DNA of 64,000 nucleotides from Acidimicrobiia bacterium (GTDB lineage Bacteria > Actinomycetota > Acidimicrobiia > Spongiisociales > UBA5794). This document shows positions 1 to 64,000 of this stretch, in pieces; positions within the stretch are counted from its first letter, which is position 1; each line of letters starts with the position of its first letter. Below the pieces are notes generated by a model. It had not been told where the DNA came from, searched no databases, and saw only the letters and a program-made list of their open reading frames with translations. Location: positions 1,562 through 65,561 of the forward strand of contig JASJDZ010000003.1 of assembly GCA_030065575.1 (NCBI GenBank), read 5' to 3'. A program made the translations under genes and the position numbers.

Positions 1-11
1 ATCTGTAATCC

Positions 12-2525
12 ATGGACCCAAGCATTCATCTTGTTGAGAGGCGCGAACGTCGCGGTAAGCGCGTCGCCAGCCTTGCCATGATCGCGGTGATCGTGGTACT
101 TGGTGCGTCGTTATTCGGGATGTTTGCATTCCTCGAGACCAACGCAGCCTTTGGCACGGTAGAGGACGTCTCAGACTCGCTCATTTGCGACCCGGACGAC
201 TACGACCTGAGCTTCCCCGCGTTGGGGAGGCTGTCGGAGGTCTACACGAGTGATGGCGTGCTGCTGGGGAAGATCACCGAGCGCAACAGCCAGCCGGTGC
301 CAATCAACGAAATACCCGACATCGTTCGGGACGCAGTGGTCTCGGCCGAGGATGGAGACTTCTACGACCACGAGGGCATTGACTTCTCATCGATCCTCAG
401 TGCTGCCATCGACAACGCCCGCTACGAAGGCACCCGGGGTGGATCGACTATTACTCAGCAGATCATCAAGAAGAACGTTCTTTCGGATGAGATCACGCTC
501 GATCGCAAGATCTGCGAGGCGGTGATCGCCGCCGAACTGGAGCGGACCTTCACCAAGGATGAGATTCTCGAGTTCTACCTGAACTCGCAGTTCTTCGGCG
601 CAAATGCCTATGGCGTCGCCGCGGCCTCCCAGGAGTACTTCGGCAAGGACCTCGATGATGTCTCGATTGCTGAAGCGGCCGCAATCGCCGTCCCGATTCG
701 CAACCCCTCTTACTACGACATGCGCCACGAGACACAGGAGAGGCTCGACATCTTCCTGGATCGGCGCAACTCCGTGATCAAGCAGATGGAGAAGAACGGC
801 TTCATCAGCGAAGAGGAGTCTCTGGCAGCACAGGCGGAGCCCCTCGAGCCGATCCCGCGCCAGAGCTTCGAAGAGGTCGATCCCCGGATCATCCTCGAGG
901 CGAAGGAGCGATTGCTCGCCGACCCCAGCTATGGCCTTGGTGACACGTACCTGGAACGGAAACGGGCGATATTCGGCTGTCCCGCCAACGACACGGAGTG
1001 CGAGGGCGGAGGCGGTCTCACCATCACGGTCACCGTCAACTACGAGCAGCAGCTCGAAGCCAATCGCATCCTGCGTTCCTGGTTCCGCGATCGGGAAGGT
1101 CCCACGGGCGCCATCGCAATGATCGAGAACGAGACCGGCGCCATCCGCGTGATCTCGTCGGGCCTCGACTACGGCGACGACTTCGCAGCAGGCGAGCGCA
1201 AGTACGACCTTGCCGTTGAAGGACGCCGCCAAGCCGGGTCGTCGTTCAAGCCTCTCGCCTTGATCGCCGCTCTGGAGAATGGCAGCCAGTTCGGCTGGCC
1301 GATCACCCTCGGCAGCTACTGGGATCAGACCAGCCCGCAGAAGATCGAATGCGGCTTCCCCTGCAGCCCGCAAGGCGACATCTGGACAGTGAACAATGCC
1401 GGCGGCGGCGGCTCGGGCATCACCACCCTCGAGCAAGCCACCTACACCTCCAAGAACACCGTCTACGCCCAGGTCTCTTTTGCGGTGGGCCCCGAGAACA
1501 TCGTCGAAGCTGCGCACAGGGTCGGCATCGACTCGCCGCTCAGCCCGGTGCTCTCTATTGCACTCGGCACGCAGTCGGTGACGCCTCTCGAGATGGCTGC
1601 CGCCTACTCAACGCTGGCCAACTACGGCGAAAAAGTCGACAGCTACCTGATCGAGAGCGTCGTCGACGCCGACGGCAACGTCATCTACGAGCACGAGCCG
1701 ACCCGGGCTCGGGTGCTCGACGCAGCCCTGTCGGCAAGCGTCGTGCGTACCTTGGAGAAGGTGCCGCGCAGCGGCGGGACGGCACCGCGGGCCAACATCG
1801 GGCGGCCTCAGTTCGGCAAGACCGGCACCGCGCAGAACTTCCAGGACGTCTGGTTCGTCGGAGGCATACCCCAGTACACAACCGCAGTTTGGGTCGGATA
1901 CGCCGACGCCCAGATCGAGATGGTCAGCTTCTACGTCTACAACGAAAAAGAGGACCGCGAGCAGTTCGTCAAGCGCGCATACGGCGGCAGCGTGGCGGGA
2001 CCGGTGTGGAACGACTTCATGACCTACATAACGCAGGATCTGCCCGTCGAGGAGTTCCCACCGAATCCGGACGGCACAGAAGCCTTCTTCCGAGTCCCCA
2101 AGACCGAGGTGCCCGACGTGAGCGACATGGACGAGGATGAAGCCGAGGACGCCATTCACAAGGCAGGGCTGCGCGCCAAGGTGGAGCTCGTCGCTTCAGC
2201 AGAGGAAGAAGGGACATTCCTCGACCAGAGCCCGGCCGCCGGCAGTGAGGTGACCCAGGGCGGCATAGTCACTGTGCGCTTCTCCTCAGGCATCCCACCG
2301 GAGATGATCAACCTGATCGGTCTCAGCCTCGAGGATGTGGAGGCCGCCATCACCTTGTTCAACGAAGAGTCGGGCCTCAACCTGAGCTGGACGCTCCAGA
2401 ACTTCCCGACCGATGAGCCGTCCGCGTTCGGCAGAGTCGTCGGCACCAACCCGCCGGCGGGATCTCTGCTCGAGGCCGAGCAACTCGTCATCATCTTCGT
2501 CGGGGTCCCCGACCTCGGCGACTAG
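12..2525 (+). CDS. Class A penicillin-binding protein (transglycosylase + transpeptidase + 2 PASTA domains)
   Basis: N-terminal TM; GT51 motifs EDGDFYDHEG, GGSTITQQ, RK..E, LEFYLN; transpeptidase SxxK (GSSFK), SKN, KTG; C-terminal PASTA-like VPDV...QSPAAGS. Confidence 0.95.
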   Translation: MDPSIHLVERRERRGKRVASLAMIAVIVVLGASLFGMFAFLETNAAFGTVEDVSDSLICDPDDYDLSFPALGRLSEVYTSDGVLLGKITERNSQPVPINEIPDIVRDAVVSAEDGDFYDHEGIDFSSILSAAIDNARYEGTRGGSTITQQIIKKNVLSDEITLDRKICEAVIAAELERTFTKDEILEFYLNSQFFGANAYGVAAASQEYFGKDLDDVSIAEAAAIAVPIRNPSYYDMRHETQERLDIFLDRRNSVIKQMEKNGFISEEESLAAQAEPLEPIPRQSFEEVDPRIILEAKERLLADPSYGLGDTYLERKRAIFGCPANDTECEGGGGLTITVTVNYEQQLEANRILRSWFRDREGPTGAIAMIENETGAIRVISSGLDYGDDFAAGERKYDLAVEGRRQAGSSFKPLALIAALENGSQFGWPITLGSYWDQTSPQKIECGFPCSPQGDIWTVNNAGGGGSGITTLEQATYTSKNTVYAQVSFAVGPENIVEAAHRVGIDSPLSPVLSIALGTQSVTPLEMAAAYSTLANYGEKVDSYLIESVVDADGNVIYEHEPTRARVLDAALSASVVRTLEKVPRSGGTAPRANIGRPQFGKTGTAQNFQDVWFVGGIPQYTTAVWVGYADAQIEMVSFYVYNEKEDREQFVKRAYGGSVAGPVWNDFMTYITQDLPVEEFPPNPDGTEAFFRVPKTEVPDVSDMDEDEAEDAIHKAGLRAKVELVASAEEEGTFLDQSPAAGSEVTQGGIVTVRFSSGIPPEMINLIGLSLEDVEAAITLFNEESGLNLSWTLQNFPTDEPSAFGRVVGTNPPAGSLLEAEQLVIIFVGVPDLGD

Positions 2526-3139
2526 CCGCCGTCGTGCAAGGCACGCTCCAGGTCACCCGCTTCCTCGACAAGTAGCTGCTCGAGGGTTTCCATCCGGATG
2601 ACCAGGTCGTCGGTCTCCAACAGTCGCTGCCGATCGAATGCGCCGAGCGGGGCAGCAGCACAGAGCGCCCATGCGGCCTCGTGAGCATCCTCCGGCAGGT
2701 CGAGCTCGAGTTGCTGACCGATTGCGCCCATCTCAATGGCCAGTGCATATAGCCGGCGCCGGGCCGCCGCAGCCGCCGCAATCGCCTCCGCTGCCGAGCC
2801 GGCCGGCGGGGTCTCGGCCATCGTCTCCACTTCGGCAAGTGGATAAGGAGCGTCCTCGAGCCAGGTTGTCACGCGGATCCGCTCCTCGCCCACCGCAAGC
2901 AAGAGGATAACCCCGTCCTCGGAAACCCCTCTGCGCACCACCCGGGCCGTGGTGCCGATGTCATGTCGCTCGTCACCTCCGCCGACTTCGAAGCCGCGGT
3001 TGATCAAGACAACGCCGAAGCGATTGTCGGCTGCGTCGATGTCCTCGACCATCTGGCGATAGCGAGGTTCGAAGACTTGGAGCGGTAGTACCGCCCCGGG
3101 AAAGAGGACCGAGCCCAGCGGGAACATTGGAATTGTCAT
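2522..3139 (-). CDS. LON peptidase substrate-binding domain protein
   Basis: IPMFPLGSVLFPGAVLPLQVFEPRYRQMV is the typical LON_substr_bdg N-terminus; no ATPase or protease domain. Confidence 0.9.
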   Translation of the reverse strand: MTIPMFPLGSVLFPGAVLPLQVFEPRYRQMVEDIDAADNRFGVVLINRGFEVGGGDERHDIGTTARVVRRGVSEDGVILLLAVGEERIRVTTWLEDAPYPLAEVETMAETPPAGSAAEAIAAAAAARRRLYALAIEMGAIGQQLELDLPEDAHEAAWALCAAAPLGAFDRQRLLETDDLVIRMETLEQLLVEEAGDLERALHDGG

Positions 3140-3212
3140 GGTTCGAGTATGCCGCAGCTCGGCGGCAAGGATGACGGTGCGGCCGCGTCACCGACCCTAT
3201 TGTTGATCGCCT

Positions 3213-4973
3213 ATGCAACCTCTCCGCCGACTGTGGCACTACGCAGAAGCACACCGCGGCCGCCTGCTTCGGGCGATCATGTTCTCGATTCTCAACAAGG
3301 CGTTCGACATAGTCCCGCCGGTGCTCATTGGGCTGGCGGTCGACATTGTCGTCAACAGGGAGGGCGCCTGGCTCTCCAGATTCGGGTTTGCGACCGCCCG
3401 TTCGCAGCTGATCGTCCTCGCTGCTATCACCTTCATCATCTGGGGCCTGGAGTCGCTGTTCGAGTATCTGCAGGCGCTGGCCTGGCGCAACCTGGCGCAG
3501 ACTATTCAGCACGAGCTGCGGCTAGATGCCTACAGCCACATGCAACACCTCGAGATGGCCTACTTCGAGGATCAACCAACCGGCAACCTGCTGGCCATCC
3601 TCAACGACGATGTGAATCAGCTGGAACGGTTCCTCGATATGGGTGCCAACGAGGTCATCGCCGTCGTCACCACAGTGATCCTGATCGGCGGGATGTTCTT
3701 CGTGATTGCCCCGACGATTGCCTGGGTGGCATTCGTCCCGATGCCGATCATCATCTGGGGATCGTTCCGCTTCCAACGCTTGATGGAGCCCCGATACGCC
3801 ACCGTGCGGGCCCGGGCCGGCGCAATCAGCAGCCTCCTGGCCAACAACCTCGGAGGCATATCCACGATCAAGTCATTCACGGCGGAAGACCGCGAGATCG
3901 AGCGGGTCGCCGCCGAGAGCGACGAGTACCGCCTGGCCAACCGGGATGCCATTGCGCTGAGCTCGGCCTTCTCCCCGCTGATTCGTGTAGCCATCCTGGT
4001 CGGCTTCACCGCAACCCTCGTGTGGGGCGGGATCCTCACTCTGGACGACCGATTGGCCGTTGGCGCTTACTCCACGATGGTGTTTCTCACCCAACGGTTG
4101 TTGTGGCCACTGACCAGGCTCGGGCAGACGTTCGACCAGTATCAGAGGGCTATGGCATCGACCAACCGCATCCTCGATGTCACCGATACCCCGCCGGAGA
4201 TCGTCTCTGGAGACGGCATCCTCGAAAGGGATTCTGTGCAGGGAACGATCGAGTTCGACGAGGTGTCGTTCGCCTATCGGACTGGTTACCCGGTTCTGCA
4301 CAGCCTCGATCTGATTCTGAAGCCGGGGGCAACAACGGCGTTTGTCGGGGCGACCGGGTCGGGCAAGACGACACTGGTGAAGCTACTGCTGCGGCTGTAC
4401 GACGTGTCAGAGGGGTCGATCCGGATCGACGGCCACGACATCCGATCGTTGGAGCTGCATCACCTACGCCAGGCAATGGCGGTCGTCGGACAGGACGTGT
4501 TCCTATTCCACGGGTCGGTGCGCGACAACATCGCTTATGGGCGCCCGGGGGCAACAGACGCAGAGATCCGGCGGGCTGCCGAAGTGGCCGAAGCTCACGC
4601 ATTCATTTCGGATCTCCCGGAGGGCTACGACACGATCGTCGGCGAGCGGGGTCAGAAGCTGTCCGGAGGCCAGCGCCAACGTTTGTCGATAGCCCGGGCG
4701 GTGCTCGTTGATCCTCCAATCCTGATCCTGGACGAAGCGACATCGTCGGTCGACAACGAGACCGAGGCCGCCATTCAGCGATCCCTGGCCAGACTGGTCG
4801 TCGACCGATCGACGATCGTCATCGCTCACCGACTGTCCACCATCCGACATGCCGATGCCATCCACGTCATGGACGCCGGCCGTGTCATCGAATCGGGCAC
4901 GCATGACGAGCTGATTGCCGACGGCAGCTCGTATGCGGCCTTGTGGCGGGTGCAAACCGGCGAGGCGGTCTAG
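3213..4973 (+). CDS. ABC transporter, fused permease/ATP-binding (MsbA/MdlB-like exporter)
   Basis: TM domain followed by Walker A GATGSGKT, signature LSGGQRQR, Walker [15 protein letters not shown]. Confidence 0.95.
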
Positions 4974-5709
4974 AGATCGACCAGGAAGGGAGCCGCCAAT
5001 CTGGCGGCGGCCGCAGCTGCCACATCGGCGCCGGGCAGCGACGGGTTCCACGACGAGATCGAAAAAGCAACAATGCGGCCGGTAGTTGCGAGATGAATCA
5101 TGGCCATCCGCACGTCGCGCAGATGTGGGCCATCGGCGGCGGGGTAATTCATTGCCGGCATCTCGCCCGGATCGACTACATCCAGATCAACATGGACGTA
5201 GAGCGGACCCGCCGGAGGCACGCTGTGTGCTACTTCGTCGACAGGTGCGCAATATCGGACGCTGCGATGGCATCGTCCTCCCCGGGATCGAGAGCTCGAC
5301 CGTCCACCAGAACCACCCGCTCGTCCGGTAGCGGGCTCAAGCCGGCACCGGCCAGGATCGTCTGCTCGCCGCGTCCCGTGATCATGGCGAGCGGCATCCC
5401 ACCGATGAAGCCCGAGTGGGTGGTGTCCCAGGTGTGGAAGTCGCCGTGGGCATCGAAGAAGATCAGCGTAGGCCGAATGCCTCGATGTTCGAGCCCGGCC
5501 AGCACTCCGATGATGCTGACACAGTCGCCGGCCCAGACAACTGGCTGGCTCACCGAGGCAACCCAAGCGGCAACATCTCGATACAGAACGGCCATGCGCT
5601 CCTGGGGTTTGTCCTTTGGGAGATCGGGTTGCATCAACTCGTGCGGTTCCGGCACCGCCAGGCCCGACATCGGCTCGCCCATGAAGAACGGCACACCGAG
5701 GATGCTCAT
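4970..5709 (-). pseudogene. Arginase/ureohydrolase family protein, frameshifted near 5240
   Basis: N-part (5709-5230) has GDC and DAHGDFH..GMPL; C-part in another frame has YVHVDLDVVDP and ends at 4970. Confidence 0.8.
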
Positions 5710-5797
5710 ACGTCCAATGTAGCGGGCGATCGAGCCAACGGGAATCGCAACTCCCCGACCATCTCGGGCCGTCTTTTCGCGTTCTATCCCGAGGTTA

Positions 5798-5833
5798 TTG
5801 ACGTTGTTTAATAGTGTTTGATATTACTATCCT
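5798..5833 (+). promoter_or_regulatory. AT-rich sigma-70 promoter with overlapping inverted repeat
   Basis: TTGACG at 5798-5803; TAATA-N8-TATTA at 5809-5826; AT-rich -10 zone directly before ATG 5834. Confidence 0.5.
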
Positions 5834-6274
5834 ATGAACAAGGTCACGGCAGCACCCGGGAACCACGACAGTCCGTCCTCCGTTGTGGAATCAGCGCCTC
5901 GCTCGGGTGCTGCCGCGAGTTCTCTACGCCGCACCGCAAGGCAGCGTGCCGTCATCCGCCCCCTTCCCTGGGATTGGGCAGACGACGAGGTGCCGGGCTA
6001 CTCCGCCACCCATCCATACGTGCGGCTGTATTGGACCGCCACAATCGGCTCGGGAGCGGTCGCGGACCTGCTCCGACTCGTCACCGCCGCAACGCGCGGC
6101 CGCTCCCTCCGCCGACCTACCCATCTGCACGTACTCGTACGCTCCGGGCTCGCCCACACCCACAACGGTCAGGTCTTCGTCCGCAGCACCATCCCCCCGC
6201 TCAGCTCGATCCAGGTACGACTCCTCCCCCCGGATCTCAGGCGCAAGCACCCGAAAACGACCACAGACGTGTAA
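5834..6274 (+). CDS. Hypothetical basic protein (probable conserved actinobacterial family)
   Basis: PW..D...G....PYVRLYW...IG...LLRL...VR..IPPL...QVRLLP..L...H pattern; promoter-like sequence upstream; family recalled, not searched. Confidence 0.65.
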   Translation: MNKVTAAPGNHDSPSSVVESAPRSGAAASSLRRTARQRAVIRPLPWDWADDEVPGYSATHPYVRLYWTATIGSGAVADLLRLVTAATRGRSLRRPTHLHVLVRSGLAHTHNGQVFVRSTIPPLSSIQVRLLPPDLRRKHPKTTTDV

Positions 6275-6297
6275 TTCGTGCCTATCATGACGCCTCG

Positions 6298-6325
6298 CCC
6301 GGCGAGCTTCGCCGGGTTTCGCTTT
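6298..6325 (+). terminator. Hairpin plus T-rich tract (terminator or leader attenuator)
   Basis: CCCGGCGA-GCT-TCGCCGGG followed by TTTCGCTTT. Confidence 0.5.
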
Positions 6326-6378
6326 GGGCAGCGTGTGAGCCCAATCCCCTTGCAAACGATCCCGATCCAACGCGTGCA

Positions 6379-6882
6379 ATGAAGAGAATCATCATCATCC
6401 TGACGGCGACGCTGATCACCATGACGGCTGCGGCCGGTCCGGCGGCTGCCGTCGAAACTCCAGAACTCCAAGAAGCCCGATCGGCCTATCTCAGCGAGAA
6501 GGCGGCAGTCGTCGAGGCCGAGCAGGAGCTACTCCTCGCCGAGTTGCGCAAGGTGAATGGCCCGTATGACAACATCGCCGATGAGTTCCGATGGGCAGTC
6601 GAGCGATGGCGGCCCGTCGTAGACATGTACTTCCCGGAGGATCGAGTCGACTGGGCGCTCCGCATCATGGAATGCGAGTCCAAGGGCAAACCCGATGCGA
6701 AGAACCCGACCAGTTCCGCTAGTGGGCTCTTCCAGCACCTCGCCCGGCTGTGGCCGCCCCGAGCGGCGGCCGCCGGCTTCGCTGATGCCGACGTGTTTGA
6801 CCCCTTCGCCAATATCGCGGTTGCCGCCTGGCTTCTCGAGAACGGCGGGCCCAGCCACTGGGTTTGCAAGGCAGCCAAGTAA
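6379..6882 (+). CDS. Secreted lytic transglycosylase (SLT/lysozyme-like)
   Basis: Signal peptide MKRIIIIL...AAA; CES.G.P.A.N...ASGLFQ motif; DPFANIAVAAWL; GPSHW. Confidence 0.88.
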   Translation: MKRIIIILTATLITMTAAAGPAAAVETPELQEARSAYLSEKAAVVEAEQELLLAELRKVNGPYDNIADEFRWAVERWRPVVDMYFPEDRVDWALRIMECESKGKPDAKNPTSSASGLFQHLARLWPPRAAAAGFADADVFDPFANIAVAAWLLENGGPSHWVCKAAK

Positions 6883-6925
6883 CGCTCGATTCAATCCAGC
6901 CGCAGCCAGCTGATAGCGTATGCGG

Positions 6926-7684
6926 ATGAGCCAGGATCTCGCCTACGCCGCCCGTCTGCTCCTCGACGCGGAGCGAATTGTGGTGTTCACGGGGGCCGGG
7001 ATCTCTACAGAGTCCGGGATCCCAGACTTTCGCGGGACAGACGGCATTTGGACAAAGCTGTCCCCGGAGGATTTCCAACTCGATCGCTACATGCGCGACC
7101 CGAAGGCTCGAATCCGCGCTTGGCAAACCCGGTTTCCCAAGATGTTTGGCAACGCCCAGCCCAATGCAGCGCATGAGGCCGTTGTCGACCTGTGGAAGGC
7201 AGGGAAGCTGCTCGGCTGCGTCACTCAAAACATAGATGGGCTCCACCAGGCCGCCGGCCTACCGCAAGAGTTGATGGCTGAGCTGCACGGCAATAGCGAT
7301 GGTATCGCTTGCCTCCAATGCGGCAAGCAGTACGAACCAGACGCTATCGAGGCACGGTGGATAGACGGAGATCTCGATCCACACTGCGACGACTGTGGCG
7401 GAATCCTCAAGTCAACCATCGTCTTCTTTGGCGAGGTGCTCCCACGCGCCGAACTGCTGCGAGCCGAACAATGGGCACACGAAGCCGATGCTGTCATCTC
7501 GATCGGTTCCAGCCTGTCCGTGTATCCGGCCGCCTACATCCCGCTCGAGATTGCCTCGCGCGGCGAGGTCTTCATCATCATCAACAACTCGCCGACCGAT
7601 CTCGACAGTCTTGCCTCGCTGCGGCTCGACGGCATGGCCGGTACGGTCTTCCCCCAGCTGGTCGGCGCCATCACCGCCGGGTAG
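6926..7684 (+). CDS. cobB: Sir2-family NAD-dependent protein deacylase
   Basis: FTGAGISTESGIPDFRG, TQNIDGLHQ, ELHG, Zn-binding CxxC pairs, GSSL; start chosen from leaderless -10 TAGCGT (alternative ATG 6920). Confidence 0.92.
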   Translation: MSQDLAYAARLLLDAERIVVFTGAGISTESGIPDFRGTDGIWTKLSPEDFQLDRYMRDPKARIRAWQTRFPKMFGNAQPNAAHEAVVDLWKAGKLLGCVTQNIDGLHQAAGLPQELMAELHGNSDGIACLQCGKQYEPDAIEARWIDGDLDPHCDDCGGILKSTIVFFGEVLPRAELLRAEQWAHEADAVISIGSSLSVYPAAYIPLEIASRGEVFIIINNSPTDLDSLASLRLDGMAGTVFPQLVGAITAG

Positions 7685-7725
7685 CGGGTACCGGGCAACC
7701 GAACAGCCACTACGGTTACTGGACG

Positions 7726-8856
7726 ATGGAGACCTATCAGCAGAAACTGGCCGCAGCCAGAGAGCGGGTCGAGGAAGTCACCCCGGAAGCGCTGAATGTA
7801 GCTGCGGGCCTGATCCTCGACGTACGCACATCGGACGAGACTGCGCTCGGGCTGATTCCCAATGCGGTCACGCTACCGATGGATCGGGTGAAGGCCGAGA
7901 TCAGATCGCTCGACGTGCAACCGGGTGATCGAATCGTTCTGTACTGTGCCGTCGGTGAGCGCTCGTTGCTTGCGGCGGCTGAACTGCTCGACGCCGGTTA
8001 CACCAACGTGGCATCCCTAGCCGGAGGCATGAAGAGGTGGATGTCCCTTGGTCTTCCCACGACCTCCCCAAGCGGGCTGAGTGACCTCAGTCGTCGTCGC
8101 TACGCCCGCCACATCGTCATGCCGCAGGTAGGGATAGCCGGCCAGCAGACCCTGATCGATGCCCGGGTCGTCATCATCGGCGCCGGAGGGCTCGGCTCCC
8201 CGGCCGCTCTCTACCTGGCGGCTGCCGGCGTCGGCACCATCGGCTTGGTCGACCATGACGTTGTTGAGCTGTCAAACCTGCAGCGGCAGATCCTGCACGG
8301 GACCGCCGACATTGGAATGGCAAAGGTGACCTCAGGGGCCCAGCGGATCCGCGAGATCGACTCCTCAGTCTCGATCCAGCCGCATGACACCATGCTCGAC
8401 TCGAGCAATGCCCTCGGCATTCTCGGGAGCTACGACCTGGCCATCGATGCAACCGACAACTTCGCAACCCGCTATCTCATCAACGACGCTTCGATACATG
8501 TCGGTGTCCCGGTTGTACATGGCTCGGTATTTCGATTCGAGGGACAACTTGCCGTCTTCAAACCACACGAGACGGCCTGCTACCGATGCGTATTCCCCGA
8601 TCCGCCGCCCGGAGACCTGGCTCCCAACTGCACCGAGGCCGGGGTCTTCGGGGTACTACCCGGCGTCGTAGGGACGATGCAGGCCACTGAGGCATTGAAG
8701 CTTCTGCTCGGCATCGGGGAGCCTCTGCTTGGTCGGCTGCTCACCTACGACGCCTTGAGCCAGACAATCCATACGGTCCGGCTGAAGCGACGGCCCGATT
8801 GTGTTGCCTGCTCCGGCCCTCCCCCACCCTTGCGGGATCACCCCGAGTACTGCTGA
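7726..8856 (+). CDS. moeB: Rhodanese-MoeB/ThiF adenylyltransferase
   Basis: N-terminal rhodanese (LDVR, YCAVGERS); RYARH, GAGGLGSP, SNLQRQ, CYRC, CxxC. Confidence 0.92.
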   Translation: METYQQKLAAARERVEEVTPEALNVAAGLILDVRTSDETALGLIPNAVTLPMDRVKAEIRSLDVQPGDRIVLYCAVGERSLLAAAELLDAGYTNVASLAGGMKRWMSLGLPTTSPSGLSDLSRRRYARHIVMPQVGIAGQQTLIDARVVIIGAGGLGSPAALYLAAAGVGTIGLVDHDVVELSNLQRQILHGTADIGMAKVTSGAQRIREIDSSVSIQPHDTMLDSSNALGILGSYDLAIDATDNFATRYLINDASIHVGVPVVHGSVFRFEGQLAVFKPHETACYRCVFPDPPPGDLAPNCTEAGVFGVLPGVVGTMQATEALKLLLGIGEPLLGRLLTYDALSQTIHTVRLKRRPDCVACSGPPPPLRDHPEYC

Positions 8857-8858
8857 GG

Positions 8859-9479
8859 TCAGTCGGCGATTGGTGATGCCCCGCAGCGCACGAACACGAC
8901 AAAGGAAGCGGGTGCAGGCTCAGCAGAAGCGGTCGACGCAGGCGCAGGCTCGATGGCGGCCGGCTGGTCGTTGTCGACGACCGGTTGCACATCGGAGTAC
9001 GGCTCGGGATCAACATCGTCACTCGGCGCCGGCGAGCTAGCCAGTGTCTTCATGAACACGACAGTGATCCAGAGTTTTGATGGCGCTTCCTCGATTACGG
9101 CAATGCCGACCGAGTCGTAGTCGCCGAGGATGTTGCCACGGTGGCTGGACGACGCCATGAAGGCGTCATGGAGCGCCGCAATGCTGCTGCCCCGCCCCAC
9201 GTTCTCGCCGAGCTTCACCCAGTTGGCCGACACCGCGGCCAGATTCGGGTTGTGCGAGAGCGAGCCCTGGCCTTGCATGTGGAGCGTCCAAGCGTGCGCA
9301 TCGTCGATGAGATCGGCATGCATAGTGAGGGGGGCAAGTCCCGCAGCGCGGCGTTCTGCATTCAGCAGGGCCAGCGAATCACCCTCGTGGGAAGCTGCGC
9401 CGGCTGCCGGAGCCATGACTCCGACCGCCAATGCCGTGGTGAGCAGTACCGAAGCGATGCGTCTGGCCAGCGCTGCCAT
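8859..9479 (-). CDS. Secreted CAP/SCP domain protein
   Basis: Signal peptide; LLNAERRAAGL, LSH, GENVG, FMASSSHRGNIL. Confidence 0.9.
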   Translation of the reverse strand: MAALARRIASVLLTTALAVGVMAPAAGAASHEGDSLALLNAERRAAGLAPLTMHADLIDDAHAWTLHMQGQGSLSHNPNLAAVSANWVKLGENVGRGSSIAALHDAFMASSSHRGNILGDYDSVGIAVIEEAPSKLWITVVFMKTLASSPAPSDDVDPEPYSDVQPVVDNDQPAAIEPAPASTASAEPAPASFVVFVRCGASPIAD

Positions 9480-9590
9480 ATGTTCGATCCTTCACAGTGC
9501 GTGGTTGTCTGAACACGCTCCGTATCGGATCGTTTCTGGGTCGCCTTGAGGAAAGAAACACTAAAAGTGGCGGACGGAGGCCCATATTGG

Positions 9591-9640
9591 GTAGGGACTA
9601 TTGGCCCTAGTGGTTCACCAGGCTGTCTTGTAGTCCCCGG
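9591..9640. promoter_or_regulatory. Tandem DosR/DevR-like (NarL-family) binding boxes
   Basis: GTAGGGACTATTGGCCCTAG (9591-9610) and a TAGTCCCC half-site box (9621-9640) resemble the mycobacterial TTSGGGACTWWAGTCCCSAA consensus. Confidence 0.45.
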
Positions 9641-9704
9641 CAGCCCAAAAAAGGCAGCCCCAAATCGATAGGCCGACCAGAATGAAGTTACATCAGGGGA
9701 TTCC

Positions 9705-9727
9705 AAAACCGACCACCAACGGTGGTC
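9705..9727 (-). terminator. Intrinsic terminator of pepA
   Basis: GACCACC-GTT-GGTGGTC then GGTTTT on the minus strand, 4 nt after the pepA stop. Confidence 0.55.
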
Positions 9728-9731
9728 TACA

Positions 9732-11180
9732 TCACATCACTGCACTATTTGCCATATCCTCGGCAACGGCCACGAGCGTGGCAACGGAGAAACCCGTTCC
9801 ACCTTTGGTTATGTAGCCATCATCGCCGTCTGCCCGAGCCGGACCGGCGATGTCGAGATGCGCCCACGGAAGCTCTGCGGTGAACTCCGCAAGGAAGAGC
9901 GCGGCGGTGATAGCACCTGCATAACGATCACCGATGTTCTTGATGTCGGCGAGTGGAGAATCCAGCTTGGAGCGGTAGTCCTTCTCCAGCGGGAGGGGCC
10001 ACACTTTCTCCCCGGCACGTCGTGCCGCAGCGGTGACCGTCTCCACCGCATCATCGTTCGAACCGAATAGACCGGCGACCTTCATGCCCAGGGCAACCTG
10101 GACGGCACCGGTGAGCGTGGCCACATCGATCATGAGATCGGGCTTGCCCTCGGCGGCCAGCGACAGCCCGTCCGCTAGAACGAGGCGGCCTTCGGCGTCT
10201 GTGTTGAGCACTTCGACCGTCTTGCCGTTGCGGGCGGTGAACACATCACCAGGTCGCAGCGCAGCTCCCCCCGTCATGTTCTCCGTCAACGGAGTGATCG
10301 CCACGACATTGATCCCCAGCCCGAGCGTGGCGATAGCCCGCATGGCACCGAAGACAGCCGCCGCACCAGACATATCTGTCTTCATCGTCTCCATCGCGGA
10401 TGCCGGCTTGATGGACAGGCCGCCACTGTCGAAGACAATGCCCTTGCCGATCAGCGCCAGGGTCTTCTCCGCCCCCTCCGGCCGGTAGTTCATCACGACC
10501 ATTCGGGGTGGGTTGGTTGCGCCAAGCGACACCGCGAGAAGTCCACCAAAGCCCTCTTCCTTGATCTCGTCGCGGTCGTAGATGGTGATGTCCATGCCGA
10601 GGTCATCGCACATGTCCGCGGCGATCTCCGCCATCACCTCGGGCTTCTTGCCGCCGGCGGGCTCATTGATCAGATCGCGCGCCATGGCTACGCCTGCGGC
10701 CACAGCTTCGGCGCGAGCCACCTCGTCGATCGCCTCCGGGCCAGTGAGCACGAGAGTCTCCGTCTTCGATGGTTTGGGCTCAGAGAGGTACTTGGTGAAC
10801 TTGTACTGACCGAGCAGGAACCCGTAGACGAAGGCGTCCACAGCCCCATTCAATTCGATCTCGCCCATGGTGGTGGCGACGCTCTCGTACCGAAGGGCTG
10901 CTCGTCCGGCGACACCACCGGCCTTGCGCATCCCGTCCGCGTCTACCTCATCGCCGAGACCGACGAACAGCACCCGACCGAAGCCAGTTGCCCCGGGCAC
11001 GGCAGCCGTCTGCCCGACCTTGCCGGAGAAGTCGAGACCCTCGAGGTAGTCATCTAGCCAATCCCCAAGCTCCGCGGCCACCTCCTCTGCCCCGGGGCCC
11101 CAGGTCCTGTCAGCGAACACCGGGAGGATCAGCAGATCTCCGCTCAGGTCGTCGAGGCTAGGGGTGAAGGTGATTTGCAT
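9732..11180 (-). CDS. pepA: Leucyl aminopeptidase (M17)
   Basis: GKGIVFDSGG, MKTDMSG, NTDAEGRL, HLDIAG. Confidence 0.96.
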   Translation of the reverse strand: MQITFTPSLDDLSGDLLILPVFADRTWGPGAEEVAAELGDWLDDYLEGLDFSGKVGQTAAVPGATGFGRVLFVGLGDEVDADGMRKAGGVAGRAALRYESVATTMGEIELNGAVDAFVYGFLLGQYKFTKYLSEPKPSKTETLVLTGPEAIDEVARAEAVAAGVAMARDLINEPAGGKKPEVMAEIAADMCDDLGMDITIYDRDEIKEEGFGGLLAVSLGATNPPRMVVMNYRPEGAEKTLALIGKGIVFDSGGLSIKPASAMETMKTDMSGAAAVFGAMRAIATLGLGINVVAITPLTENMTGGAALRPGDVFTARNGKTVEVLNTDAEGRLVLADGLSLAAEGKPDLMIDVATLTGAVQVALGMKVAGLFGSNDDAVETVTAAARRAGEKVWPLPLEKDYRSKLDSPLADIKNIGDRYAGAITAALFLAEFTAELPWAHLDIAGPARADGDDGYITKGGTGFSVATLVAVAEDMANSAVM

Positions 11181-11184
11181 TTGG

Positions 11185-11733
11185 TCAGGTCTCCTTACTG
11201 GGTGTCCAGGTCTCCTCGGCGCCGCGAGCCAGCATGAAGAGGTAGTCCGCAAGACGATTCAAATAGGCGAGGACGTAGCTGCCTTCGTAGCCGCCGGCCC
11301 GCATGTGAGTGACTGCGTTTCGCTCGGCGCGTCTCGCCGTGGCCCGGGCGACATCGAGAGCAGCGCCGAGCCGGTTGGACCCGGGTACGAGAAAGCCAGT
11401 CGGCATTCCTCGCTCAGCCTCGATGCGATCGATCGCAGCTTCGATCTCGGCAACCATGTCGGCCGTTACCTTGGTCTCCCCCGCAACCAGCTTGTGTCGG
11501 TTTTCGGGTGCCGTGGCGAGCTCGGCACCAACAATGAAGAGGGCCCGCTGCAACCGAAGTAGCTCAGCGTTCAATGCCGAGTCCGGTTCGGTTTCGGCCC
11601 GGGCCAGGCCAATACAGGCCCCGGTTTCGTCAACGTCGCCGTAGGCGACAGGACCGGTCGAGTCTTTGGCAACGCGGCCGCCGAAGAAGAGCCCGGTTGT
11701 TCCGTCGTCACCTTTGCGTGTATAGATCTTCAC
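11185..11733 (-). CDS. pduO: ATP:cob(I)alamin adenosyltransferase, PduO type
   Basis: KIYTRKGDDGTTGL, YGDVDE, RRAER, YLNRLAD. Confidence 0.93.
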   Translation of the reverse strand: MKIYTRKGDDGTTGLFFGGRVAKDSTGPVAYGDVDETGACIGLARAETEPDSALNAELLRLQRALFIVGAELATAPENRHKLVAGETKVTADMVAEIEAAIDRIEAERGMPTGFLVPGSNRLGAALDVARATARRAERNAVTHMRAGGYEGSYVLAYLNRLADYLFMLARGAEETWTPSKET

Positions 11734-11742
11734 CCGCAGATC

Positions 11743-12408
11743 CTACAGACCGGCGACGAGCAGCCTGCCGACCACTACAACACCGAACGCGGTGAGGACG
11801 CCTAGGTACGAGAGGCCAGTTGCGGCCATCACACCTGAGTAGGCCGGTTCCTTGAGGGCAAACCACACTGCGGCAACAAGAACGCCGGTGAATAGCGAAA
11901 GGGCAGCGAGAGCAAGCACCATCACCATGTCATCGGATCCGAACGCTCCGAGCGCAGCGATGACTACCACTTCGGACACCAGACCGAGGGCAGTGGCCAG
12001 GTCGAGCCGGTGCAGCGCCTGGCGCGGGAGGCGGGGATCTACCAGAAACCAATGACCCAGCAGCATCACGCTTGTTGTGCCGCCAAGAAGGAGAGCGCCG
12101 GTCACCGCCGGTGCTACCCCGCCGTCGTCGACCGCCACCAGCAGAAAGCCAAGGGCGGCGGCGGCAAACAGTCCGGCGGCGACGGCCTGCCTTCGCCCCA
12201 ATAGCCCGGCGCCGAGCGCCATTGCGGTCGCCACCACCCCTAGCCACGATCCTCCGGCCAGCGCTGTGACCCCACCTACCACGACGACGATCGCCGATAG
12301 CAACCAGTTGTAGCCCGGCCCAACGATCGACCAGTGAGAAACGACCGCAGCCCCACCCGCTACGCCTGACGCCCACATGGCGAGTACGAGGGCGGGTGCT
12401 ACCTCCAC
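11743..12408 (-). CDS. Multi-pass membrane protein of unknown function
   Basis: Several hydrophobic helices; MLLGHWFLVDPRL and YSGVMAATGL.Y motifs; GTG start 8 nt after the tkt stop. Confidence 0.75.
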   Translation of the reverse strand: MEVAPALVLAMWASGVAGGAAVVSHWSIVGPGYNWLLSAIVVVVGGVTALAGGSWLGVVATAMALGAGLLGRRQAVAAGLFAAAALGFLLVAVDDGGVAPAVTGALLLGGTTSVMLLGHWFLVDPRLPRQALHRLDLATALGLVSEVVVIAALGAFGSDDMVMVLALAALSLFTGVLVAAVWFALKEPAYSGVMAATGLSYLGVLTAFGVVVVGRLLVAGL

Positions 12409-12415
12409 CTGGGTG

Positions 12416-14368
12416 CTATTTGGCGAGCCAGGAGCCGAGCCTGGCGGCAACCTTCTCGGGGGTGAAACCAAACTCTTCGGCGAGCACCGCTGCCGGCGCC
12501 GAAGCTCCGTAGTGGTCGATACCGATGGCAAGTCCGTCACTGCCGATGACGTCCGTCCAGCCGAAGGTAACTCCGGCTTCGACGGAGGCGATCGGGAGGC
12601 CTTCACCGAGAACCTCAGCACGATATGCAGCGTCCTGAGCCTCGAAAGCCTCCCGGCACGGCATCGAGACAACCCGCACCGAAGTGCCTGCGCCGTTCAG
12701 GATCTCGGCCGCCGCGAGCGCCGTTTGCAGCTCAGAACCGGTGGCGACCAGCACGACGTCTGAACCATCCTTCACCACGTAGCCACCCTTTGCTACCGGC
12801 ACCGGATCGTCACCGCCTACTTGCACACCCTGTCGGGAGAAGACGAGGGCAGTTGGGCCTTCGAGTCGATTGAGGGCAACTTCCCATGCCCCGGCAGTCT
12901 CGGCCGCGTTGCCCGGGCGCACTACCCACAGATTCGGCATAGCCCGCAACGCAGCGAGCTGCTCAACCGACTGGTGCGTGGGGCCGTCTTCGCCGAGAAG
13001 GATGGAGTCGTGGGTCAGGATCCAGATGCTGGGCACACCTATGAGGGCACCGAGCCGAATGGCTCCCCGCATGTAGTCCGAGAATGTCAGGAACGTTGCG
13101 CCGTAGCAGCGGAGCCCCCCGTGGAGGTTGATGCCGTTGACGATCGCTCCCATGCCGTGCTCACGCACTCCGAATCTGAAGTTACGGGCCGCTCGGTCAT
13201 CGGCCGAGAAGTTGGTTGACGACTCGATATAGGAGTTGTTCGTTGGGGTCAGATCAGCAGACCCGCCGATCAGTTCGGGGCGATCCGGGGCGATGGCGTT
13301 GATGACGTCACCAGACATGGCTCGCGTCGCGACACTGGCTCCTGCGTCATATGCCGGCACCGGGACCTCGATCGGCTTGCTGTCGAAGTGAGCATCCCAG
13401 GTTGCCTTCAGCTCTTCGTCTCCGGCCATGCGCAGCTCGAAGTTGCGCTGCCAATCGCTGGCTAGCTTGCGGCGATCCGCGAACGAATCGGTGAAGAAGT
13501 CATAGACCTCAGCGGGTACATGGAATGGCTCGTAGTCCCAACCGAGCACCTCGCGGACGAGGCGGATCTCATCGTCGCCGAGCGGCGATCCGTGGGCGGC
13601 AGAGCTGTCCTGCTTGTTGGGACTGCCGTATGCGATGTGCGTCTTGCAGGAAATCAGCGTTGGCCGGGCTTCCTCGGCAATGCCTGCCGTGATCGCTTCC
13701 GTCACGGCGTCCCGATCGTGACCATCGATTTGCAGCGTGTGCCACCCTGCCGCCCGGAAGCGCTTCAGAGTGTCCTCGCTGTACGACCAATGCTTGGGCC
13801 CGTCGAGAGTGATGTCGTTGTCGTCGTAGAGGTAGATGAGCTTGCCTAGCTCGAGATGACCGGCAAGGGACGCAGCCTCCATGGCAACGCCCTCCATGAT
13901 GTCGCCGTCCGAGACGATGGCGTAGGTGCGGTGGTCGACGAGCTCCGACCCGAAGATGTCGTTGAGCTTGGTTTCGGCTATCGCCATGCCGATGCCTGTG
14001 GCCAGGCCCTGCCCCAGTGGCCCTGTCGTGGTCTCAATCCCCAGTTCCACGTCGAGTTCGGGGTGGCCCGCCGTCGGCGAACCGAACTGTCGGAAGTTCT
14101 TGATGTCCTCAATGCTGATCGGGAAACCCGATAGGTGCAGAATCGAATAGAGCAGCATCGAGGCGTGCCCTGCAGAGAGCACAAAGCGGTCGCGGTTCTC
14201 CCATGTTGGATTCTTCGGATCGACCCGCAAGAACTTGCTGAAGAGGACCACAGCCATGTCAGCCATACCCATGGGCCCCCCGGGATGGCCGGACTTGGCC
14301 TTCTGCACTGCGTCCATTGACAGGGCGCGAATCGCATTGGCGGCGAGCTGCTCGATGTCCTTTGCCAC
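12416..14368 (-). CDS. tkt: Transketolase
   Basis: [37 protein letters not shown]. Confidence 0.97.
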
Positions 14369-14446
14369 GGCTCCTCCATGGTTGATCGGTTATGCGTTGA
14401 GAGTAGTGGCTCGGGCCACGCCCCTGTCTGCACCCTTCGCCCGTTC

Positions 14447-15541
14447 TCAGTCGACGATGGCCACGGAACGGGGAGAACGATTGAGCCGGTCGGCTCCAGC
14501 CTCCGTGCAGATCACGATGTCCTCGATGCGGATCCCGAACTCGCCGGGTAAGTAGATGCCGGGCTCGATCGAGAACGCCATCCCTACGTCGAGTAGCTGG
14601 TCGTTCCCGGCAACTATGTACGGATCCTCGTGGCCGTCGAGCCCGATGCCGTGCCCGGTGCGATGGATGAAGTAGTCGCCGTAGCCCGCTGCCGTGATCA
14701 CCTTGCGCGCAGCCGCATCGACCGACTCGGCCGGGACACCTGGAGCGACAGTATCGATCGCAGCGCGCTGTGCGGCGCGGACGATCTCGTGCACCTCTCG
14801 GTAGCGGGCCGGCGGCTCCCCGACGTGGAACATGCGAGTGGTGTCCGACCCGTAACCACCGACCGTCCCCCCGAAGTCGATGACGATCGCATCGCCCTCA
14901 CGAATGACCCTCTCCCCCGGTTCATGATGGGGCGACGCACCATTCGGCCCGGAGGCGACAATGGCGAACCCGGCGACGTCCGTGCCGTTTTCCTCGAGCA
15001 GTCCCGCTATCTCGCGGGAGACTCGAGCCTCGCTCTTGCCGGCGAATCGATGTGCGGCAAGCAATCCCGCCACCGTGTCGGCCGAAGAGCCGGCGCGACG
15101 AAGCAACTCGATTTCTGCGGGTTCTTTGATGATCCGCAGCGCCTCGGTCACGGGACGAGCGGACCGAAAGGCCGTGCCGGGTAGCGCCTCCTGCAGGGCA
15201 AGCAGGAAGACCGCCCAGGTCTGGTCGGTGATCATTGCGGTCGAGGCGCCGCCGATCAGCCCGGCGACAAGAGAGATGACATCATCGGTCTCGCTCCAGG
15301 ATCGAACGCTGAAGGTGCCGGCATCGGTCGCCACCCGTGCCGCCTCTAGTTCGGGGATTACCAGGATCGGCTCGCCCTGCTGCGGGATCACGGCCATCGT
15401 CAAACGTTCCAGGGGCATGGCCCGATAGCCGGTCAGATATGGCAGGTCGGATCCAACCGAAGCCAAAAGCACATCGACCTTCCGCTCTGCCATCTGCCGC
15501 CGAGCACGGTCGAGGCGACCGGCGTAGTCGAATGCGGTCAT
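14447..15541 (-). CDS. Xaa-Pro peptidase (M24B)
   Basis: SPHH, DFGG..GYGSDTTR, HRTGHGIG..HE, EPGIY, GIRIED. Confidence 0.95.
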   Translation of the reverse strand: MTAFDYAGRLDRARRQMAERKVDVLLASVGSDLPYLTGYRAMPLERLTMAVIPQQGEPILVIPELEAARVATDAGTFSVRSWSETDDVISLVAGLIGGASTAMITDQTWAVFLLALQEALPGTAFRSARPVTEALRIIKEPAEIELLRRAGSSADTVAGLLAAHRFAGKSEARVSREIAGLLEENGTDVAGFAIVASGPNGASPHHEPGERVIREGDAIVIDFGGTVGGYGSDTTRMFHVGEPPARYREVHEIVRAAQRAAIDTVAPGVPAESVDAAARKVITAAGYGDYFIHRTGHGIGLDGHEDPYIVAGNDQLLDVGMAFSIEPGIYLPGEFGIRIEDIVICTEAGADRLNRSPRSVAIVD

Positions 15542-17190
15542 TGCTGCGCTGTCTCCAGTGATTCGGCGGCGTGATAAGACGAGCGAACGAGCGGGCCCGC
15601 CTCCACATGCGGGATCCCCAACCGCTCTCCCTCCGCCGAGTACCGCTGGAACTCATCGGGATGCACATAGCGGTCGACCGGACGGTGACGCGGGGTTGGC
15701 CGCAGGTACTGGCCGATCGTGATCAGGTCGACACCAACCGCCCTCATGTCGGCCAGGGTCGCCATGATCTCGGCCTCGGTCTCTCCCATTCCCACGATCA
15801 GGCCGGACTTGACGGTACAAGTTGGATTGGCCCATTTCGCACGCGCCAGCAGCGCAAGCGACCGACCGTAGTTCGCCGCGGTGCGCACCTCTCGTTGTAG
15901 CCGCAGCACGGTCTCGGTGTTGTGGTTGAGGACCTCGGGCTTGGCGGCCATCACGGTATCCAGGGCATCACGATCACCCTTGAAGTCCGGAATCAGCACC
16001 TCAACGTCGCAGTCGGGAACGAGGTCGCGGATCCGGTCGATCGTCTCCGCAAAGATGGCTGCACCGCCATCGTCGAGATCATCGCGGTTGACCGAAGTGA
16101 GCACGGCGTGACGGAGCCCCATGGCGGCGACGGCCTCAGCCGCCCGCTCCGGCTCCTCCCGATCTACCTCACCCGGCCGGCCGGTCTGCACGTCACAGAA
16201 CGCGCAGGCCCGCGTGCACTTGTCGCCGAGCAACATCAGCGTGCCGGTTCCCGAAGCCCAACACTCGTAGATGTTCGGGCAACCCGCCTCCTCGCAGACG
16301 GTGTTGAGTTCCTTGCTCCGCATCAACCGGCGAACGTCGCGGTAGCCGTCGGATGAGATATCGGCCTTGATCCGCATCCACTCCGGACGGCGGGGCTCTC
16401 CCGGAAGCAGGCCATTGATGGCAACCGGGACGTCGGTGGTCGCTTCGCCGGAGAACACGCCGGCGGTCACCATGCGATCCACTGCGAACGGTTCGCGCCC
16501 CGACCCGCGGGCAAAGGCACCCAGTTGCGCCTCGAGATCGGAGAATCCAAACACGGGCCCAATGTGTGCCAGCACCGCCTCGACAACCTCCTCGATTCGC
16601 ACTTGGCGCCCAACCAGCTCGGAGATCGAGGTCACATCCCGGTCGGCGATTCCACAGGGAACGATCTTGCCGAAGTAGCTGAGATCGGGGTCGACGTTGA
16701 TAGCAAAGCCATGCATGGACACGCCGCGTGAGACTCGCACTCCGATTGCGGCAACCTTGCCCCGATCGGTCCACACCCCGGTCAGCCCCTCCTCGGGCCA
16801 GGCCGCTACGCCGAGATCACCGAGCGCCGCGATGATCAGCTGCTCGATGCGGCGAACGTGCCCGACCATGTCAAAGCCGTTGGGCAAGCGGGGCACTGCG
16901 AACACCGGGTATCCGACTAGCTGACCCGGACCGTGATAAGTGATGTCGCCACCACGATCCACGTAGTGGATCTCGGCATCGATATCGCCGAGCATCGATT
17001 CGGCAATCAGCAGATTCGAGCCGTCGCCGTTCCGCCCCACGGTGTAGGTGTGAGGATGCTCGAGCAGCAACAGGTAGTCATCCGCAGCCCGGCCGAGGAC
17101 CCGGCCCTCCCAGAAGGCCTTCTGCAGATCCCATGCCTCGGCGTACGGCAGACGCCCGAGCCAGCGGGCCCGAACCTGGGCCTTGGTCAC
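15538..17190 (-). CDS. lipA: Fused octanoyltransferase LipB - lipoyl synthase LipA
   Basis: N-half RGGDITYHGPGQLVGYP, HGFAIN, PCG (LipB); C-half CEEAGCPNIYEC, CTRACAFC, RSSY (LipA); one uninterrupted ORF. Confidence 0.95.
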   Translation of the reverse strand: MTKAQVRARWLGRLPYAEAWDLQKAFWEGRVLGRAADDYLLLLEHPHTYTVGRNGDGSNLLIAESMLGDIDAEIHYVDRGGDITYHGPGQLVGYPVFAVPRLPNGFDMVGHVRRIEQLIIAALGDLGVAAWPEEGLTGVWTDRGKVAAIGVRVSRGVSMHGFAINVDPDLSYFGKIVPCGIADRDVTSISELVGRQVRIEEVVEAVLAHIGPVFGFSDLEAQLGAFARGSGREPFAVDRMVTAGVFSGEATTDVPVAINGLLPGEPRRPEWMRIKADISSDGYRDVRRLMRSKELNTVCEEAGCPNIYECWASGTGTLMLLGDKCTRACAFCDVQTGRPGEVDREEPERAAEAVAAMGLRHAVLTSVNRDDLDDGGAAIFAETIDRIRDLVPDCDVEVLIPDFKGDRDALDTVMAAKPEVLNHNTETVLRLQREVRTAANYGRSLALLARAKWANPTCTVKSGLIVGMGETEAEIMATLADMRAVGVDLITIGQYLRPTPRHRPVDRYVHPDEFQRYSAEGERLGIPHVEAGPLVRSSYHAAESLETAQQ

Positions 17191-18689
17191 GCCAGTTCCT
17201 GATCCCAGTCCCAGGTCTCCAGGTTCTCCTTGATACGCCGCAGGAAGAGAACTGCAGTCGAGCCGTCGAATACCCTGTGATCCCAGGTCAGACCGAGATA
17301 CCCGATATGCCGGATGGCGATGGCGTCCGAGCCGTCGGGCAGGGTGACCACCGCCGCTCGCTTACTCACGGTATCCGTCGACAGGATGGCGACGTTGGGG
17401 ATGTTGATTATCGGCGCCGACATGAATGAACCGAATGGACCGGGGTTCGTGATGGTGAAGGTCGAACCCGACAGATCATTGAGTTCGAGCTTGCCCGCCC
17501 TTGCCTTGTCGGCGACTGCACGAATGCCGCGGGCCAGGCCGGTCAGGGCGAGGCCATCAGCCCCCGGCATGTTCATCACGACGAGGCCGCCTTCATTCAG
17601 GTCGACAGCGATCCCGAGGCCAACTGAGTTGTGGAATGTCTGCGTCTCGTTCTCGAGATCAAAGGAACTGTTCACAACGGGATAAGCCTGCAAGGCATCG
17701 ATGGTGGCGCGGGCGATGAACGGCATGTAGGTCAGCGAGTAGCCCTCTCGAGCCTTCCACGCCGCCTTGTGCTTCTGGCGAACTTGCTCCACCCGCTCGT
17801 AGTCGACCTCAACCGCCGTCCACACGTGAGCGGCGGTGCGCTTGGCATTGAGCATGTTCTCGGCGATCACCTTGCGCAGCCGAGGCATAGCTTCGGTACG
17901 GTCTGCGCCGACCGCAGCCACTGCGTCGGGCACCGCAACCGCCTCAGCCGCGGGGGCCGGGGCCGGAGCTGCTGCCGGCGGTGCCGGGGCGGCAGGTGCC
18001 GGGGCTGGAGCGGGCGCCGGGGCAGGAGCGGGTGCCGGGGCCGGAGCCGGCTCGAAGGTCACCTCGGCGGTCGGGGCAGCCGGCGGTGGCGGCGGAGTCC
18101 CGGCCTTCTGCGCATCGATGTACCTGCTGACGTCCTTCCGAGTGATGCGTCCGCCCTCACCGGTACCGACGACAAGTGACAGGTCCACGTTGTTCTCGGA
18201 GGCAAGCTTGCGCACGACGGGTGATAGCACCGACCGCTTCGGGGCTTCTTCGGTGGCAACAGGCATGGCAGCAGGCGGTGTCGCCGGCACCGGAGCGAGG
18301 GGCTCAGCCGCCACCGGGGCGGGAGCCGGTTCGGGGGCGGGTGCCGGCTCAGGGGCGGGTGCCGGTTCGGGGGCGGCTGCCGGCTCCGGCTCGGGCGGCG
18401 GCTCAGGTGCAGGCGCGGCCTCGGGCGACGGTGCGGCGACCACCTCTTCTCCGGGCTCACCGATGACGGCGAGGGCTGTCCCAACCGTGACCGTCTCCCC
18501 TTCCGCAACCAGGATCTCGACCACGATCCCGGCAACCGGGGAGGGTATCTCGGTGTCGACTTTGTCGGTCGAAATCTCCAGCAGCACTTCGTCGGCCGCG
18601 ATGGAATCACCGGGTTGCTTTGCCCAACTGAGGATTGTGCCTTCAGTTACGGTCTCGCCCAACTGGGGCATCTCGACTGTGGTCGCCAT
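17187..18689 (-). CDS. 2-oxoacid dehydrogenase E2 dihydrolipoamide acyltransferase (DlaT/SucB-like)
   Basis: Lipoyl domain (TDKV), Pro/Ala linkers, E3-binding domain (GTGEGGRI), catalytic DHRVFDG. Confidence 0.95.
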   Translation of the reverse strand: MATTVEMPQLGETVTEGTILSWAKQPGDSIAADEVLLEISTDKVDTEIPSPVAGIVVEILVAEGETVTVGTALAVIGEPGEEVVAAPSPEAAPAPEPPPEPEPAAAPEPAPAPEPAPAPEPAPAPVAAEPLAPVPATPPAAMPVATEEAPKRSVLSPVVRKLASENNVDLSLVVGTGEGGRITRKDVSRYIDAQKAGTPPPPPAAPTAEVTFEPAPAPAPAPAPAPAPAPAPAAPAPPAAAPAPAPAAEAVAVPDAVAAVGADRTEAMPRLRKVIAENMLNAKRTAAHVWTAVEVDYERVEQVRQKHKAAWKAREGYSLTYMPFIARATIDALQAYPVVNSSFDLENETQTFHNSVGLGIAVDLNEGGLVVMNMPGADGLALTGLARGIRAVADKARAGKLELNDLSGSTFTITNPGPFGSFMSAPIINIPNVAILSTDTVSKRAAVVTLPDGSDAIAIRHIGYLGLTWDHRVFDGSTAVLFLRRIKENLETWDWDQELA

Positions 18690-18710
18690 TTCAGCGGTCT
18701 CCTTCTGTCC

Positions 18711-20084
18711 TCAATGCAAACTACGACCGGCTGCGGACAACAGGGTTTCCCCGATCGCTTCAGAAATCGTTGGATGGGCATGGATGAACGCAGCCGCTTC
18801 CGCGGGCAGCGCCTCCCAGGCCACTGCGTACATCAGCTCGTGGATCAGCTCACCGGCGGAGGGCCCAATCACGGTGGCGCCGAGGATCGGGCCATCCTTC
18901 TCGCTCACCACCTTGACCAAACCGCCAACTTCGCCCTGGATGATTGCTCGACCGACGCCACGCATACCGTGGTCGTGGACCTCGACATCGTATCCGGCCT
19001 CCCGTGCCGCAGCTTCGGTGAGACCCACGCTGGCTAGCTCGGGATCGGTATACACGACGAGGGGTATTGCCCGATAGTCAACCGGAGCGATCTCCCCGGT
19101 TGCGATATGGGTGATGGCCGCGATGCCTTCGGCAAAACCGGCATGGGCAAGTTGCGGAGTGCCGGCGACGATGTCGCCGACTGCATAGATGTTGGGCTCA
19201 GCGGTCATCATCGTGTTGGGGTCTACCTCGATGAAGCCTCGGTCGACCTCCACTCGGGTTGTCTCCAAGCCGAGATCGTCTGTGACGGGAGCACGACCTA
19301 CGGCGACCAGCACCTTGTCGACCTCGACGTAGTCGCCCTCGAAGGGCACAACCACACGCTCGTCGCCGACCTCGGCAGGTCCCACGCCAACGCCCGTGCG
19401 GATCTTGACCCCCTTCTTCTTCATCTCTCGAGCCAGAGCCTTGGCAGCTTCCGGCTCGGCACCCGGGATCACCTGATCGAGCATCTCGAACAAGTGCACC
19501 TCGGACCCGGTTGAACCAAGAATCAGGGCGAACTCGCTGCCGATAGCTCCGGCTCCGATGATCGCAACCCGGTTGGGCCGCTCGCTCCAGTCGAGTGCCT
19601 CCCGACTGGAGACTATGCGGGTGCCGTCGAAGTCATAGCCGGGGATGGAGCGAGGCTTCGAACCCGTCGCCAGGACAACGTTCTTGGCTTCCAGCCGTCG
19701 CACCGCACCGTCTTTGGCAGCAACCTCGACTCCCCCGCCGGCCAGACGCCCATAACCCTCGATGACATCAACCTGACGCGACTTGAGCAACCCGCTCAGG
19801 CCACGAACGAGGCCGTCGACTATGACGTTCTTACGATTGAGTGCGGCCTCCCAATCCAGGGTGGGCTCGCCGACATGAACCCCGAACTCTGACGCCTTCT
19901 TGGCATGGGCAAAGACTTCCGCCGTCTTGAGCCACGACTTGGCGGGAATGCAGCCGCGCAGCAGGCAGGTACCTCCGACGCGCTCTTTTTCGACCAGAGC
20001 GACTTTCAGGCCGAAGTTGTGGGCGTAGAGGGCGGCCGCATAGCCACCCGGGCCTCCACCGATGATTACGACGTCGTACACCAT
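18711..20084 (-). CDS. lpdA: Dihydrolipoyl dehydrogenase
   Basis: GGGPGGY, GGTCLLRGCIP, GAGAIG, HPTISE. Confidence 0.95.
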   Translation of the reverse strand: MVYDVVIIGGGPGGYAAALYAHNFGLKVALVEKERVGGTCLLRGCIPAKSWLKTAEVFAHAKKASEFGVHVGEPTLDWEAALNRKNVIVDGLVRGLSGLLKSRQVDVIEGYGRLAGGGVEVAAKDGAVRRLEAKNVVLATGSKPRSIPGYDFDGTRIVSSREALDWSERPNRVAIIGAGAIGSEFALILGSTGSEVHLFEMLDQVIPGAEPEAAKALAREMKKKGVKIRTGVGVGPAEVGDERVVVPFEGDYVEVDKVLVAVGRAPVTDDLGLETTRVEVDRGFIEVDPNTMMTAEPNIYAVGDIVAGTPQLAHAGFAEGIAAITHIATGEIAPVDYRAIPLVVYTDPELASVGLTEAAAREAGYDVEVHDHGMRGVGRAIIQGEVGGLVKVVSEKDGPILGATVIGPSAGELIHELMYAVAWEALPAEAAAFIHAHPTISEAIGETLLSAAGRSLH

Positions 20085-20147
20085 GCCTCCGCAGAGATTC
20101 GGGTTCGTATGGAGCCTAGCGTTCCTCGGTTGGCTGCCGAGCAAGCG

Positions 20148-21455
20148 TCATTGACCCCGGTATTCGTTGAGCATATCGAACATCATGTCGGCACCGGGCT
20201 CGAGCGCAGCGACGGGGATACGCTCGTCTGCTGCGTGGGCCAGCTCCTGGAACGCAAAGCCATCGGGGAGCAGCAGCGGCGTGAATCCGTAGGGCTGGAT
20301 CCCCAGCTCGGCGAACCACCTCCCGTCGGTAGCGGCCGGCATCAGGAACGGTATCGGAACCCCGTCGGGATCGCGACGCTTGACCACATCGGCAAGCAGT
20401 GGGAAGAGGCCCATGTCCGGTTCCCTTGGACCGAGCTTGCCATCGACTGCGTAGCCGACGTCAACGTCTGGGCCGACGATGCGACGCAACTCGGCTGCCA
20501 TCTCCTCCGGGTTGCTCGATGGCACCATTCGCCCATCCAAGGTCAGCCTGATCTCGGCCGGGACAACATTGTGCTTCTTGCCACCGCGAACGATGGTCGG
20601 ACTCACGGTGTTCCGAAACACCGGCTCGAGCACGCCGAGCTGACCGGGCAGGAGCCGGAACGCCGCATCTGCGGTTCGCTCGTTAAGAAGCAAGCGCAGC
20701 GCCCTTTGCGTGATGCCCGTCGTGTGCTCCACCATCCCCTCGACCATGAGACGGGTCGCTGCGCTGATGTGGACGGGCATACGCTTGCGCTCCAGGGCCG
20801 TGAGAGTCTTGCCCAGCCGCGCCATGGCCGCGCCGCGACGCGGCAGCGAGCCATGTCCTCCCTCAGCGGTGATCGCCAGCTCGAACCTGACGCTCAGTCG
20901 CTCTGCGACCTGAATCGGATAGAAACGGGTTCCGCCGATAGGCATCGGGAACCCCCCAAACTCCCCGATGCAGTACTTCACATCGGCAAAGTGCTCCGGG
21001 TGGTTCTCAACCAGGTATTTCGCCCCGAAGTATCCGCTGTTCTCCTCGTCCGACAGTACAGCCAGCACCACGTCCCCGGCCGGGGGCGAATCTGAGAGAG
21101 CGAGACGGACGAAAGCATGGACCATCATCACCACGGCGCCCTTCATATCGAGCGTGCCGCGACCCCACAGGAAGCCGTCGATGATCTCGCCTCCGAAGGG
21201 GTCGTGCGCCCAGGCCTGGTCGGCGGTGGTGACAACATCAACGTGCCCCTGCATCAGCAATGCAGGGGCCTCTCCCCTTCCCGGAATACGGGCAATGAGG
21301 TTGGGGCGTTCCGGGTCCCTGCTGAGGACTGTCATCTCGACACCTGCGGTCTCGATGATGCCCTGCAGCATGCTGACAGCGGCCGCCTCATTCCCCGGCG
21401 GATTAGTGGTATCCAGCCGGACGAGATCCTGAAGGACAGCGACAGGGTCGAACAT
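20148..21455 (-). CDS. M20/M25/M40 family metallo-hydrolase
   Basis: GHVDVV, GRGTLDMKG, DEE, AHAADE. Confidence 0.92.
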   Translation of the reverse strand: MFDPVAVLQDLVRLDTTNPPGNEAAAVSMLQGIIETAGVEMTVLSRDPERPNLIARIPGRGEAPALLMQGHVDVVTTADQAWAHDPFGGEIIDGFLWGRGTLDMKGAVVMMVHAFVRLALSDSPPAGDVVLAVLSDEENSGYFGAKYLVENHPEHFADVKYCIGEFGGFPMPIGGTRFYPIQVAERLSVRFELAITAEGGHGSLPRRGAAMARLGKTLTALERKRMPVHISAATRLMVEGMVEHTTGITQRALRLLLNERTADAAFRLLPGQLGVLEPVFRNTVSPTIVRGGKKHNVVPAEIRLTLDGRMVPSSNPEEMAAELRRIVGPDVDVGYAVDGKLGPREPDMGLFPLLADVVKRRDPDGVPIPFLMPAATDGRWFAELGIQPYGFTPLLLPDGFAFQELAHAADERIPVAALEPGADMMFDMLNEYRGQ

Positions 21456-22690
21456 CAAGCAGCCCCGATCACGGCGTCAGTAGTGGTTCGTTCCCAGAGC
21501 TTCTGGAACCGGCCAATGACCCAGAACAGAAGCGGGATGAGAGCCAGGCTGCCGAGACCAAACACGCGGAACAGCGACGGAAACCCCACGTTGTCGGAGA
21601 GGGCCGTCGCCACTCCATCGCCACCGCCGATGCCGATGTTCGACATCGTCTGCAAGATGGCAAACATCGAAGCAGCGATCCTCGTGTCGGTGATTCCCAT
21701 CGAAAGGGTGACGTAGGTGGTCCACTGCAGCCCGACTGCGATACCCCAGATTGCCGCCACCGCGATGATGGCTCCTTCCGATTCGATCGTGCTGAACATC
21801 AGGCCACCCATGGCTACAGCGGCCAAGGTTGCGGTGGCGGCGAAGCGTCGACCGAACTTGTGCACCATTGTTGACAGCGTGACAGCACCTATGACCATGC
21901 CGACACCCTTCAGAGTGCCATAGAGCCCGATCCGCCCCGCAGAAGAGTCGAGGGTGTCCGACATGTAGTACGTGACGAGCCCGTCGATGCCTTGGAAGAA
22001 GAACCAGGCGAAGATCAACGTCAGGCTGTAGACGAGATAGCGCGGCTGCAGCATGACGCGAAAGGCCCGCCTGTCAAAGGAATGTGCCGGCGTTCGCTCC
22101 GCCGGCTCCTGAACCCGACCAACCCACCACAGCGGAATCAGCAGCAATCCCGCTATGACGAGGAAGATCGACTGGTAGCCGACGGCATCGGCAATCCATC
22201 CAAAGACGATCGAAACCGCTACGACCCCGACGGCACGGCCTCCGGTCATCCACGCCTGCACGGTGCTGTGGTCGTCGGGGACAACGACGTCGACGGCAAG
22301 GGCGTCGGCAGTCGTGTCGAACAGCGCCATGAAGAAGGTGGCGATCAGCACCATTGCCGCCAGGACTCCGAAGCTCTCCGACGGATCAACGAAGAAGGCA
22401 ACCGCAAAAGCAATCGAAGTTGAGGTGACCCCGATTGCCATGTACGGCACGCGGTGGCCGCGGCCGAAGAGGTTGTACTTGTCGGAAATCAGCCCGTACA
22501 GCCACTTGATGATGAACGGCAGCAATGCAAGAGAGGCAACAATGGCGATACGGTCCGGGTCAATTCCCTCCTCGTCCATGTGCGGCTTGAAGAAGTTGAG
22601 CTGGTAGGCCTGGATGACGCCCTGGACGAAGTAGAGCGCTCCAAACATCGTGAACAGCTGCTTGCGGCTGAGGTTTACGTCCAAGTCCAT
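21455..22690 (-). CDS. MFS transporter (AmpG/BT1-like)
   Basis: About 12 TM helices; LYFVQG, LPFIIKWLYG..SD, D...DALAV motifs. Confidence 0.88.
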   Translation of the reverse strand: MDLDVNLSRKQLFTMFGALYFVQGVIQAYQLNFFKPHMDEEGIDPDRIAIVASLALLPFIIKWLYGLISDKYNLFGRGHRVPYMAIGVTSTSIAFAVAFFVDPSESFGVLAAMVLIATFFMALFDTTADALAVDVVVPDDHSTVQAWMTGGRAVGVVAVSIVFGWIADAVGYQSIFLVIAGLLLIPLWWVGRVQEPAERTPAHSFDRRAFRVMLQPRYLVYSLTLIFAWFFFQGIDGLVTYYMSDTLDSSAGRIGLYGTLKGVGMVIGAVTLSTMVHKFGRRFAATATLAAVAMGGLMFSTIESEGAIIAVAAIWGIAVGLQWTTYVTLSMGITDTRIAASMFAILQTMSNIGIGGGDGVATALSDNVGFPSLFRVFGLGSLALIPLLFWVIGRFQKLWERTTTDAVIGAA

Positions 22691-22790
22691 CCTCTCGATC
22701 GCGATTGGAGAATAGGCGGACAGGTTGGCTCAGGACGATCAGCAACCCGGCTCGCTCATGAAGGCGAGGAGGAGGCGATATCCTCTGCCC

Positions 22791-22880
22791 ATGCAAACCC
22801 GTTATCTACTTGTCGCCTCGGTGATCACCGGCATCGTCATCCTGGTGGCGGCAGCGGTATGGATGGCGACACGCCTGTGA
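22791..22880 (+). CDS. 29-aa single-TM small protein MQTRYLLVASVITGIVILVAAAVWMATRL
   Basis: -10 TATCCT 6 nt before the ATG; hydrophobic helix; GTGA stop/start overlap with the next gene. Confidence 0.65.
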   Translation: MQTRYLLVASVITGIVILVAAAVWMATRL

Positions 22881-23521
22881 TCAGGGTCTCCGCGTCTGTG
22901 AGCCTGGAATCCCAGTGGGACCGTCCCGATGAGCCCGACCGCGGAGTTGTTCTGTGTCATCCCCATCCGCTTCACGGCGGAACGATGCGCGTTCCCCTCA
23001 TGGCGGCGATCGCCGCCGACCTCGTCGCTCGCAATGTTGCCGTCCTACGGTTCAACTTCCGTGGCGTTGGCCGCTCTACCGGCAGTCACGATGCCGGGCT
23101 CGCCGAAATCGACGACGTTGCGGCAGCTCTGAGCCACGCCCGTGAGGCCCATCCGGATCTGGAGTTTGGCGTCGCAGGCTGGTCGTTCGGAGCTGCCACC
23201 GCATTGCGCTGGCACGCCCGCGACCGGGCGGAAGAGAACTACGTTGGCATCGCTCCCGGCATCGGGCCGAATGCCGGCCAGCGCCTGCCCGATCCAGAGT
23301 CGCTTCATTCGGCAACTCGAACTTTCATCGTCGGCGAGCGTGACCAGCTCGTTCCTGCCGACCTCGTCGTCGACTACGCAGATCGAGCCGGAGCCACGGT
23401 GCACGTGCTCCAGGGAAGCGACCACTTCTTCTACTTCCGCGAGCAGAAGGTCGCTTGTCTCCTCGCCGCCGGCCTCGGGATTCCCATCCCCGCCGCGCAG
23501 ATCCGCGCCTCCTGCGAGTGA
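22877..23521 (+). CDS. Alpha/beta hydrolase
   Basis: CHPHPLHGGTM, LRFNFRGVG.S.G, GWSFG nucleophile elbow, D..V, DHFF. Confidence 0.9.
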   Translation: MIRVSASVSLESQWDRPDEPDRGVVLCHPHPLHGGTMRVPLMAAIAADLVARNVAVLRFNFRGVGRSTGSHDAGLAEIDDVAAALSHAREAHPDLEFGVAGWSFGAATALRWHARDRAEENYVGIAPGIGPNAGQRLPDPESLHSATRTFIVGERDQLVPADLVVDYADRAGATVHVLQGSDHFFYFREQKVACLLAAGLGIPIPAAQIRASCE

Positions 23522-23562
23522 ACCATGTTTCCTGCGTAACCGACGGCAACACCCTGCGCCGG

Positions 23563-24420
23563 CTATGCCAATTCGGGAGGCAGACCCAGCAGGCGGCTGA
23601 TGTTGTCTACCAGTACTGCCCGATTGACCTCATCGGGTAGCCCAAGTGACGCCCACTCGGCGAGCCAGGCGTCCGGGTTGCCGAACGGGTAGTCGCTGCC
23701 GAAGTGGACTCGCTCTCGAAGCGAACCTCGGATCAGATCCAGCAGCTGCGGGCTCATCGCCTTGGGCGAAACTCCAGAGAGACACAAATGGACATTGCCC
23801 TTGTGCAGCGTGATGGCCAGGGCTTCATCAAGCCAGAGAGGTCCGGTGTGGGCAAGAACCACCTTCATCTCGGGGTACGCGGCCGCCAGCCGATCAGCGT
23901 GGATGGGGCGGGCCGGCTCGAGAGAGACGCCGCCACCTCCGTCGAGACCTGCACCCAGCCGCGTGAACCCGGTATGGATGAGCACGATCAGCCCGTGTTC
24001 GACAGCCGTCTCCCAGAGCTGTCGACTATCTCGCTCTGAGGGAGCCACCTGTTCCGAGGCGGGATGAAACGCAAGCCCGGCCAGACCGAGTCGTGCCGCC
24101 TGGTGAACCGCAGCAACCGCACCGGCGCCTCCCGTAGGCTCGACGGCGCCAAACCCCCAGAAGACATCGGGAGCGGCGTCAACCAGTGCCCTAATCTGGA
24201 CGTTGCCAAGGCTGCGGTATCCGCTCGCCGGCCGGCTGTTCCATCCCAGCAAGATGGCTTTGGCATCCCTACTGCGATAGAAATCGGCTAGCTCCTCGGG
24301 TGATTGGGGACCGATGGCCTCGCCGAGGTGATTGCGGAGCCCATCGATGTATGGCCCCATTGGGCCCTCGAGAAACCCGACAACGGGGGGATGGACGTGA
24401 GCATCGATGAACCGCGTCAC
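23563..24420 (-). CDS. Amidohydrolase_2 family protein
   Basis: IDAHVH, IHTG, LAH.G, FGSDYP. Confidence 0.9.
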   Translation of the reverse strand: MTRFIDAHVHPPVVGFLEGPMGPYIDGLRNHLGEAIGPQSPEELADFYRSRDAKAILLGWNSRPASGYRSLGNVQIRALVDAAPDVFWGFGAVEPTGGAGAVAAVHQAARLGLAGLAFHPASEQVAPSERDSRQLWETAVEHGLIVLIHTGFTRLGAGLDGGGGVSLEPARPIHADRLAAAYPEMKVVLAHTGPLWLDEALAITLHKGNVHLCLSGVSPKAMSPQLLDLIRGSLRERVHFGSDYPFGNPDAWLAEWASLGLPDEVNRAVLVDNISRLLGLPPELA

Positions 24421-24620
24421 GCCGGTCGAAACCCTCGGTTGCGCGCCTCTGCGAGCGTGTCCGGGGCAAAACTCTGCACCAGATTTCGCCCCAGTAGCCC
24501 CTCGTCGGCAAAGCGTTGCTGGACGACTGACAACGACGACTCGTCATCACAGTCGTACACGCGCATATCGTCCCGGGTTCCCACGAAACGGTGTTCGGCA
24601 AAGCGCTCAAGTCGGCTCAC
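24417..24620 (-). CDS. Small conserved hypothetical protein
   Basis: RBS AGGAGA before GTG; F.PDTLAEARNRGF motif; GTGA overlap with the amidohydrolase gene. Confidence 0.7.
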   Translation of the reverse strand: MSRLERFAEHRFVGTRDDMRVYDCDDESSLSVVQQRFADEGLLGRNLVQSFAPDTLAEARNRGFRPA

Positions 24621-24688
24621 GACATCTCCTACGAAATCAAGATCCAACCACAGTGTAGGAGTCAGGTCGGAGCGGCCGTCACCAGGCG

Positions 24689-25114
24689 CTACGGCACGTT
24701 GTACCGAACAACGGCCTGACTGATGCCCTGCATGGGCTCGGTCAGATCGATGGTTCCTCTTGCAGAGTCCATGGTGAACACGATCAGCCAGCCGTCGTCG
24801 GTTGCCTCGGAGCTGACGACGGCGAACCCACCCTGAGCAAGGGATTGATTGAAGAACTCGGCGCTGATCCCCAACTCGGCGCTGATTCGCACAATGGCCT
24901 CGGTGAATCCGGTCTTGTTGACAACCATGGTCGATCCGACTGCGCTCCCGGCCGGGAGCGGGAACCCGTCTGGAATTGTCTCCGGCAACGATCCTTCGCC
25001 AAACACGACGTCATCGCCGGGGGCAACACCCTCGGTTGTGGTTGTCCCCTGGTCGTCGCTGCAACCGGCGCCGAGCAGCGCGATCGCAATCACCACGAGG
25101 ATTCGCCACCTCAT
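24689..25114 (-). CDS. Hypothetical lipoprotein
   Basis: Lipobox-like LGAGC; RBS AGGAGG; P.GFPLP motif. Confidence 0.8.
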   Translation of the reverse strand: MRWRILVVIAIALLGAGCSDDQGTTTTEGVAPGDDVVFGEGSLPETIPDGFPLPAGSAVGSTMVVNKTGFTEAIVRISAELGISAEFFNQSLAQGGFAVVSSEATDDGWLIVFTMDSARGTIDLTEPMQGISQAVVRYNVP

Positions 25115-25325
25115 TGTCTGCCTCCTGATACTGGTGCAAGCGGTCCGCGAGTGTACTTCGGCGGCGATTTAGCGATGCAATCTCGTCATCGGCTCGCCAA
25201 TCGGAAGAACCGCCACGGTGCGCACCCCGGGATCGGCCCGCCAGTCCGGCACAGTCGACGGGGTGAGAGCAAACCAGATCGCCAGGGTGACCTGGCCGAG
25301 GAGCCGATGCCGCCGGTATCGCCGG

Positions 25326-26972
25326 CTAGACGCGCGGGGGTTCGCGGTAGCCACCGAACACCTCCCTCATCGCCCCAACGATCTCACCCAGCGTGGCCCC
25401 GACCCGAGCCGCAGCAATGGTCGGCTCCATCAGGTTCACGTCGCTACGGGCCCCGGTACGGAGAGCGGCCAGGGCGGCATCTACCGCCTCGCTGTCCCGC
25501 TTGCGGCGCAGGCGAGCCAGCCTTGCTCGCTGCGCAGTCTCGATCTCTTCGCTAACGCGCAGGATGTCCAGCGGTTCGTCGTTGTCGTTCACATGCTTGT
25601 TGACGCCGACGATCACTCGTTCTCCGCTGCTGAGCGCTTTCTCAAACTCATATGCGGAGTCAGCCAGCGCCGACTGGAACCAACCCTCTTCGATGCCATG
25701 CAGCACCCCGTCCAACATCGAGCCGCTCCCCATGCGATCGATGGTGGCGAAGATCTCCTCAGCCTGCGCCTCGATCCGATCAGTCATCTGCTCAACAAAC
25801 CACGACCCGCCGAGCGGATCGATAGTCGCGGCCACGCCGGTCTCCTCCGCAATGACCTGCTGGGTGCGCAGTGCCAGTTCAGCGCTCCTCGCCGTCGGCA
25901 GAGCGAATACCTCATCCATTGCGTTGGTGTGAAGGCTCTGCGTCCCACCGAGGACCGCAGCCAACGCCTCAACCGCGGTTCGCACGATGTTGTTCTCGGG
26001 CTGCTGGGCAGTCAGAGAAACTCCGGCCGTCTGGGTGTGAAAGCGCAACATCAGCGAGCGATCAGACTGCGCCCCGTAGCGGTCGCGCATCCACCTCGCC
26101 CAGATCCGTCGTGCGGCACGGAACTTGCCTATCTCCTCGAAGAAGTCAATGTGCGCATCGAAGAAGAACGAGAGTCGGGGGACAAACTCTTCGATGTCGA
26201 GGCCACGACGCAAACACGCCTCGACATACGCAAAGCCGTCGGCGAGGGTGAAGGCGAGTTCCTGGGCCGCGGTCGCCCCCGCCTCCCTGATGTGATAGCC
26301 CGAAATCGAGATTGTGTTCCACTCCGGGACTTCGCGTCCGCAGAACTCGATCATGTCGACGATCAGCCGGAGATGCGGCTCCGGGGGGAAGATCCATTCC
26401 TTCTGGGCGATGTACTCCTTGAGGATGTCGTTCTGCAGCGTGCCCCGGAGCTGCTTCCAATCGACGCCCTGCTCCTCGGCGGCAACGAGAAGGAACGCAA
26501 ACAGGACCTCTGCCGGGCCGTTGATCGTCATCGACACCGAAACATCACGCAGCGGAATCTGATCGAACAGCTCGATCATGTCCGCAGCAGACGAGACCGC
26601 AACTCCGCAGTGACCCACTTCACCAAGCGCATGCGGGTCGTCGGCGTCGAGACCCATCAAGGTTGGCATGTCGAATGCAACCGACAGGCCGCCCTGGCCG
26701 GCTTCGAGTAAGTGCCGAAAGCGCTCATTCGTCTCAGCCACTGATGCGAATCCGGCGAATTGGCGCATCGTCCAGAGGCGCCCCCGGTAGCCGGTCGCAT
26801 GAACGCCCCGGGTGAATGGGTACCGGCCGGGAAAGCCGATACGTTCGGGCACCGGGCCATCCTCGGGAACCCCTAGCGGGGAGACCCCTTCAAACGAGAT
26901 GGTGCGAAAACGGTCTAGTCGCTTGCGACCGTCCCGGTACTCCTTCTCCCACTCGGCTCGGCCGTCAGACAT
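25326..26972 (-). CDS. icmA: B12-dependent acyl-CoA mutase large subunit, isobutyryl-CoA mutase-like
   Basis: GRYPFTRG, RQFAGF (Phe where MCM has Tyr), QNDILKEYIAQ (Gln where MCM has Arg), GYHIRE; no B12-binding domain. Confidence 0.8.
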   Translation of the reverse strand: MSDGRAEWEKEYRDGRKRLDRFRTISFEGVSPLGVPEDGPVPERIGFPGRYPFTRGVHATGYRGRLWTMRQFAGFASVAETNERFRHLLEAGQGGLSVAFDMPTLMGLDADDPHALGEVGHCGVAVSSAADMIELFDQIPLRDVSVSMTINGPAEVLFAFLLVAAEEQGVDWKQLRGTLQNDILKEYIAQKEWIFPPEPHLRLIVDMIEFCGREVPEWNTISISGYHIREAGATAAQELAFTLADGFAYVEACLRRGLDIEEFVPRLSFFFDAHIDFFEEIGKFRAARRIWARWMRDRYGAQSDRSLMLRFHTQTAGVSLTAQQPENNIVRTAVEALAAVLGGTQSLHTNAMDEVFALPTARSAELALRTQQVIAEETGVAATIDPLGGSWFVEQMTDRIEAQAEEIFATIDRMGSGSMLDGVLHGIEEGWFQSALADSAYEFEKALSSGERVIVGVNKHVNDNDEPLDILRVSEEIETAQRARLARLRRKRDSEAVDAALAALRTGARSDVNLMEPTIAAARVGATLGEIVGAMREVFGGYREPPRV

Positions 26973-27405
26973 CGCCTAATCCCATTTTGTCGCGCTCGTC
27001 ATCTGCCACCGGTCGGGCGAGCGCCCCAATCGATTCCATATACGCAGCCTGCAACTGCATGACCTCTGCAACTACTTCCCGCTCGTACTCAAAGCCCTGC
27101 CGGTTGGTCTGCTCGAGGACGTAATCGATGGCCGCACCGCCGCCGAGAACCACGACCTGCTCGGAGTCGGCACCCAGCCGATCCTGCAAGAACTTCATCT
27201 CCCATTCCAGGATGCGCCTGACACTCCTCGCACCGATCTTCTCCCGGGTGGTCTCCGAAAGCCGGGGCGTGATGTACTTGATCGAGTCCTCCACCCCGTA
27301 GGAGACAGCCGCGCCGGGCAGGCGTATCGATCCTTGCCAGTAGAACGCAAGCCCGACAATCGCAAGTAGGACAAGAAGCCCGAGCGCAAACAGGAACGCT
27401 GCCAT
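26965..27405 (-). CDS. Hypothetical membrane-anchored protein
   Basis: N-terminal TM; overlaps the mutase start; Y..SIGA.. C-terminal motif. Confidence 0.75.
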   Translation of the reverse strand: MAAFLFALGLLVLLAIVGLAFYWQGSIRLPGAAVSYGVEDSIKYITPRLSETTREKIGARSVRRILEWEMKFLQDRLGADSEQVVVLGGGAAIDYVLEQTNRQGFEYEREVVAEVMQLQAAYMESIGALARPVADDERDKMGLGDV

Positions 27406-27498
27406 GTCGAAGAATGCTACCGCCGACCCAACGCTGTGGGGCTGTGTTTACTCGTATCGGTCGAACCCATTTAGTCTTGCACCGCCTGAAGGAGGGCA

Positions 27499-28056
27499 AT
27501 GCTCGACCTAGCAACGATGAAACTGTTCTTCGCCTTGCTCACCGTGGTGGCGAATATCGCCGTCATCGGTTACATCGGCGTGGCTCTCGGTTCGCGTCGG
27601 TCTCTCCGTCTCCGTGAAATCCGCAATCAGATCGAAGATGTGCTCCGGGGCTACGAGCTTTGGTTTGGGGCCGCAGTTGCGGGATTCGCCACGCTCGGCA
27701 GTCTCTATCTATCCGAGACGGCGAATCTGATCCCGTGCACCCTCTGCTGGTATCAGCGCATCGCCATGTACCCCCTGGCGCTGATTCTGGCCATCGCCGC
27801 ATTCCGGCGCGAGGGCATGATTCGGATCTATGCGAATGTGATCGCTGCCGTCGGTGCGGCTATCGCGGCATATCACTACCTCATTCAATGGTTCCCCAAT
27901 CTCGAAGGCACGAGCTGTACGACCTCGGTGCCCTGCACCGCCTTCTACTTCCGAGTATGGGATTTCATCTCGATCCCGTACATGGCATTGAGTGCGTTCC
28001 TCCTCGTACTGGTTCTCATGGTCGTGCTGCGCAGGAACGAATCAGCCCCGACCTAG
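27499..28056 (+). CDS. Disulfide bond formation protein, DsbB/BdbC family
   Basis: PCTLCWYQRIAMYPL, second Cys pair SC...PC, ISIPYMAL; RBS GGAGGG. Confidence 0.92.
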   Translation: MLDLATMKLFFALLTVVANIAVIGYIGVALGSRRSLRLREIRNQIEDVLRGYELWFGAAVAGFATLGSLYLSETANLIPCTLCWYQRIAMYPLALILAIAAFRREGMIRIYANVIAAVGAAIAAYHYLIQWFPNLEGTSCTTSVPCTAFYFRVWDFISIPYMALSAFLLVLVLMVVLRRNESAPT

Positions 28057-28071
28057 TCAACTGGAGATCTC

Positions 28072-28731
28072 GTGACCGTTAGTAGCTCGCCCCAGGAATC
28101 CAATCCCAACCGATCGAAGCTCATCGCCGCGGCGGCCTTTGCAGTTGTAGCCATCGCCCTCGTACTGGCCGTAGTGCTCTCCGGGTCTGGCGACGATGAG
28201 ACCGCAGCCGTAGCCGAGGTCGGCACTCCGACGGTGACGGGGAACCCGCTTCCCGAGGTGCCGAACAGCAATGTCGGTGACGCTGCGTCCGATCCTGCCT
28301 ACGGCCTACCGATCCCGGAGGTGCGTGGCCAGGATTTCGCCGGCGAACCGGTCGACATCTTGCGCAATGGGAACGCAAAGGCACTGCTCTTTGTCTCCCA
28401 CGGGTGCCCCCACTGCCAGGACGAGCTACCGGAAGTGCAGTCCTGGCTCAACGAAACCGGAGGCGTTGCCGGCGTCGAAATCATCGCCGTTTCGACCTCG
28501 GCCCGTCAGGTCTCGGGCAACTGGCCCCCTTCTGAATGGTTCGCTCGAGAGAACTGGACAAGCCCGGTGATCGCCGACGACGAGGAGCTGTCCGTGTTCT
28601 TCGGATACGGAGGGACGGTCATCCCCTACTGGGTCTTCGTGGATGCCGACGGCAATGTAACCCGTCGGATTTCCGGCCGCCTCGACGTTTCGCTGCTGGA
28701 GCTGGCCATGCTCGAGGCCCTGACCTCCTGA
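28072..28731 (+). CDS. Membrane-anchored TlpA/thioredoxin-like protein
   Basis: TM; HGCPHCQDELP; PYWVFVD. Confidence 0.88.
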   Translation: MTVSSSPQESNPNRSKLIAAAAFAVVAIALVLAVVLSGSGDDETAAVAEVGTPTVTGNPLPEVPNSNVGDAASDPAYGLPIPEVRGQDFAGEPVDILRNGNAKALLFVSHGCPHCQDELPEVQSWLNETGGVAGVEIIAVSTSARQVSGNWPPSEWFARENWTSPVIADDEELSVFFGYGGTVIPYWVFVDADGNVTRRISGRLDVSLLELAMLEALTS

Positions 28732-28815
28732 GCCCAGTTTTTGGCAGAACGTCGAAGTAGCCGGCGGGACGCGCCATCATATGGCCCCGGAAACAAAGGA
28801 AAGGGTCTCGAGTAG

Positions 28816-29490
28816 ATGACGACCAAGACGAAGGGCGCCCGCAAGAGCGCCGCAGCGAAGGCACCGGCCCCGAGCCGCAGGACCCCAGTCCTGCTGATTG
28901 CATTTGGCGCGGTTGCAGCTCTTCTCATCGTTGCCATTCTCGCCAGCGGCGACGAGCCCATCGGCAGTGGCGGCCAGTACGGCGATCCGGTCATCTCCGG
29001 AGAGGCTCTCCCGACCATGCCGTCGAACACCTCTGTCGTCCAAAACGATCCCGCCAACGGGATGATTGCTCCCGAGATCACGGGGCAAGACTTTGATGAC
29101 AGCACCGTATCGATCACCCACGACGGTACGCCCAAAGCCATCGTGTTCCTGGCGCACTGGTGCTCACACTGCCAGGTGGAAATGCCACGGGTGCAGCAGT
29201 GGCTCGACTCCGGCGGCGGGGTCGAAGGCGTCGAGATCATCTCGGTTACCTCGGCCGCCAGCTCCGGTCAGGTCAACTGGCCTCCGTCTGAGTGGTTGGA
29301 TCGAGAGGGATGGACCCAACCGAACATCCGTGACGACCAGGACTCGAGTGCTTTCCGAGCGTACGGGGGAAGCCCATTCCCCTACTGGGTGTTTCTCAAT
29401 GGCGATGGGACGGTAGCCCTCCGCATTGCCGGGCAGACCAGCATCGAAACGCTTGAACTGGCAATGGAGTCGTTGCAGCCCGCCGGCTGA
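28816..29490 (+). CDS. Membrane-anchored TlpA/thioredoxin-like protein (paralog)
   Basis: TM; HWCSHCQVEMP; NWPPSEW; PYWVFLN. Confidence 0.9.
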   Translation: MTTKTKGARKSAAAKAPAPSRRTPVLLIAFGAVAALLIVAILASGDEPIGSGGQYGDPVISGEALPTMPSNTSVVQNDPANGMIAPEITGQDFDDSTVSITHDGTPKAIVFLAHWCSHCQVEMPRVQQWLDSGGGVEGVEIISVTSAASSGQVNWPPSEWLDREGWTQPNIRDDQDSSAFRAYGGSPFPYWVFLNGDGTVALRIAGQTSIETLELAMESLQPAG

Positions 29491-29527
29491 TCGTGCGCTA
29501 GCCTCGGCGCAAAACTGGAAGGGTAAC

Positions 29528-30136
29528 GTGCCGTCGAACTGGCATTTCGAGAATGATCGGGTGCGCATCCGCAAGGCGGAAGTAGGCGACTTCGGAAACA
29601 ACACCTACACGGTGGCTTGCCGTGCCACCAACACCTCGATCATCGTTGACGCGGCAGCCGATCCGAACCTAGTGATCGCAAATGCTGCGGGCACGAGCCC
29701 CATCGCCATCGTCACCACTCACGGGCACGCCGACCACGTCGGTGCTGCCGAGGAGGTTTCGGACGAGTTGGGTATCCCGGTATTGCTTCACGCAGCCGAC
29801 CGCGAGATATCCCCTATCGAACCGGATGGTGACCTCAATCCCGGCCCATTTCCTATCGGAGATACCGTGGTTGAGTTGGTACACACCCCGGGGCATACCC
29901 CGGGATCGGTGGGCATGGTTACCCCCGGCGCAGCCATCACGGGAGACACCCTGTTTCCCGGCGGACCGGGCGCAACACGATTCCCCTACTCGGACTTCGA
30001 CCAGATCATGGAGAGCTTGGAACGTGAGTACTTCTCGCTCGGCGACGAGACGATCGTCATGCCGGGCCACGGTGCTGACACAACTATTGGAAACGAACGA
30101 CCGTCGCTTCCCGAGTGGCGGCGACGGCGCTGGTAG
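29528..30136 (+). CDS. MBL-fold metallo-hydrolase (glyoxalase II-like)
   Basis: THGHADHV, TPGHTPGS, GDTLFPGG, PGHG. Confidence 0.92.
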   Translation: MPSNWHFENDRVRIRKAEVGDFGNNTYTVACRATNTSIIVDAAADPNLVIANAAGTSPIAIVTTHGHADHVGAAEEVSDELGIPVLLHAADREISPIEPDGDLNPGPFPIGDTVVELVHTPGHTPGSVGMVTPGAAITGDTLFPGGPGATRFPYSDFDQIMESLEREYFSLGDETIVMPGHGADTTIGNERPSLPEWRRRRW

Positions 30137-30151
30137 CGCGAGGAGGCGACG

Positions 30152-31087
30152 ATGGAATTCGGTTTGATGGTTGAACCACAGATGGGCGGTACATACGCCG
30201 AGCTGCTCAACCTGGCTCGTGCCGCCGAAAATGCCGGATACACCGCGTTTGCCCGCTCCGACCACTACCTGGCCGGTGAGAACAGTGTCGCCGCAACCGA
30301 CGCCTTGACCACGATTGCCGGCCTGGCAAGGGAGACGGACACGATCAAGCTGACGGTTCTGGTGACCCCGTTGACTTTCCGTCACCCCGGCGTGATTGCC
30401 AAGACCGCGACAACCCTGGATGAGATGTCGGGCGGCCGATTTGAGCTGGGTGTCGGCACCGGTTGGATGGAGAGCGAGCATCGCGCCTTTGGGATCGCAT
30501 TGCCTGAGATGCGAGCTCGGTTCAGCCTCCTGTTCGAGACCCTCGCCTACATACACGCGGCGACAGGGCGCAGCAGCGGTGGTTTTGTCGGCCGCCACTT
30601 CCGGCTGGAGGACATCGAGGTTCTGCCCCAGCCGGCAACGCGCCTGCCCATCATCATTGGCGGCATGGGCAAGCAACGTACCCCGTCGATTGCCGGGCGT
30701 TTCGCCGACGAGTACAACATGTTTGCCTCCAACGCCGAGGAGCTGAGCGCCCGGCTGGACGTCATGGTGTCGAGCGCAACAGAGATGGATCGGGACCCGG
30801 GCGAAGTCAAGGTCTCGATCATGTCGTCAGCGATCATCGGGGAGGATGAGGCCGAGTACCGGGAGGCGCTCGCCGCAGCAGCATCGGAGCGGGACAAAGA
30901 ACCGGACGAGCTCGAAGCCATCCTCGCCGAGCGCCGCATGCTCCACGGGACCTACGAGCAGGCCGCGGCGATCATCGACGATTACCGCCGGCAAGGGGTA
31001 GGTCGGATCTACATCCAACACTTTGCGCCACTGGGCGAGATCGACCCCGAAGAGGTGACCCGCCACTTCCGAGGACTCAGCGGATAA
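30152..31087 (+). CDS. LLM-class (F420-dependent type) oxidoreductase
   Basis: RSDHY, LARET, RHPG..AK, D.MSGGRFELG.GTGW...EH. Confidence 0.92.
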   Translation: MEFGLMVEPQMGGTYAELLNLARAAENAGYTAFARSDHYLAGENSVAATDALTTIAGLARETDTIKLTVLVTPLTFRHPGVIAKTATTLDEMSGGRFELGVGTGWMESEHRAFGIALPEMRARFSLLFETLAYIHAATGRSSGGFVGRHFRLEDIEVLPQPATRLPIIIGGMGKQRTPSIAGRFADEYNMFASNAEELSARLDVMVSSATEMDRDPGEVKVSIMSSAIIGEDEAEYREALAAAASERDKEPDELEAILAERRMLHGTYEQAAAIIDDYRRQGVGRIYIQHFAPLGEIDPEEVTRHFRGLSG

Positions 31088-31108
31088 CCACTAGCTGCGT
31101 AGTACTTA
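31084..31108. promoter_or_regulatory. Candidate operator upstream of sufC-sufS-sufU
   Basis: Pseudo-palindrome TAAccACTA-N6-TAGTacTTA; related motif upstream of sufB. Confidence 0.5.
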
Positions 31109-31139
31109 GAGCTTGCGGCGGGAAGCTATCCTGCGCCCT

Positions 31140-31892
31140 ATGACTGCACCTTTACTAGTAATCAACGACCTCCACGCTTCGGCCGGCGACACGGAAATCA
31201 TCAAGGGGATGAACCTCACCATCGAACGAGGGGAAATCCACGCGCTGATGGGCCCAAACGGGTCCGGGAAGTCGACTCTCTCCTATGTGCTCATGGGTCA
31301 CCCCGGATACGAGGTGACCGGCGGGCAGATTCTCTACAAGGGCGAGGACATCACCGAGACCGACCCGGATGAGCGCGGGCGCTCCGGCATATTCCTCGGA
31401 TTCCAATACCCCGAGGAGATCCCCGGCGTGTCCGTACTCAACTTCTTGCGCACGGCGCTCTCCAATCGAACCGGCACCGACTACACAGTGCTCGAGTTGC
31501 GACTCAAGGTCGCTGAGGCCATGACTCAGCTGGGGATGGATCAGTCCTTCGCAGACCGCTACCTCAATGAGGGGTTCTCCGGCGGGGAGCGCAAGCGCAG
31601 CGAGGTACTGCAAATGACGATCCTCGATCCCGAGCTCGCAGTTCTCGACGAAACAGACTCGGGCCTCGATATCGATGCGTTGCGTACCGTCGCCGAAGGG
31701 GTGCAACGCCTTCACGATGACGATCGTGGCTTCCTGATCATCACGCACTATCAGCGGATGCTCGACTACATCACGCCCGATGTCGTTCACGTCTTCGTCG
31801 ACGGCAGGGTGGTGGAAACCGGCGGACCGGATCTGGCCAAGGAAATCGAGGAATCGGGTTACGACAACTACCGGGTAGGGACCGCCGGATGA
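31140..31892 (+). CDS. sufC: Fe-S cluster assembly ATPase SufC (copy 1)
   Basis: MGPNGSGKST, FQYPEEIPGV, FSGGERKR, LDETDSGLDIDAL, ITHYQR; leaderless -10 TATCCT. Confidence 0.96.
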   Translation: MTAPLLVINDLHASAGDTEIIKGMNLTIERGEIHALMGPNGSGKSTLSYVLMGHPGYEVTGGQILYKGEDITETDPDERGRSGIFLGFQYPEEIPGVSVLNFLRTALSNRTGTDYTVLELRLKVAEAMTQLGMDQSFADRYLNEGFSGGERKRSEVLQMTILDPELAVLDETDSGLDIDALRTVAEGVQRLHDDDRGFLIITHYQRMLDYITPDVVHVFVDGRVVETGGPDLAKEIEESGYDNYRVGTAG

Positions 31893-33112
31893 TGCAACAG
31901 GTTCGAGCCGACTTCCCCATCCTCGATCGGTTGGTCAACGGAAAGCGGCTCGCCTATCTCGACTCCTCGGCAACCACACAGAAGCCGAGCCAGGTGATCG
32001 ATGCCATTTCGGACTATTACAGGGTCTACAACTCGAATGTCCACCGCGGCGCCCACACTCTCGCCGCGGAAGCGACGATCGCCTACGAGGATGCTCGCAC
32101 CAAGATCGCACAATTCATCGGTGCCGGATCATCAAACGAGGTCGTGTTCACGAAGGGCACGACGAACGGCATGAATCTGATCTCCTACGGCTGGGGCCTG
32201 AACCGGCTCCGTGAGGGCGATCGCATCCTGCTCACCGTGATGGAGCATCACGCCAACGTCGTTCCCTGGCAGATCATCGCAAAGCACACCGGGGCTGAGC
32301 TCGTCTATCTCGAGCTCGACGAGGACTATCGGGTCGACCTCTCGAATCTGGACAGGTTCGTCGACGACCGGCTGAAGATCATCAGCGTCTCGGGTATGTC
32401 CAATGTCACCGGCACAATCGGCCCGGTGCCGCAGCTGGTGGAAGCAGCCCGGAGCGTGGGCGCGCTGATGATCGTCGATGCGGCCCAATCGGTCCCCCAC
32501 CTGCCGACGAACGTTGCTGAGATCGGCGCCGATCTGCTCGTCTTCAGTGCGCACAAGATGCTTGGTCCCACCGGGATTGGCGCAATGTGGGGTCGTCCCG
32601 AGATCCTCGAGGAAATGGACCCGGCCGAGGGCGGCGGCGAGATGATCACCGACGTCCGGCTGTACGAATCGCGCTGGGCGCCGGTTCCCCACAAGTTCGA
32701 GGCGGGCACTCCCCCGATCGCCCAGGCGGTTGGATTTGGCGCCGCCATCGACTACCTGGACAAGCTCGGAATGGAGGCAGTGCGCCGCCACGAGGTCGCG
32801 ATAACCCGATACGCGCTCGATCGGCTATCGGAGGTCCCCGACCTGCGGGTCGTCGGGCCCACCGATCTTTCTGCGCGAGGAGGCACCATCAGTTTCGAGT
32901 TGGGGGATATCCACCCCCATGACGTCGCCACGATCCTCGATCAGGAGGGTGTGGCAGTGAGAGCCGGCCACCACTGCGCCAAACCCCTGATGCGCTATCT
33001 CGAGGTGCCGGCAACCGCGCGAGCGTCGTTCTACGTGTACACAACCGAAGAGGACATCGATCAGCTGGTCACGGGCCTGTATCGCGCCCGGGATCTCTTC
33101 GGTCTCGCCTAG
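31889..33112 (+). CDS. sufS: Cysteine desulfurase SufS
   Basis: YLDSSATTQKP, EHHAN, SAHKMLGPTG, RAGHHCA, RASFY. Confidence 0.96.
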   Translation: MMQQVRADFPILDRLVNGKRLAYLDSSATTQKPSQVIDAISDYYRVYNSNVHRGAHTLAAEATIAYEDARTKIAQFIGAGSSNEVVFTKGTTNGMNLISYGWGLNRLREGDRILLTVMEHHANVVPWQIIAKHTGAELVYLELDEDYRVDLSNLDRFVDDRLKIISVSGMSNVTGTIGPVPQLVEAARSVGALMIVDAAQSVPHLPTNVAEIGADLLVFSAHKMLGPTGIGAMWGRPEILEEMDPAEGGGEMITDVRLYESRWAPVPHKFEAGTPPIAQAVGFGAAIDYLDKLGMEAVRRHEVAITRYALDRLSEVPDLRVVGPTDLSARGGTISFELGDIHPHDVATILDQEGVAVRAGHHCAKPLMRYLEVPATARASFYVYTTEEDIDQLVTGLYRARDLFGLA

Positions 33113-33178
33113 GGCCCGAGCGATTCGCTGTCCTTGGTGGCGGCGTTATGGTTGTGACCTCATCAACCAACAGAGACG

Positions 33179-33628
33179 ATGGCACTCGAAGAGCTCTACA
33201 GAGAAGTGATCCTCGATCACTATCGACATCCCCGACACAAGGGGACTCTGAGCAATGCCGACGTGCATGCCGAGGGCTTGAATCCCTCGTGCGGAGATGA
33301 GTTCTCCCTCGACCTTGCCATTGCCGACGGTGTGATCACCGATGTAGCGACACAGGGACAGGGGTGTTCGATCTCGCAGGCATCAGGGTCGATGATGGCC
33401 GACGCCATCAAGGGAAAGACCCTCGAGGAGGTGGGCGAGCTTGCCCACAAGTTCCGCGTGATGATGTCGATCGATGAAGGCGAGAACCCCGTCGATCCCG
33501 CTCGCCCCGGGGCCGTCCTCGGGGACCTCGAGGCGCTCCAGGGCGTGCGCAAGTTCCCCGTCCGCATCAAATGCGCCGACCTGCCCTGGACGACACTGGC
33601 GGACGCGCTCAGTCAGGCTGAGTCTTAG
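33179..33628 (+). CDS. sufU: SUF system NifU-type protein SufU
   Basis: LYREVILDHY, NPSCGD, GCSISQAS, RIKCA. Confidence 0.95.
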   Translation: MALEELYREVILDHYRHPRHKGTLSNADVHAEGLNPSCGDEFSLDLAIADGVITDVATQGQGCSISQASGSMMADAIKGKTLEEVGELAHKFRVMMSIDEGENPVDPARPGAVLGDLEALQGVRKFPVRIKCADLPWTTLADALSQAES

Positions 33629-33679
33629 CGTTCTTGCGTAGATTCGTCGGCCATATTGCTACGGAACTACGCAGGAACG
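33629..33679. repeat. Intergenic inverted repeat (REP-like or bidirectional terminator)
   Basis: CGTTCTTGCGTAG ... CTACGCAGGAACG between convergent sufU and pncB. Confidence 0.6.
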
Positions 33680-33711
33680 AGGAGTAGCTCCCGCGAAACC
33701 CAGTGATTGTG

Positions 33712-35256
33712 CTACTCGCCCCTGGCCTCGTCGATCAGCTCGAGCTGCAGCGACTTGATGCGCTCGGTCAGCGACACGTGGTAGATGTGCGGGTTCACCA
33801 AGCGACGGACACCAACGTCGAGACGATCGAGGTCTGCGATGCGCCGTGACCTCATCTCCTCGAGATCTGGGGACGGAGTGCTCCGCTTCCCTCCGGCGAA
33901 CACCTCGACGAGGAGATCCTCGACCTCTGTGATCTCGTCACGAGGGATGACACGGCTTATCCCCATGCGGTGCGGGTGATGAAGAAGAATGTCGCCTTTG
34001 GTCAGCTCTTCGTCCGCCATCGCAATGAGATCTGCGGTTGCCCTCCCCCGGGCGTCGTAGAGCCGCCAGATCTTCTTGTCGCCCGGGATCGGCACCTTCT
34101 CGGGGGTATCCGATACCTTGATGGCCGGTGTCCAATCTCCATCCTTCTCGATAGCCACCAGCTTGAACACGCCGTCGAGCGCCTCGTGCCCCTGCGATGT
34201 GATCAGCCGGGTTCCCACCCCGTAGACCAGACGCTCCATCAGACGCGACGGATCTCTCCCGGCGCGGGCGAACTCGTCGAGAATCTGCGCTCGGATCTGC
34301 CAGATCTCCAGCTCATCGAGGTTGCCGGACAGGACTATCTGCACGTCCTCGAAGCCGGCAGCATCAAGCATCTCAGCAGCCTCGATACTCAGATACGCAA
34401 GGTCTCCCGAGTCGAGTCTGATCCCGACCGGCTCATGCCCGGCGGCTCGCAACTCGGCAAAGACCTTGATTGCGTTGGGGATGCCGGACTCGAGAGTGTC
34501 GATCGTGTCAACCAGCAGGATGCAATCGTCTGGATACACCTCGGCGTAGGCACGGAAGGCTTCGAGCTCACCCTGGCCGAGCGCCATAAATACCTGCACC
34601 ATCGAGTGGGCGTGTGTTCCCTTTGGGTCAAGCCCCATCTCGTGGGATATCCCGACGTTCGAAGTGAAATCAGCACCGCCGATGAGCGCCGCCCGTCCGC
34701 CCGGGTTCGCACCCGAGGCCGGACCGCGTCGCATCCCAAACTCGAGGGCCGGGCTACCTCCGGCTGATTCGTGGATACGCGAGGCCTTGGTGGCAATCAG
34801 CGTCGGGTAGTTGAGGTGGTTGAGCAAAGAGGTCTCGAGGATCTGGACGATGGCCAACGGGCCCTGCACGACGGCGATGGGAGCGTTGGCATGCACCACA
34901 CGACCCTCAGGAACAGCCCTAATGACGACCCGATCGAAAGCTCCGGATTCGCGGAGCCAGTTGAGGAACTCATCACCAAATCGCTTCTGACCGGCCTCGT
35001 TGGTTTGGCTACTCAGCAACTCGAGATCGGCGTCGGTGAATCGGACATCCTCCATCCACTCCAGCAGCGGGTCCAATCCGGCAAAGACGGCGTAACCCGC
35101 TTGGTGGCGACCGTAGTTGGGGTAGCGCCTGAAGAAGAAGTCAAACTGCGCCTGTCTCTCGTGCAAGCCGCGCTCGTAGTAGAGCTGCGCCATTGTGAGT
35201 TGGTACTGATCGGTGAACAGCACCCCATCACGAGCTCGCCCGGTTTGTTCTGCCAT
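33712..35256 (-). CDS. pncB: Nicotinate phosphoribosyltransferase
   Basis: [42 protein letters not shown]. Confidence 0.95.
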
Positions 35257-35268
35257 GCTTCGCTTTCC

Positions 35269-36459
35269 TTAGTTCTCCGCTGAGTCTGGCACGGATCGGC
35301 TCTCGATGGCGTTCGCAGGAACGCCACCCCAGGCGAAAACGGCGACTGCCATGAGGTTCAACGCCGCGGCGACCAGCGCAGCGAACGCGATGCCCGACCC
35401 GAGGTAGACCCGGGGCCCGACTGCCGAGCCGAGGGTGCGCCCGATCGCCCAGCCGACAACCATCCAGGAGAGGAATCGAGCTCTGGCATGCGGGTGGATC
35501 TCGGTTGCGTACGGCACACCCGAGACGATGGCGAACTCGAATCCGAAGTAGGCGATCATCACCGCGGCAACCCCACCGACCAGCGATCCATTGGTAACGG
35601 CGAACAGTGCGAATCCGGCTGCTGCGATGGTGATACCGGCGAAGACAGCGCGACGCTTTCCGATGCGGTCGGCGAACCCTGCCGTTGCTCCCTCGCCTGC
35701 GAGCTCCGCCAGGCCAATCAGGACTGCAATGCCACCGGCTTCAACCAAGGACAGCCCGAACGAGTCCTCCAGCCATGCTCCGAGCACGACAAACATGAGC
35801 TGGGCTGCCATCGCATACAGCCCGGCCGTGACCAGAAAGGCACCAGACGGACGATCCAACCGCAATCGCCCAACATCACCGTGGACATCGCCGGTGTCAC
35901 GGTCCAGCAGCCGGCTGATCAACAGCGCGCCGGCGCCGACCACGCCGCCAAGCACCCAGAAAGGTGACTGCCAACCGCTGGTGCGAATCATCCAGCCGGC
36001 AAGCGGGGCGCCGATCAGCAAGCCGCCTGCCCAGGTCAACTCGAAGATGCCAATGACTCGGCCCCGATTCTCGTAAGGCACCCGGTCGGCGAGGTACGCC
36101 TGCGCCGACACATCGAACAGAGGCTTCGCCGCCCCCATCATGATGAAGCCGACGACGGCACCAACGAAAACCGATGTCGCAGCCGTGGTCAGAGCACCCA
36201 CCGCAAACAGGCCCATGCCGAAACCGATCAGATTCCGGCGCGGTCGTCCCCGGCTCAATGCGGTCATCGCCAACGGAGTGGGCAAGCCGGCCGCCCATCG
36301 AATCGAAATCAGGTCGCCCGCCCGCTCCAACGGCACATTGAGCCCTCGAGCAATTGCCGGAAGGAAGAACTCAACAAACCGGGCGGCGATATTGATCAGA
36401 AGTCGCATCCCGGTCAGGTATGCGAGACCGAGACGAAACCTTCGGGTGCGATGCGGCAT
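35269..36459 (-). CDS. MFS transporter
   Basis: About 12 TM; ADRVPYENRGR, ADRIGKRR. Confidence 0.88.
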   Translation of the reverse strand: MPHRTRRFRLGLAYLTGMRLLINIAARFVEFFLPAIARGLNVPLERAGDLISIRWAAGLPTPLAMTALSRGRPRRNLIGFGMGLFAVGALTTAATSVFVGAVVGFIMMGAAKPLFDVSAQAYLADRVPYENRGRVIGIFELTWAGGLLIGAPLAGWMIRTSGWQSPFWVLGGVVGAGALLISRLLDRDTGDVHGDVGRLRLDRPSGAFLVTAGLYAMAAQLMFVVLGAWLEDSFGLSLVEAGGIAVLIGLAELAGEGATAGFADRIGKRRAVFAGITIAAAGFALFAVTNGSLVGGVAAVMIAYFGFEFAIVSGVPYATEIHPHARARFLSWMVVGWAIGRTLGSAVGPRVYLGSGIAFAALVAAALNLMAVAVFAWGGVPANAIESRSVPDSAEN

Positions 36460-36494
36460 GGCGGCGACGATAGCGGGAAGCCCACTGCCGTCGT

Positions 36495-37247
36495 CTATGC
36501 AGCTAGCGCCCTCTCGATGGCGCCCGGGACGATCGCACCGACGTCACCGTCGATCCGCAGTGTGACGGTGCGCAGCCGGTCGTGAGCCGTCTCCCCCCGG
36601 TTGACAATCACGTAGGGCGTACCCCGCTCGGTCGCATAGAGAGGAACCGACGCGGCCGGGTTGACGGTCAGCGTTGATCCGAGTGCCATTGCCAGGTCAC
36701 ACCTGTCGGCGGCGTCGAAGGCTCTGGCCATCTCATCGGCGCGAAGGTTCTGGCCGAAGCTGATCGTTGCCGGCTTCAGGTACCCGCCGCAATGGCAGAG
36801 CGGCGGATCCCCCGTTTCACGGAAGGTGGCGAAGTGGGGCTCGGGTGCAGACCTCTCGCGGCAGGTCTGACACTCGATCTCACGGTTCGTTCCGTGGATC
36901 TCGACCAGCTTCTCCCGGCTGGTTCCGGCGGCGGCGTGCAATCCGTCGACGTTCTGGGTCACAACCATCTCGATCTTGTCGACCCTCTCGAGACGTACCA
37001 GGGCCCGATGCACCTCATTCGGCTCGGCTGCACCCCACTCTTCCGCGTCCTCCATCTTCTGCTGCCAGTAGTCCCGACGCCGATCGACAGAGGTCATGAA
37101 CTCGTCGTAGAAGACAGGCGTGCGTGTTTTCCACACTCCTTGCGGTCCCCGGTAATCGGGGATCCCGGATGCCGTTGAGATCCCGGCGCCGGTGAATACG
37201 AGAATCCGCTCGGCTGCAGTGATGAGGTCAACGAGCTTGTCGATCAT
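36495..37247 (-). CDS. Sir2-family NAD-dependent deacylase (second paralog)
   Basis: FTGAGISTASGIPDYRG, TQNVDGLH, EIHG, CxxC..CxC, GSTL. Confidence 0.93.
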   Translation of the reverse strand: MIDKLVDLITAAERILVFTGAGISTASGIPDYRGPQGVWKTRTPVFYDEFMTSVDRRRDYWQQKMEDAEEWGAAEPNEVHRALVRLERVDKIEMVVTQNVDGLHAAAGTSREKLVEIHGTNREIECQTCRERSAPEPHFATFRETGDPPLCHCGGYLKPATISFGQNLRADEMARAFDAADRCDLAMALGSTLTVNPAASVPLYATERGTPYVIVNRGETAHDRLRTVTLRIDGDVGAIVPGAIERALAA

Positions 37248-37265
37248 TGTCTGCAAGTTAGTGGC

Positions 37266-38189
37266 CTACCGCCCGACCGGCACTTCGGTGAGATCAAAGG
37301 CGAGCGATACCGGAACGGAAGTGACAACACCGACTGTGTACTCGAGAGATACGGTCACCGCACCTTCCTGATCGATGGGAAAGGGCTCGCTCCAACTGAA
37401 CTCGAGAGTCCCCTCCTCGCTCGGCTCGCGCACTTCGGGGAACCGCTCGTAGCTACCGACGATCCCACCCTCTGCGTCGAACAACCGGATCGTCATCTGC
37501 ACCGTCGTCCCCAGATTCGCACCCACCGTCCGCCATTCGACCGTGCCGAGGAAGCTGCCGAGGTCTAGCCGGGGGATGATGAGGGTCAACGATTGATCAA
37601 CAGGAACCGAAAGTGGCTCATCGATGGAGAACGGCTCCTCGGTGAATGGAAGCTCAACCGATCCGGTGACGTGCTCGACATCCCACCGCTCAATCAGACG
37701 TGCCTGCACGTAGGTGGTGTCTTCGCCTTGCGGAGGGAAGTGCACCGAAAAGGCCGAAGCACTGAAGCGGCCATTGACGACGCGAGTTGACTCGATGGTG
37801 GTCCCCGCCGCTGATTCCAGCAGCCACTCCCCACCAATCGGCCAGGCAACTTCGACGGGATCGGTGCCCCGCTGCGCAGCAGTCGTGAACGCAACGATTG
37901 TCGACTCATCTGTGAGCACCACCTCAGTGCCGGCCGCTCCGAGATCGGGGGCAAGCTCGCCGTAGCCGGGTGGGAAGTCGGAGACAACAGCAGCGTCTGG
38001 CGGCCGGGACGTCGTCACCGCAGTGGTGGATGCCGGTTCCGCCCCGTCGCCACCACCGAGGGTCAGCAGCCAGCCGAGTAGCAGACCAACCGCAGCACCC
38101 GGAACGGCAACAGACCATGCAGTGTCGGGGGTCTGCTTCTCGTCATCAAGGGGGGACTTGATCAGCTCCTCGTAGTCGATCTCGCTCAA
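37266..38189 (-). CDS. Hypothetical membrane-anchored extracellular protein
   Basis: TTG start overlapping the upstream stop; TM + Thr-rich linker + acidic domain. Confidence 0.7.
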   Translation of the reverse strand: MSEIDYEELIKSPLDDEKQTPDTAWSVAVPGAAVGLLLGWLLTLGGGDGAEPASTTAVTTSRPPDAAVVSDFPPGYGELAPDLGAAGTEVVLTDESTIVAFTTAAQRGTDPVEVAWPIGGEWLLESAAGTTIESTRVVNGRFSASAFSVHFPPQGEDTTYVQARLIERWDVEHVTGSVELPFTEEPFSIDEPLSVPVDQSLTLIIPRLDLGSFLGTVEWRTVGANLGTTVQMTIRLFDAEGGIVGSYERFPEVREPSEEGTLEFSWSEPFPIDQEGAVTVSLEYTVGVVTSVPVSLAFDLTEVPVGR

Positions 38190-38968
38190 GTGGCCACCCC
38201 CTCCATCACCAGGATCTCGCCGACGAGTGGCCTCATCTCGAAACCGGCGTCTTCGAGAACCACCGACTCGGGGACATTCGTCCCCTCCCAGATGAGCTGC
38301 AAGCCCCCACCCTGTCTGCCGGTCACTCGCCAACTCGAGTCGATGGGCCGAAGCGAAACCGTGATGTCCCAGTCGTCACCAGAGCGGTCGAAGTCGAGCT
38401 GCACGATCGTCGAGATGCTCTGCTCCAGCACGGTATTGACGGTCACCCGGCCCCGCCTCAGGTCGGCGGTAGCGCCGGACTCGATGGGGACTTCGACTTG
38501 CTCGCCAAAGGGAACCGCAACCCTCCACCCCACCAGCCGGATGGACTCCACCTCCTCCTCACCGATCGGCATCTCGAACCGCACAGAAGAGGCGCGAGGG
38601 CCCGTTGTCGCTTCGACAATGGCGCCCGACGCAGTCGTCAGCTCCCATCGCTCGGGCATCGCGGCGAAGTCGCCGGCGCCCGCGGGCCGATCCTCGAAAT
38701 CCCCGACGACGGACGGCGCAATCCCGGTGAGCTCGTAGTCGAGGTAGGCGAACCCATCGGTCACATTGAGGTTGCGAGGCAGAAGAAACGTCGCTCCAAT
38801 TGCCACCTCTTCCGGCTCGAACCAGGGAACGGTGGCCGGAGCCTCCGTCGTGGGGACGGATGTCGTTGTCGCAGGCTCCTCGGCATCGCCGGACGGAATG
38901 AGGCCCAGTATCGGGAGGATGAGAGCCCCGGCAACGACCCCGAGAGCAAACCGGCCGGCGGCACTCAC
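38186..38968 (-). CDS. Hypothetical membrane-anchored extracellular protein
   Basis: GTGA overlap; TM + TTTSVPTT linker; acidic beta-rich domain. Confidence 0.7.
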   Translation of the reverse strand: MSAAGRFALGVVAGALILPILGLIPSGDAEEPATTTSVPTTEAPATVPWFEPEEVAIGATFLLPRNLNVTDGFAYLDYELTGIAPSVVGDFEDRPAGAGDFAAMPERWELTTASGAIVEATTGPRASSVRFEMPIGEEEVESIRLVGWRVAVPFGEQVEVPIESGATADLRRGRVTVNTVLEQSISTIVQLDFDRSGDDWDITVSLRPIDSSWRVTGRQGGGLQLIWEGTNVPESVVLEDAGFEMRPLVGEILVMEGVAT

Positions 38969-39387
38969 GGCCGGGGGCCAAACACCACGTAAACGAGGGA
39001 GAGGAGCGTGAGCGCCACCATGAGGTGTCGGAGGGTCACCCACCGCCGGCTCATCCCGGCGGCGTCAAGCGCAGCCTCGAGCGGCTCGGTGCCGTAGAAG
39101 TAATCCCGCAGCGCACGGTCGCGGGTCGTGCCGCCTCGTAGGGCCGCGTTCAGCTTGCCACCCTCGACCGTGTTCTCCGGCACGAGCTCCTCAGCTCGTT
39201 GCTGAAGTGGTCGCGCGGCGTAGTAGAGCGCCACGAGTACCGCCACGGCCCACACGACCAGAATAAGGGCGTGAGTGACCATCAGCCCGGCGAGCCCGAT
39301 GATCCAGACGATCCAGAGAGTGCTGACCTCGCGTAGGTAGGCCCTGGCTTCGTCCGGGTCGTCGAACTGGTAGACCAGCTCTGTCAT
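38965..39387 (-). CDS. Hypothetical membrane protein
   Basis: Three hydrophobic segments; coupled to the downstream gene. Confidence 0.75.
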   Translation of the reverse strand: MTELVYQFDDPDEARAYLREVSTLWIVWIIGLAGLMVTHALILVVWAVAVLVALYYAARPLQQRAEELVPENTVEGGKLNAALRGGTTRDRALRDYFYGTEPLEAALDAAGMSRRWVTLRHLMVALTLLSLVYVVFGPRP

Positions 39388-39443
39388 ACGACAGCCTCAC
39401 TTATCGGGGTGACGAGGTTACCGCCTGCTGAATCGTGCCGGGT

Positions 39444-40205
39444 TCACACGTCGAACGGTGTCACGTCGGGAGCAGAGACGGTGGCTTCACCATCGACCAG
39501 ATCAACGTATCCGCTCGCCTCGAGTTCCGCAGCAATCTCGGGGCCGCCGGTGCGCACAACCTTGCCGGCAACCATCACGTGGATCTTGTCCGGCTTCATA
39601 TAGCGGAGGATCCTGCTGTAGTGGGTGATGATGAGGACACCGAGGTCGTCGCTGCGGAGTTCCTCGACGAGGTGAGCGACTTCGCGGACTGCATCGATGT
39701 CGAGACCCGAATCGACCTCGTCGAGGATGGCAACCTTGGGCTTGGCCACAGCGAGCTGGAACATCTCGGATCGCTTCTTCTCGCCGCCGGAGAGATCATT
39801 GTTGACGGCACGCTGGCGGAACCGCTCCATGTCAAGAGCTTCCGCCGCAGCCTCGACACGGTCGGCAAAACCCGGATCCTCGCGCACCTCACCCATCTCA
39901 CTGATGAGATCATCGAGGGACACACCGGGCACCTCGACCGGATACTGAAATGCCTCGAAGAGGCCAGCTCTCGCCCGCTCGTCTACGGGCAGGCCGAGCA
40001 CCTCGGTACCGTCAACAAGGGCGGACCCAGTCGCCTCGTAGTCGGTCTTTCCCATTAGTACGTGACACAGAGTCGACTTGCCGGACCCGTTCGGACCCAT
40101 CAGTACGTGCACCTCACCGAACGGAACGTCGATGTCGACTCCCTTGAGGATCTCCAGGTCGCCGAAGCGGGCCTTGACATCAGAAACTTGCAGGGCGAGT
40201 GACAT
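39444..40205 (-). CDS. sufC: Fe-S cluster assembly ATPase SufC (copy 2)
   Basis: MGPNGSGKST, FQYPVEVPGV, LSGGEKKR, LDEVDSGLDIDA, ITHY. Confidence 0.93.
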   Translation of the reverse strand: MSLALQVSDVKARFGDLEILKGVDIDVPFGEVHVLMGPNGSGKSTLCHVLMGKTDYEATGSALVDGTEVLGLPVDERARAGLFEAFQYPVEVPGVSLDDLISEMGEVREDPGFADRVEAAAEALDMERFRQRAVNNDLSGGEKKRSEMFQLAVAKPKVAILDEVDSGLDIDAVREVAHLVEELRSDDLGVLIITHYSRILRYMKPDKIHVMVAGKVVRTGGPEIAAELEASGYVDLVDGEATVSAPDVTPFDV

Positions 40206-40525
40206 CAGGACTCCTCGTCAATCGTCAGGTAGACGACGCCATCTGCGACGTCGACGGAATACGTAGGGACAGGGCTGGTCGCCGGCAGGGTGCGGGCCTC
40301 ACCGTCGGCGAGCCCGAACGCGGCACCATGTCGAGGGCACTCGACCTCGTCGTCAAACACTTCGCCCTCGGCCAGCGAGGCCTCGGCGTGACTGCACCTG
40401 TCGCCGAGAGCGTAGAAGCTGTCGCCGACCCGGAACAGAGCGATGCGATGCCCTTCGAGCTCGAGGCGCAAGCCAGCCTCATTCGGGATCTGGTCCACGG
40501 GGGCTATCTGCACGCGCACCGTCAC
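40205..40525 (-). CDS. Rieske-type ferredoxin
   Basis: CSH...CPRH Rieske motif; lies between sufD and sufC. Confidence 0.93.
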   Translation of the reverse strand: MTVRVQIAPVDQIPNEAGLRLELEGHRIALFRVGDSFYALGDRCSHAEASLAEGEVFDDEVECPRHGAAFGLADGEARTLPATSPVPTYSVDVADGVVYLTIDEES

Positions 40526-41808
40526 ACCCTCCCCGCCTCTTGTGCCTCGCGGTACTTGGCGTCGATCCAGGACGTCACGACACCGGCAATGGCTGGTTCG
40601 GGGAACCTGGCGAGAGCCTCGTTGAAGAAACCATGCACCAGCAGACGATTGGCGCGGAGCTCGTCGAGGCCGCGGCTCATCAAGTAGTAGCGCTGATCGT
40701 CATCCAGTGGGCCGACCGTCGAACCGTGGCCACAGCGCACGTCGTCGGCAAGGATCTCGAGATTGGGCACCGACTGGGCTGAGGCGCCGTCGGAGAGGAT
40801 GAGATTGCGGTTGGTCTGATACGCATCTGTCTTCTGCGCACCCTCATCAATACGGATCATGCCGGTGAATACGGACAGGGCCTCATCCTGCACCGCACCT
40901 TTCAAGAACATGTCGCTGTTGGTGTTGACGCCCTGATGGTGCATCGTGTAGCGGTAGTCGAGTGTCTGATTCTCATCGCCGAAGTACGCGCTAACGACGT
41001 TGGCGGACGATCCGTTTCCCTCTAGATCGACGGTCAGGTTGAGGCGAGAAAGCAGTCCGCCGAGACCGGCTTCACCCAGGTGGAGGTTGGCATCGCGCCC
41101 CACGATCCCCCGGACATGGGAGATTGACCGGGTCCCCCGCCCCCAATGCTGCACGACGGTCACCTTGAGCTGTGCGTTGGCGCCGACATTGAGCTCGAGC
41201 TGCGGAACGACCAGGCTGTCGAGGCCATCGTCAGAGCGGTAGCGCAGCACCACCGAGGCCTGCGCCGACTCGCCAACGCTCAGCGAAACGTGAGGAAACG
41301 AAACCGATCCGTTCTCAGTCGCTTGCACATCAACAAAGAACGGCTTCTCTACAACCACGCCGCGCGGCACGACAAGCGCAGCTCCTTCCCCACCGAATGC
41401 GGCATGGGCGGCTGCGAACTTGTCGAGATCGGATGGAACGGCAACGCCAAGAAACGGCTCGAGCAGGTCAGGGTCGGCGGCCAGGATGGACCGAATCGAG
41501 CCGAAAGAAACCCGGCCCTCGGTGTTCTCGCTCGAAACGACATGCCCATCAACGATGAGCAGCGAACCTGAGGTATCGGGAAGTGCCGCGGCAATGCCGA
41601 CACCCAACTCATGCGCTTCGCCGGGGTTCTCGACAATGGAGTAGCTGGCAATGTCGAAGTCGAGGTCGACGTAACGCCACACTTCTTCGACGGGTGAGGG
41701 CATGGGGAGCTTTTCGAAGTAGTCCAGTGCCTGCTTGCGACGTTCGCTCAGCCAACCGGGGTCAGCGGTGCCGAGCGCGGCTGAGGCCTGCGAATCAAGG
41801 GTCTTCAC
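40522..41808 (-). CDS. sufD: Fe-S cluster assembly protein SufD
   Basis: EVWRY, PNLEILADDVRCGHGSTVG, YYLMSRG. Confidence 0.94.
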   Translation of the reverse strand: MKTLDSQASAALGTADPGWLSERRKQALDYFEKLPMPSPVEEVWRYVDLDFDIASYSIVENPGEAHELGVGIAAALPDTSGSLLIVDGHVVSSENTEGRVSFGSIRSILAADPDLLEPFLGVAVPSDLDKFAAAHAAFGGEGAALVVPRGVVVEKPFFVDVQATENGSVSFPHVSLSVGESAQASVVLRYRSDDGLDSLVVPQLELNVGANAQLKVTVVQHWGRGTRSISHVRGIVGRDANLHLGEAGLGGLLSRLNLTVDLEGNGSSANVVSAYFGDENQTLDYRYTMHHQGVNTNSDMFLKGAVQDEALSVFTGMIRIDEGAQKTDAYQTNRNLILSDGASAQSVPNLEILADDVRCGHGSTVGPLDDDQRYYLMSRGLDELRANRLLVHGFFNEALARFPEPAIAGVVTSWIDAKYREAQEAGRV

Positions 41809-41940
41809 GGTTTCTCCTGTTGCGAGGAGCCAGAGATTAACCGGACTGCATCGACCCAAATACGGTCAGTCTTCCGGTTTTCGATGTTGCATAGCCCCCG
41901 GCGCCAAATAGGGTGACCGTCCCTCCGTGGGGATTCTCAG

Positions 41941-42516
41941 ATGCCACTCCTGAAACTATCAGCGCTATTGCTTCTCGCCGTCACGTTGCTGGTTCCCTCG
42001 ATACCAGCTGCGGCCGAGGAGGATTTTGTGTTCGTGTACTTCCCACACGAGGACATCGAGTCGCGCTTCTCCGACGACTGGGGCGACCCCCGCTCCGGGG
42101 GGCGACGCCACCAGGGCAACGACATCTTCGGCGCCAAGCACTCCCAAGTAATCGCTGTTGCCGACGGATTCGTCACAGCAATCGGGACCAGCAGGCGTTC
42201 CGGAAACTACGTGCGGCTGGTTCACCGCGACGGTTGGGAGACCTGGTACATGCACCTCAACAACGACTCCCCGGGGAGCGACGACGGGTCGGGCGGACCG
42301 GAATGGGCTTTCGCCCCGGGTCCCGAAGAAGGGATGTTCGTTGCGGCCGGTACGGTCATCGGCTACGTGGGCGACTCCGGGAACGCAGAGCGCGGCACCG
42401 CACACACCCACTTCGAGCTACACGACGGCCGGCGAGTGGTGAACCCGTATTCCTACCTGTCCGACGCCCACGAGCGTTGGCTCCGGGTACTCGAGTTGTC
42501 CGACCAGATCAGGTAG
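41941..42516 (+). CDS. Secreted M23 family peptidase
   Basis: Signal peptide; HQGND, YMHL, GYVGDSGNA, HTHFE. Confidence 0.92.
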   Translation: MPLLKLSALLLLAVTLLVPSIPAAAEEDFVFVYFPHEDIESRFSDDWGDPRSGGRRHQGNDIFGAKHSQVIAVADGFVTAIGTSRRSGNYVRLVHRDGWETWYMHLNNDSPGSDDGSGGPEWAFAPGPEEGMFVAAGTVIGYVGDSGNAERGTAHTHFELHDGRRVVNPYSYLSDAHERWLRVLELSDQIR

Positions 42517-43201
42517 CGCTTCCCGCCAACTGGTGGGCTCGCGAGAACACCGCAGCAAACATCTCCCGGGTCAGCTTCCCGGTGAACGTGTTCTGCTGAC
42601 TCGGGTGGAAGGACATCAGAACGGTTCGACCATCGGAAAGCGAGACCTCCTCACCGTGCCCGAAACGGGGACGAGGACGGGGTAGCTCCATCCCCAACCC
42701 CAGATAGCGCCACAGCGACTGATACCCGTACTGGCCCAGGGTCACGTAAACGACTGCGGAATCGAGGAGATCAAGTTCGCTGGTGAACCAATCTGCGCAG
42801 TTGTCTCGCTCCGCCGGTGCGGGCTTGTTGGCCGGTGGGGCACAACGAACCGGTGCCGTCACCCAGGCTCCGTTGAGTTCGAGGCCGTCGGCGCGGTCAA
42901 CCGACTCGGGTTGGTTGGCGAAGCCTGCTTCGAACAGGGCTCGGTAGAGCCAGTCGCCGCTGCGATCGCCGGTGAACATGCGGCCGGTTCTATTTGCCCC
43001 GTGTGCAGCCGGCGCCAGCCCAACAATGACCAATGCTGCTTTTGGGTCACCAAAGCCGGGGACTGGTCGACCCCAGTAGTCATCGTCGCTGAAGGCCGCC
43101 CGCTTCTCCTCGGCTACCTGTTCTCGCCAAGCTACGAGGCGAGGGCAGCGGCGGCAGCCGGCGATCTCCTCACTAAGTGTCTGCAGACGCTGCGATCGCA
43201 T
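42509..43201 (-). CDS. Uracil-DNA glycosylase family 5 (UdgB-like)
   Basis: CRRCPRL, GLAPAAHGANRTGRMFTGD, RCAPP.NKP, HPSQQNT. Confidence 0.93.
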   Translation of the reverse strand: MRSQRLQTLSEEIAGCRRCPRLVAWREQVAEEKRAAFSDDDYWGRPVPGFGDPKAALVIVGLAPAAHGANRTGRMFTGDRSGDWLYRALFEAGFANQPESVDRADGLELNGAWVTAPVRCAPPANKPAPAERDNCADWFTSELDLLDSAVVYVTLGQYGYQSLWRYLGLGMELPRPRPRFGHGEEVSLSDGRTVLMSFHPSQQNTFTGKLTREMFAAVFSRAHQLAGSAT

Positions 43202-44733
43202 CACTCGGCGGGCCGCAGGTGGCCGGCGTCGAAGATGGTGCCGGCACTCCACAGCATCCATCCCATGTCGCGCTCCTCGGCGACGTCCTGGATGCCAAGA
43301 ATCTCCTCGTCCTCGAGGAATGCCCGCTGCAACCACGGGCGATAGAGGGCGAATCCCTCCAACCTCGGGATCCCGGCATCCAACGCGGCGGCGACCAATT
43401 CGCTGGCATGGTCGTTGGGATCGGCCCAACCCTTCCAGCCGGGACCGTAGGTGTAGGTGTAGATCATCGGGCTGAGCACATCGATGTAGTTGGAGAACAC
43501 CCGCGGCGACTGACCGATCCCCTCGTCGGAAGTGCTCTCGAGGGTTATGGCGAAGATGTCGGCCGCAACCGCGCAGCCCATTGGGTTGAGACGGTTGTAC
43601 GCCTCCTCGAGGAAGGCAGCAATGGTGCTCACCCGGATCTGCTCCGACTCATCGCTGTAGTAGTTCTCTGCGGTCAATCCATCAAAACTGAGCTGGCTGA
43701 TCGGGCCGTCGGACGGGAACCGAACGTAGTCAAACTGGATCTCATCGAAACCAAGCCGGCACGCCTCTTCGGCAAGAGCTAGGGGATAGTCCCACGAGTT
43801 GCGATCGGTTGGGTCCAGCCAGGCGAGATCCTTGTTGTTCGTCCACGGCAACCCGGTCTGGGTGTTGATCGCAGCTATGTCGGGCCGAGCGCGGGCCAGC
43901 TGGTTGCTCTGGAAGGTGACGATTCGAGTGATCTTGTATAGCCCGTGCTCTTCCATGTCCTTGATGACTTCAGCTGCGTCGTAGCGAGAACGTACTGCGT
44001 CGATCTCGTAGGCCAGCTGGACCTCGGTGTCGTGGTATACGTAGCCACCTTCATCCTGGGTATCAACGACGAAGGCGTTGATGGCCGTGCTGTCGGCGAG
44101 GTCCAGAAGCTCCTGCCACTTCTCCACGTTGCCGGCTCCGGATCCGTCGCCGGCGACGCGGAGCGCTCGAATCATCAGCGGCTCGAGCTCGACGGTGATC
44201 TCCGGGTCGGAGCCATCCCAAGCGACGACTGATCCCTCCCAGGCGGGACGGTTCACGACGAGATCGCCAGGCACAGCGCGGAACAGGGTGAACTCGCCAT
44301 CGCTGTCAGAGCTGGTCTCCAGAGCGTCGCCAAGCTTGATCGATGCCCCGGGGAGCGGCCGACCGTCTGCTGCGGTAACGGTTCCGTTGAGCACAACCGG
44401 CTCGAGCCGAATCTCGACGGAACCCTCGAGCGGCTTCTCGGCGACCGTCACCGTCGATTCGTAGAAGCCCTCAGCATTGACAGTGACATCGATCGGTTCC
44501 TCTTCCCAGAGAAGCTCAACTGCTCCGTTGGGGTCGGTCGCGACGGTCTCCCCTCGCGCGACCACAGAAGCGTCCAACGGAGTCAGGTCGTCGGCACCGA
44601 GAACCGTCAAGCCGACCATCTGCGGCGGCGGCTCAGGAAAACGCATCGATTCGCCTGCGATCAGCACCGAAGGCCCCGCACATGCGGACAGGGCCAGGGC
44701 GAACGCGGAAACTAGAACTGCAGGTCTTCTCAT
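43201..44733 (-). CDS. Lipoprotein with carboxypeptidase-regulatory-like domain and putative glycoside hydrolase (DUF4015-like)
   Basis: Lipobox LSAC; NAFVVD, RIVTF, GFDEIQFDYVRFP, SPMIY, RPWLQ. Confidence 0.85.
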   Translation of the reverse strand: MRRPAVLVSAFALALSACAGPSVLIAGESMRFPEPPPQMVGLTVLGADDLTPLDASVVARGETVATDPNGAVELLWEEEPIDVTVNAEGFYESTVTVAEKPLEGSVEIRLEPVVLNGTVTAADGRPLPGASIKLGDALETSSDSDGEFTLFRAVPGDLVVNRPAWEGSVVAWDGSDPEITVELEPLMIRALRVAGDGSGAGNVEKWQELLDLADSTAINAFVVDTQDEGGYVYHDTEVQLAYEIDAVRSRYDAAEVIKDMEEHGLYKITRIVTFQSNQLARARPDIAAINTQTGLPWTNNKDLAWLDPTDRNSWDYPLALAEEACRLGFDEIQFDYVRFPSDGPISQLSFDGLTAENYYSDESEQIRVSTIAAFLEEAYNRLNPMGCAVAADIFAITLESTSDEGIGQSPRVFSNYIDVLSPMIYTYTYGPGWKGWADPNDHASELVAAALDAGIPRLEGFALYRPWLQRAFLEDEEILGIQDVAEERDMGWMLWSAGTIFDAGHLRPAE

Positions 44734-44911
44734 AGACGGTTGCGGGGTTGTTTGAGTACTTCCTGGGTGTGCCCGTAGAGGCTAGTACCTGCAGAAATAC
44801 ATCCGGAAGGAGCTGGCACAATTATCCAAAAGTCGACGTCTCTGCGATTCGTTGAACCCTTTGCCGCAGCGTGATACCTTGATCACGAACGGATAGTCAT
44901 GAGGGGGGCCC

Positions 44912-45838
44912 ATGACGCAGAAGGCGCGCAAGACGGTTCAGGCAGACGGTGTCGGCCTGTATCTCGACGAGGTTTCCGAGCACCAGCTCCTCACCGCAGA
45001 AGACGAGGTTCGACTTGCTCGTGCGATGGAAGCTGGCCGTCATGCCGCCGTCCGGCTCGAGACGGAGCGTCTGCCATCACGGGAGCTATTCGAGCTGCGG
45101 CGACTCGTCAATGAAGGTGAGGAAGCCCGCGCCCAATTCATTCGCTCCAATCTTCGGCTGGTTATCTCAATCGCCAAGAAGTACACGGGGCGCGGTCTCG
45201 AGCTGCTCGATCTCGTCCAGGAGGGGAACCTGGGCTTGATCCGGGCCGTCGAGAAGTTCGACTGGCGCAAGGGCTTCAAGTTCTCGACCTATGCGACGTG
45301 GTGGATTCGTCAGGCCATCACCCGGGGCCTCGGGAACACGGCTCGCACCATTCGTCTCCCGGTACACCTCGTCGACGTCGTGCGGGTTGTTCAGGAGACG
45401 AGGAACGCTCTGCACGAGAAGCAGGGACGTCGGCCGACTGCCAGGGAGATTGCCGAGGTGAGCGGCCTCGATCTCGACCAGGTGATTGTCGCTTTGGAAT
45501 GCCCCGACGATTGCGTATCGCTGGACCATCCGGTTGGAGATGCGGGTGACGCAAGTCTGGGCGATTTCGTCGAAGACTCCCAGGCCGACGATCCGTTCGT
45601 GGTGGCTGCCGACATGGCGCGACGGGACGAACTCGACCGAGCCCTGGGGATGCTGGAACCCAAGGAGCGCGACGTCATCGTGCTCCGCTACGGGCTCAGC
45701 GGTGGCGGGCCGCGCACTCTGTCGGACGTCGGGCGGCAGCTGGATGTGACCAGAGAGCGGATCCGTCAGATAGAGCGCAAGGCGCTCACCAAGCTTCGCC
45801 ATCCATCATTCGCCTACGACCTGGAAAGCCTGCTCTAG
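44912..45838 (+). CDS. RNA polymerase sigma-70 factor, RpoD/SigB-like (no region 1.1)
   Basis: LLTAEDE, NLRLVISIAKKY, DLVQEGNLGLIRAVEKFD, KFSTYATWWIRQ, VTRERIRQIE. Confidence 0.96.
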   Translation: MTQKARKTVQADGVGLYLDEVSEHQLLTAEDEVRLARAMEAGRHAAVRLETERLPSRELFELRRLVNEGEEARAQFIRSNLRLVISIAKKYTGRGLELLDLVQEGNLGLIRAVEKFDWRKGFKFSTYATWWIRQAITRGLGNTARTIRLPVHLVDVVRVVQETRNALHEKQGRRPTAREIAEVSGLDLDQVIVALECPDDCVSLDHPVGDAGDASLGDFVEDSQADDPFVVAADMARRDELDRALGMLEPKERDVIVLRYGLSGGGPRTLSDVGRQLDVTRERIRQIERKALTKLRHPSFAYDLESLL

Positions 45839-46644
45839 GCCGCTCCCGCCCAGGGGCATTCGAGCTCATACAGGTAGCGATCCGAAACATGGTTGAGGAC
45901 CCGCCTCGCGGAACGGAATCGACTGGCAACATCGCCGACGACCATCGGGCCTGCTCCTGCATCCAGCGCCGATTCATACCAGCGGGTTCCGAGCGACTCC
46001 AGCGCGTCGAGGCCCGGAGAAATGCTCCCGTGATCAATCAGGCCCAGCACCTCTTCGGGGGTTAGATCAACTGTTGTGCCCAGTTTCTCAGCCTCCAGCG
46101 GAGTGAGCGTCTGTGAGCCCGTCGCATCGGGAAGGATGCCGCTCATGAACAAGCTGAGATCGCCGAGCCGGCACAGCACCGTGGCCCGCTGGCTCGGGAG
46201 GGCATCGTCAACCCACAGCGCCAGTTGGTGGATGTCCATCGGATCAGCGGGAACCAGCGGTTGCGTGGGTAGAGCAAAGGAATCGAGCAGCCGAACCAGG
46301 AAGAAGATCCGGCCCGGGTCTTCAACAAACTCCTGCAGCGGCTCGACATCGAACACCGGGAGACGACTCTGCGGACCGGTCCAGTCGTTGACATATGTCG
46401 CACTGCGGAGCTCGGCCGCAGCAGCGTGCACCATCACGGCAAAGAGAAGGAAGGGCGAGACGAGATTCGCCGGGTGGGCATGGCGTCCCATCACCCCATC
46501 GATAACGTCGGCGTCGGATAACAGGTCGTGAATAGCCCACGGGCGTAGCTGAAGCTCCTCCGCCAACTCGTCGGCATCACCAGCCGTGATTGCCGCCAGA
46601 GTTCGGAGATCTCTCTCACTGAGACCATCCAGGTAGGACGCCAT
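45835..46644 (-). CDS. Conserved hypothetical protein
   Basis: RBS AGGAGA; VSPFLLFAV, LGDLSLFMSG..PD, RF..ARRVLN..SDRYL. Confidence 0.8.
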   Translation of the reverse strand: MASYLDGLSERDLRTLAAITAGDADELAEELQLRPWAIHDLLSDADVIDGVMGRHAHPANLVSPFLLFAVMVHAAAAELRSATYVNDWTGPQSRLPVFDVEPLQEFVEDPGRIFFLVRLLDSFALPTQPLVPADPMDIHQLALWVDDALPSQRATVLCRLGDLSLFMSGILPDATGSQTLTPLEAEKLGTTVDLTPEEVLGLIDHGSISPGLDALESLGTRWYESALDAGAGPMVVGDVASRFRSARRVLNHVSDRYLYELECPWAGAA

Positions 46645-46806
46645 GTCTCTCTCCTGATCCGGCGTACCCAACCTGTCGGCGACGCGGGGCCAGAATTGAG
46701 GATTCGAAGGGTTACTTAGACTGCTGCGGGTTGCGCGTCTGAGCCCGAATACCCAGCCAAGTCACTGAGCTGACACCGCCTGCCGTCGCTGTATCTGAGG
46801 ACGAAC

Positions 46807-47631
46807 ATGTACACACTCAACGACATCATCAGTCGGACCCCCTCGCCTACTCCCTGGAGCGAAGGCGACAACATCCCCTGGGACGATCCCGGGTTCAGCC
46901 GACGCATGCTCGCAGAGCACCTCACCCAGGATCACGACCTGGCCAGCCGGCGTGCGGAGCTCATCGATTCTCACGTCGCAACCATCGTCGCGGCCATCCC
47001 GCCGGCGCCGGGCCGAGTTCTGGATCTGGCGTGCGGACCGGGCCTGTATCTGAACCGCCTGACCAGACTTGGGTATGCGGGACTCGGGATCGACTTCTCC
47101 CCCGCCTCTATCGAGTACGCCCTGGCGCACTCGGGTGAAGCGGAGTATCGACTTGCCGATCTGCGTACAACCGGGTTCGGCTCCGGATTCGATGCTGCGC
47201 TGCTGCTCTACGGACAACTGAACGTGTTTCGCCGCAGCGAGGCCCGCGAGATCCTCGGCAAGGCGCATGATGCGCTGCAACCGGGCGGGACTCTCGTATT
47301 GGAACCGCAGACGGCGGATCACATCCGAGCAGCGGGCCAAGCCGATCCGGGCTGGAGCGCCCACGAGGAGGGCCTGTTCTCGGATCGGCCCCACCTGCTG
47401 CTCACCGAGAGCTTCTGGGACGAACCGGCCCGGACCGCGACTCAGAGGTTCCACGTGGTCGATGCCGAGTCAGGCTCAGTCCAGCGCCACGCCATGTCCA
47501 ACGTTGCGTATACCGAGGCGGAACTGTCCGAGATGCTGGGCCAGCTGGGATTCGTCGAGATGCGGGTCGCGACATCGCTGACCGGTGAACCACGGGACGA
47601 CGGCCTCTTCGCCCTGTTTGCGACTGCCTGA
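46807..47631 (+). CDS. Class I SAM-dependent methyltransferase
   Basis: IPWDDPGFSRRML.EHL, VLDLACGPGLY, GIDFSP, LQPGG. Confidence 0.92.
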   Translation: MYTLNDIISRTPSPTPWSEGDNIPWDDPGFSRRMLAEHLTQDHDLASRRAELIDSHVATIVAAIPPAPGRVLDLACGPGLYLNRLTRLGYAGLGIDFSPASIEYALAHSGEAEYRLADLRTTGFGSGFDAALLLYGQLNVFRRSEAREILGKAHDALQPGGTLVLEPQTADHIRAAGQADPGWSAHEEGLFSDRPHLLLTESFWDEPARTATQRFHVVDAESGSVQRHAMSNVAYTEAELSEMLGQLGFVEMRVATSLTGEPRDDGLFALFATA

Positions 47632-47633
47632 GC

Positions 47634-47843
47634 CGAACTCCCTAGAAGAGCCGCAGCATGGGCGAGATCCACGCCTCAGCTCCGCTGCGCGGACCTGAGG
47701 TTTCGAGTTTGGCGAACTCGTTGAGTTCGTCCCCAAACTCGGCCGATCAGAACAGCTTGAGGAAAGGAGAGTCGATTCCGCGTAGCTCGACGTAGCCTCG
47801 GCTCCGCCGAGGTTCGAGTTCGCCCCCTACGGGCTCGAACTCC
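47634..47843 (-). repeat. Two extra nucS 3'-end copies alternating with hairpin modules
   Basis: 47634-47677 matches 47836-47878 (2 mismatches + 1 indel); 47747-47794 encodes YVELRGIDSPFLKLF*; related CCTC..GAGG and GAGTT..AACTC hairpins lie between the copies. Confidence 0.85.
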
Positions 47844-48503
47844 CTAGAAAAGCCGCAGCATGGGCGAATCAACGCCTCGGAGTTCGTCGTAGTCGATTTC
47901 GATGCAACCGATGTCTCGATCCTCGGCGAGCGTTCGCGCTTGCGGCTTGATTACCTGGGCCACAAACAGTCCCCGGACCGGCGCCAGCCGCTCGTCCCGG
48001 TTGAGGAACTCGAGATAGCGGGTCAACTGCTCTACCCCATCGATCTCGCCACGTCTCTTGACCTCTACGGCAACCACGCGTTCGTCGGCGTCGCGGCAGA
48101 GCAGATCAACCGGGCCAATCGGCGTTGCGTACTCTCGCCGAATCAGTTCGAGGCCCCGCTCGATGAACTCTGGAGTCTCTGCCAGCAGTCGCTGCAGTTC
48201 TAGCTCGACACCGTCCTTCTGCAGGCCGGGGTCCTCCCCCATCTCATAGGAGGTCTCGAAGTGGATCTCGCCAAACGTGATCGTCAGCGTCTCCCCTTTC
48301 GGATTAGCGACGATCCAGCGGCCGTCCTCTTCGATGAGCTGGTTGGGCGCGTTCATCCAGTTGAGGGGCTTGTATGCACCTCCATCGGCGTGCACGGCCA
48401 CACAACCATCTGCCTTGACCATGACCAGCCTGGTGGCCATGGGGAGATGGGCACTGAGCCGCCCGTCGTAGTCAACCGTGCATTCCGCAACAACGATGCG
48501 CAT
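47844..48503 (-). CDS. nucS: Mismatch-specific endonuclease NucS/EndoMS
   Basis: [52 protein letters not shown]. Confidence 0.97.
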
Positions 48504-48570
48504 AGGAACCTACGGTAACGCGGCTGGATTGGGAGATGCTCCGTCCGGTAGCGCTGGTGATGGCCAGGGC

Positions 48571-48666
48571 GAGTCAGGGACGCCGATTCCAAGGACGCAG
48601 GACGAAGGCGCATTGGACGAAATGCGTCAAGGACGAGGACGCAGAAAGCGGCGTTACTGGCCGCCT
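48571..48666 (+). repeat. Cluster of six GGACG motifs with hairpins
   Basis: GGACG at 48578, 48593, 48600, 48615, 48631, 48637. Confidence 0.55.
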
Positions 48667-48697
48667 CTGGGCACAGCAAGCGTTGCCGGTCGGAGCA

Positions 48698-50101
48698 TTA
48701 CCCCACCGATCCTTCCATCTGCAACTCGATGAGACGGTTCAGCTCAACGGCGTATTCCATCGGAAGCTCGCGAACGATCGGCTCGATGAACCCGGCAACG
48801 ATCATCGCCGTTGCCTCCTCTTCGGAGAGCCCGCGACTCATCAGATAGAACAACTGCTCCTCACCGACCTTGGATACCGTGGCCTCGTGTCCGAGATCCA
48901 CATCCGACTCCTCGATCTCCATGTACGGATATGTGTCGGAGCGGGAGTCCTCGTCGAGGATGAGCGCATCGCAACGCACGAACGACTTCGCGTTGTCGGC
49001 CTCGTTCTCGACTCGCACCAGACCCCGGTAGGCGGATCGACCCCCGCCCTTGGAGATTGACTTGGAGGTGATCAGCGAGGACGTATTCGGCGCAGCGTGC
49101 ACCATCTTGGCGCCGGCATCGAGATGTTGTCCTGAGTTGGCAAATGCAATGGACAGCACCTCGCCATGAGCACCTTCTTCCATCAGCCAAACGGCCGGGT
49201 ATTTCATGGTGAGGTTGCTTCCCAGGTTGCCGTCGACCCATTCCATCGTGGCGTTCTTGTAGGCGGCGGCACGCTTGGTGACGAGATTGAACACGTTGTT
49301 CGACCAGTTCTGGATCGTCGTGTAGCGACAGCGGCCGCCTTCCTTGACGATGACCTCGACGACTGCGGAATGCAGAGAGTCGCTGCTGTAGGTGGGCGCA
49401 GAACATCCTTCGACGTAGTGACAGAAGGCCCCTTCGTCGACGATGATCAGCGTTCGCTCGAACTGCCCCATGTTCTCAGCGTTGATTCGGAAGTAAGCCT
49501 GCAGAGGCTCCTCGACGTGTACGCCCGGCGGCACGTATACGAAGCTACCCCCGGACCACACAGCGGAGTTGAGCGCGGCAAACTTGTTGTCGTTCGGCGG
49601 GATGATCGTCCCGAAGTATTCCTTGACCAGGTCGGGGTACTCCCGAACGGCGGTGTCCATGTCGCAGAAGATGACGCCGAGCTGCTCGAGGTCCTCACGG
49701 TTGCGGTGATAGACGACCTCCGACTCGTACTGAGCAGTAACGCCGGCAAGGTACTTGCGCTCAGCTTCCGGGATTCCGAGCTTCTCGTATGTCTCCTTGA
49801 TGGCATCCGGGACCATTTCCCAGTCCTTGGCCTGACCTTCGGTCGGCTTGATGTAGTAGTAGATGTCGTCGAAGTCGATCGTGTCGAGCATCTCTACACC
49901 GCCCCAGTTGGGCATGGGCTTGCGCACAAAGCGCTTGTAGGACTTCAACCGGAAGTCGAGCATCCACTCCGGCTCGTGCTTCATGGCCGACATCTGCCGG
50001 ATGATGTCCTCGTTGAGTCCCTTCTCCGGCTTGAAGACATAGTCTTCTTCGTCGGCCCAGCCGAGCTGGTAGCCGCCGAGATCAATGTCAACAGTTGTCA
50101 T
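48698..50101 (-). CDS. sufB: Fe-S cluster assembly protein SufB
   Basis: [44 protein letters not shown]. Confidence 0.97.
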
Positions 50102-50131
50102 GTCAGGACCCTTTCGAGTGTCTCAGAATCA

Positions 50132-50156
50132 ATTACCACTATAGCGATAGGACAAT
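50132..50156. promoter_or_regulatory. Candidate operator overlapping the sufB -10
   Basis: ATTACCACTA-N6-TAGGACAAT; contains TATAGT on the minus strand; similar to 31084-31108. Confidence 0.5.
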
Positions 50157-50287
50157 CTCTGCCTTACCGGTGATAACCGGCGCAGATTGTGGCGTATTCC
50201 GAGCCCGATCGCCAATAGTTTCAGGCATGTGCGGCGTAGATGTCCGCATCGTCGCTCGCTGTCGAAGGCCAGAGGTTTGGGGACCTC

Positions 50288-50354
50288 GGATGATGCCGCC
50301 GGAACGGCGGTGTGGGAGTGGGGGGAAGACCGGTTCCGCCCCGGCGGATCATCC
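50288..50354 (-). ncRNA. Possible structured RNA: long hairpin with C-rich loop
   Basis: GGATGATCCGCCGG...CCGGCGGCATCATCC enclosing TCTTCCCCCCACTCCCAC (minus strand). Confidence 0.3.
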
Positions 50355-50433
50355 GTGGTACCTGGTATAACGTCGTGGCAGGCGATTTTGATCCCGGGAA
50401 TGTCCCGGACACGACTATGGACGGAGATTGTCG

Positions 50434-50895
50434 ATGCCGGTGCTGGTCATTGGGGCAGATACGAGATTGGGGCACGCCATCGTCCCGGCGCTCCAACCCG
50501 CGTCCGGCGAGATCCGCCTGTTTGCCTCTGATCCCGAAGCGGTGGACGGATATCGCAGCTTCGCCAAAGTGGCGGTCGGCGACATCAGTGACGGCACCCA
50601 TGTCGGTGGAGCTGCGATTGGTGCGTTCTGCGCCATCGTCATCGTCGCCGCCGCCCACGACGAGCGGGAACGCCACTTCGCTCGTGATGCCGAGGAGCTC
50701 TTCGCTCAGTGGGCCGACGGCCTCGCCGACGCGGGAATCCGTCGCGTGATCGTGGTCGGAAGCGACGACGAGTTGCCCGAGCGGGTTCGCCTCGACGAGA
50801 TCGGAGCCGAGTACGTCTTCGTGAGCACCTCGGGCCGGGACACCGGTGCGATACTCGCCGACGTAGCCGACGCCGAGGCGGCCGAGCGCCTCTAG
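50434..50895 (+). CDS. Hypothetical protein with degenerate Rossmann-like N-terminus
   Basis: PVLVIGADTRLG, KVAVGDISD..HV. Confidence 0.8.
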   Translation: MPVLVIGADTRLGHAIVPALQPASGEIRLFASDPEAVDGYRSFAKVAVGDISDGTHVGGAAIGAFCAIVIVAAAHDERERHFARDAEELFAQWADGLADAGIRRVIVVGSDDELPERVRLDEIGAEYVFVSTSGRDTGAILADVADAEAAERL

Positions 50896-52118
50896 AAGAT
50901 CTCAGCGCACCAGGGAGCAACCGAGCCGCGGAACATCATGTCGAGCAGCGATATCGCTTCCGGTCCCCCGGCTATGCGTCCCACTCGAGCCAGCCCCCGC
51001 GCATCAGATCCGCCCAGGTAGAGCGCCCCGAGCGTTGCCACGTCCATGGCAACGTCTCCTTCGCCGCTGACCCGCTCACATGAGCCCACTCCCCCGTCGA
51101 CCTCGAGCCGATAGGTGCCCTCGTTCCATTCCGCAAAGGCATCCGACAGCGATATCGTGATCCCCCCGTCACGGCTGTAGGTTCTCTTCCCTAGCGCATC
51201 GAGGACGTCGATCAGCCGGATCCAGAGGCTGTCGTGGAGGCTGGTCGTGTTTATCCCGCGCCCGTCGTTGAAGAGATGGTCGAGCGGATCGTCAACCGGA
51301 AGATCCCAGTGCTTGACTATCGGGAACAGATCGATGTTGCTTGCGTAGTGCCAGAGACCCCGATAGGCGGCATCGCTGGTTGCGATGATCTCCCGAATCC
51401 GCACCTCGCCCTTGAAGTCTTCCCAGTTCGCCTTCTGCCTATAGGTCATGTACCCGGCCGGCTCTCCTGCTACCTCAGCGAGTGCATGGCGCAGAGCGCT
51501 GGCACCGTCCCGGTACTTCTCCGGATCGTAGAAGAGCCGGTACTTCCACCAGGTCTCGGATCGCTGGAACATGCCGGGGCGCTCGGCTTGGACCGCGGCA
51601 AACAGGGGAGGTAGCAACTCAGCCGCCTCCTCGGCATCGATGAGTCGCACCGTCGACCCCACTTCAGCCTCCCCACGACCTACCTGTCGGGCGTCGTATT
51701 TGATCGATCGAATCGAAACCGCCGGTCCGTATCCGAACCTTCCGTATATCGGCACCTCTGATGCCCACAGCCCACCCAGTGGCTCACCGCGCTCACGTGC
51801 CATGTCGATATGGCGACGCATCATCGCGGTCAGGATGCCCTGCCGAGTGTGTGTGGGTTGCACAGTGATGATGGTCAGACCGGACATGGGAACCTGCGCA
51901 CCACCCGGAACCGTGACGGTCAGTTCGAAGTCGCCGCCGGTGCCGACAATGTCGTCGCCGTCGTAGACGGGATACATCCGATCCTGATCGAAGGTCGATT
52001 TGAACCGCTCCCTGCTCTGCTCGTCGTCGCGGTCCAGATCTTCCCCGAAGCCCGACGCAATAGCCTGGCGAAACGTGTCCAGCTCGTCCGCAACGAGTTT
52101 GCGAATCTCATAACTCAT
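50892..52118 (-). CDS. Eis-family GNAT acetyltransferase
   Basis: V.PTH.RQG.L, LWASE..IYGRFGYG, LWIRLIDV..AL..R.Y, LGALYLG, PWC.EIF. Confidence 0.92.
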   Translation of the reverse strand: MSYEIRKLVADELDTFRQAIASGFGEDLDRDDEQSRERFKSTFDQDRMYPVYDGDDIVGTGGDFELTVTVPGGAQVPMSGLTIITVQPTHTRQGILTAMMRRHIDMARERGEPLGGLWASEVPIYGRFGYGPAVSIRSIKYDARQVGRGEAEVGSTVRLIDAEEAAELLPPLFAAVQAERPGMFQRSETWWKYRLFYDPEKYRDGASALRHALAEVAGEPAGYMTYRQKANWEDFKGEVRIREIIATSDAAYRGLWHYASNIDLFPIVKHWDLPVDDPLDHLFNDGRGINTTSLHDSLWIRLIDVLDALGKRTYSRDGGITISLSDAFAEWNEGTYRLEVDGGVGSCERVSGEGDVAMDVATLGALYLGGSDARGLARVGRIAGGPEAISLLDMMFRGSVAPWCAEIF

Positions 52119-52206
52119 GGCCTGCACGCTATCAGGCTCGGCGAGTCGGGCGTCATCGGGTATCGCTTGCCCCTCCTAGGCTCGTGTCAGCCAAGAGGAG
52201 AGAAAC

Positions 52207-52995
52207 GTGCATCCAGTTCGCATCGCAACCCAGATTCACCCGCAGCACGCCGACTACTCCGACATCCGTCGGACCGTCGCCAGGGCCGAAGAACTCGGCG
52301 TGGACATCGTCTACAACTGGGATCACTTCTACCCGCTCTACGGCGATCCCGATGGCAAGCATTTTGAGTGCTGGACGATGCTCGGTGCCTGGGCTGAGCA
52401 GACCACCAACATCGAATTCGGGGCCCTGGTCACCTGCAACTCGTACCGCAACCCGCAGCTGCTGGCCGACATGGCGCGCACGGTCGACCACATGTCCGGG
52501 GGGCGTCTCATCCTCGGCATCGGCTCCGGATGGTTCCAACGCGACTACGACGAGTTTGGCTACGAGTTCGGTACTGCTCCCAGCCGTCTCCGCGACCTCG
52601 ACGCCAACCTGCCGTTGATCAAGGAGCGCCTCGCCAAGGGGAATCCGGCCCCGACGAGGAAGATCCCGATACTGATCGGTGGCGGCGGTGAGAAGGTAAC
52701 GCTACGTATCACCGCACAGCATGCCGACATGTGGCACTTCTTCGGGACCCCGGAGCAAATGGGTCGCAAGGCCGGCATTCTCGACGAATGGTGCGCCAAA
52801 GTTGGTCGCGACCCCGCCGAGATCGAGCGTTCCGCCCAGGTCGACTACGAGAAGATCACCGGCGATCCGCTCGCCCTTGCCGAGGAGTACTACGCCCTCG
52901 GGTTCACCAACTTCACGTTCGGCCTCAACGGCCCCGACTACGACTTGACTCCGGTCAAGCCGTGGCTCGAGTGGCGGGACGCCAAGAACGCCTAA
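52207..52995 (+). CDS. LLM-class F420-dependent oxidoreductase
   Basis: WDHFYPLYG, LVTCNSYRNPQLLADMARTVDH.SGGR. Confidence 0.93.
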   Translation: MHPVRIATQIHPQHADYSDIRRTVARAEELGVDIVYNWDHFYPLYGDPDGKHFECWTMLGAWAEQTTNIEFGALVTCNSYRNPQLLADMARTVDHMSGGRLILGIGSGWFQRDYDEFGYEFGTAPSRLRDLDANLPLIKERLAKGNPAPTRKIPILIGGGGEKVTLRITAQHADMWHFFGTPEQMGRKAGILDEWCAKVGRDPAEIERSAQVDYEKITGDPLALAEEYYALGFTNFTFGLNGPDYDLTPVKPWLEWRDAKNA

Positions 52996-55900
52996 CTACG
53001 GCGGGCAGTGGCCCGCACCAGGGTGCTGCCGATTGCCAGCAGCAGCAGGCCGAGGAGGGCGATCCGGCCCAGGTCGGCACCGGTGCGGGGTAGCTCATCG
53101 ACGGCGACCGAGGCGGAATCGGCATTGTCGCTGATGTCGACCTCGGGAACCGGCCCGGTCACTTCGACAACAGCGGTGTTGGTCGCCTCGGATCCGAAGT
53201 CGACGGCAACGGTTGCGCTCACGGTGATCGTGGCGGAGGCTCCCGGGTCGAGGTCGCCGGCGAGCACACAAGTCACGTCTTGACCGGCAGCGACACAGTC
53301 CCAGCCCTCGTTGTCGAGTGCGGCAACGGGCAGCTCATCTGGCACGGTGTCGGTGACGGTGATCGGGCCCAAGGCTCGGGCCGGGCCCTCGTTGCGAACC
53401 GTGATGGTGAACGCAACCAGGCCGCCTCGCTGTTGGTCCCCGGCGACGGTCTTGGTCAGCACCAGGTTGAACATACCTACGTAGCCAAAGTCGTTGTCCG
53501 CAGAATCGGCTCCTGAGACGACTGAGACCGGCGTGTTGTGGTCCAGGGTCAAGTCGGGATCGAAAGTCTGCAGCATTGGATCGGGGAAGCCGGCCGAATC
53601 GACAACAACCACATAGTCGCCGGCAGGGACATCGACGAACACGAAGGAGCCGTCGGGGGACGTTACGACGGCGGCTACTACGGAGTCGTCGCCTCCTCCA
53701 ATCACGCCATCCGGCCCGGGATCGATCAGTTGCACGGGTATCCCACCAATGCCGTTCTCACCGGCCCCGATTGCAGTGTCGGCGTCGGCGTCGTTCCAAA
53801 CGGTGCCGGAGACGCTGCCGAGGGCCGGGAACGAGGTTGGGGTGGGATCGTTGTTGTCGGTGGGATCGCCGTTGGCGTCCGGATCGATGTCCGTTCCGTT
53901 CTGGGACACATCGCCTACGGTCGTACCCGCCGGGGAGGTTGCCGTTCCGGTCGCCGTATTCCAGTACGTGCCCAGGTCGGCGCCGGGCTCCACAATCAGG
54001 TCGATCACTACGGTGGCCGTCGCTCCGGGATCCATGGTGTCGGCGCCGGTGAGCAGTGCCGTGTCGGTCATGCCATCGAATGTGGGCGATACGTCGAGCT
54101 CAATCGAGCTGACACCGACCAGCGACCAGGCGACGGCGTCGGCGTAAGTAGCGGCCAGGTCGTCGACCACCTGCACACCGCTGAGCACGACGTCGCCCAG
54201 GTTGGCGACGGTGAGTGTGTAGCTCACGTCGAATGATCCGTCGCCGTTGCTCATCGGATCTACGGGGCCGGACTTGGCGAGCCCGAGCAACGGGGCTTCG
54301 GAGAAGGACACCGGCGTCGGATCATCCTCGCCGGGATCGTCGTCATCGTCGACCGTGCCGTCGCTGTCATCGCCGTCGGAGTCGGGGTCGATGCCATCGG
54401 TCGATTGGTCGGTGACGGTGCTTCCACTCGGTGTCTCGCCACTCACATCTGCGGTGTTGTCGTGGGGACCCATATCCGCACCGGGGGTGAGCACGACTGA
54501 GATGCTCACCGTTCCGGTCTCTCCCGGATCCAGCGACTGGCCTGCTGCCAGCACATTGGCACTCGCCGAGCCGTCCCAGCTCGGATTCGCCGTCAGGCTT
54601 CCGTCAATGGCGATCGGGCTCGAGGGATCGAGACCGCTGAATTGCCCGAGGACATCGTCGGTGAGAAGGATATCGACCAGGGTCACGGAGCCGAGGTTCT
54701 CCACCGTGAGGAGATAGGTGACCGTGTAGGTGCCGTCTCCGAGGCTGACGACGCTGCTGACCGCTTTGGCCAGCCCGATGATGGCCGGGCTGATCGACGC
54801 AGCGCTTTCGTCGTCTTCGGATTGGTCGCCGTCGTCATTACCGGGAGTGCTGTCCGGGTCGAACTGGTCGGCTGCGGAGACCTGCACCGTGTTCTCATGT
54901 TCACCTGGAATACCGGATACCGGCCCAACGACTGCCTCAAAAGTCAGGGCGATCGTGGCCCCGGCTCCTATCGACAGATCCGCCCAGGTGATGGTGCCTC
55001 CCGCCAGGACCCCCGCGTTAGAGATCGAGGAGATGCCGCCGACACCGGAGGGTAGGGCGTCGGTTATGTCGACTCCTGTCGCATCGTTGGGGCCCCGGTT
55101 GGTCACGTTGATCGTGTAGACGACCGTTGCGCCCAGTGGCGGTGTTGCATCGTCTACCGACTTGCTCACCTCGAGGTCGATCTGCTGGGGAACCAGGCCC
55201 GCCGCGTCCTCATCATCCTCGGACTGGTCGCCGTCGTCGTTGCCGGGAGTGCTGTCCGGGTCGTACTGGTCGGCGGCCGTCACCTCGGCAACGTTGGTGA
55301 AGTCCGCGGGCGGAGCCTCCACCGTCGCTTCAAACGTCAGGTCCACCGAACCACCGGCGCCGATCGTGAGACCGGACCAGATCACTGTGGAGCCAACCGC
55401 AGAACCACCGTTCGAGATGCTGCCGATGCTGGAGAACCCGGAAGGCACCACGTCCTCAACTGCAACACCGGTGGCGGTATCGGGGCCCGCATTGGCGACG
55501 GTAACCGTGAATGTGACCACATCACCAACGTTGGGGGACGGATCGGAGACGGTCTTGGCCAGCGATAGATCGATCTGCTGCGGCACGACACTTGCGGAGT
55601 CCTCGTCGTCTTCGGACTGGTCCCCATCGTCGTTGTTGGGGGTCGAGTCGGTGTCGTACTGGTCGGCGGCAATGACTTCAGCGAAGTTGGCGTAGTCGGC
55701 GGGCGGAGCCTCCACCGTCGCCGCAAACGTCAACACCACAGAATCGCCGGCCGGGATCGACAAGCCGAGCCACGTAACCGTGTTGACCACTACAACTCCG
55801 CCACCGGAGGCGGCGCCGATGCTGGAGTACCCAGCAGGCACTACGTCTGCAACGGCAACACCGGTCGCGTTGTCAGGCCCGGCATTGGTGGCAGTGATCG

Positions 55901-58900
55901 TGAAGGTCACGACATCGCCTACGTTGGGTGTTGCGTCCGAGACGGTCTTGGTCAGCGATAGATCGATCTGCTGCGGGACCAGACTCGCCGCATCCTCATC
56001 ATCCTCCGACTGATCCCCATCGTCGTTACCCGGCGTCGAATCCGGATCGAACTGATCCGCGGAGGTGACCTCGGCAGTGTTGACATACTCGCCGGGCGTA
56101 CCGGTCGGTGGTTCCACAGTGGCCTGGAATGTCAGCGTTGCCGAACCGCCCGAGGCGATGGTCAGCCCGGACCAGGTGACCGTGGACCCGACCGCAGACC
56201 CACCGCCGGAGATGCTGCCGATGTTGGAGAAGCCAGAGGGCACAACGTCATCAACAGAGACCCCGGTGGCGTCGCTGGGGCCGAAGTTGGTCACCGTGAT
56301 AGTGAAGGTCACGACATCGCCTACGTTGGGCGCTGCGTTGGAAACCGTCTTGGCCAAGTCGAGGTCGGCCTCGAGCGGGGATGCCACGGCGGCGTCCTCG
56401 TCGTCTTCGGACTGGTCCCCATCGTCGTTGTTGGGGGTGCTGTCCGGGTCGTATTGGTCGGCGGCCGTCACCTCGGCAACGTTGGTGTATCCCGCGGGAG
56501 GGGCCTCCACAGTCGCCTCAAACGTGAGATCCAACGAACCACCTGGGCCGATCGTGAGACCGGACCAGGTGACCGTGTTGCCGGCCTCGCTGCCGCCATT
56601 GGAGATGCTGCCGATGGCCGAGAAGCCCGACGGTACGGCGTCCTCGACGGCCACATCCGTGGCAGCAGCGGGGCCGGCATTGGCGACAGTGACCGTGAAG
56701 GTCACGACATCGCCAACATTTGGTGATGGATCGGAGACAGCCTTGGTGAGCGATAGATCGATCTGCCGCGGCACGGCACCTGCCGAGTCCTCGTCATCCT
56801 CGGACTGGTCACCGTCATCGTTGCTAGGAGTGGAGTCGGGGTCGTACTGGTCGGCGGCAGTGACTTCGGCGACGTTGGTGTAGTCGGCGGGCGGAGCTTC
56901 CACCGTCGCTTGGAACGTCAGGTCAATCGAGCCACCCGAAGCGATGGTGAGACCAGACCAGGTGACCGTATTGCCGGCCGCGCTGCCACCATTGGAGATG
57001 CTGCCAATGGCCGAGAAGCCATCCGGTACGGCGTCCTCGACCGCAACCCCGGTGGCGATATCGGGACCGGCGTTCGACACTGTGACTGTGAAGGTGACGG
57101 TGTCGCCGACATTCGGAGATGCGTCCGAGATAGCCTTGGCCAGCGAGAGGTCGACCCGCTGCGGCACGGCACTTGCCGAGTCCTCGTCATCCTCGGACTG
57201 ATCGCCGTCGTCATTGCCCGGTGTCGAATCCTGGTCGTACTGGTCGGCGGCAGTCACCTGAGCAACGTTGGCGTAATCGGCAGGCGGAGCTTCCACCGTC
57301 GCCGCAAACGTCAGGTCCATCGAACCGCCGGCAGCGATGGTCAGACCGGACCAGGTGACTACCGAACCGACGGCCGAGCCGCCATTCGAGATGGCGCCGA
57401 TACCCGAGAACCCGGAAGGCACCACATCCTCAACAGCGACCCCGGTCGCACTGTCGGGGCCGGCGTTGGCGACCGTCACGGTGAAAGTCACCACATCGCC
57501 AACGTTTGGTGAGGGATCGGAGACGGTCTTGGTGAGCGACAGATCGATCTGCTGCGGCACCAGACTCGCCGCATCCTCATCATCCTCAGACTGATCCCCA
57601 TCGTCGTTGTTGGGGGTCGAGTCGGTGTCGTACTGGTCGGCGGCAATGACTTCAACGACGTTGGTGAAGTCGGCAGGCGGAGCCTCCACAGTCGCCGCAA
57701 ACGTCAGGTCCATCGAACCGCCGGCAGCGATAGTCAAACCAGACCACGTGACCGTACTGCCAACCGCAGAACCACCATTCGAGATTGCGGCGATGCCCGA
57801 GAAGCCATCCGGCACGGCGTCCTCGACCGCAACCCCGGTCGCAATGTCGGGACCGACGTTCGACACAGTGACTGTGAACGTGACCACATCACCGACATTC
57901 GGCGACGCATTGGACACCGACTTTGCCAGCGAGAGGTCGATCTGCTGCGGGACCAGGATCGCGGAGTCCTCATCGTCCTCCGACTGATCACCATCATCAT
58001 TATCCGGGGTCGAATCCGGATCGTATTGGTCGGCAGCAGTGACTTCGGCAACGTTGGTGAAGTCGGCGGGCGGAGCCTCCACAGTCGCCTCAAACGTGAG
58101 GTCCACCGAACCACCGGAAACAACGGTGAGACCGGACCAGGTGACCGTATTGCCGACCGCAGAACCACCGTTGGAGATACTGCCGATGCTCGAGAACCCA
58201 GACGGAACCGCGTCCTCAACCGCAACCGTGGTCGCCGCGTCAGGACCGGCATTCGACACAGTGACTGTGAACGTCACCACATCGCCAACGTTCGGTGAAG
58301 GATCGGAAACGGTCTTGGCCAGCGACAGGTCGACCTGCTGCGGCATCAGGCTCGCCGCATCCTCATCATCCTCCGACTGATCCCCGTCGTCATTGCCGGG
58401 GGTGCTGTCCGGGTCGTACTGATCGGCAGCAGTCACCTCAGCAACATTGGAATATCCGGCGGGCGGAGCTTCCACCGTCGCCGCAAACGTCAGATCCACC
58501 GAACCGCCGGCGGCGATGACAAGACCGGACCAGGCCACCGTGGACCCAACTGCGGAACCACCGTTGGAGATGGCGGCGATGCTCGAGAAGCCATCCGGCA
58601 CGCTGTCCTCGACTGAGACACCCGTCGCACTGTCGGGGCCGGCGTTCGACACTGTGACTGTGAACGTGACCACGTCACCAACATTCGGTGATGGACTAGA
58701 AACCGTCTTGGTCAACGACAGATCGATCAGCTGCGGAATCGCCGATACCGCATCCTCGTCATCCTCAGACTGATCACCGTCATCGTTGTTGGGAGTGCTG
58801 TCGGGGTCGTACTGGTCGGCGGCAGTGACTTCGGCGACGTTGGTGTAATCCGCAGGCGGAGCCTCCACCGTCGCCTCAAACGTCAACACCACCGAACCAC

Positions 58901-61900
58901 CAGAAGCGATAGTCAAGCCAGACCAGGTCACCGCGGACCCAACTGCGGAACCACCATTCGAGATGCTGCCGATAGCCGAGAAGCCATCCGGCACGCTGTC
59001 CTCGACCGCAACACCGGTCGCAGTGTCGGGACCGGCGTTCGCCACCGTCACCGTGAAGGTCACCACATCACCAACACTTGGTGATGGATCAGAAACCGTC
59101 TTGGTCAACGACAGATCGATCAGTTGCGGAACCGCCGATACCGCATCCTCGTCATCCTCAGACTGATCACCGTCGTCATTGTCCGGTGTCGAATCCGGAT
59201 CGAATCGATCGGAGCCGGTGACCTCAGCCACGTTCTTGTACTCGTCGGCCGCACCAGTCGGCGGATCGACGACTGCGTCGAAGGTGAGAATGACCGTATC
59301 GAGAGCGGTGATGCTGAGACCGGACCAGGTGACCGTATTGCCAACCACGCCGCCACCGTTGGAGATACTGCCGATGCCGGAGAACCCGGACGGCACAACA
59401 TCCTCCACCGCAACACCGGCAACGTCATCTGGCCCGAAGTTCGCCACGGTGATGGTGAAGGTCACGGTGTCTCCGACATTCGGAGTTGCATTCGACACGG
59501 ACTTCGTCAGTTCCAGGTCTGCCACTTCGGGGACCACGGACGCAGAATCCTCGTCGTCTTCGGATTGGTCGCCGTCGTCGTTGTTCGGAGTTGAGTCGGG
59601 ATCGAACTGATCAGAGGCGGTCACCTCAGCAACGTTCACGTACTCGCTCGGCGCACCGGTGGGCGCAACAACGTCGGCCTCGAAAGTCAGGATGATCGAT
59701 CCGCCGGAGCTGATGGCCAGTCCAGACCAGGTGACCGTCGACCCGGCAGCGATTCCGCCGCCGGAAACGTTGGCGACATTCGTGTAGCCAGAGGGGACAT
59801 CATCGACAACGGCAATGCCGGAGGCGTCGTCGGAGCCCAGGTTGACCACGGTGATGGTGAACGTGACTGTGTCACCAACGCCGGGAGTTGCGTCGGAGAC
59901 GGTCTTGCTGAGCTCGAGATCGGCCTCGGTCGGAAGTAGACCAACGTTGTCCTCGTCATCCTCGGATTGATCACCGTCGTCGTTGTTCGGAGTGGAGTCG
60001 GGATCGAATTGATCGGAGGCGGTCACCTCGGCCATGTTGAGATAGGCGGCAGGTGGCGCTTGGACCTCGGCCTGGAAGGTGACTGAAGTCGAACCGCCTG
60101 CCGGTACCGATAGGCCGGACCAGGTCACTACGTTCCCAACCGCCAATCCGCCGTCGGAGATGCTCCCAATCGATGCATACCCGTTGGGCACTGTGTCGGC
60201 CAGGGAGACGCCGGTTGCGTCGTCCGGACCGGCATTGCTGACGCTCAGGGTGAAGGTCACGACCTCACCCACCAGCGGCGCGCTGTCGGAAACGGACTTG
60301 ACCAGCGAGAGGTCGGCCTCCTGCGGCACAACCGCAGTCGCATCCTCGTCGTCCTCGGACTGGTCCCCGTCGTCATTGTCCGGGGTGCTGTCCGGGTCGT
60401 AGCGATCGGAGTCGACGACCTCAGCAACGTTCACGTACTCACCCGGCGCACCGGTTGGGGCGGCAACGGTCACATCGAAGGTCACCGCAGTCGACCCGCC
60501 GGCGGCGACCGCCAACCCGGTCCAGGAGATAACTCCGCCAGCTTCGCTGCCGCCATCGGAGATGTTGGTGATGGCGCTGTAGCCGGCCGGAACTACATCC
60601 TCTATGTCAACCCCGGTGGCGTCGTCCGGGCCGCCGTTGGAGACAGTGATAGTGAAGGTGACGGTGTCGCCGACATTTGGCGAGGCATCCGAGACTGTCT
60701 TGACCAGCGAGAGGTCGGCTTGCAGCGGGGTGACTCCGGCCCCATCCTCATCGTCCTCGGATTGATCGCCATCGTCGTTGTCCGGTGCCGAATCGGGGTC
60801 GCGCTGGTCGGAGGCAGTCACCTCAGCCGTATTGTCGTAATCGGCCGTTGGTGCCAACACCTCGGCATCGAAGGTGACCGCAGTGGTTCCCCCGGCGGGC
60901 ACGGTAAGGCCGGACCAGGTCACGGTCGAGCCCACGGCGGAACCGCCCGACGACACATTGACGATATTCGTGTACCCGTCCGGGACCGAGTCGGCGACCG
61001 CAACGCCGGTGGCGTCGTTGGGGCCGGCATTGGAGATCGTGATGGTGAAGGTGACGGTCTGACCCACATCCGGAGTGGCGTCGCTGACTGTCTTGGCCAG
61101 CGAGAGATCTGCCGCCTGCGGAGTCACCGTCTCGTTGGTCTCGTCATCCTCAGATTGATCGCCGTCGTCGTTATCCGGTGTCGAATCTGGATCGAGTGCG
61201 GCCGATGCGGTGACCTGGGCCACGTTCAGATACTCATCGGGAGCTCCGGATGGTGCTTGCACCGTCGCGGCGTATGTGAGGTTGATCGACGTAGAGGCTG
61301 GGATCGAGGCCACAGTCCAGATGAGGGTTGGGACTGCCGAGGCGTCCTGCGTGCTGCCTCCGGCGATCGAACCAGTCTCGTAGGCGAGCCCGGCGGGTAG
61401 GACGTCGGCCACCGCAACGTTGGTAGCGGTGTCCGGCCCGTCGTTGACCAGGGTGAGCACGTAGGTGATGGTGTCACCCACGTTGGGATTGATGTCGGAT
61501 GCTGACTTGAAGAGGCTGAGGTCGGCTCGAGCGGTGAGCACCGTCTCGGTGTCGGTGTCCGAGGTGGGTGTCCCTGCGGGGGCGAGCCCAACAACCGTTG
61601 CGGTGTTGGTGACCTGGCCGGTAGTCGCGTCCGCCGCAGTGACCGTGTAGGGAGCGGTACACGCCATCGTCCCCCCGGGAGCCAGAGTCGAACCCTGCGC
61701 CGGAGCGCACGTGATGGCGCCGAGCCCGGGCAGCGGGTCGCTGACCGTCACGTTGGTCAGCGACACGTCGCCGGTATTGGCCACGTCGAATGAGTAGGTG
61801 AGGGTGTCCCCCACCGAGACATCGCCGGAGCCATCCTCATCGGCATTTGCGTCCAGGTGTTTAACCAGCGTGATCGTCGGGCTGCCTTCGATCGGGGTGG

Positions 61901-64000
61901 TGAGTGAGTCGGTGTCGCTGACCGGGGTGGAGTCGGGATCAACGGCATCGACAGTCGCGGTGTTGTCGATCTGGCCGGTGTCGACATCGGTCTGGGTGAC
62001 CACGTACTCGGCGCTACAAGTCAGCGTTGCCCCCGGCGTGAGCACGGCCGGCTGAGCCGGAACACAGGTCAGCGCACCCAACCCGGGCATCGGGTCCGAA
62101 ATCACCGTATTCGACAGCGTCACGTTGCCTGTGTTGGTGGCCTCGAACTGATATGTGAGGGTGTCATCGCGAGTGACGCCGCCGGAACCGTCCTCATCGT
62201 CGTTGCCAACAAGCGTCTTCTCCAGCGTAATTGACGGTGTCTGGGCGACGAGAACCTGCTCGTCGTCGGTGTCGGAAACAAGTGTGGAGTCGGGAGAGAA
62301 GCCTTCGGCCGTGGCCGTGTTGACTATCTGGCCAAGATCGATGTCGGTCTGAGTCACCGAGTAGGTAGCCGAACATGAGATGGTCTCGCCGGGAAGCAGC
62401 ACCGCGGGCGCAGCCGGCGTGCAGGTGAGAGCACTGAGCCCTGACATCGGATCGACAATGCGGACCGCAGAGAGCGTCACATCGCCGGTGTTGGTCGCAA
62501 CGAACTCGTAGGTCAGAGTGTCGGCGATCGACACGCCACCGGAGCCGTCTTCATCTGCGTTGGCCGTCATGTTCTTGGTCAGGCTGATCGCCGGGCCGGT
62601 GACAACCGGTTCGGCTACTGCGTCGTCGTCGGTCACCACCGTGCCGTGCGGGTCGGTACCGGCGGCCTCAGCAGTGTTGATGACGAATCCGGCATCCGCA
62701 TCGGCCAGATCGACGACATGACTCCCCGTGCAGGTCGTGCTCTCCCCCGGTGCCAGGATGGTGATGGGACAGGTCACCACACCAACCAGAGGGTCGGTCA
62801 CGCCAACCGAAGAGAGCGTGACGTTGCCCGTGTTGGCAACCAGGAAGTCATAGCTGAGCGTGTCGCCAACGGTGACAGTGCCGGATCCGTCCTCGTCCGC
62901 ATTGCCCGACATGGACTTGGTGAGCTGGATCTCCGGTTCGGGCGGAATCAACACCGAGTGATCATCTGAGTCCGAAACGTCATCACCTGTATTGCCCGGG
63001 TCACCGCCCGGGCGCTCGGCGACGACGGTTGCCGTGTTGTCAACTGACCCTGAATCGACATCGACCTGCGTGACGGTGTAGGTGGCGATGCACGCCATGG
63101 TTCCGCCGACAGTGAGCGACGATCCCGAGGCCGGCATACAGGACAGGGCGCTCATTCCGGGTAGCGGATCTGTGACTGCGACCAGGTCGAGGGTGACGTC
63201 GCCATCGTTGCTGGCGACGAATCGGTACGTCAGGGTGTCACCGGCGGAGACGTTGCCCGAGCCGTCCTCATCTGCGTTGCTAAAAAGGCTCTTGACGAGA
63301 ACGATGGAGGGATTCTGGTGAGGCGAGACCAACTCGCTGTCGGAGTCGGTTACCGGGTTGCCGGACGGATCGTCGGCCGTGACGGTTGCTGTGTTGGCGA
63401 TCGAACCGGCGTCGACGTCAGGCTGGGTCACCGAGTAGCTGGCGCTGCAGGTCATCGCCGCGGCAGGAGCAAGTGTCGCTTGCGGACAGGTGACGGTGCC
63501 GCCGGTGAGCGGATCGTCCAGGACGATGCTCGCTAGCGTCACATCGCCGGCATTGGTAACGACGAAGTCGTAGGTGAGCGTGTCCCCGACCGACACATCG
63601 CCGCTCGCATCCTCATCGGCATTGCCAGCGAGCGACTTGCTGAGATCAATGGAAGGGTTCTGGGCGGTCGAGGTCGTCACCCCATCGCTGTCGGTGACCG
63701 AGCCGCCCCCACCGCTGTCGTCACCGATCGCGGTAGCTGTGTTGACTACCTCTCCAGCGTCGACGTTGGCCTGAGTCACAACGTAGGTGGCGGTGCACGT
63801 CATCGCCTCGGTGGGAGCAAGCGACGAGCCGGCGACCGGTGCACATGACAACGCGCTCATTCCCGCAAGCGGATCGGTGATGGTGACGTTGTCCAGCCCG
63901 ACATCGCCGTCGTTTGTAGCCACAAACGTATACGTGAGCGTGTCGCCGAGGCTCACGTCGCCACTGGCATCCTCATCGGCGTTTCCGGTCAGTGACTTGG
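52992..64000 (-). CDS. Giant repetitive cell-surface protein (DUF11-like Ig repeats, SdrD-B-like domain, LPRTG sorting signal); 5' end outside the window
   Basis: Frame open to the window edge; C-terminal LPRTG + TM + RRS; 17 DDGDQSEDDE repeats plus 7 N(A/D)DEDxSG repeats. Confidence 0.93.
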   Translation of the reverse strand, partial: KSLTGNADEDASGDVSLGDTLTYTFVATNDGDVGLDNVTITDPLAGMSALSCAPVAGSSLAPTEAMTCTATYVVTQANVDAGEVVNTATAIGDDSGGGGSVTDSDGVTTSTAQNPSIDLSKSLAGNADEDASGDVSVGDTLTYDFVVTNAGDVTLASIVLDDPLTGGTVTCPQATLAPAAAMTCSASYSVTQPDVDAGSIANTATVTADDPSGNPVTDSDSELVSPHQNPSIVLVKSLFSNADEDGSGNVSAGDTLTYRFVASNDGDVTLDLVAVTDPLPGMSALSCMPASGSSLTVGGTMACIATYTVTQVDVDSGSVDNTATVVAERPGGDPGNTGDDVSDSDDHSVLIPPEPEIQLTKSMSGNADEDGSGTVTVGDTLSYDFLVANTGNVTLSSVGVTDPLVGVVTCPITILAPGESTTCTGSHVVDLADADAGFVINTAEAAGTDPHGTVVTDDDAVAEPVVTGPAISLTKNMTANADEDGSGGVSIADTLTYEFVATNTGDVTLSAVRIVDPMSGLSALTCTPAAPAVLLPGETISCSATYSVTQTDIDLGQIVNTATAEGFSPDSTLVSDTDDEQVLVAQTPSITLEKTLVGNDDEDGSGGVTRDDTLTYQFEATNTGNVTLSNTVISDPMPGLGALTCVPAQPAVLTPGATLTCSAEYVVTQTDVDTGQIDNTATVDAVDPDSTPVSDTDSLTTPIEGSPTITLVKHLDANADEDGSGDVSVGDTLTYSFDVANTGDVSLTNVTVSDPLPGLGAITCAPAQGSTLAPGGTMACTAPYTVTAADATTGQVTNTATVVGLAPAGTPTSDTDTETVLTARADLSLFKSASDINPNVGDTITYVLTLVNDGPDTATNVAVADVLPAGLAYETGSIAGGSTQDASAVPTLIWTVASIPASTSINLTYAATVQAPSGAPDEYLNVAQVTASAALDPDSTPDNDDGDQSEDDETNETVTPQAADLSLAKTVSDATPDVGQTVTFTITISNAGPNDATGVAVADSVPDGYTNIVNVSSGGSAVGSTVTWSGLTVPAGGTTAVTFDAEVLAPTADYDNTAEVTASDQRDPDSAPDNDDGDQSEDDEDGAGVTPLQADLSLVKTVSDASPNVGDTVTFTITVSNGGPDDATGVDIEDVVPAGYSAITNISDGGSEAGGVISWTGLAVAAGGSTAVTFDVTVAAPTGAPGEYVNVAEVVDSDRYDPDSTPDNDDGDQSEDDEDATAVVPQEADLSLVKSVSDSAPLVGEVVTFTLSVSNAGPDDATGVSLADTVPNGYASIGSISDGGLAVGNVVTWSGLSVPAGGSTSVTFQAEVQAPPAAYLNMAEVTASDQFDPDSTPNNDDGDQSEDDEDNVGLLPTEADLELSKTVSDATPGVGDTVTFTITVVNLGSDDASGIAVVDDVPSGYTNVANVSGGGIAAGSTVTWSGLAISSGGSIILTFEADVVAPTGAPSEYVNVAEVTASDQFDPDSTPNNDDGDQSEDDEDSASVVPEVADLELTKSVSNATPNVGDTVTFTITVANFGPDDVAGVAVEDVVPSGFSGIGSISNGGGVVGNTVTWSGLSITALDTVILTFDAVVDPPTGAADEYKNVAEVTGSDRFDPDSTPDNDDGDQSEDDEDAVSAVPQLIDLSLTKTVSDPSPSVGDVVTFTVTVANAGPDTATGVAVEDSVPDGFSAIGSISNGGSAVGSAVTWSGLTIASGGSVVLTFEATVEAPPADYTNVAEVTAADQYDPDSTPNNDDGDQSEDDEDAVSAIPQLIDLSLTKTVSSPSPNVGDVVTFTVTVSNAGPDSATGVSVEDSVPDGFSSIAAISNGGSAVGSTVAWSGLVIAAGGSVDLTFAATVEAPPAGYSNVAEVTAADQYDPDSTPGNDDGDQSEDDEDAASLMPQQVDLSLAKTVSDPSPNVGDVVTFTVTVSNAGPDAATTVAVEDAVPSGFSSIGSISNGGSAVGNTVTWSGLTVVSGGSVDLTFEATVEAPPADFTNVAEVTAADQYDPDSTPDNDDGDQSEDDEDSAILVPQQIDLSLAKSVSNASPNVGDVVTFTVTVSNVGPDIATGVAVEDAVPDGFSGIAAISNGGSAVGSTVTWSGLTIAAGGSMDLTFAATVEAPPADFTNVVEVIAADQYDTDSTPNNDDGDQSEDDEDAASLVPQQIDLSLTKTVSDPSPNVGDVVTFTVTVANAGPDSATGVAVEDVVPSGFSGIGAISNGGSAVGSVVTWSGLTIAAGGSMDLTFAATVEAPPADYANVAQVTAADQYDQDSTPGNDDGDQSEDDEDSASAVPQRVDLSLAKAISDASPNVGDTVTFTVTVSNAGPDIATGVAVEDAVPDGFSAIGSISNGGSAAGNTVTWSGLTIASGGSIDLTFQATVEAPPADYTNVAEVTAADQYDPDSTPSNDDGDQSEDDEDSAGAVPRQIDLSLTKAVSDPSPNVGDVVTFTVTVANAGPAAATDVAVEDAVPSGFSAIGSISNGGSEAGNTVTWSGLTIGPGGSLDLTFEATVEAPPAGYTNVAEVTAADQYDPDSTPNNDDGDQSEDDEDAAVASPLEADLDLAKTVSNAAPNVGDVVTFTITVTNFGPSDATGVSVDDVVPSGFSNIGSISGGGSAVGSTVTWSGLTIASGGSATLTFQATVEPPTGTPGEYVNTAEVTSADQFDPDSTPGNDDGDQSEDDEDAASLVPQQIDLSLTKTVSDATPNVGDVVTFTITATNAGPDNATGVAVADVVPAGYSSIGAASGGGVVVVNTVTWLGLSIPAGDSVVLTFAATVEAPPADYANFAEVIAADQYDTDSTPNNDDGDQSEDDEDSASVVPQQIDLSLAKTVSDPSPNVGDVVTFTVTVANAGPDTATGVAVEDVVPSGFSSIGSISNGGSAVGSTVIWSGLTIGAGGSVDLTFEATVEAPPADFTNVAEVTAADQYDPDSTPGNDDGDQSEDDEDAAGLVPQQIDLEVSKSVDDATPPLGATVVYTINVTNRGPNDATGVDITDALPSGVGGISSISNAGVLAGGTITWADLSIGAGATIALTFEAVVGPVSGIPGEHENTVQVSAADQFDPDSTPGNDDGDQSEDDESAASISPAIIGLAKAVSSVVSLGDGTYTVTYLLTVENLGSVTLVDILLTDDVLGQFSGLDPSSPIAIDGSLTANPSWDGSASANVLAAGQSLDPGETGTVSISVVLTPGADMGPHDNTADVSGETPSGSTVTDQSTDGIDPDSDGDDSDGTVDDDDDPGEDDPTPVSFSEAPLLGLAKSGPVDPMSNGDGSFDVSYTLTVANLGDVVLSGVQVVDDLAATYADAVAWSLVGVSSIELDVSPTFDGMTDTALLTGADTMDPGATATVVIDLIVEPGADLGTYWNTATGTATSPAGTTVGDVSQNGTDIDPDANGDPTDNNDPTPTSFPALGSVSGTVWNDADADTAIGAGENGIGGIPVQLIDPGPDGVIGGGDDSVVAAVVTSPDGSFVFVDVPAGDYVVVVDSAGFPDPMLQTFDPDLTLDHNTPVSVVSGADSADNDFGYVGMFNLVLTKTVAGDQQRGGLVAFTITVRNEGPARALGPITVTDTVPDELPVAALDNEGWDCVAAGQDVTCVLAGDLDPGASATITVSATVAVDFGSEATNTAVVEVTGPVPEVDISDNADSASVAVDELPRTGADLGRIALLGLLLLAIGSTLVRATARRS
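54790..61530 (-). repeat. 17 tandem intragenic repeats of 393 or 402 bp
   Basis: DDGDQSEDDE-coding block recurs every 131 or 134 codons (counted by eye). Confidence 0.9.

Follow-up and report, generated by a model that had tools for sequence, protein, structure and literature searches.

Behind the nucS gene of an Acidimicrobiia bacterium lies a real and unusual locus, where repeats resembling REP and MIRU sequences appear to stack and swap the 3' ends of genes, in this case the end that encodes the clamp-binding tail of NucS. The locus is contained in a stretch of 64,000 nucleotides (hereafter, the window) of contig JASJDZ010000003.1 of assembly GCA_030065575.1. One live and two displaced nucS ends alternate there with two double-hairpin modules. 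Copies of the modules are dispersed over the genomes of the genus, and several of them are located beside duplicated ends of other genes.

The array behind nucS

Read on the minus strand, the live end of nucS (end C) is followed by module 1, copy B, module 2 and copy A, after which the stop codon of a convergent methyltransferase gene is reached (Table 1). All these parts are located where an earlier, sequence-only reading of the DNA had placed them. The nucS product matches the Pfam families NucS_N (2e-23) and NucS_C (1.2e-38), and nucS orthologues were found in 34 of the 41 genomes searched, the window's own genome (G000) being counted. The methyltransferase matches Methyltransf_25 (3e-12), its stop codon is located at 47629-47631, and a methyltransferase gene is present behind nucS in five of 11 genus relatives, as judged by eye. 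The spacer between copy A and the methyltransferase gene, GGAGTTCGG, is similar to the start of a module. The other nearby genes are a sigma factor gene, an ORF of 278 aa without a Pfam family and an ORF of 467 aa at 48698..50101, a putative SufB named by eye from its translation.

Table 1. Array behind nucS and its flanking genes, in coordinates of the window
Feature	Position	Strand	Basis
nucS (EndoMS/NucS mismatch endonuclease), 219 aa	47844..48503	minus	ORF and Pfam
End C: live final 15 nucS codons and stop, R-type tail	47844..47891	minus	
Module 1: 49-nt double hairpin	47795..47843	minus	covariance model R1 and fold
Copy B: displaced nucS end, YVELRGIDSPFLKLF with stop TGA, K-type tail	47747..47794	minus	
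Module 2: 74-nt double hairpin	47673..47746	minus	R1 match (L146 version) and fold
Copy A: displaced partial nucS end, from codon 211	47634..47677	minus	direct repeats
10-nt spacer, copy A stop to methyltransferase stop	47632..47641	none	
Convergent class I methyltransferase gene, 274 aa	46807..47631	plus	ORF and Pfam

The two modules differ in architecture. Module 1 consists of the hairpin GAGTTCG..CGAACTC, GAA, the hairpin CCTCGG..CCGAGG and a final C; it was matched by the R1 model with 45.2 bits (E 2.5e-9), and its first 8 nt are also found directly after copy A. Module 2 starts with TCG and GCCGA, which are followed by a long nested hairpin a, GAAA, a 12-bp hairpin b and a GAGGC end. In the version present in the public metagenome contig L146, which is different in one base, it was matched by R1 with 26.2 bits (E 2.4e-5). 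The folds of module 1 (-28.9 kcal/mol, z -3.7) and module 2 (-40.8 kcal/mol, z -7.2) were each compared with 200 shuffled sequences, none of which folded equally well.

Copy A was found to be nearly identical to the present gene end and its 3' flank, as had been claimed. Direct repeats of 32 nt (97% identity) and 11 nt (91% identity) connect it to end C plus flank, with 158 nt between the repeats. Their spacings are 202 and 201, which corresponds to two substitutions and one 1-nt indel. The insertion is in copy A, which has retained the TAG stop codon and 8 nt of the 3' flank. The GAGGC at 47673-47677 is common to the start of copy A and the 3' end of module 2. Tandem Repeats Finder returned no rows for 47300-48200, because the units of the array are too diverged. 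The coding sequence of nucS itself resembles half a module near codons 205-210, where it has CTACGACGAACTC in common with a copy on contig C25.

Copy B is identical to end C at 30 of 48 nt, and the synonymous bias previously reported for these differences was confirmed. Nine codons show synonymous and four show non-synonymous changes, the stop codon is different yet still a stop codon, and third positions account for 12 of the 18 differences (binomial P 0.0039 against one third). With the nucS ends of genus relatives, the copy shares 79-84% identity. In its first 17 nt, GAC is replaced by GTC, as in the displaced copy of the related locus L147 (see below), and its last 31 nt are the live nucS end in near relatives.

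For practical purposes, it is excluded that the array is an assembly artefact; the early suspicion of a chimera was not borne out by independent contigs. L146, which encodes a 100% identical NucS, contains the full array with a single base changed, in module 2, and a Logan contig from a second sample (run X2) matches 47749-47899, i.e., copy B, module 1 and end C, without any difference. L146 and run X1 possibly stem from the window's own source, and independent support was counted from X2 and the relatives; regions that no contig covered in runs X2-X4 were given no weight. The window's own genome is a MAG, 77% complete and consisting of 80 contigs.

Allelic states of nucS and stacks at other genes

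Comparison of strains revealed other states of the nucS-methyltransferase interval, i.e., those of L147 and of contigs from runs X3 and X4. No second tail was found behind nucS at any of the 29 relatives' loci examined, and among the 41 loci searched, R1 modules adjoin nucS in L146 and L147 alone. In L147, the NucS protein is 95% and the nucS DNA 85.2% identical to that of the window. It carries a two-copy array, in which a live end C' (ADSPMLRLF) is followed by a 54-nt module, a displaced copy B' and 18 nt to the methyltransferase stop codon. The junction of GAGGC with TACGTCGAGCT is the same as in the window's genome. Copies B and B' differ at 12 positions, nine of them third positions (P = 0.0039), and the TGA stop codon is replaced by TAG; judged from the sequences, this pattern is that of live genes and not of dead copies.

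The contig from run X3 (depth 4.8) joins 47648 to 47754 and represents an L147-like state. In the contig from run X4 (depth 2.63), with 13 differences over 224 nt, 47777 is joined to 47875. This contig leads from the methyltransferase end via copy A, module 2, the last 31 nt of B and the first 17 nt of C into the nucS body. Thus, nucS runs directly into B, and the B tail is the live end in this relative. Each of these two states is represented by one Logan contig, and both runs come from the study to which the probable source sample also belongs.

The consensus tail of the genus is MLKLF. Copies B and B' belong to this K type and the live ends C and C' to the R type. Among NucS proteins 93-96% identical to that of the window, the tails MLKLF, MLRLF, LLRLF and FLKLF are found, and every tail seen retains L-[KR]-L-F. 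One of these proteins, P0005 (93% identical), ends in YDELRGIDSPFLKLF, which corresponds to the first residues of C with the tail of B, IDSPFLKLF. Another, P0004, is 98% identical to P0005 and ends in VDSPLLRLF; the two are identical at 215 of 219 positions, and three of the four differences are within the last nine residues. In seven sequences with at least 93% identity, there are 0.048 pairwise differences per site in the body of the protein vs. 0.169 in the last nine residues. Hence, tail swapping between near-identical alleles, as proposed earlier, is seen in called genes, P0004 and P0005 being known as proteins alone. As close relatives have differing combinations, the repeats appear to serve as sites where recombination exchanges the clamp-binding tail.

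The notion that copy B was once functional is likewise supported: it behaves like a former nucS end, since its tail is live in a 93%-identical NucS and the nucS gene of one relative runs straight into it. Translation of B in its displaced position, via read-through, bypass or coupling, was considered and rejected. The copy begins 49 nt past the stop codon in the window's genome and the corresponding copy 54 nt past it in L147, where an in-frame TGA also counts against translation of the displaced end.

Consistent with the expectation of the first reading, module copies are also found beside duplicated ends of other genes, including parB, rplB and a YbjQ-like gene. For 8533 six-frame ORFs of the window's genome, the final 36 nt were searched for within 350 nt downstream; at least 24 of 36 identities were found 26 times, compared with one recurrence in a control with reversed queries. 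At parB, three copies of the gene end and two double hairpins are present, and a gene on contig C6 also has three copies of its end. Inspection of the recurrence matches revealed further stacks at rplB and on contigs C75 and C73. The duplicated end on C75 also begins after a CCGAGGC inside the gene. As a separate observation, positions 70824-71148 of contig C57 contain an att-like scar composed of a tRNA 3' half and a gene end.

Similar stacks were found in other genomes. At G001:C9, the final 37 nt of the YbjQ-like gene are present three times with a period of 115 and 99% identity; the copies are separated by 11 nt plus a 67-nt module, and a convergent stop codon follows 15 nt past the last copy. 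This junction is empty in some genomes of the genus and contains modules in others; elsewhere, a 72-nt stretch beginning within the gene end is duplicated in tandem, or the C-terminus is altered. At G005:C5, a 41-nt unit that includes the final 30 nt of a gene occurs three times. The copies at both loci are identical or have a single differing nucleotide, and module-bearing tandem arrays with 86-100% identity were found in eight of the 15 module clusters fetched. Between rplB and rpsS, an insert is common to six of 15 genus genomes, and in all six filled genomes it contains a mini-ORF that extends from the new rplB stop codon to the old TAATG of rpsS.

Across the loci, the repeated gene end is 10 to 57 nt long, the arrays always consist of n modules and n+1 ends, and no more than 1 nt ever separates the 3' end of a module from the displaced copy. 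The codon changes between the end copies are all synonymous at parB (six), at the gene on contig C6 (three) and at rplB (four), with no non-synonymous change at any of them. The live copies differ from the genus consensus at more positions than the displaced ones, i.e., 13 vs. 8 for C and B, 14 vs. 10 for C' and B', and 10 vs. 8 for parB, a contrast too small to claim that live (proximal) copies evolve faster or are more AT-rich.

A dispersed family of double hairpins

BLAST searches with parts of the array in the window's own genome gave short, weak matches alone, and the family surfaced only through structure-aware searches. In their contexts, the weak matches had a common architecture, composed of GCCGA, a hairpin GAGTTY..RAACTC of 7-9 bp, GAA, a 7-bp hairpin CCTCNCC-GNA-GGNGAGG and a terminal C. 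The pattern AACTCGAACCTCN{9,21}GAGGC had 15 matches in eight of 133 genomes of the bacterial family, and the reversed control pattern had three. In nine copies of 45 nt, 94.4% of the cells are paired, and six of the 16 pairs change on both sides. The covariation score was not reached by any of 500 shuffles, the structure having been derived from the same nine sequences. Since the stems covary, the hairpins are under selection.

The possibility that the modules are unique to the nucS locus is contradicted by searches with the R1 model; 22 rows were obtained for the window's genome at E<=1e-3. At E<=0.1, with 150 candidates scored per genome, matches were found in all 15 genomes of the genus, 4 to 49 in each, and at E<=1e-6, in 12 of the 14 other genus genomes vs. 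eight of 118 genomes of other genera. According to a crude ORF call, the intergenic copies are mostly located ~50 nt or less from a gene 3' end, in either orientation, and frequently between convergent genes. A search of 47300-48100 against Rfam 15 gave no match on the modules and three weak, unrelated matches (E 0.83-2.5). In a pattern scan of public contigs, 22 stretches were found over many phyla, most of which are expected to be chance matches by a rough estimate made without a computed control.

The REP, BIME and REPIN sequences of Gammaproteobacteria are short GC-rich palindromic repeats that are mobilized by RAYT (Y1) transposases. The modules are like REP and BIME in kind, yet they do not qualify as members of a RAYT system. 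They too are GC-rich palindromes, present in tens of copies, located intergenically at gene 3' ends and between convergent genes, and often clustered with other small motifs. In contrast to REP sequences, they consist of two unlike hairpins joined by GAA, the arrays seen are direct tandem repeats and not the inverted doublets of REPINs, and duplicated gene ends, 10-57 nt in length, flank the copies. Moreover, the Y1 transposase family (PF01797), the type of HUH/REP-associated enzyme that the sequence-only reading had suggested searching for, was detected in none of the 15 genus genomes, whilst the control search detected it in six of 14 reference genomes. As the genus genomes are MAGs that are 66-98% complete, this absence is weak evidence. 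With regard to the IS200/IS605-derived PATE, hairpins are present here, but the long flanking repeats and the lack of PF01797 set the modules apart.

Some integrative elements insert at the 3' ends of genes for tRNAs, tmRNA or, in some cases, proteins, and bring along a substitute for the end of the gene. The arrays resemble their insertions in that the insert lies between direct repeats of the target 3' end, n inserts are accompanied by n+1 ends and the gene remains intact. However, the inserts are only 49-74 nt long, there is no adjoining integrase, and the start of the repeat varies between events. In homology-facilitated illegitimate recombination, described for naturally transformable bacteria, a likeness is found in the combination of a homologous anchor, here the nucS body, with an illegitimate joint at the GC-rich microhomology CCGAGGC/CTGAGGC, and in the putative addition of foreign DNA with retention of the resident copy. 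It is different in that most junctions here have a microhomology of just 1 nt.

Rickettsia palindromic elements are palindromic inserts that lie in frame within genes. A likeness to them, separate from the nucS array, is seen in two modules found within the Thr-rich linkers of secreted proteins, where they are read in frame as ..NSNL(T/A)EGEA with both stems kept. Two other candidates were rejected: diversity-generating retroelements (DGR), as the differences among C, B and A are of all kinds and not confined to adenines, and integron attC sites, as the order of motifs does not fit that of attC. Literature word searches for palindromic repeats combined with duplicated gene ends returned nothing useful.

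The modules also resemble the MIRU-VNTR loci in the length of their units (40-100 nt), their variable tandem arrays and their actinobacterial lineage. MIRUs are described as seemingly mobile units that insert at start codons, with the ORF of the unit remaining translationally coupled (PMC12548453). The rplB-rpsS insert with its mini-ORF follows the coupling logic described there (PMC12548453). At nucS, in contrast, this feature is absent, and no coupling is possible, because the neighboring gene is convergent. Furthermore, since the module is 49 nt long in the window's genome and 54 nt long in L147, the displaced copy is not in the same frame in the two.

How gene ends may be stacked and swapped

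On balance, we lean towards a repeat of the REP/MIRU kind, where alleles recombine unequally or illegitimately and gene ends are stacked and swapped as a result. That recombination is the mechanism, that the events ran in the direction outlined below and that no dedicated enzyme is needed are deduced from the end products. The interval behind nucS would be a stack of allelic nucS 3' ends separated by REP/BIME/MIRU-like double hairpins. One nucS allele would have had a module past its stop codon, the 3' end of which (..GAGGC) would have been joined to a second allele upstream of the stop codon of the latter, and the end of this second allele would persist as a displaced copy.

The three-copy array could then be explained by a crossover of two two-copy alleles, both of which appear to be extant in related populations. 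The first, m1, would contain an R-type live end, module 1 and a K-type displaced end, as in L147 and X3. The second, m2, would contain the K-type live end IDSPFLKLF, composed of the 5' part of C and the 3' part of B, followed by module 2 and displaced copy A, as in X4 and P0005. An exchange near codon 210, inside the K-type copies, would explain the presence of GTC in the first 17 nt of B vs. the live appearance of its last 31 nt. The m2 allele itself may have arisen through two joints, one homologous and the other illegitimate. Copy A begins immediately behind GAGGC; at this point, nucS reads CCGAGGC followed by GTTGAT, and module 2 ends in CTGAGGC, which amounts to a 6/7-nt microhomology at this one junction. 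The microhomology is just 1 nt at three others, i.e., module 1 with B, G001:C9 and parB. Possibly, hairpin b stops an exonuclease or a polymerase, which would make the 3' end of the module the joint. Deletions between end copies would reverse the stacking, and the two processes together would lead to the swapping of live tails between MLRLF, LLRLF, MLKLF and FLKLF in a clade that is otherwise 93-98% identical.

The recombination reading has its costs. The presence of the same junction of GAGGC with TACGTCGAGCT in two lineages needs two independent events or lateral spread, either of which would suit a site-specific process better, and the 97% likeness of C and A on different alleles needs a recent common source or gene conversion. 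Nevertheless, the gene-specific ends, the differing junction codons, the microhomology and the lack of a Y1/HUH transposase match in the 15 genus genomes fit recombination better than site-specific insertion.

Such insertion is at the heart of an alternative that we consider unlikely, i.e., that a non-autonomous hairpin mini-element, consisting of a module and a replacement gene end, is mobilized in trans. By this account, which is just as doubtful in its enzymatic part, a site-specific recombinase or a single-strand transposase would insert the element in gene 3' ends with restoration of the frame. The n modules with n+1 ends would match tandem integrations at an att site, and the constant abutment of the module 3' end on the displaced copy would be explained, as would the identical GAGGC junction in the window's genome and L147 even though B and B' differ like live genes. 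Also in its favor are the covarying stems, which indicate selection on the hairpins, and the fact that the live copies are more than mere duplicates of the displaced ones. However, the carried end differs from gene to gene, so each copy must first acquire the end of that gene. The start of the duplication varies, being codon 205 or codon 211 in nucS, as does the length of the repeat (see above). One junction is on microhomology, PF01797 was detected in none of the 15 genus genomes, and the 258-nt interval contains no recombinase gene. In addition, a double-stranded circle of ~100 bp is, by our own reasoning, physically unlikely. The transposition of a ~100-bp unit as such, suggested in the sequence-only reading, has found no support, and the replacement end that it invoked is specific for the gene at each locus.

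Purely local events, i.e., slippage or unequal sister exchange that duplicates a gene end with its module, followed by drift and without any exchange between lineages, offer a rather improbable explanation. They would account for the tandem module-bearing units in the clusters fetched, for the near-identity of the copies at G001:C9 and G005:C5, and for the likeness of C and A. Drift, however, should affect all codon positions, whereas third positions account for most of the differences between C and B and between B and B', the stop codon is kept as a stop codon in both comparisons, and parB, the gene on contig C6 and rplB together show 13 synonymous and no non-synonymous changes. Local duplication also does not fit the different architectures of modules 1 and 2, the live state of the B tail in P0005 or the fact that arrays end in a gene end and not in a module.

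Only a small chance is also given to the idea that the modules mark a general system in which gene 3' ends are exchanged as cassettes by a putative trans-acting, structure-specific enzyme. Units of the last 7-19 codons, a stop codon and a module would, equally improbably, be stored, bounded by hairpins, behind nucS, parB, rplB, the YbjQ-like gene and others, and the enzyme would shift them into and out of the live position. If such a system existed, the displaced ends would be under selection, which would result in their near-exclusively synonymous differences, and the beta-clamp-binding tail, and thereby mismatch repair and homeologous recombination, would be toggled. Finally, an assembly chimera in which two strains with unlike nucS ends were merged, although conceivable for an incomplete MAG from samples in which several related strains co-occur, and with L146 and X1 as possibly dependent witnesses, is extremely improbable given the one-base variant in L146, the X2 contig from another sample, the ordered two-copy version in L147 and the lack of long exact common words in C and B that could mislead an assembler.

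For NucS, the preferred reading, recombination between alleles at the repeats, has potential functional consequences. The C-terminus of NucS carries a beta-clamp-binding motif, and the effect of deleting this motif on the mutation rate was measured (PMC6159521). The same study reports that, in Corynebacterium glutamicum, the interaction of NucS with the clamp enhances its activity and is essential for a low mutation rate (PMC6159521). Since the C-terminus binds the clamp, a locus that exchanges tails could tune repair; such tuning is possible, although L-[KR]-L-F is retained in all observed tails.

Small palindromic repeats are usually seen as passive occupants of intergenic regions. Here, a repeat family is tied to a recurrent rearrangement that keeps spare gene ends of coding quality and appears to swap the final residues of proteins in natural populations. 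For the annotation of genomes, this implies that short ORF-like fragments behind genes are not necessarily products of decay. The displaced ends may constitute an archive of fossil ends and alleles from which recombination among uncultured lineages could be traced.

Gene-end duplications at parB and rplB

At the end of parB, a sequence encoding (DDLER)IYRLLN followed by a stop codon occurs three times, with two double hairpins between the copies (see table for coordinates). These hairpins are related in sequence to the modules, the double-hairpin repeats dispersed through the genus, yet they differ from them, and the differences between the copies of the parB end are synonymous throughout. No second copy of this end was seen by eye in the 300 nt 3' of the gene in 11 genus relatives.

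At rplB, 33 nt of the gene end are present twice, flanking an insert of ~56 nt. In six of 15 genus genomes, a mini-ORF of 22-32 codons bridges the new rplB stop and the former rpsS start (TAATG), and the site is empty in nine of these 15, as judged from split BLAST matches. In G001, the genome of another species, contig C103 (6680-7417) matches G000, the genome of the window, with 100% identity across 738 nt of rplB-rpsS. G001 has its own copy as well, on contig C43, with 88-91% identity, which suggests that the G001 bin is mixed.

Gene content behind nucS and a junction in relatives

The methyltransferase gene that separates nucS from the sigma-factor gene is variably present within the genus. 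Of 11 genus relatives examined by eye, five have a convergent methyltransferase-like gene 3' of nucS, and in six nucS is directly followed by the sigma-factor gene. At the junction of a YbjQ-like gene with its convergent neighbor, a module has altered the C-terminus of the YbjQ-like protein in G004 (contig C5, L255), which ends in EKAGTQRS vs. EKAR, and in G007 (contig C135, L257), the convergent neighbor holds a module-like hairpin within its coding tail.

Modules in coding sequences and other repeats

Two modules are located in frame within Thr-rich linkers, one in a 390-aa secreted protein and the other in a 210-aa lipoprotein-like protein. The modules encode ..SLAGPNSNLTEGEA.. and ..SSSTTNSNLAEGEA.., and compensating changes keep both stems intact. 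A paralogue carries a degenerate copy at the equivalent position. Mosaic clusters combine modules with a second small repeat, in which a G/C-run hairpin precedes ACTGACA (GGGGGGACTGACA..). A third motif (CGTTTTGGCGTA..) occurs in arrays on contigs C1 and C2.

On contig C57, a gene end and the 3' half of a putative tRNA-Leu gene, read as such by eye, are repeated together (33/36 identical, copies 160 nt apart). This repeat resembles a scar left by an integrase-type element and is distinct from the module stacks.

Locations of the features in G000, by contig or in the window
Feature	Location	Loci
parB 3'-end stack	C78:36371-36697	L269
rplB end duplication around insert	C32:17258-17511	L270; genus loci L288-L303
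Region of the variably present methyltransferase gene	window 44912-47631	L010-L020
In-frame module, Thr-rich linker	C78:8684-8728	L003/L071
In-frame module, Thr-rich linker	C25:68366-68410	L004
Degenerate module in paralogue	C25:129615-129658	
Mosaic cluster, modules and second small repeat	C66:25780-25910	
Mosaic cluster, modules and second small repeat	C66:13200-13330	
Mosaic cluster, modules and second small repeat	C14:65000-65110	
Third-motif array	C1:176018-176464	
Third-motif array	C2:6580-6815	
Gene end and tRNA 3' half, repeated (tRNA on opposite strand to gene)	C57:70824-71148	L274
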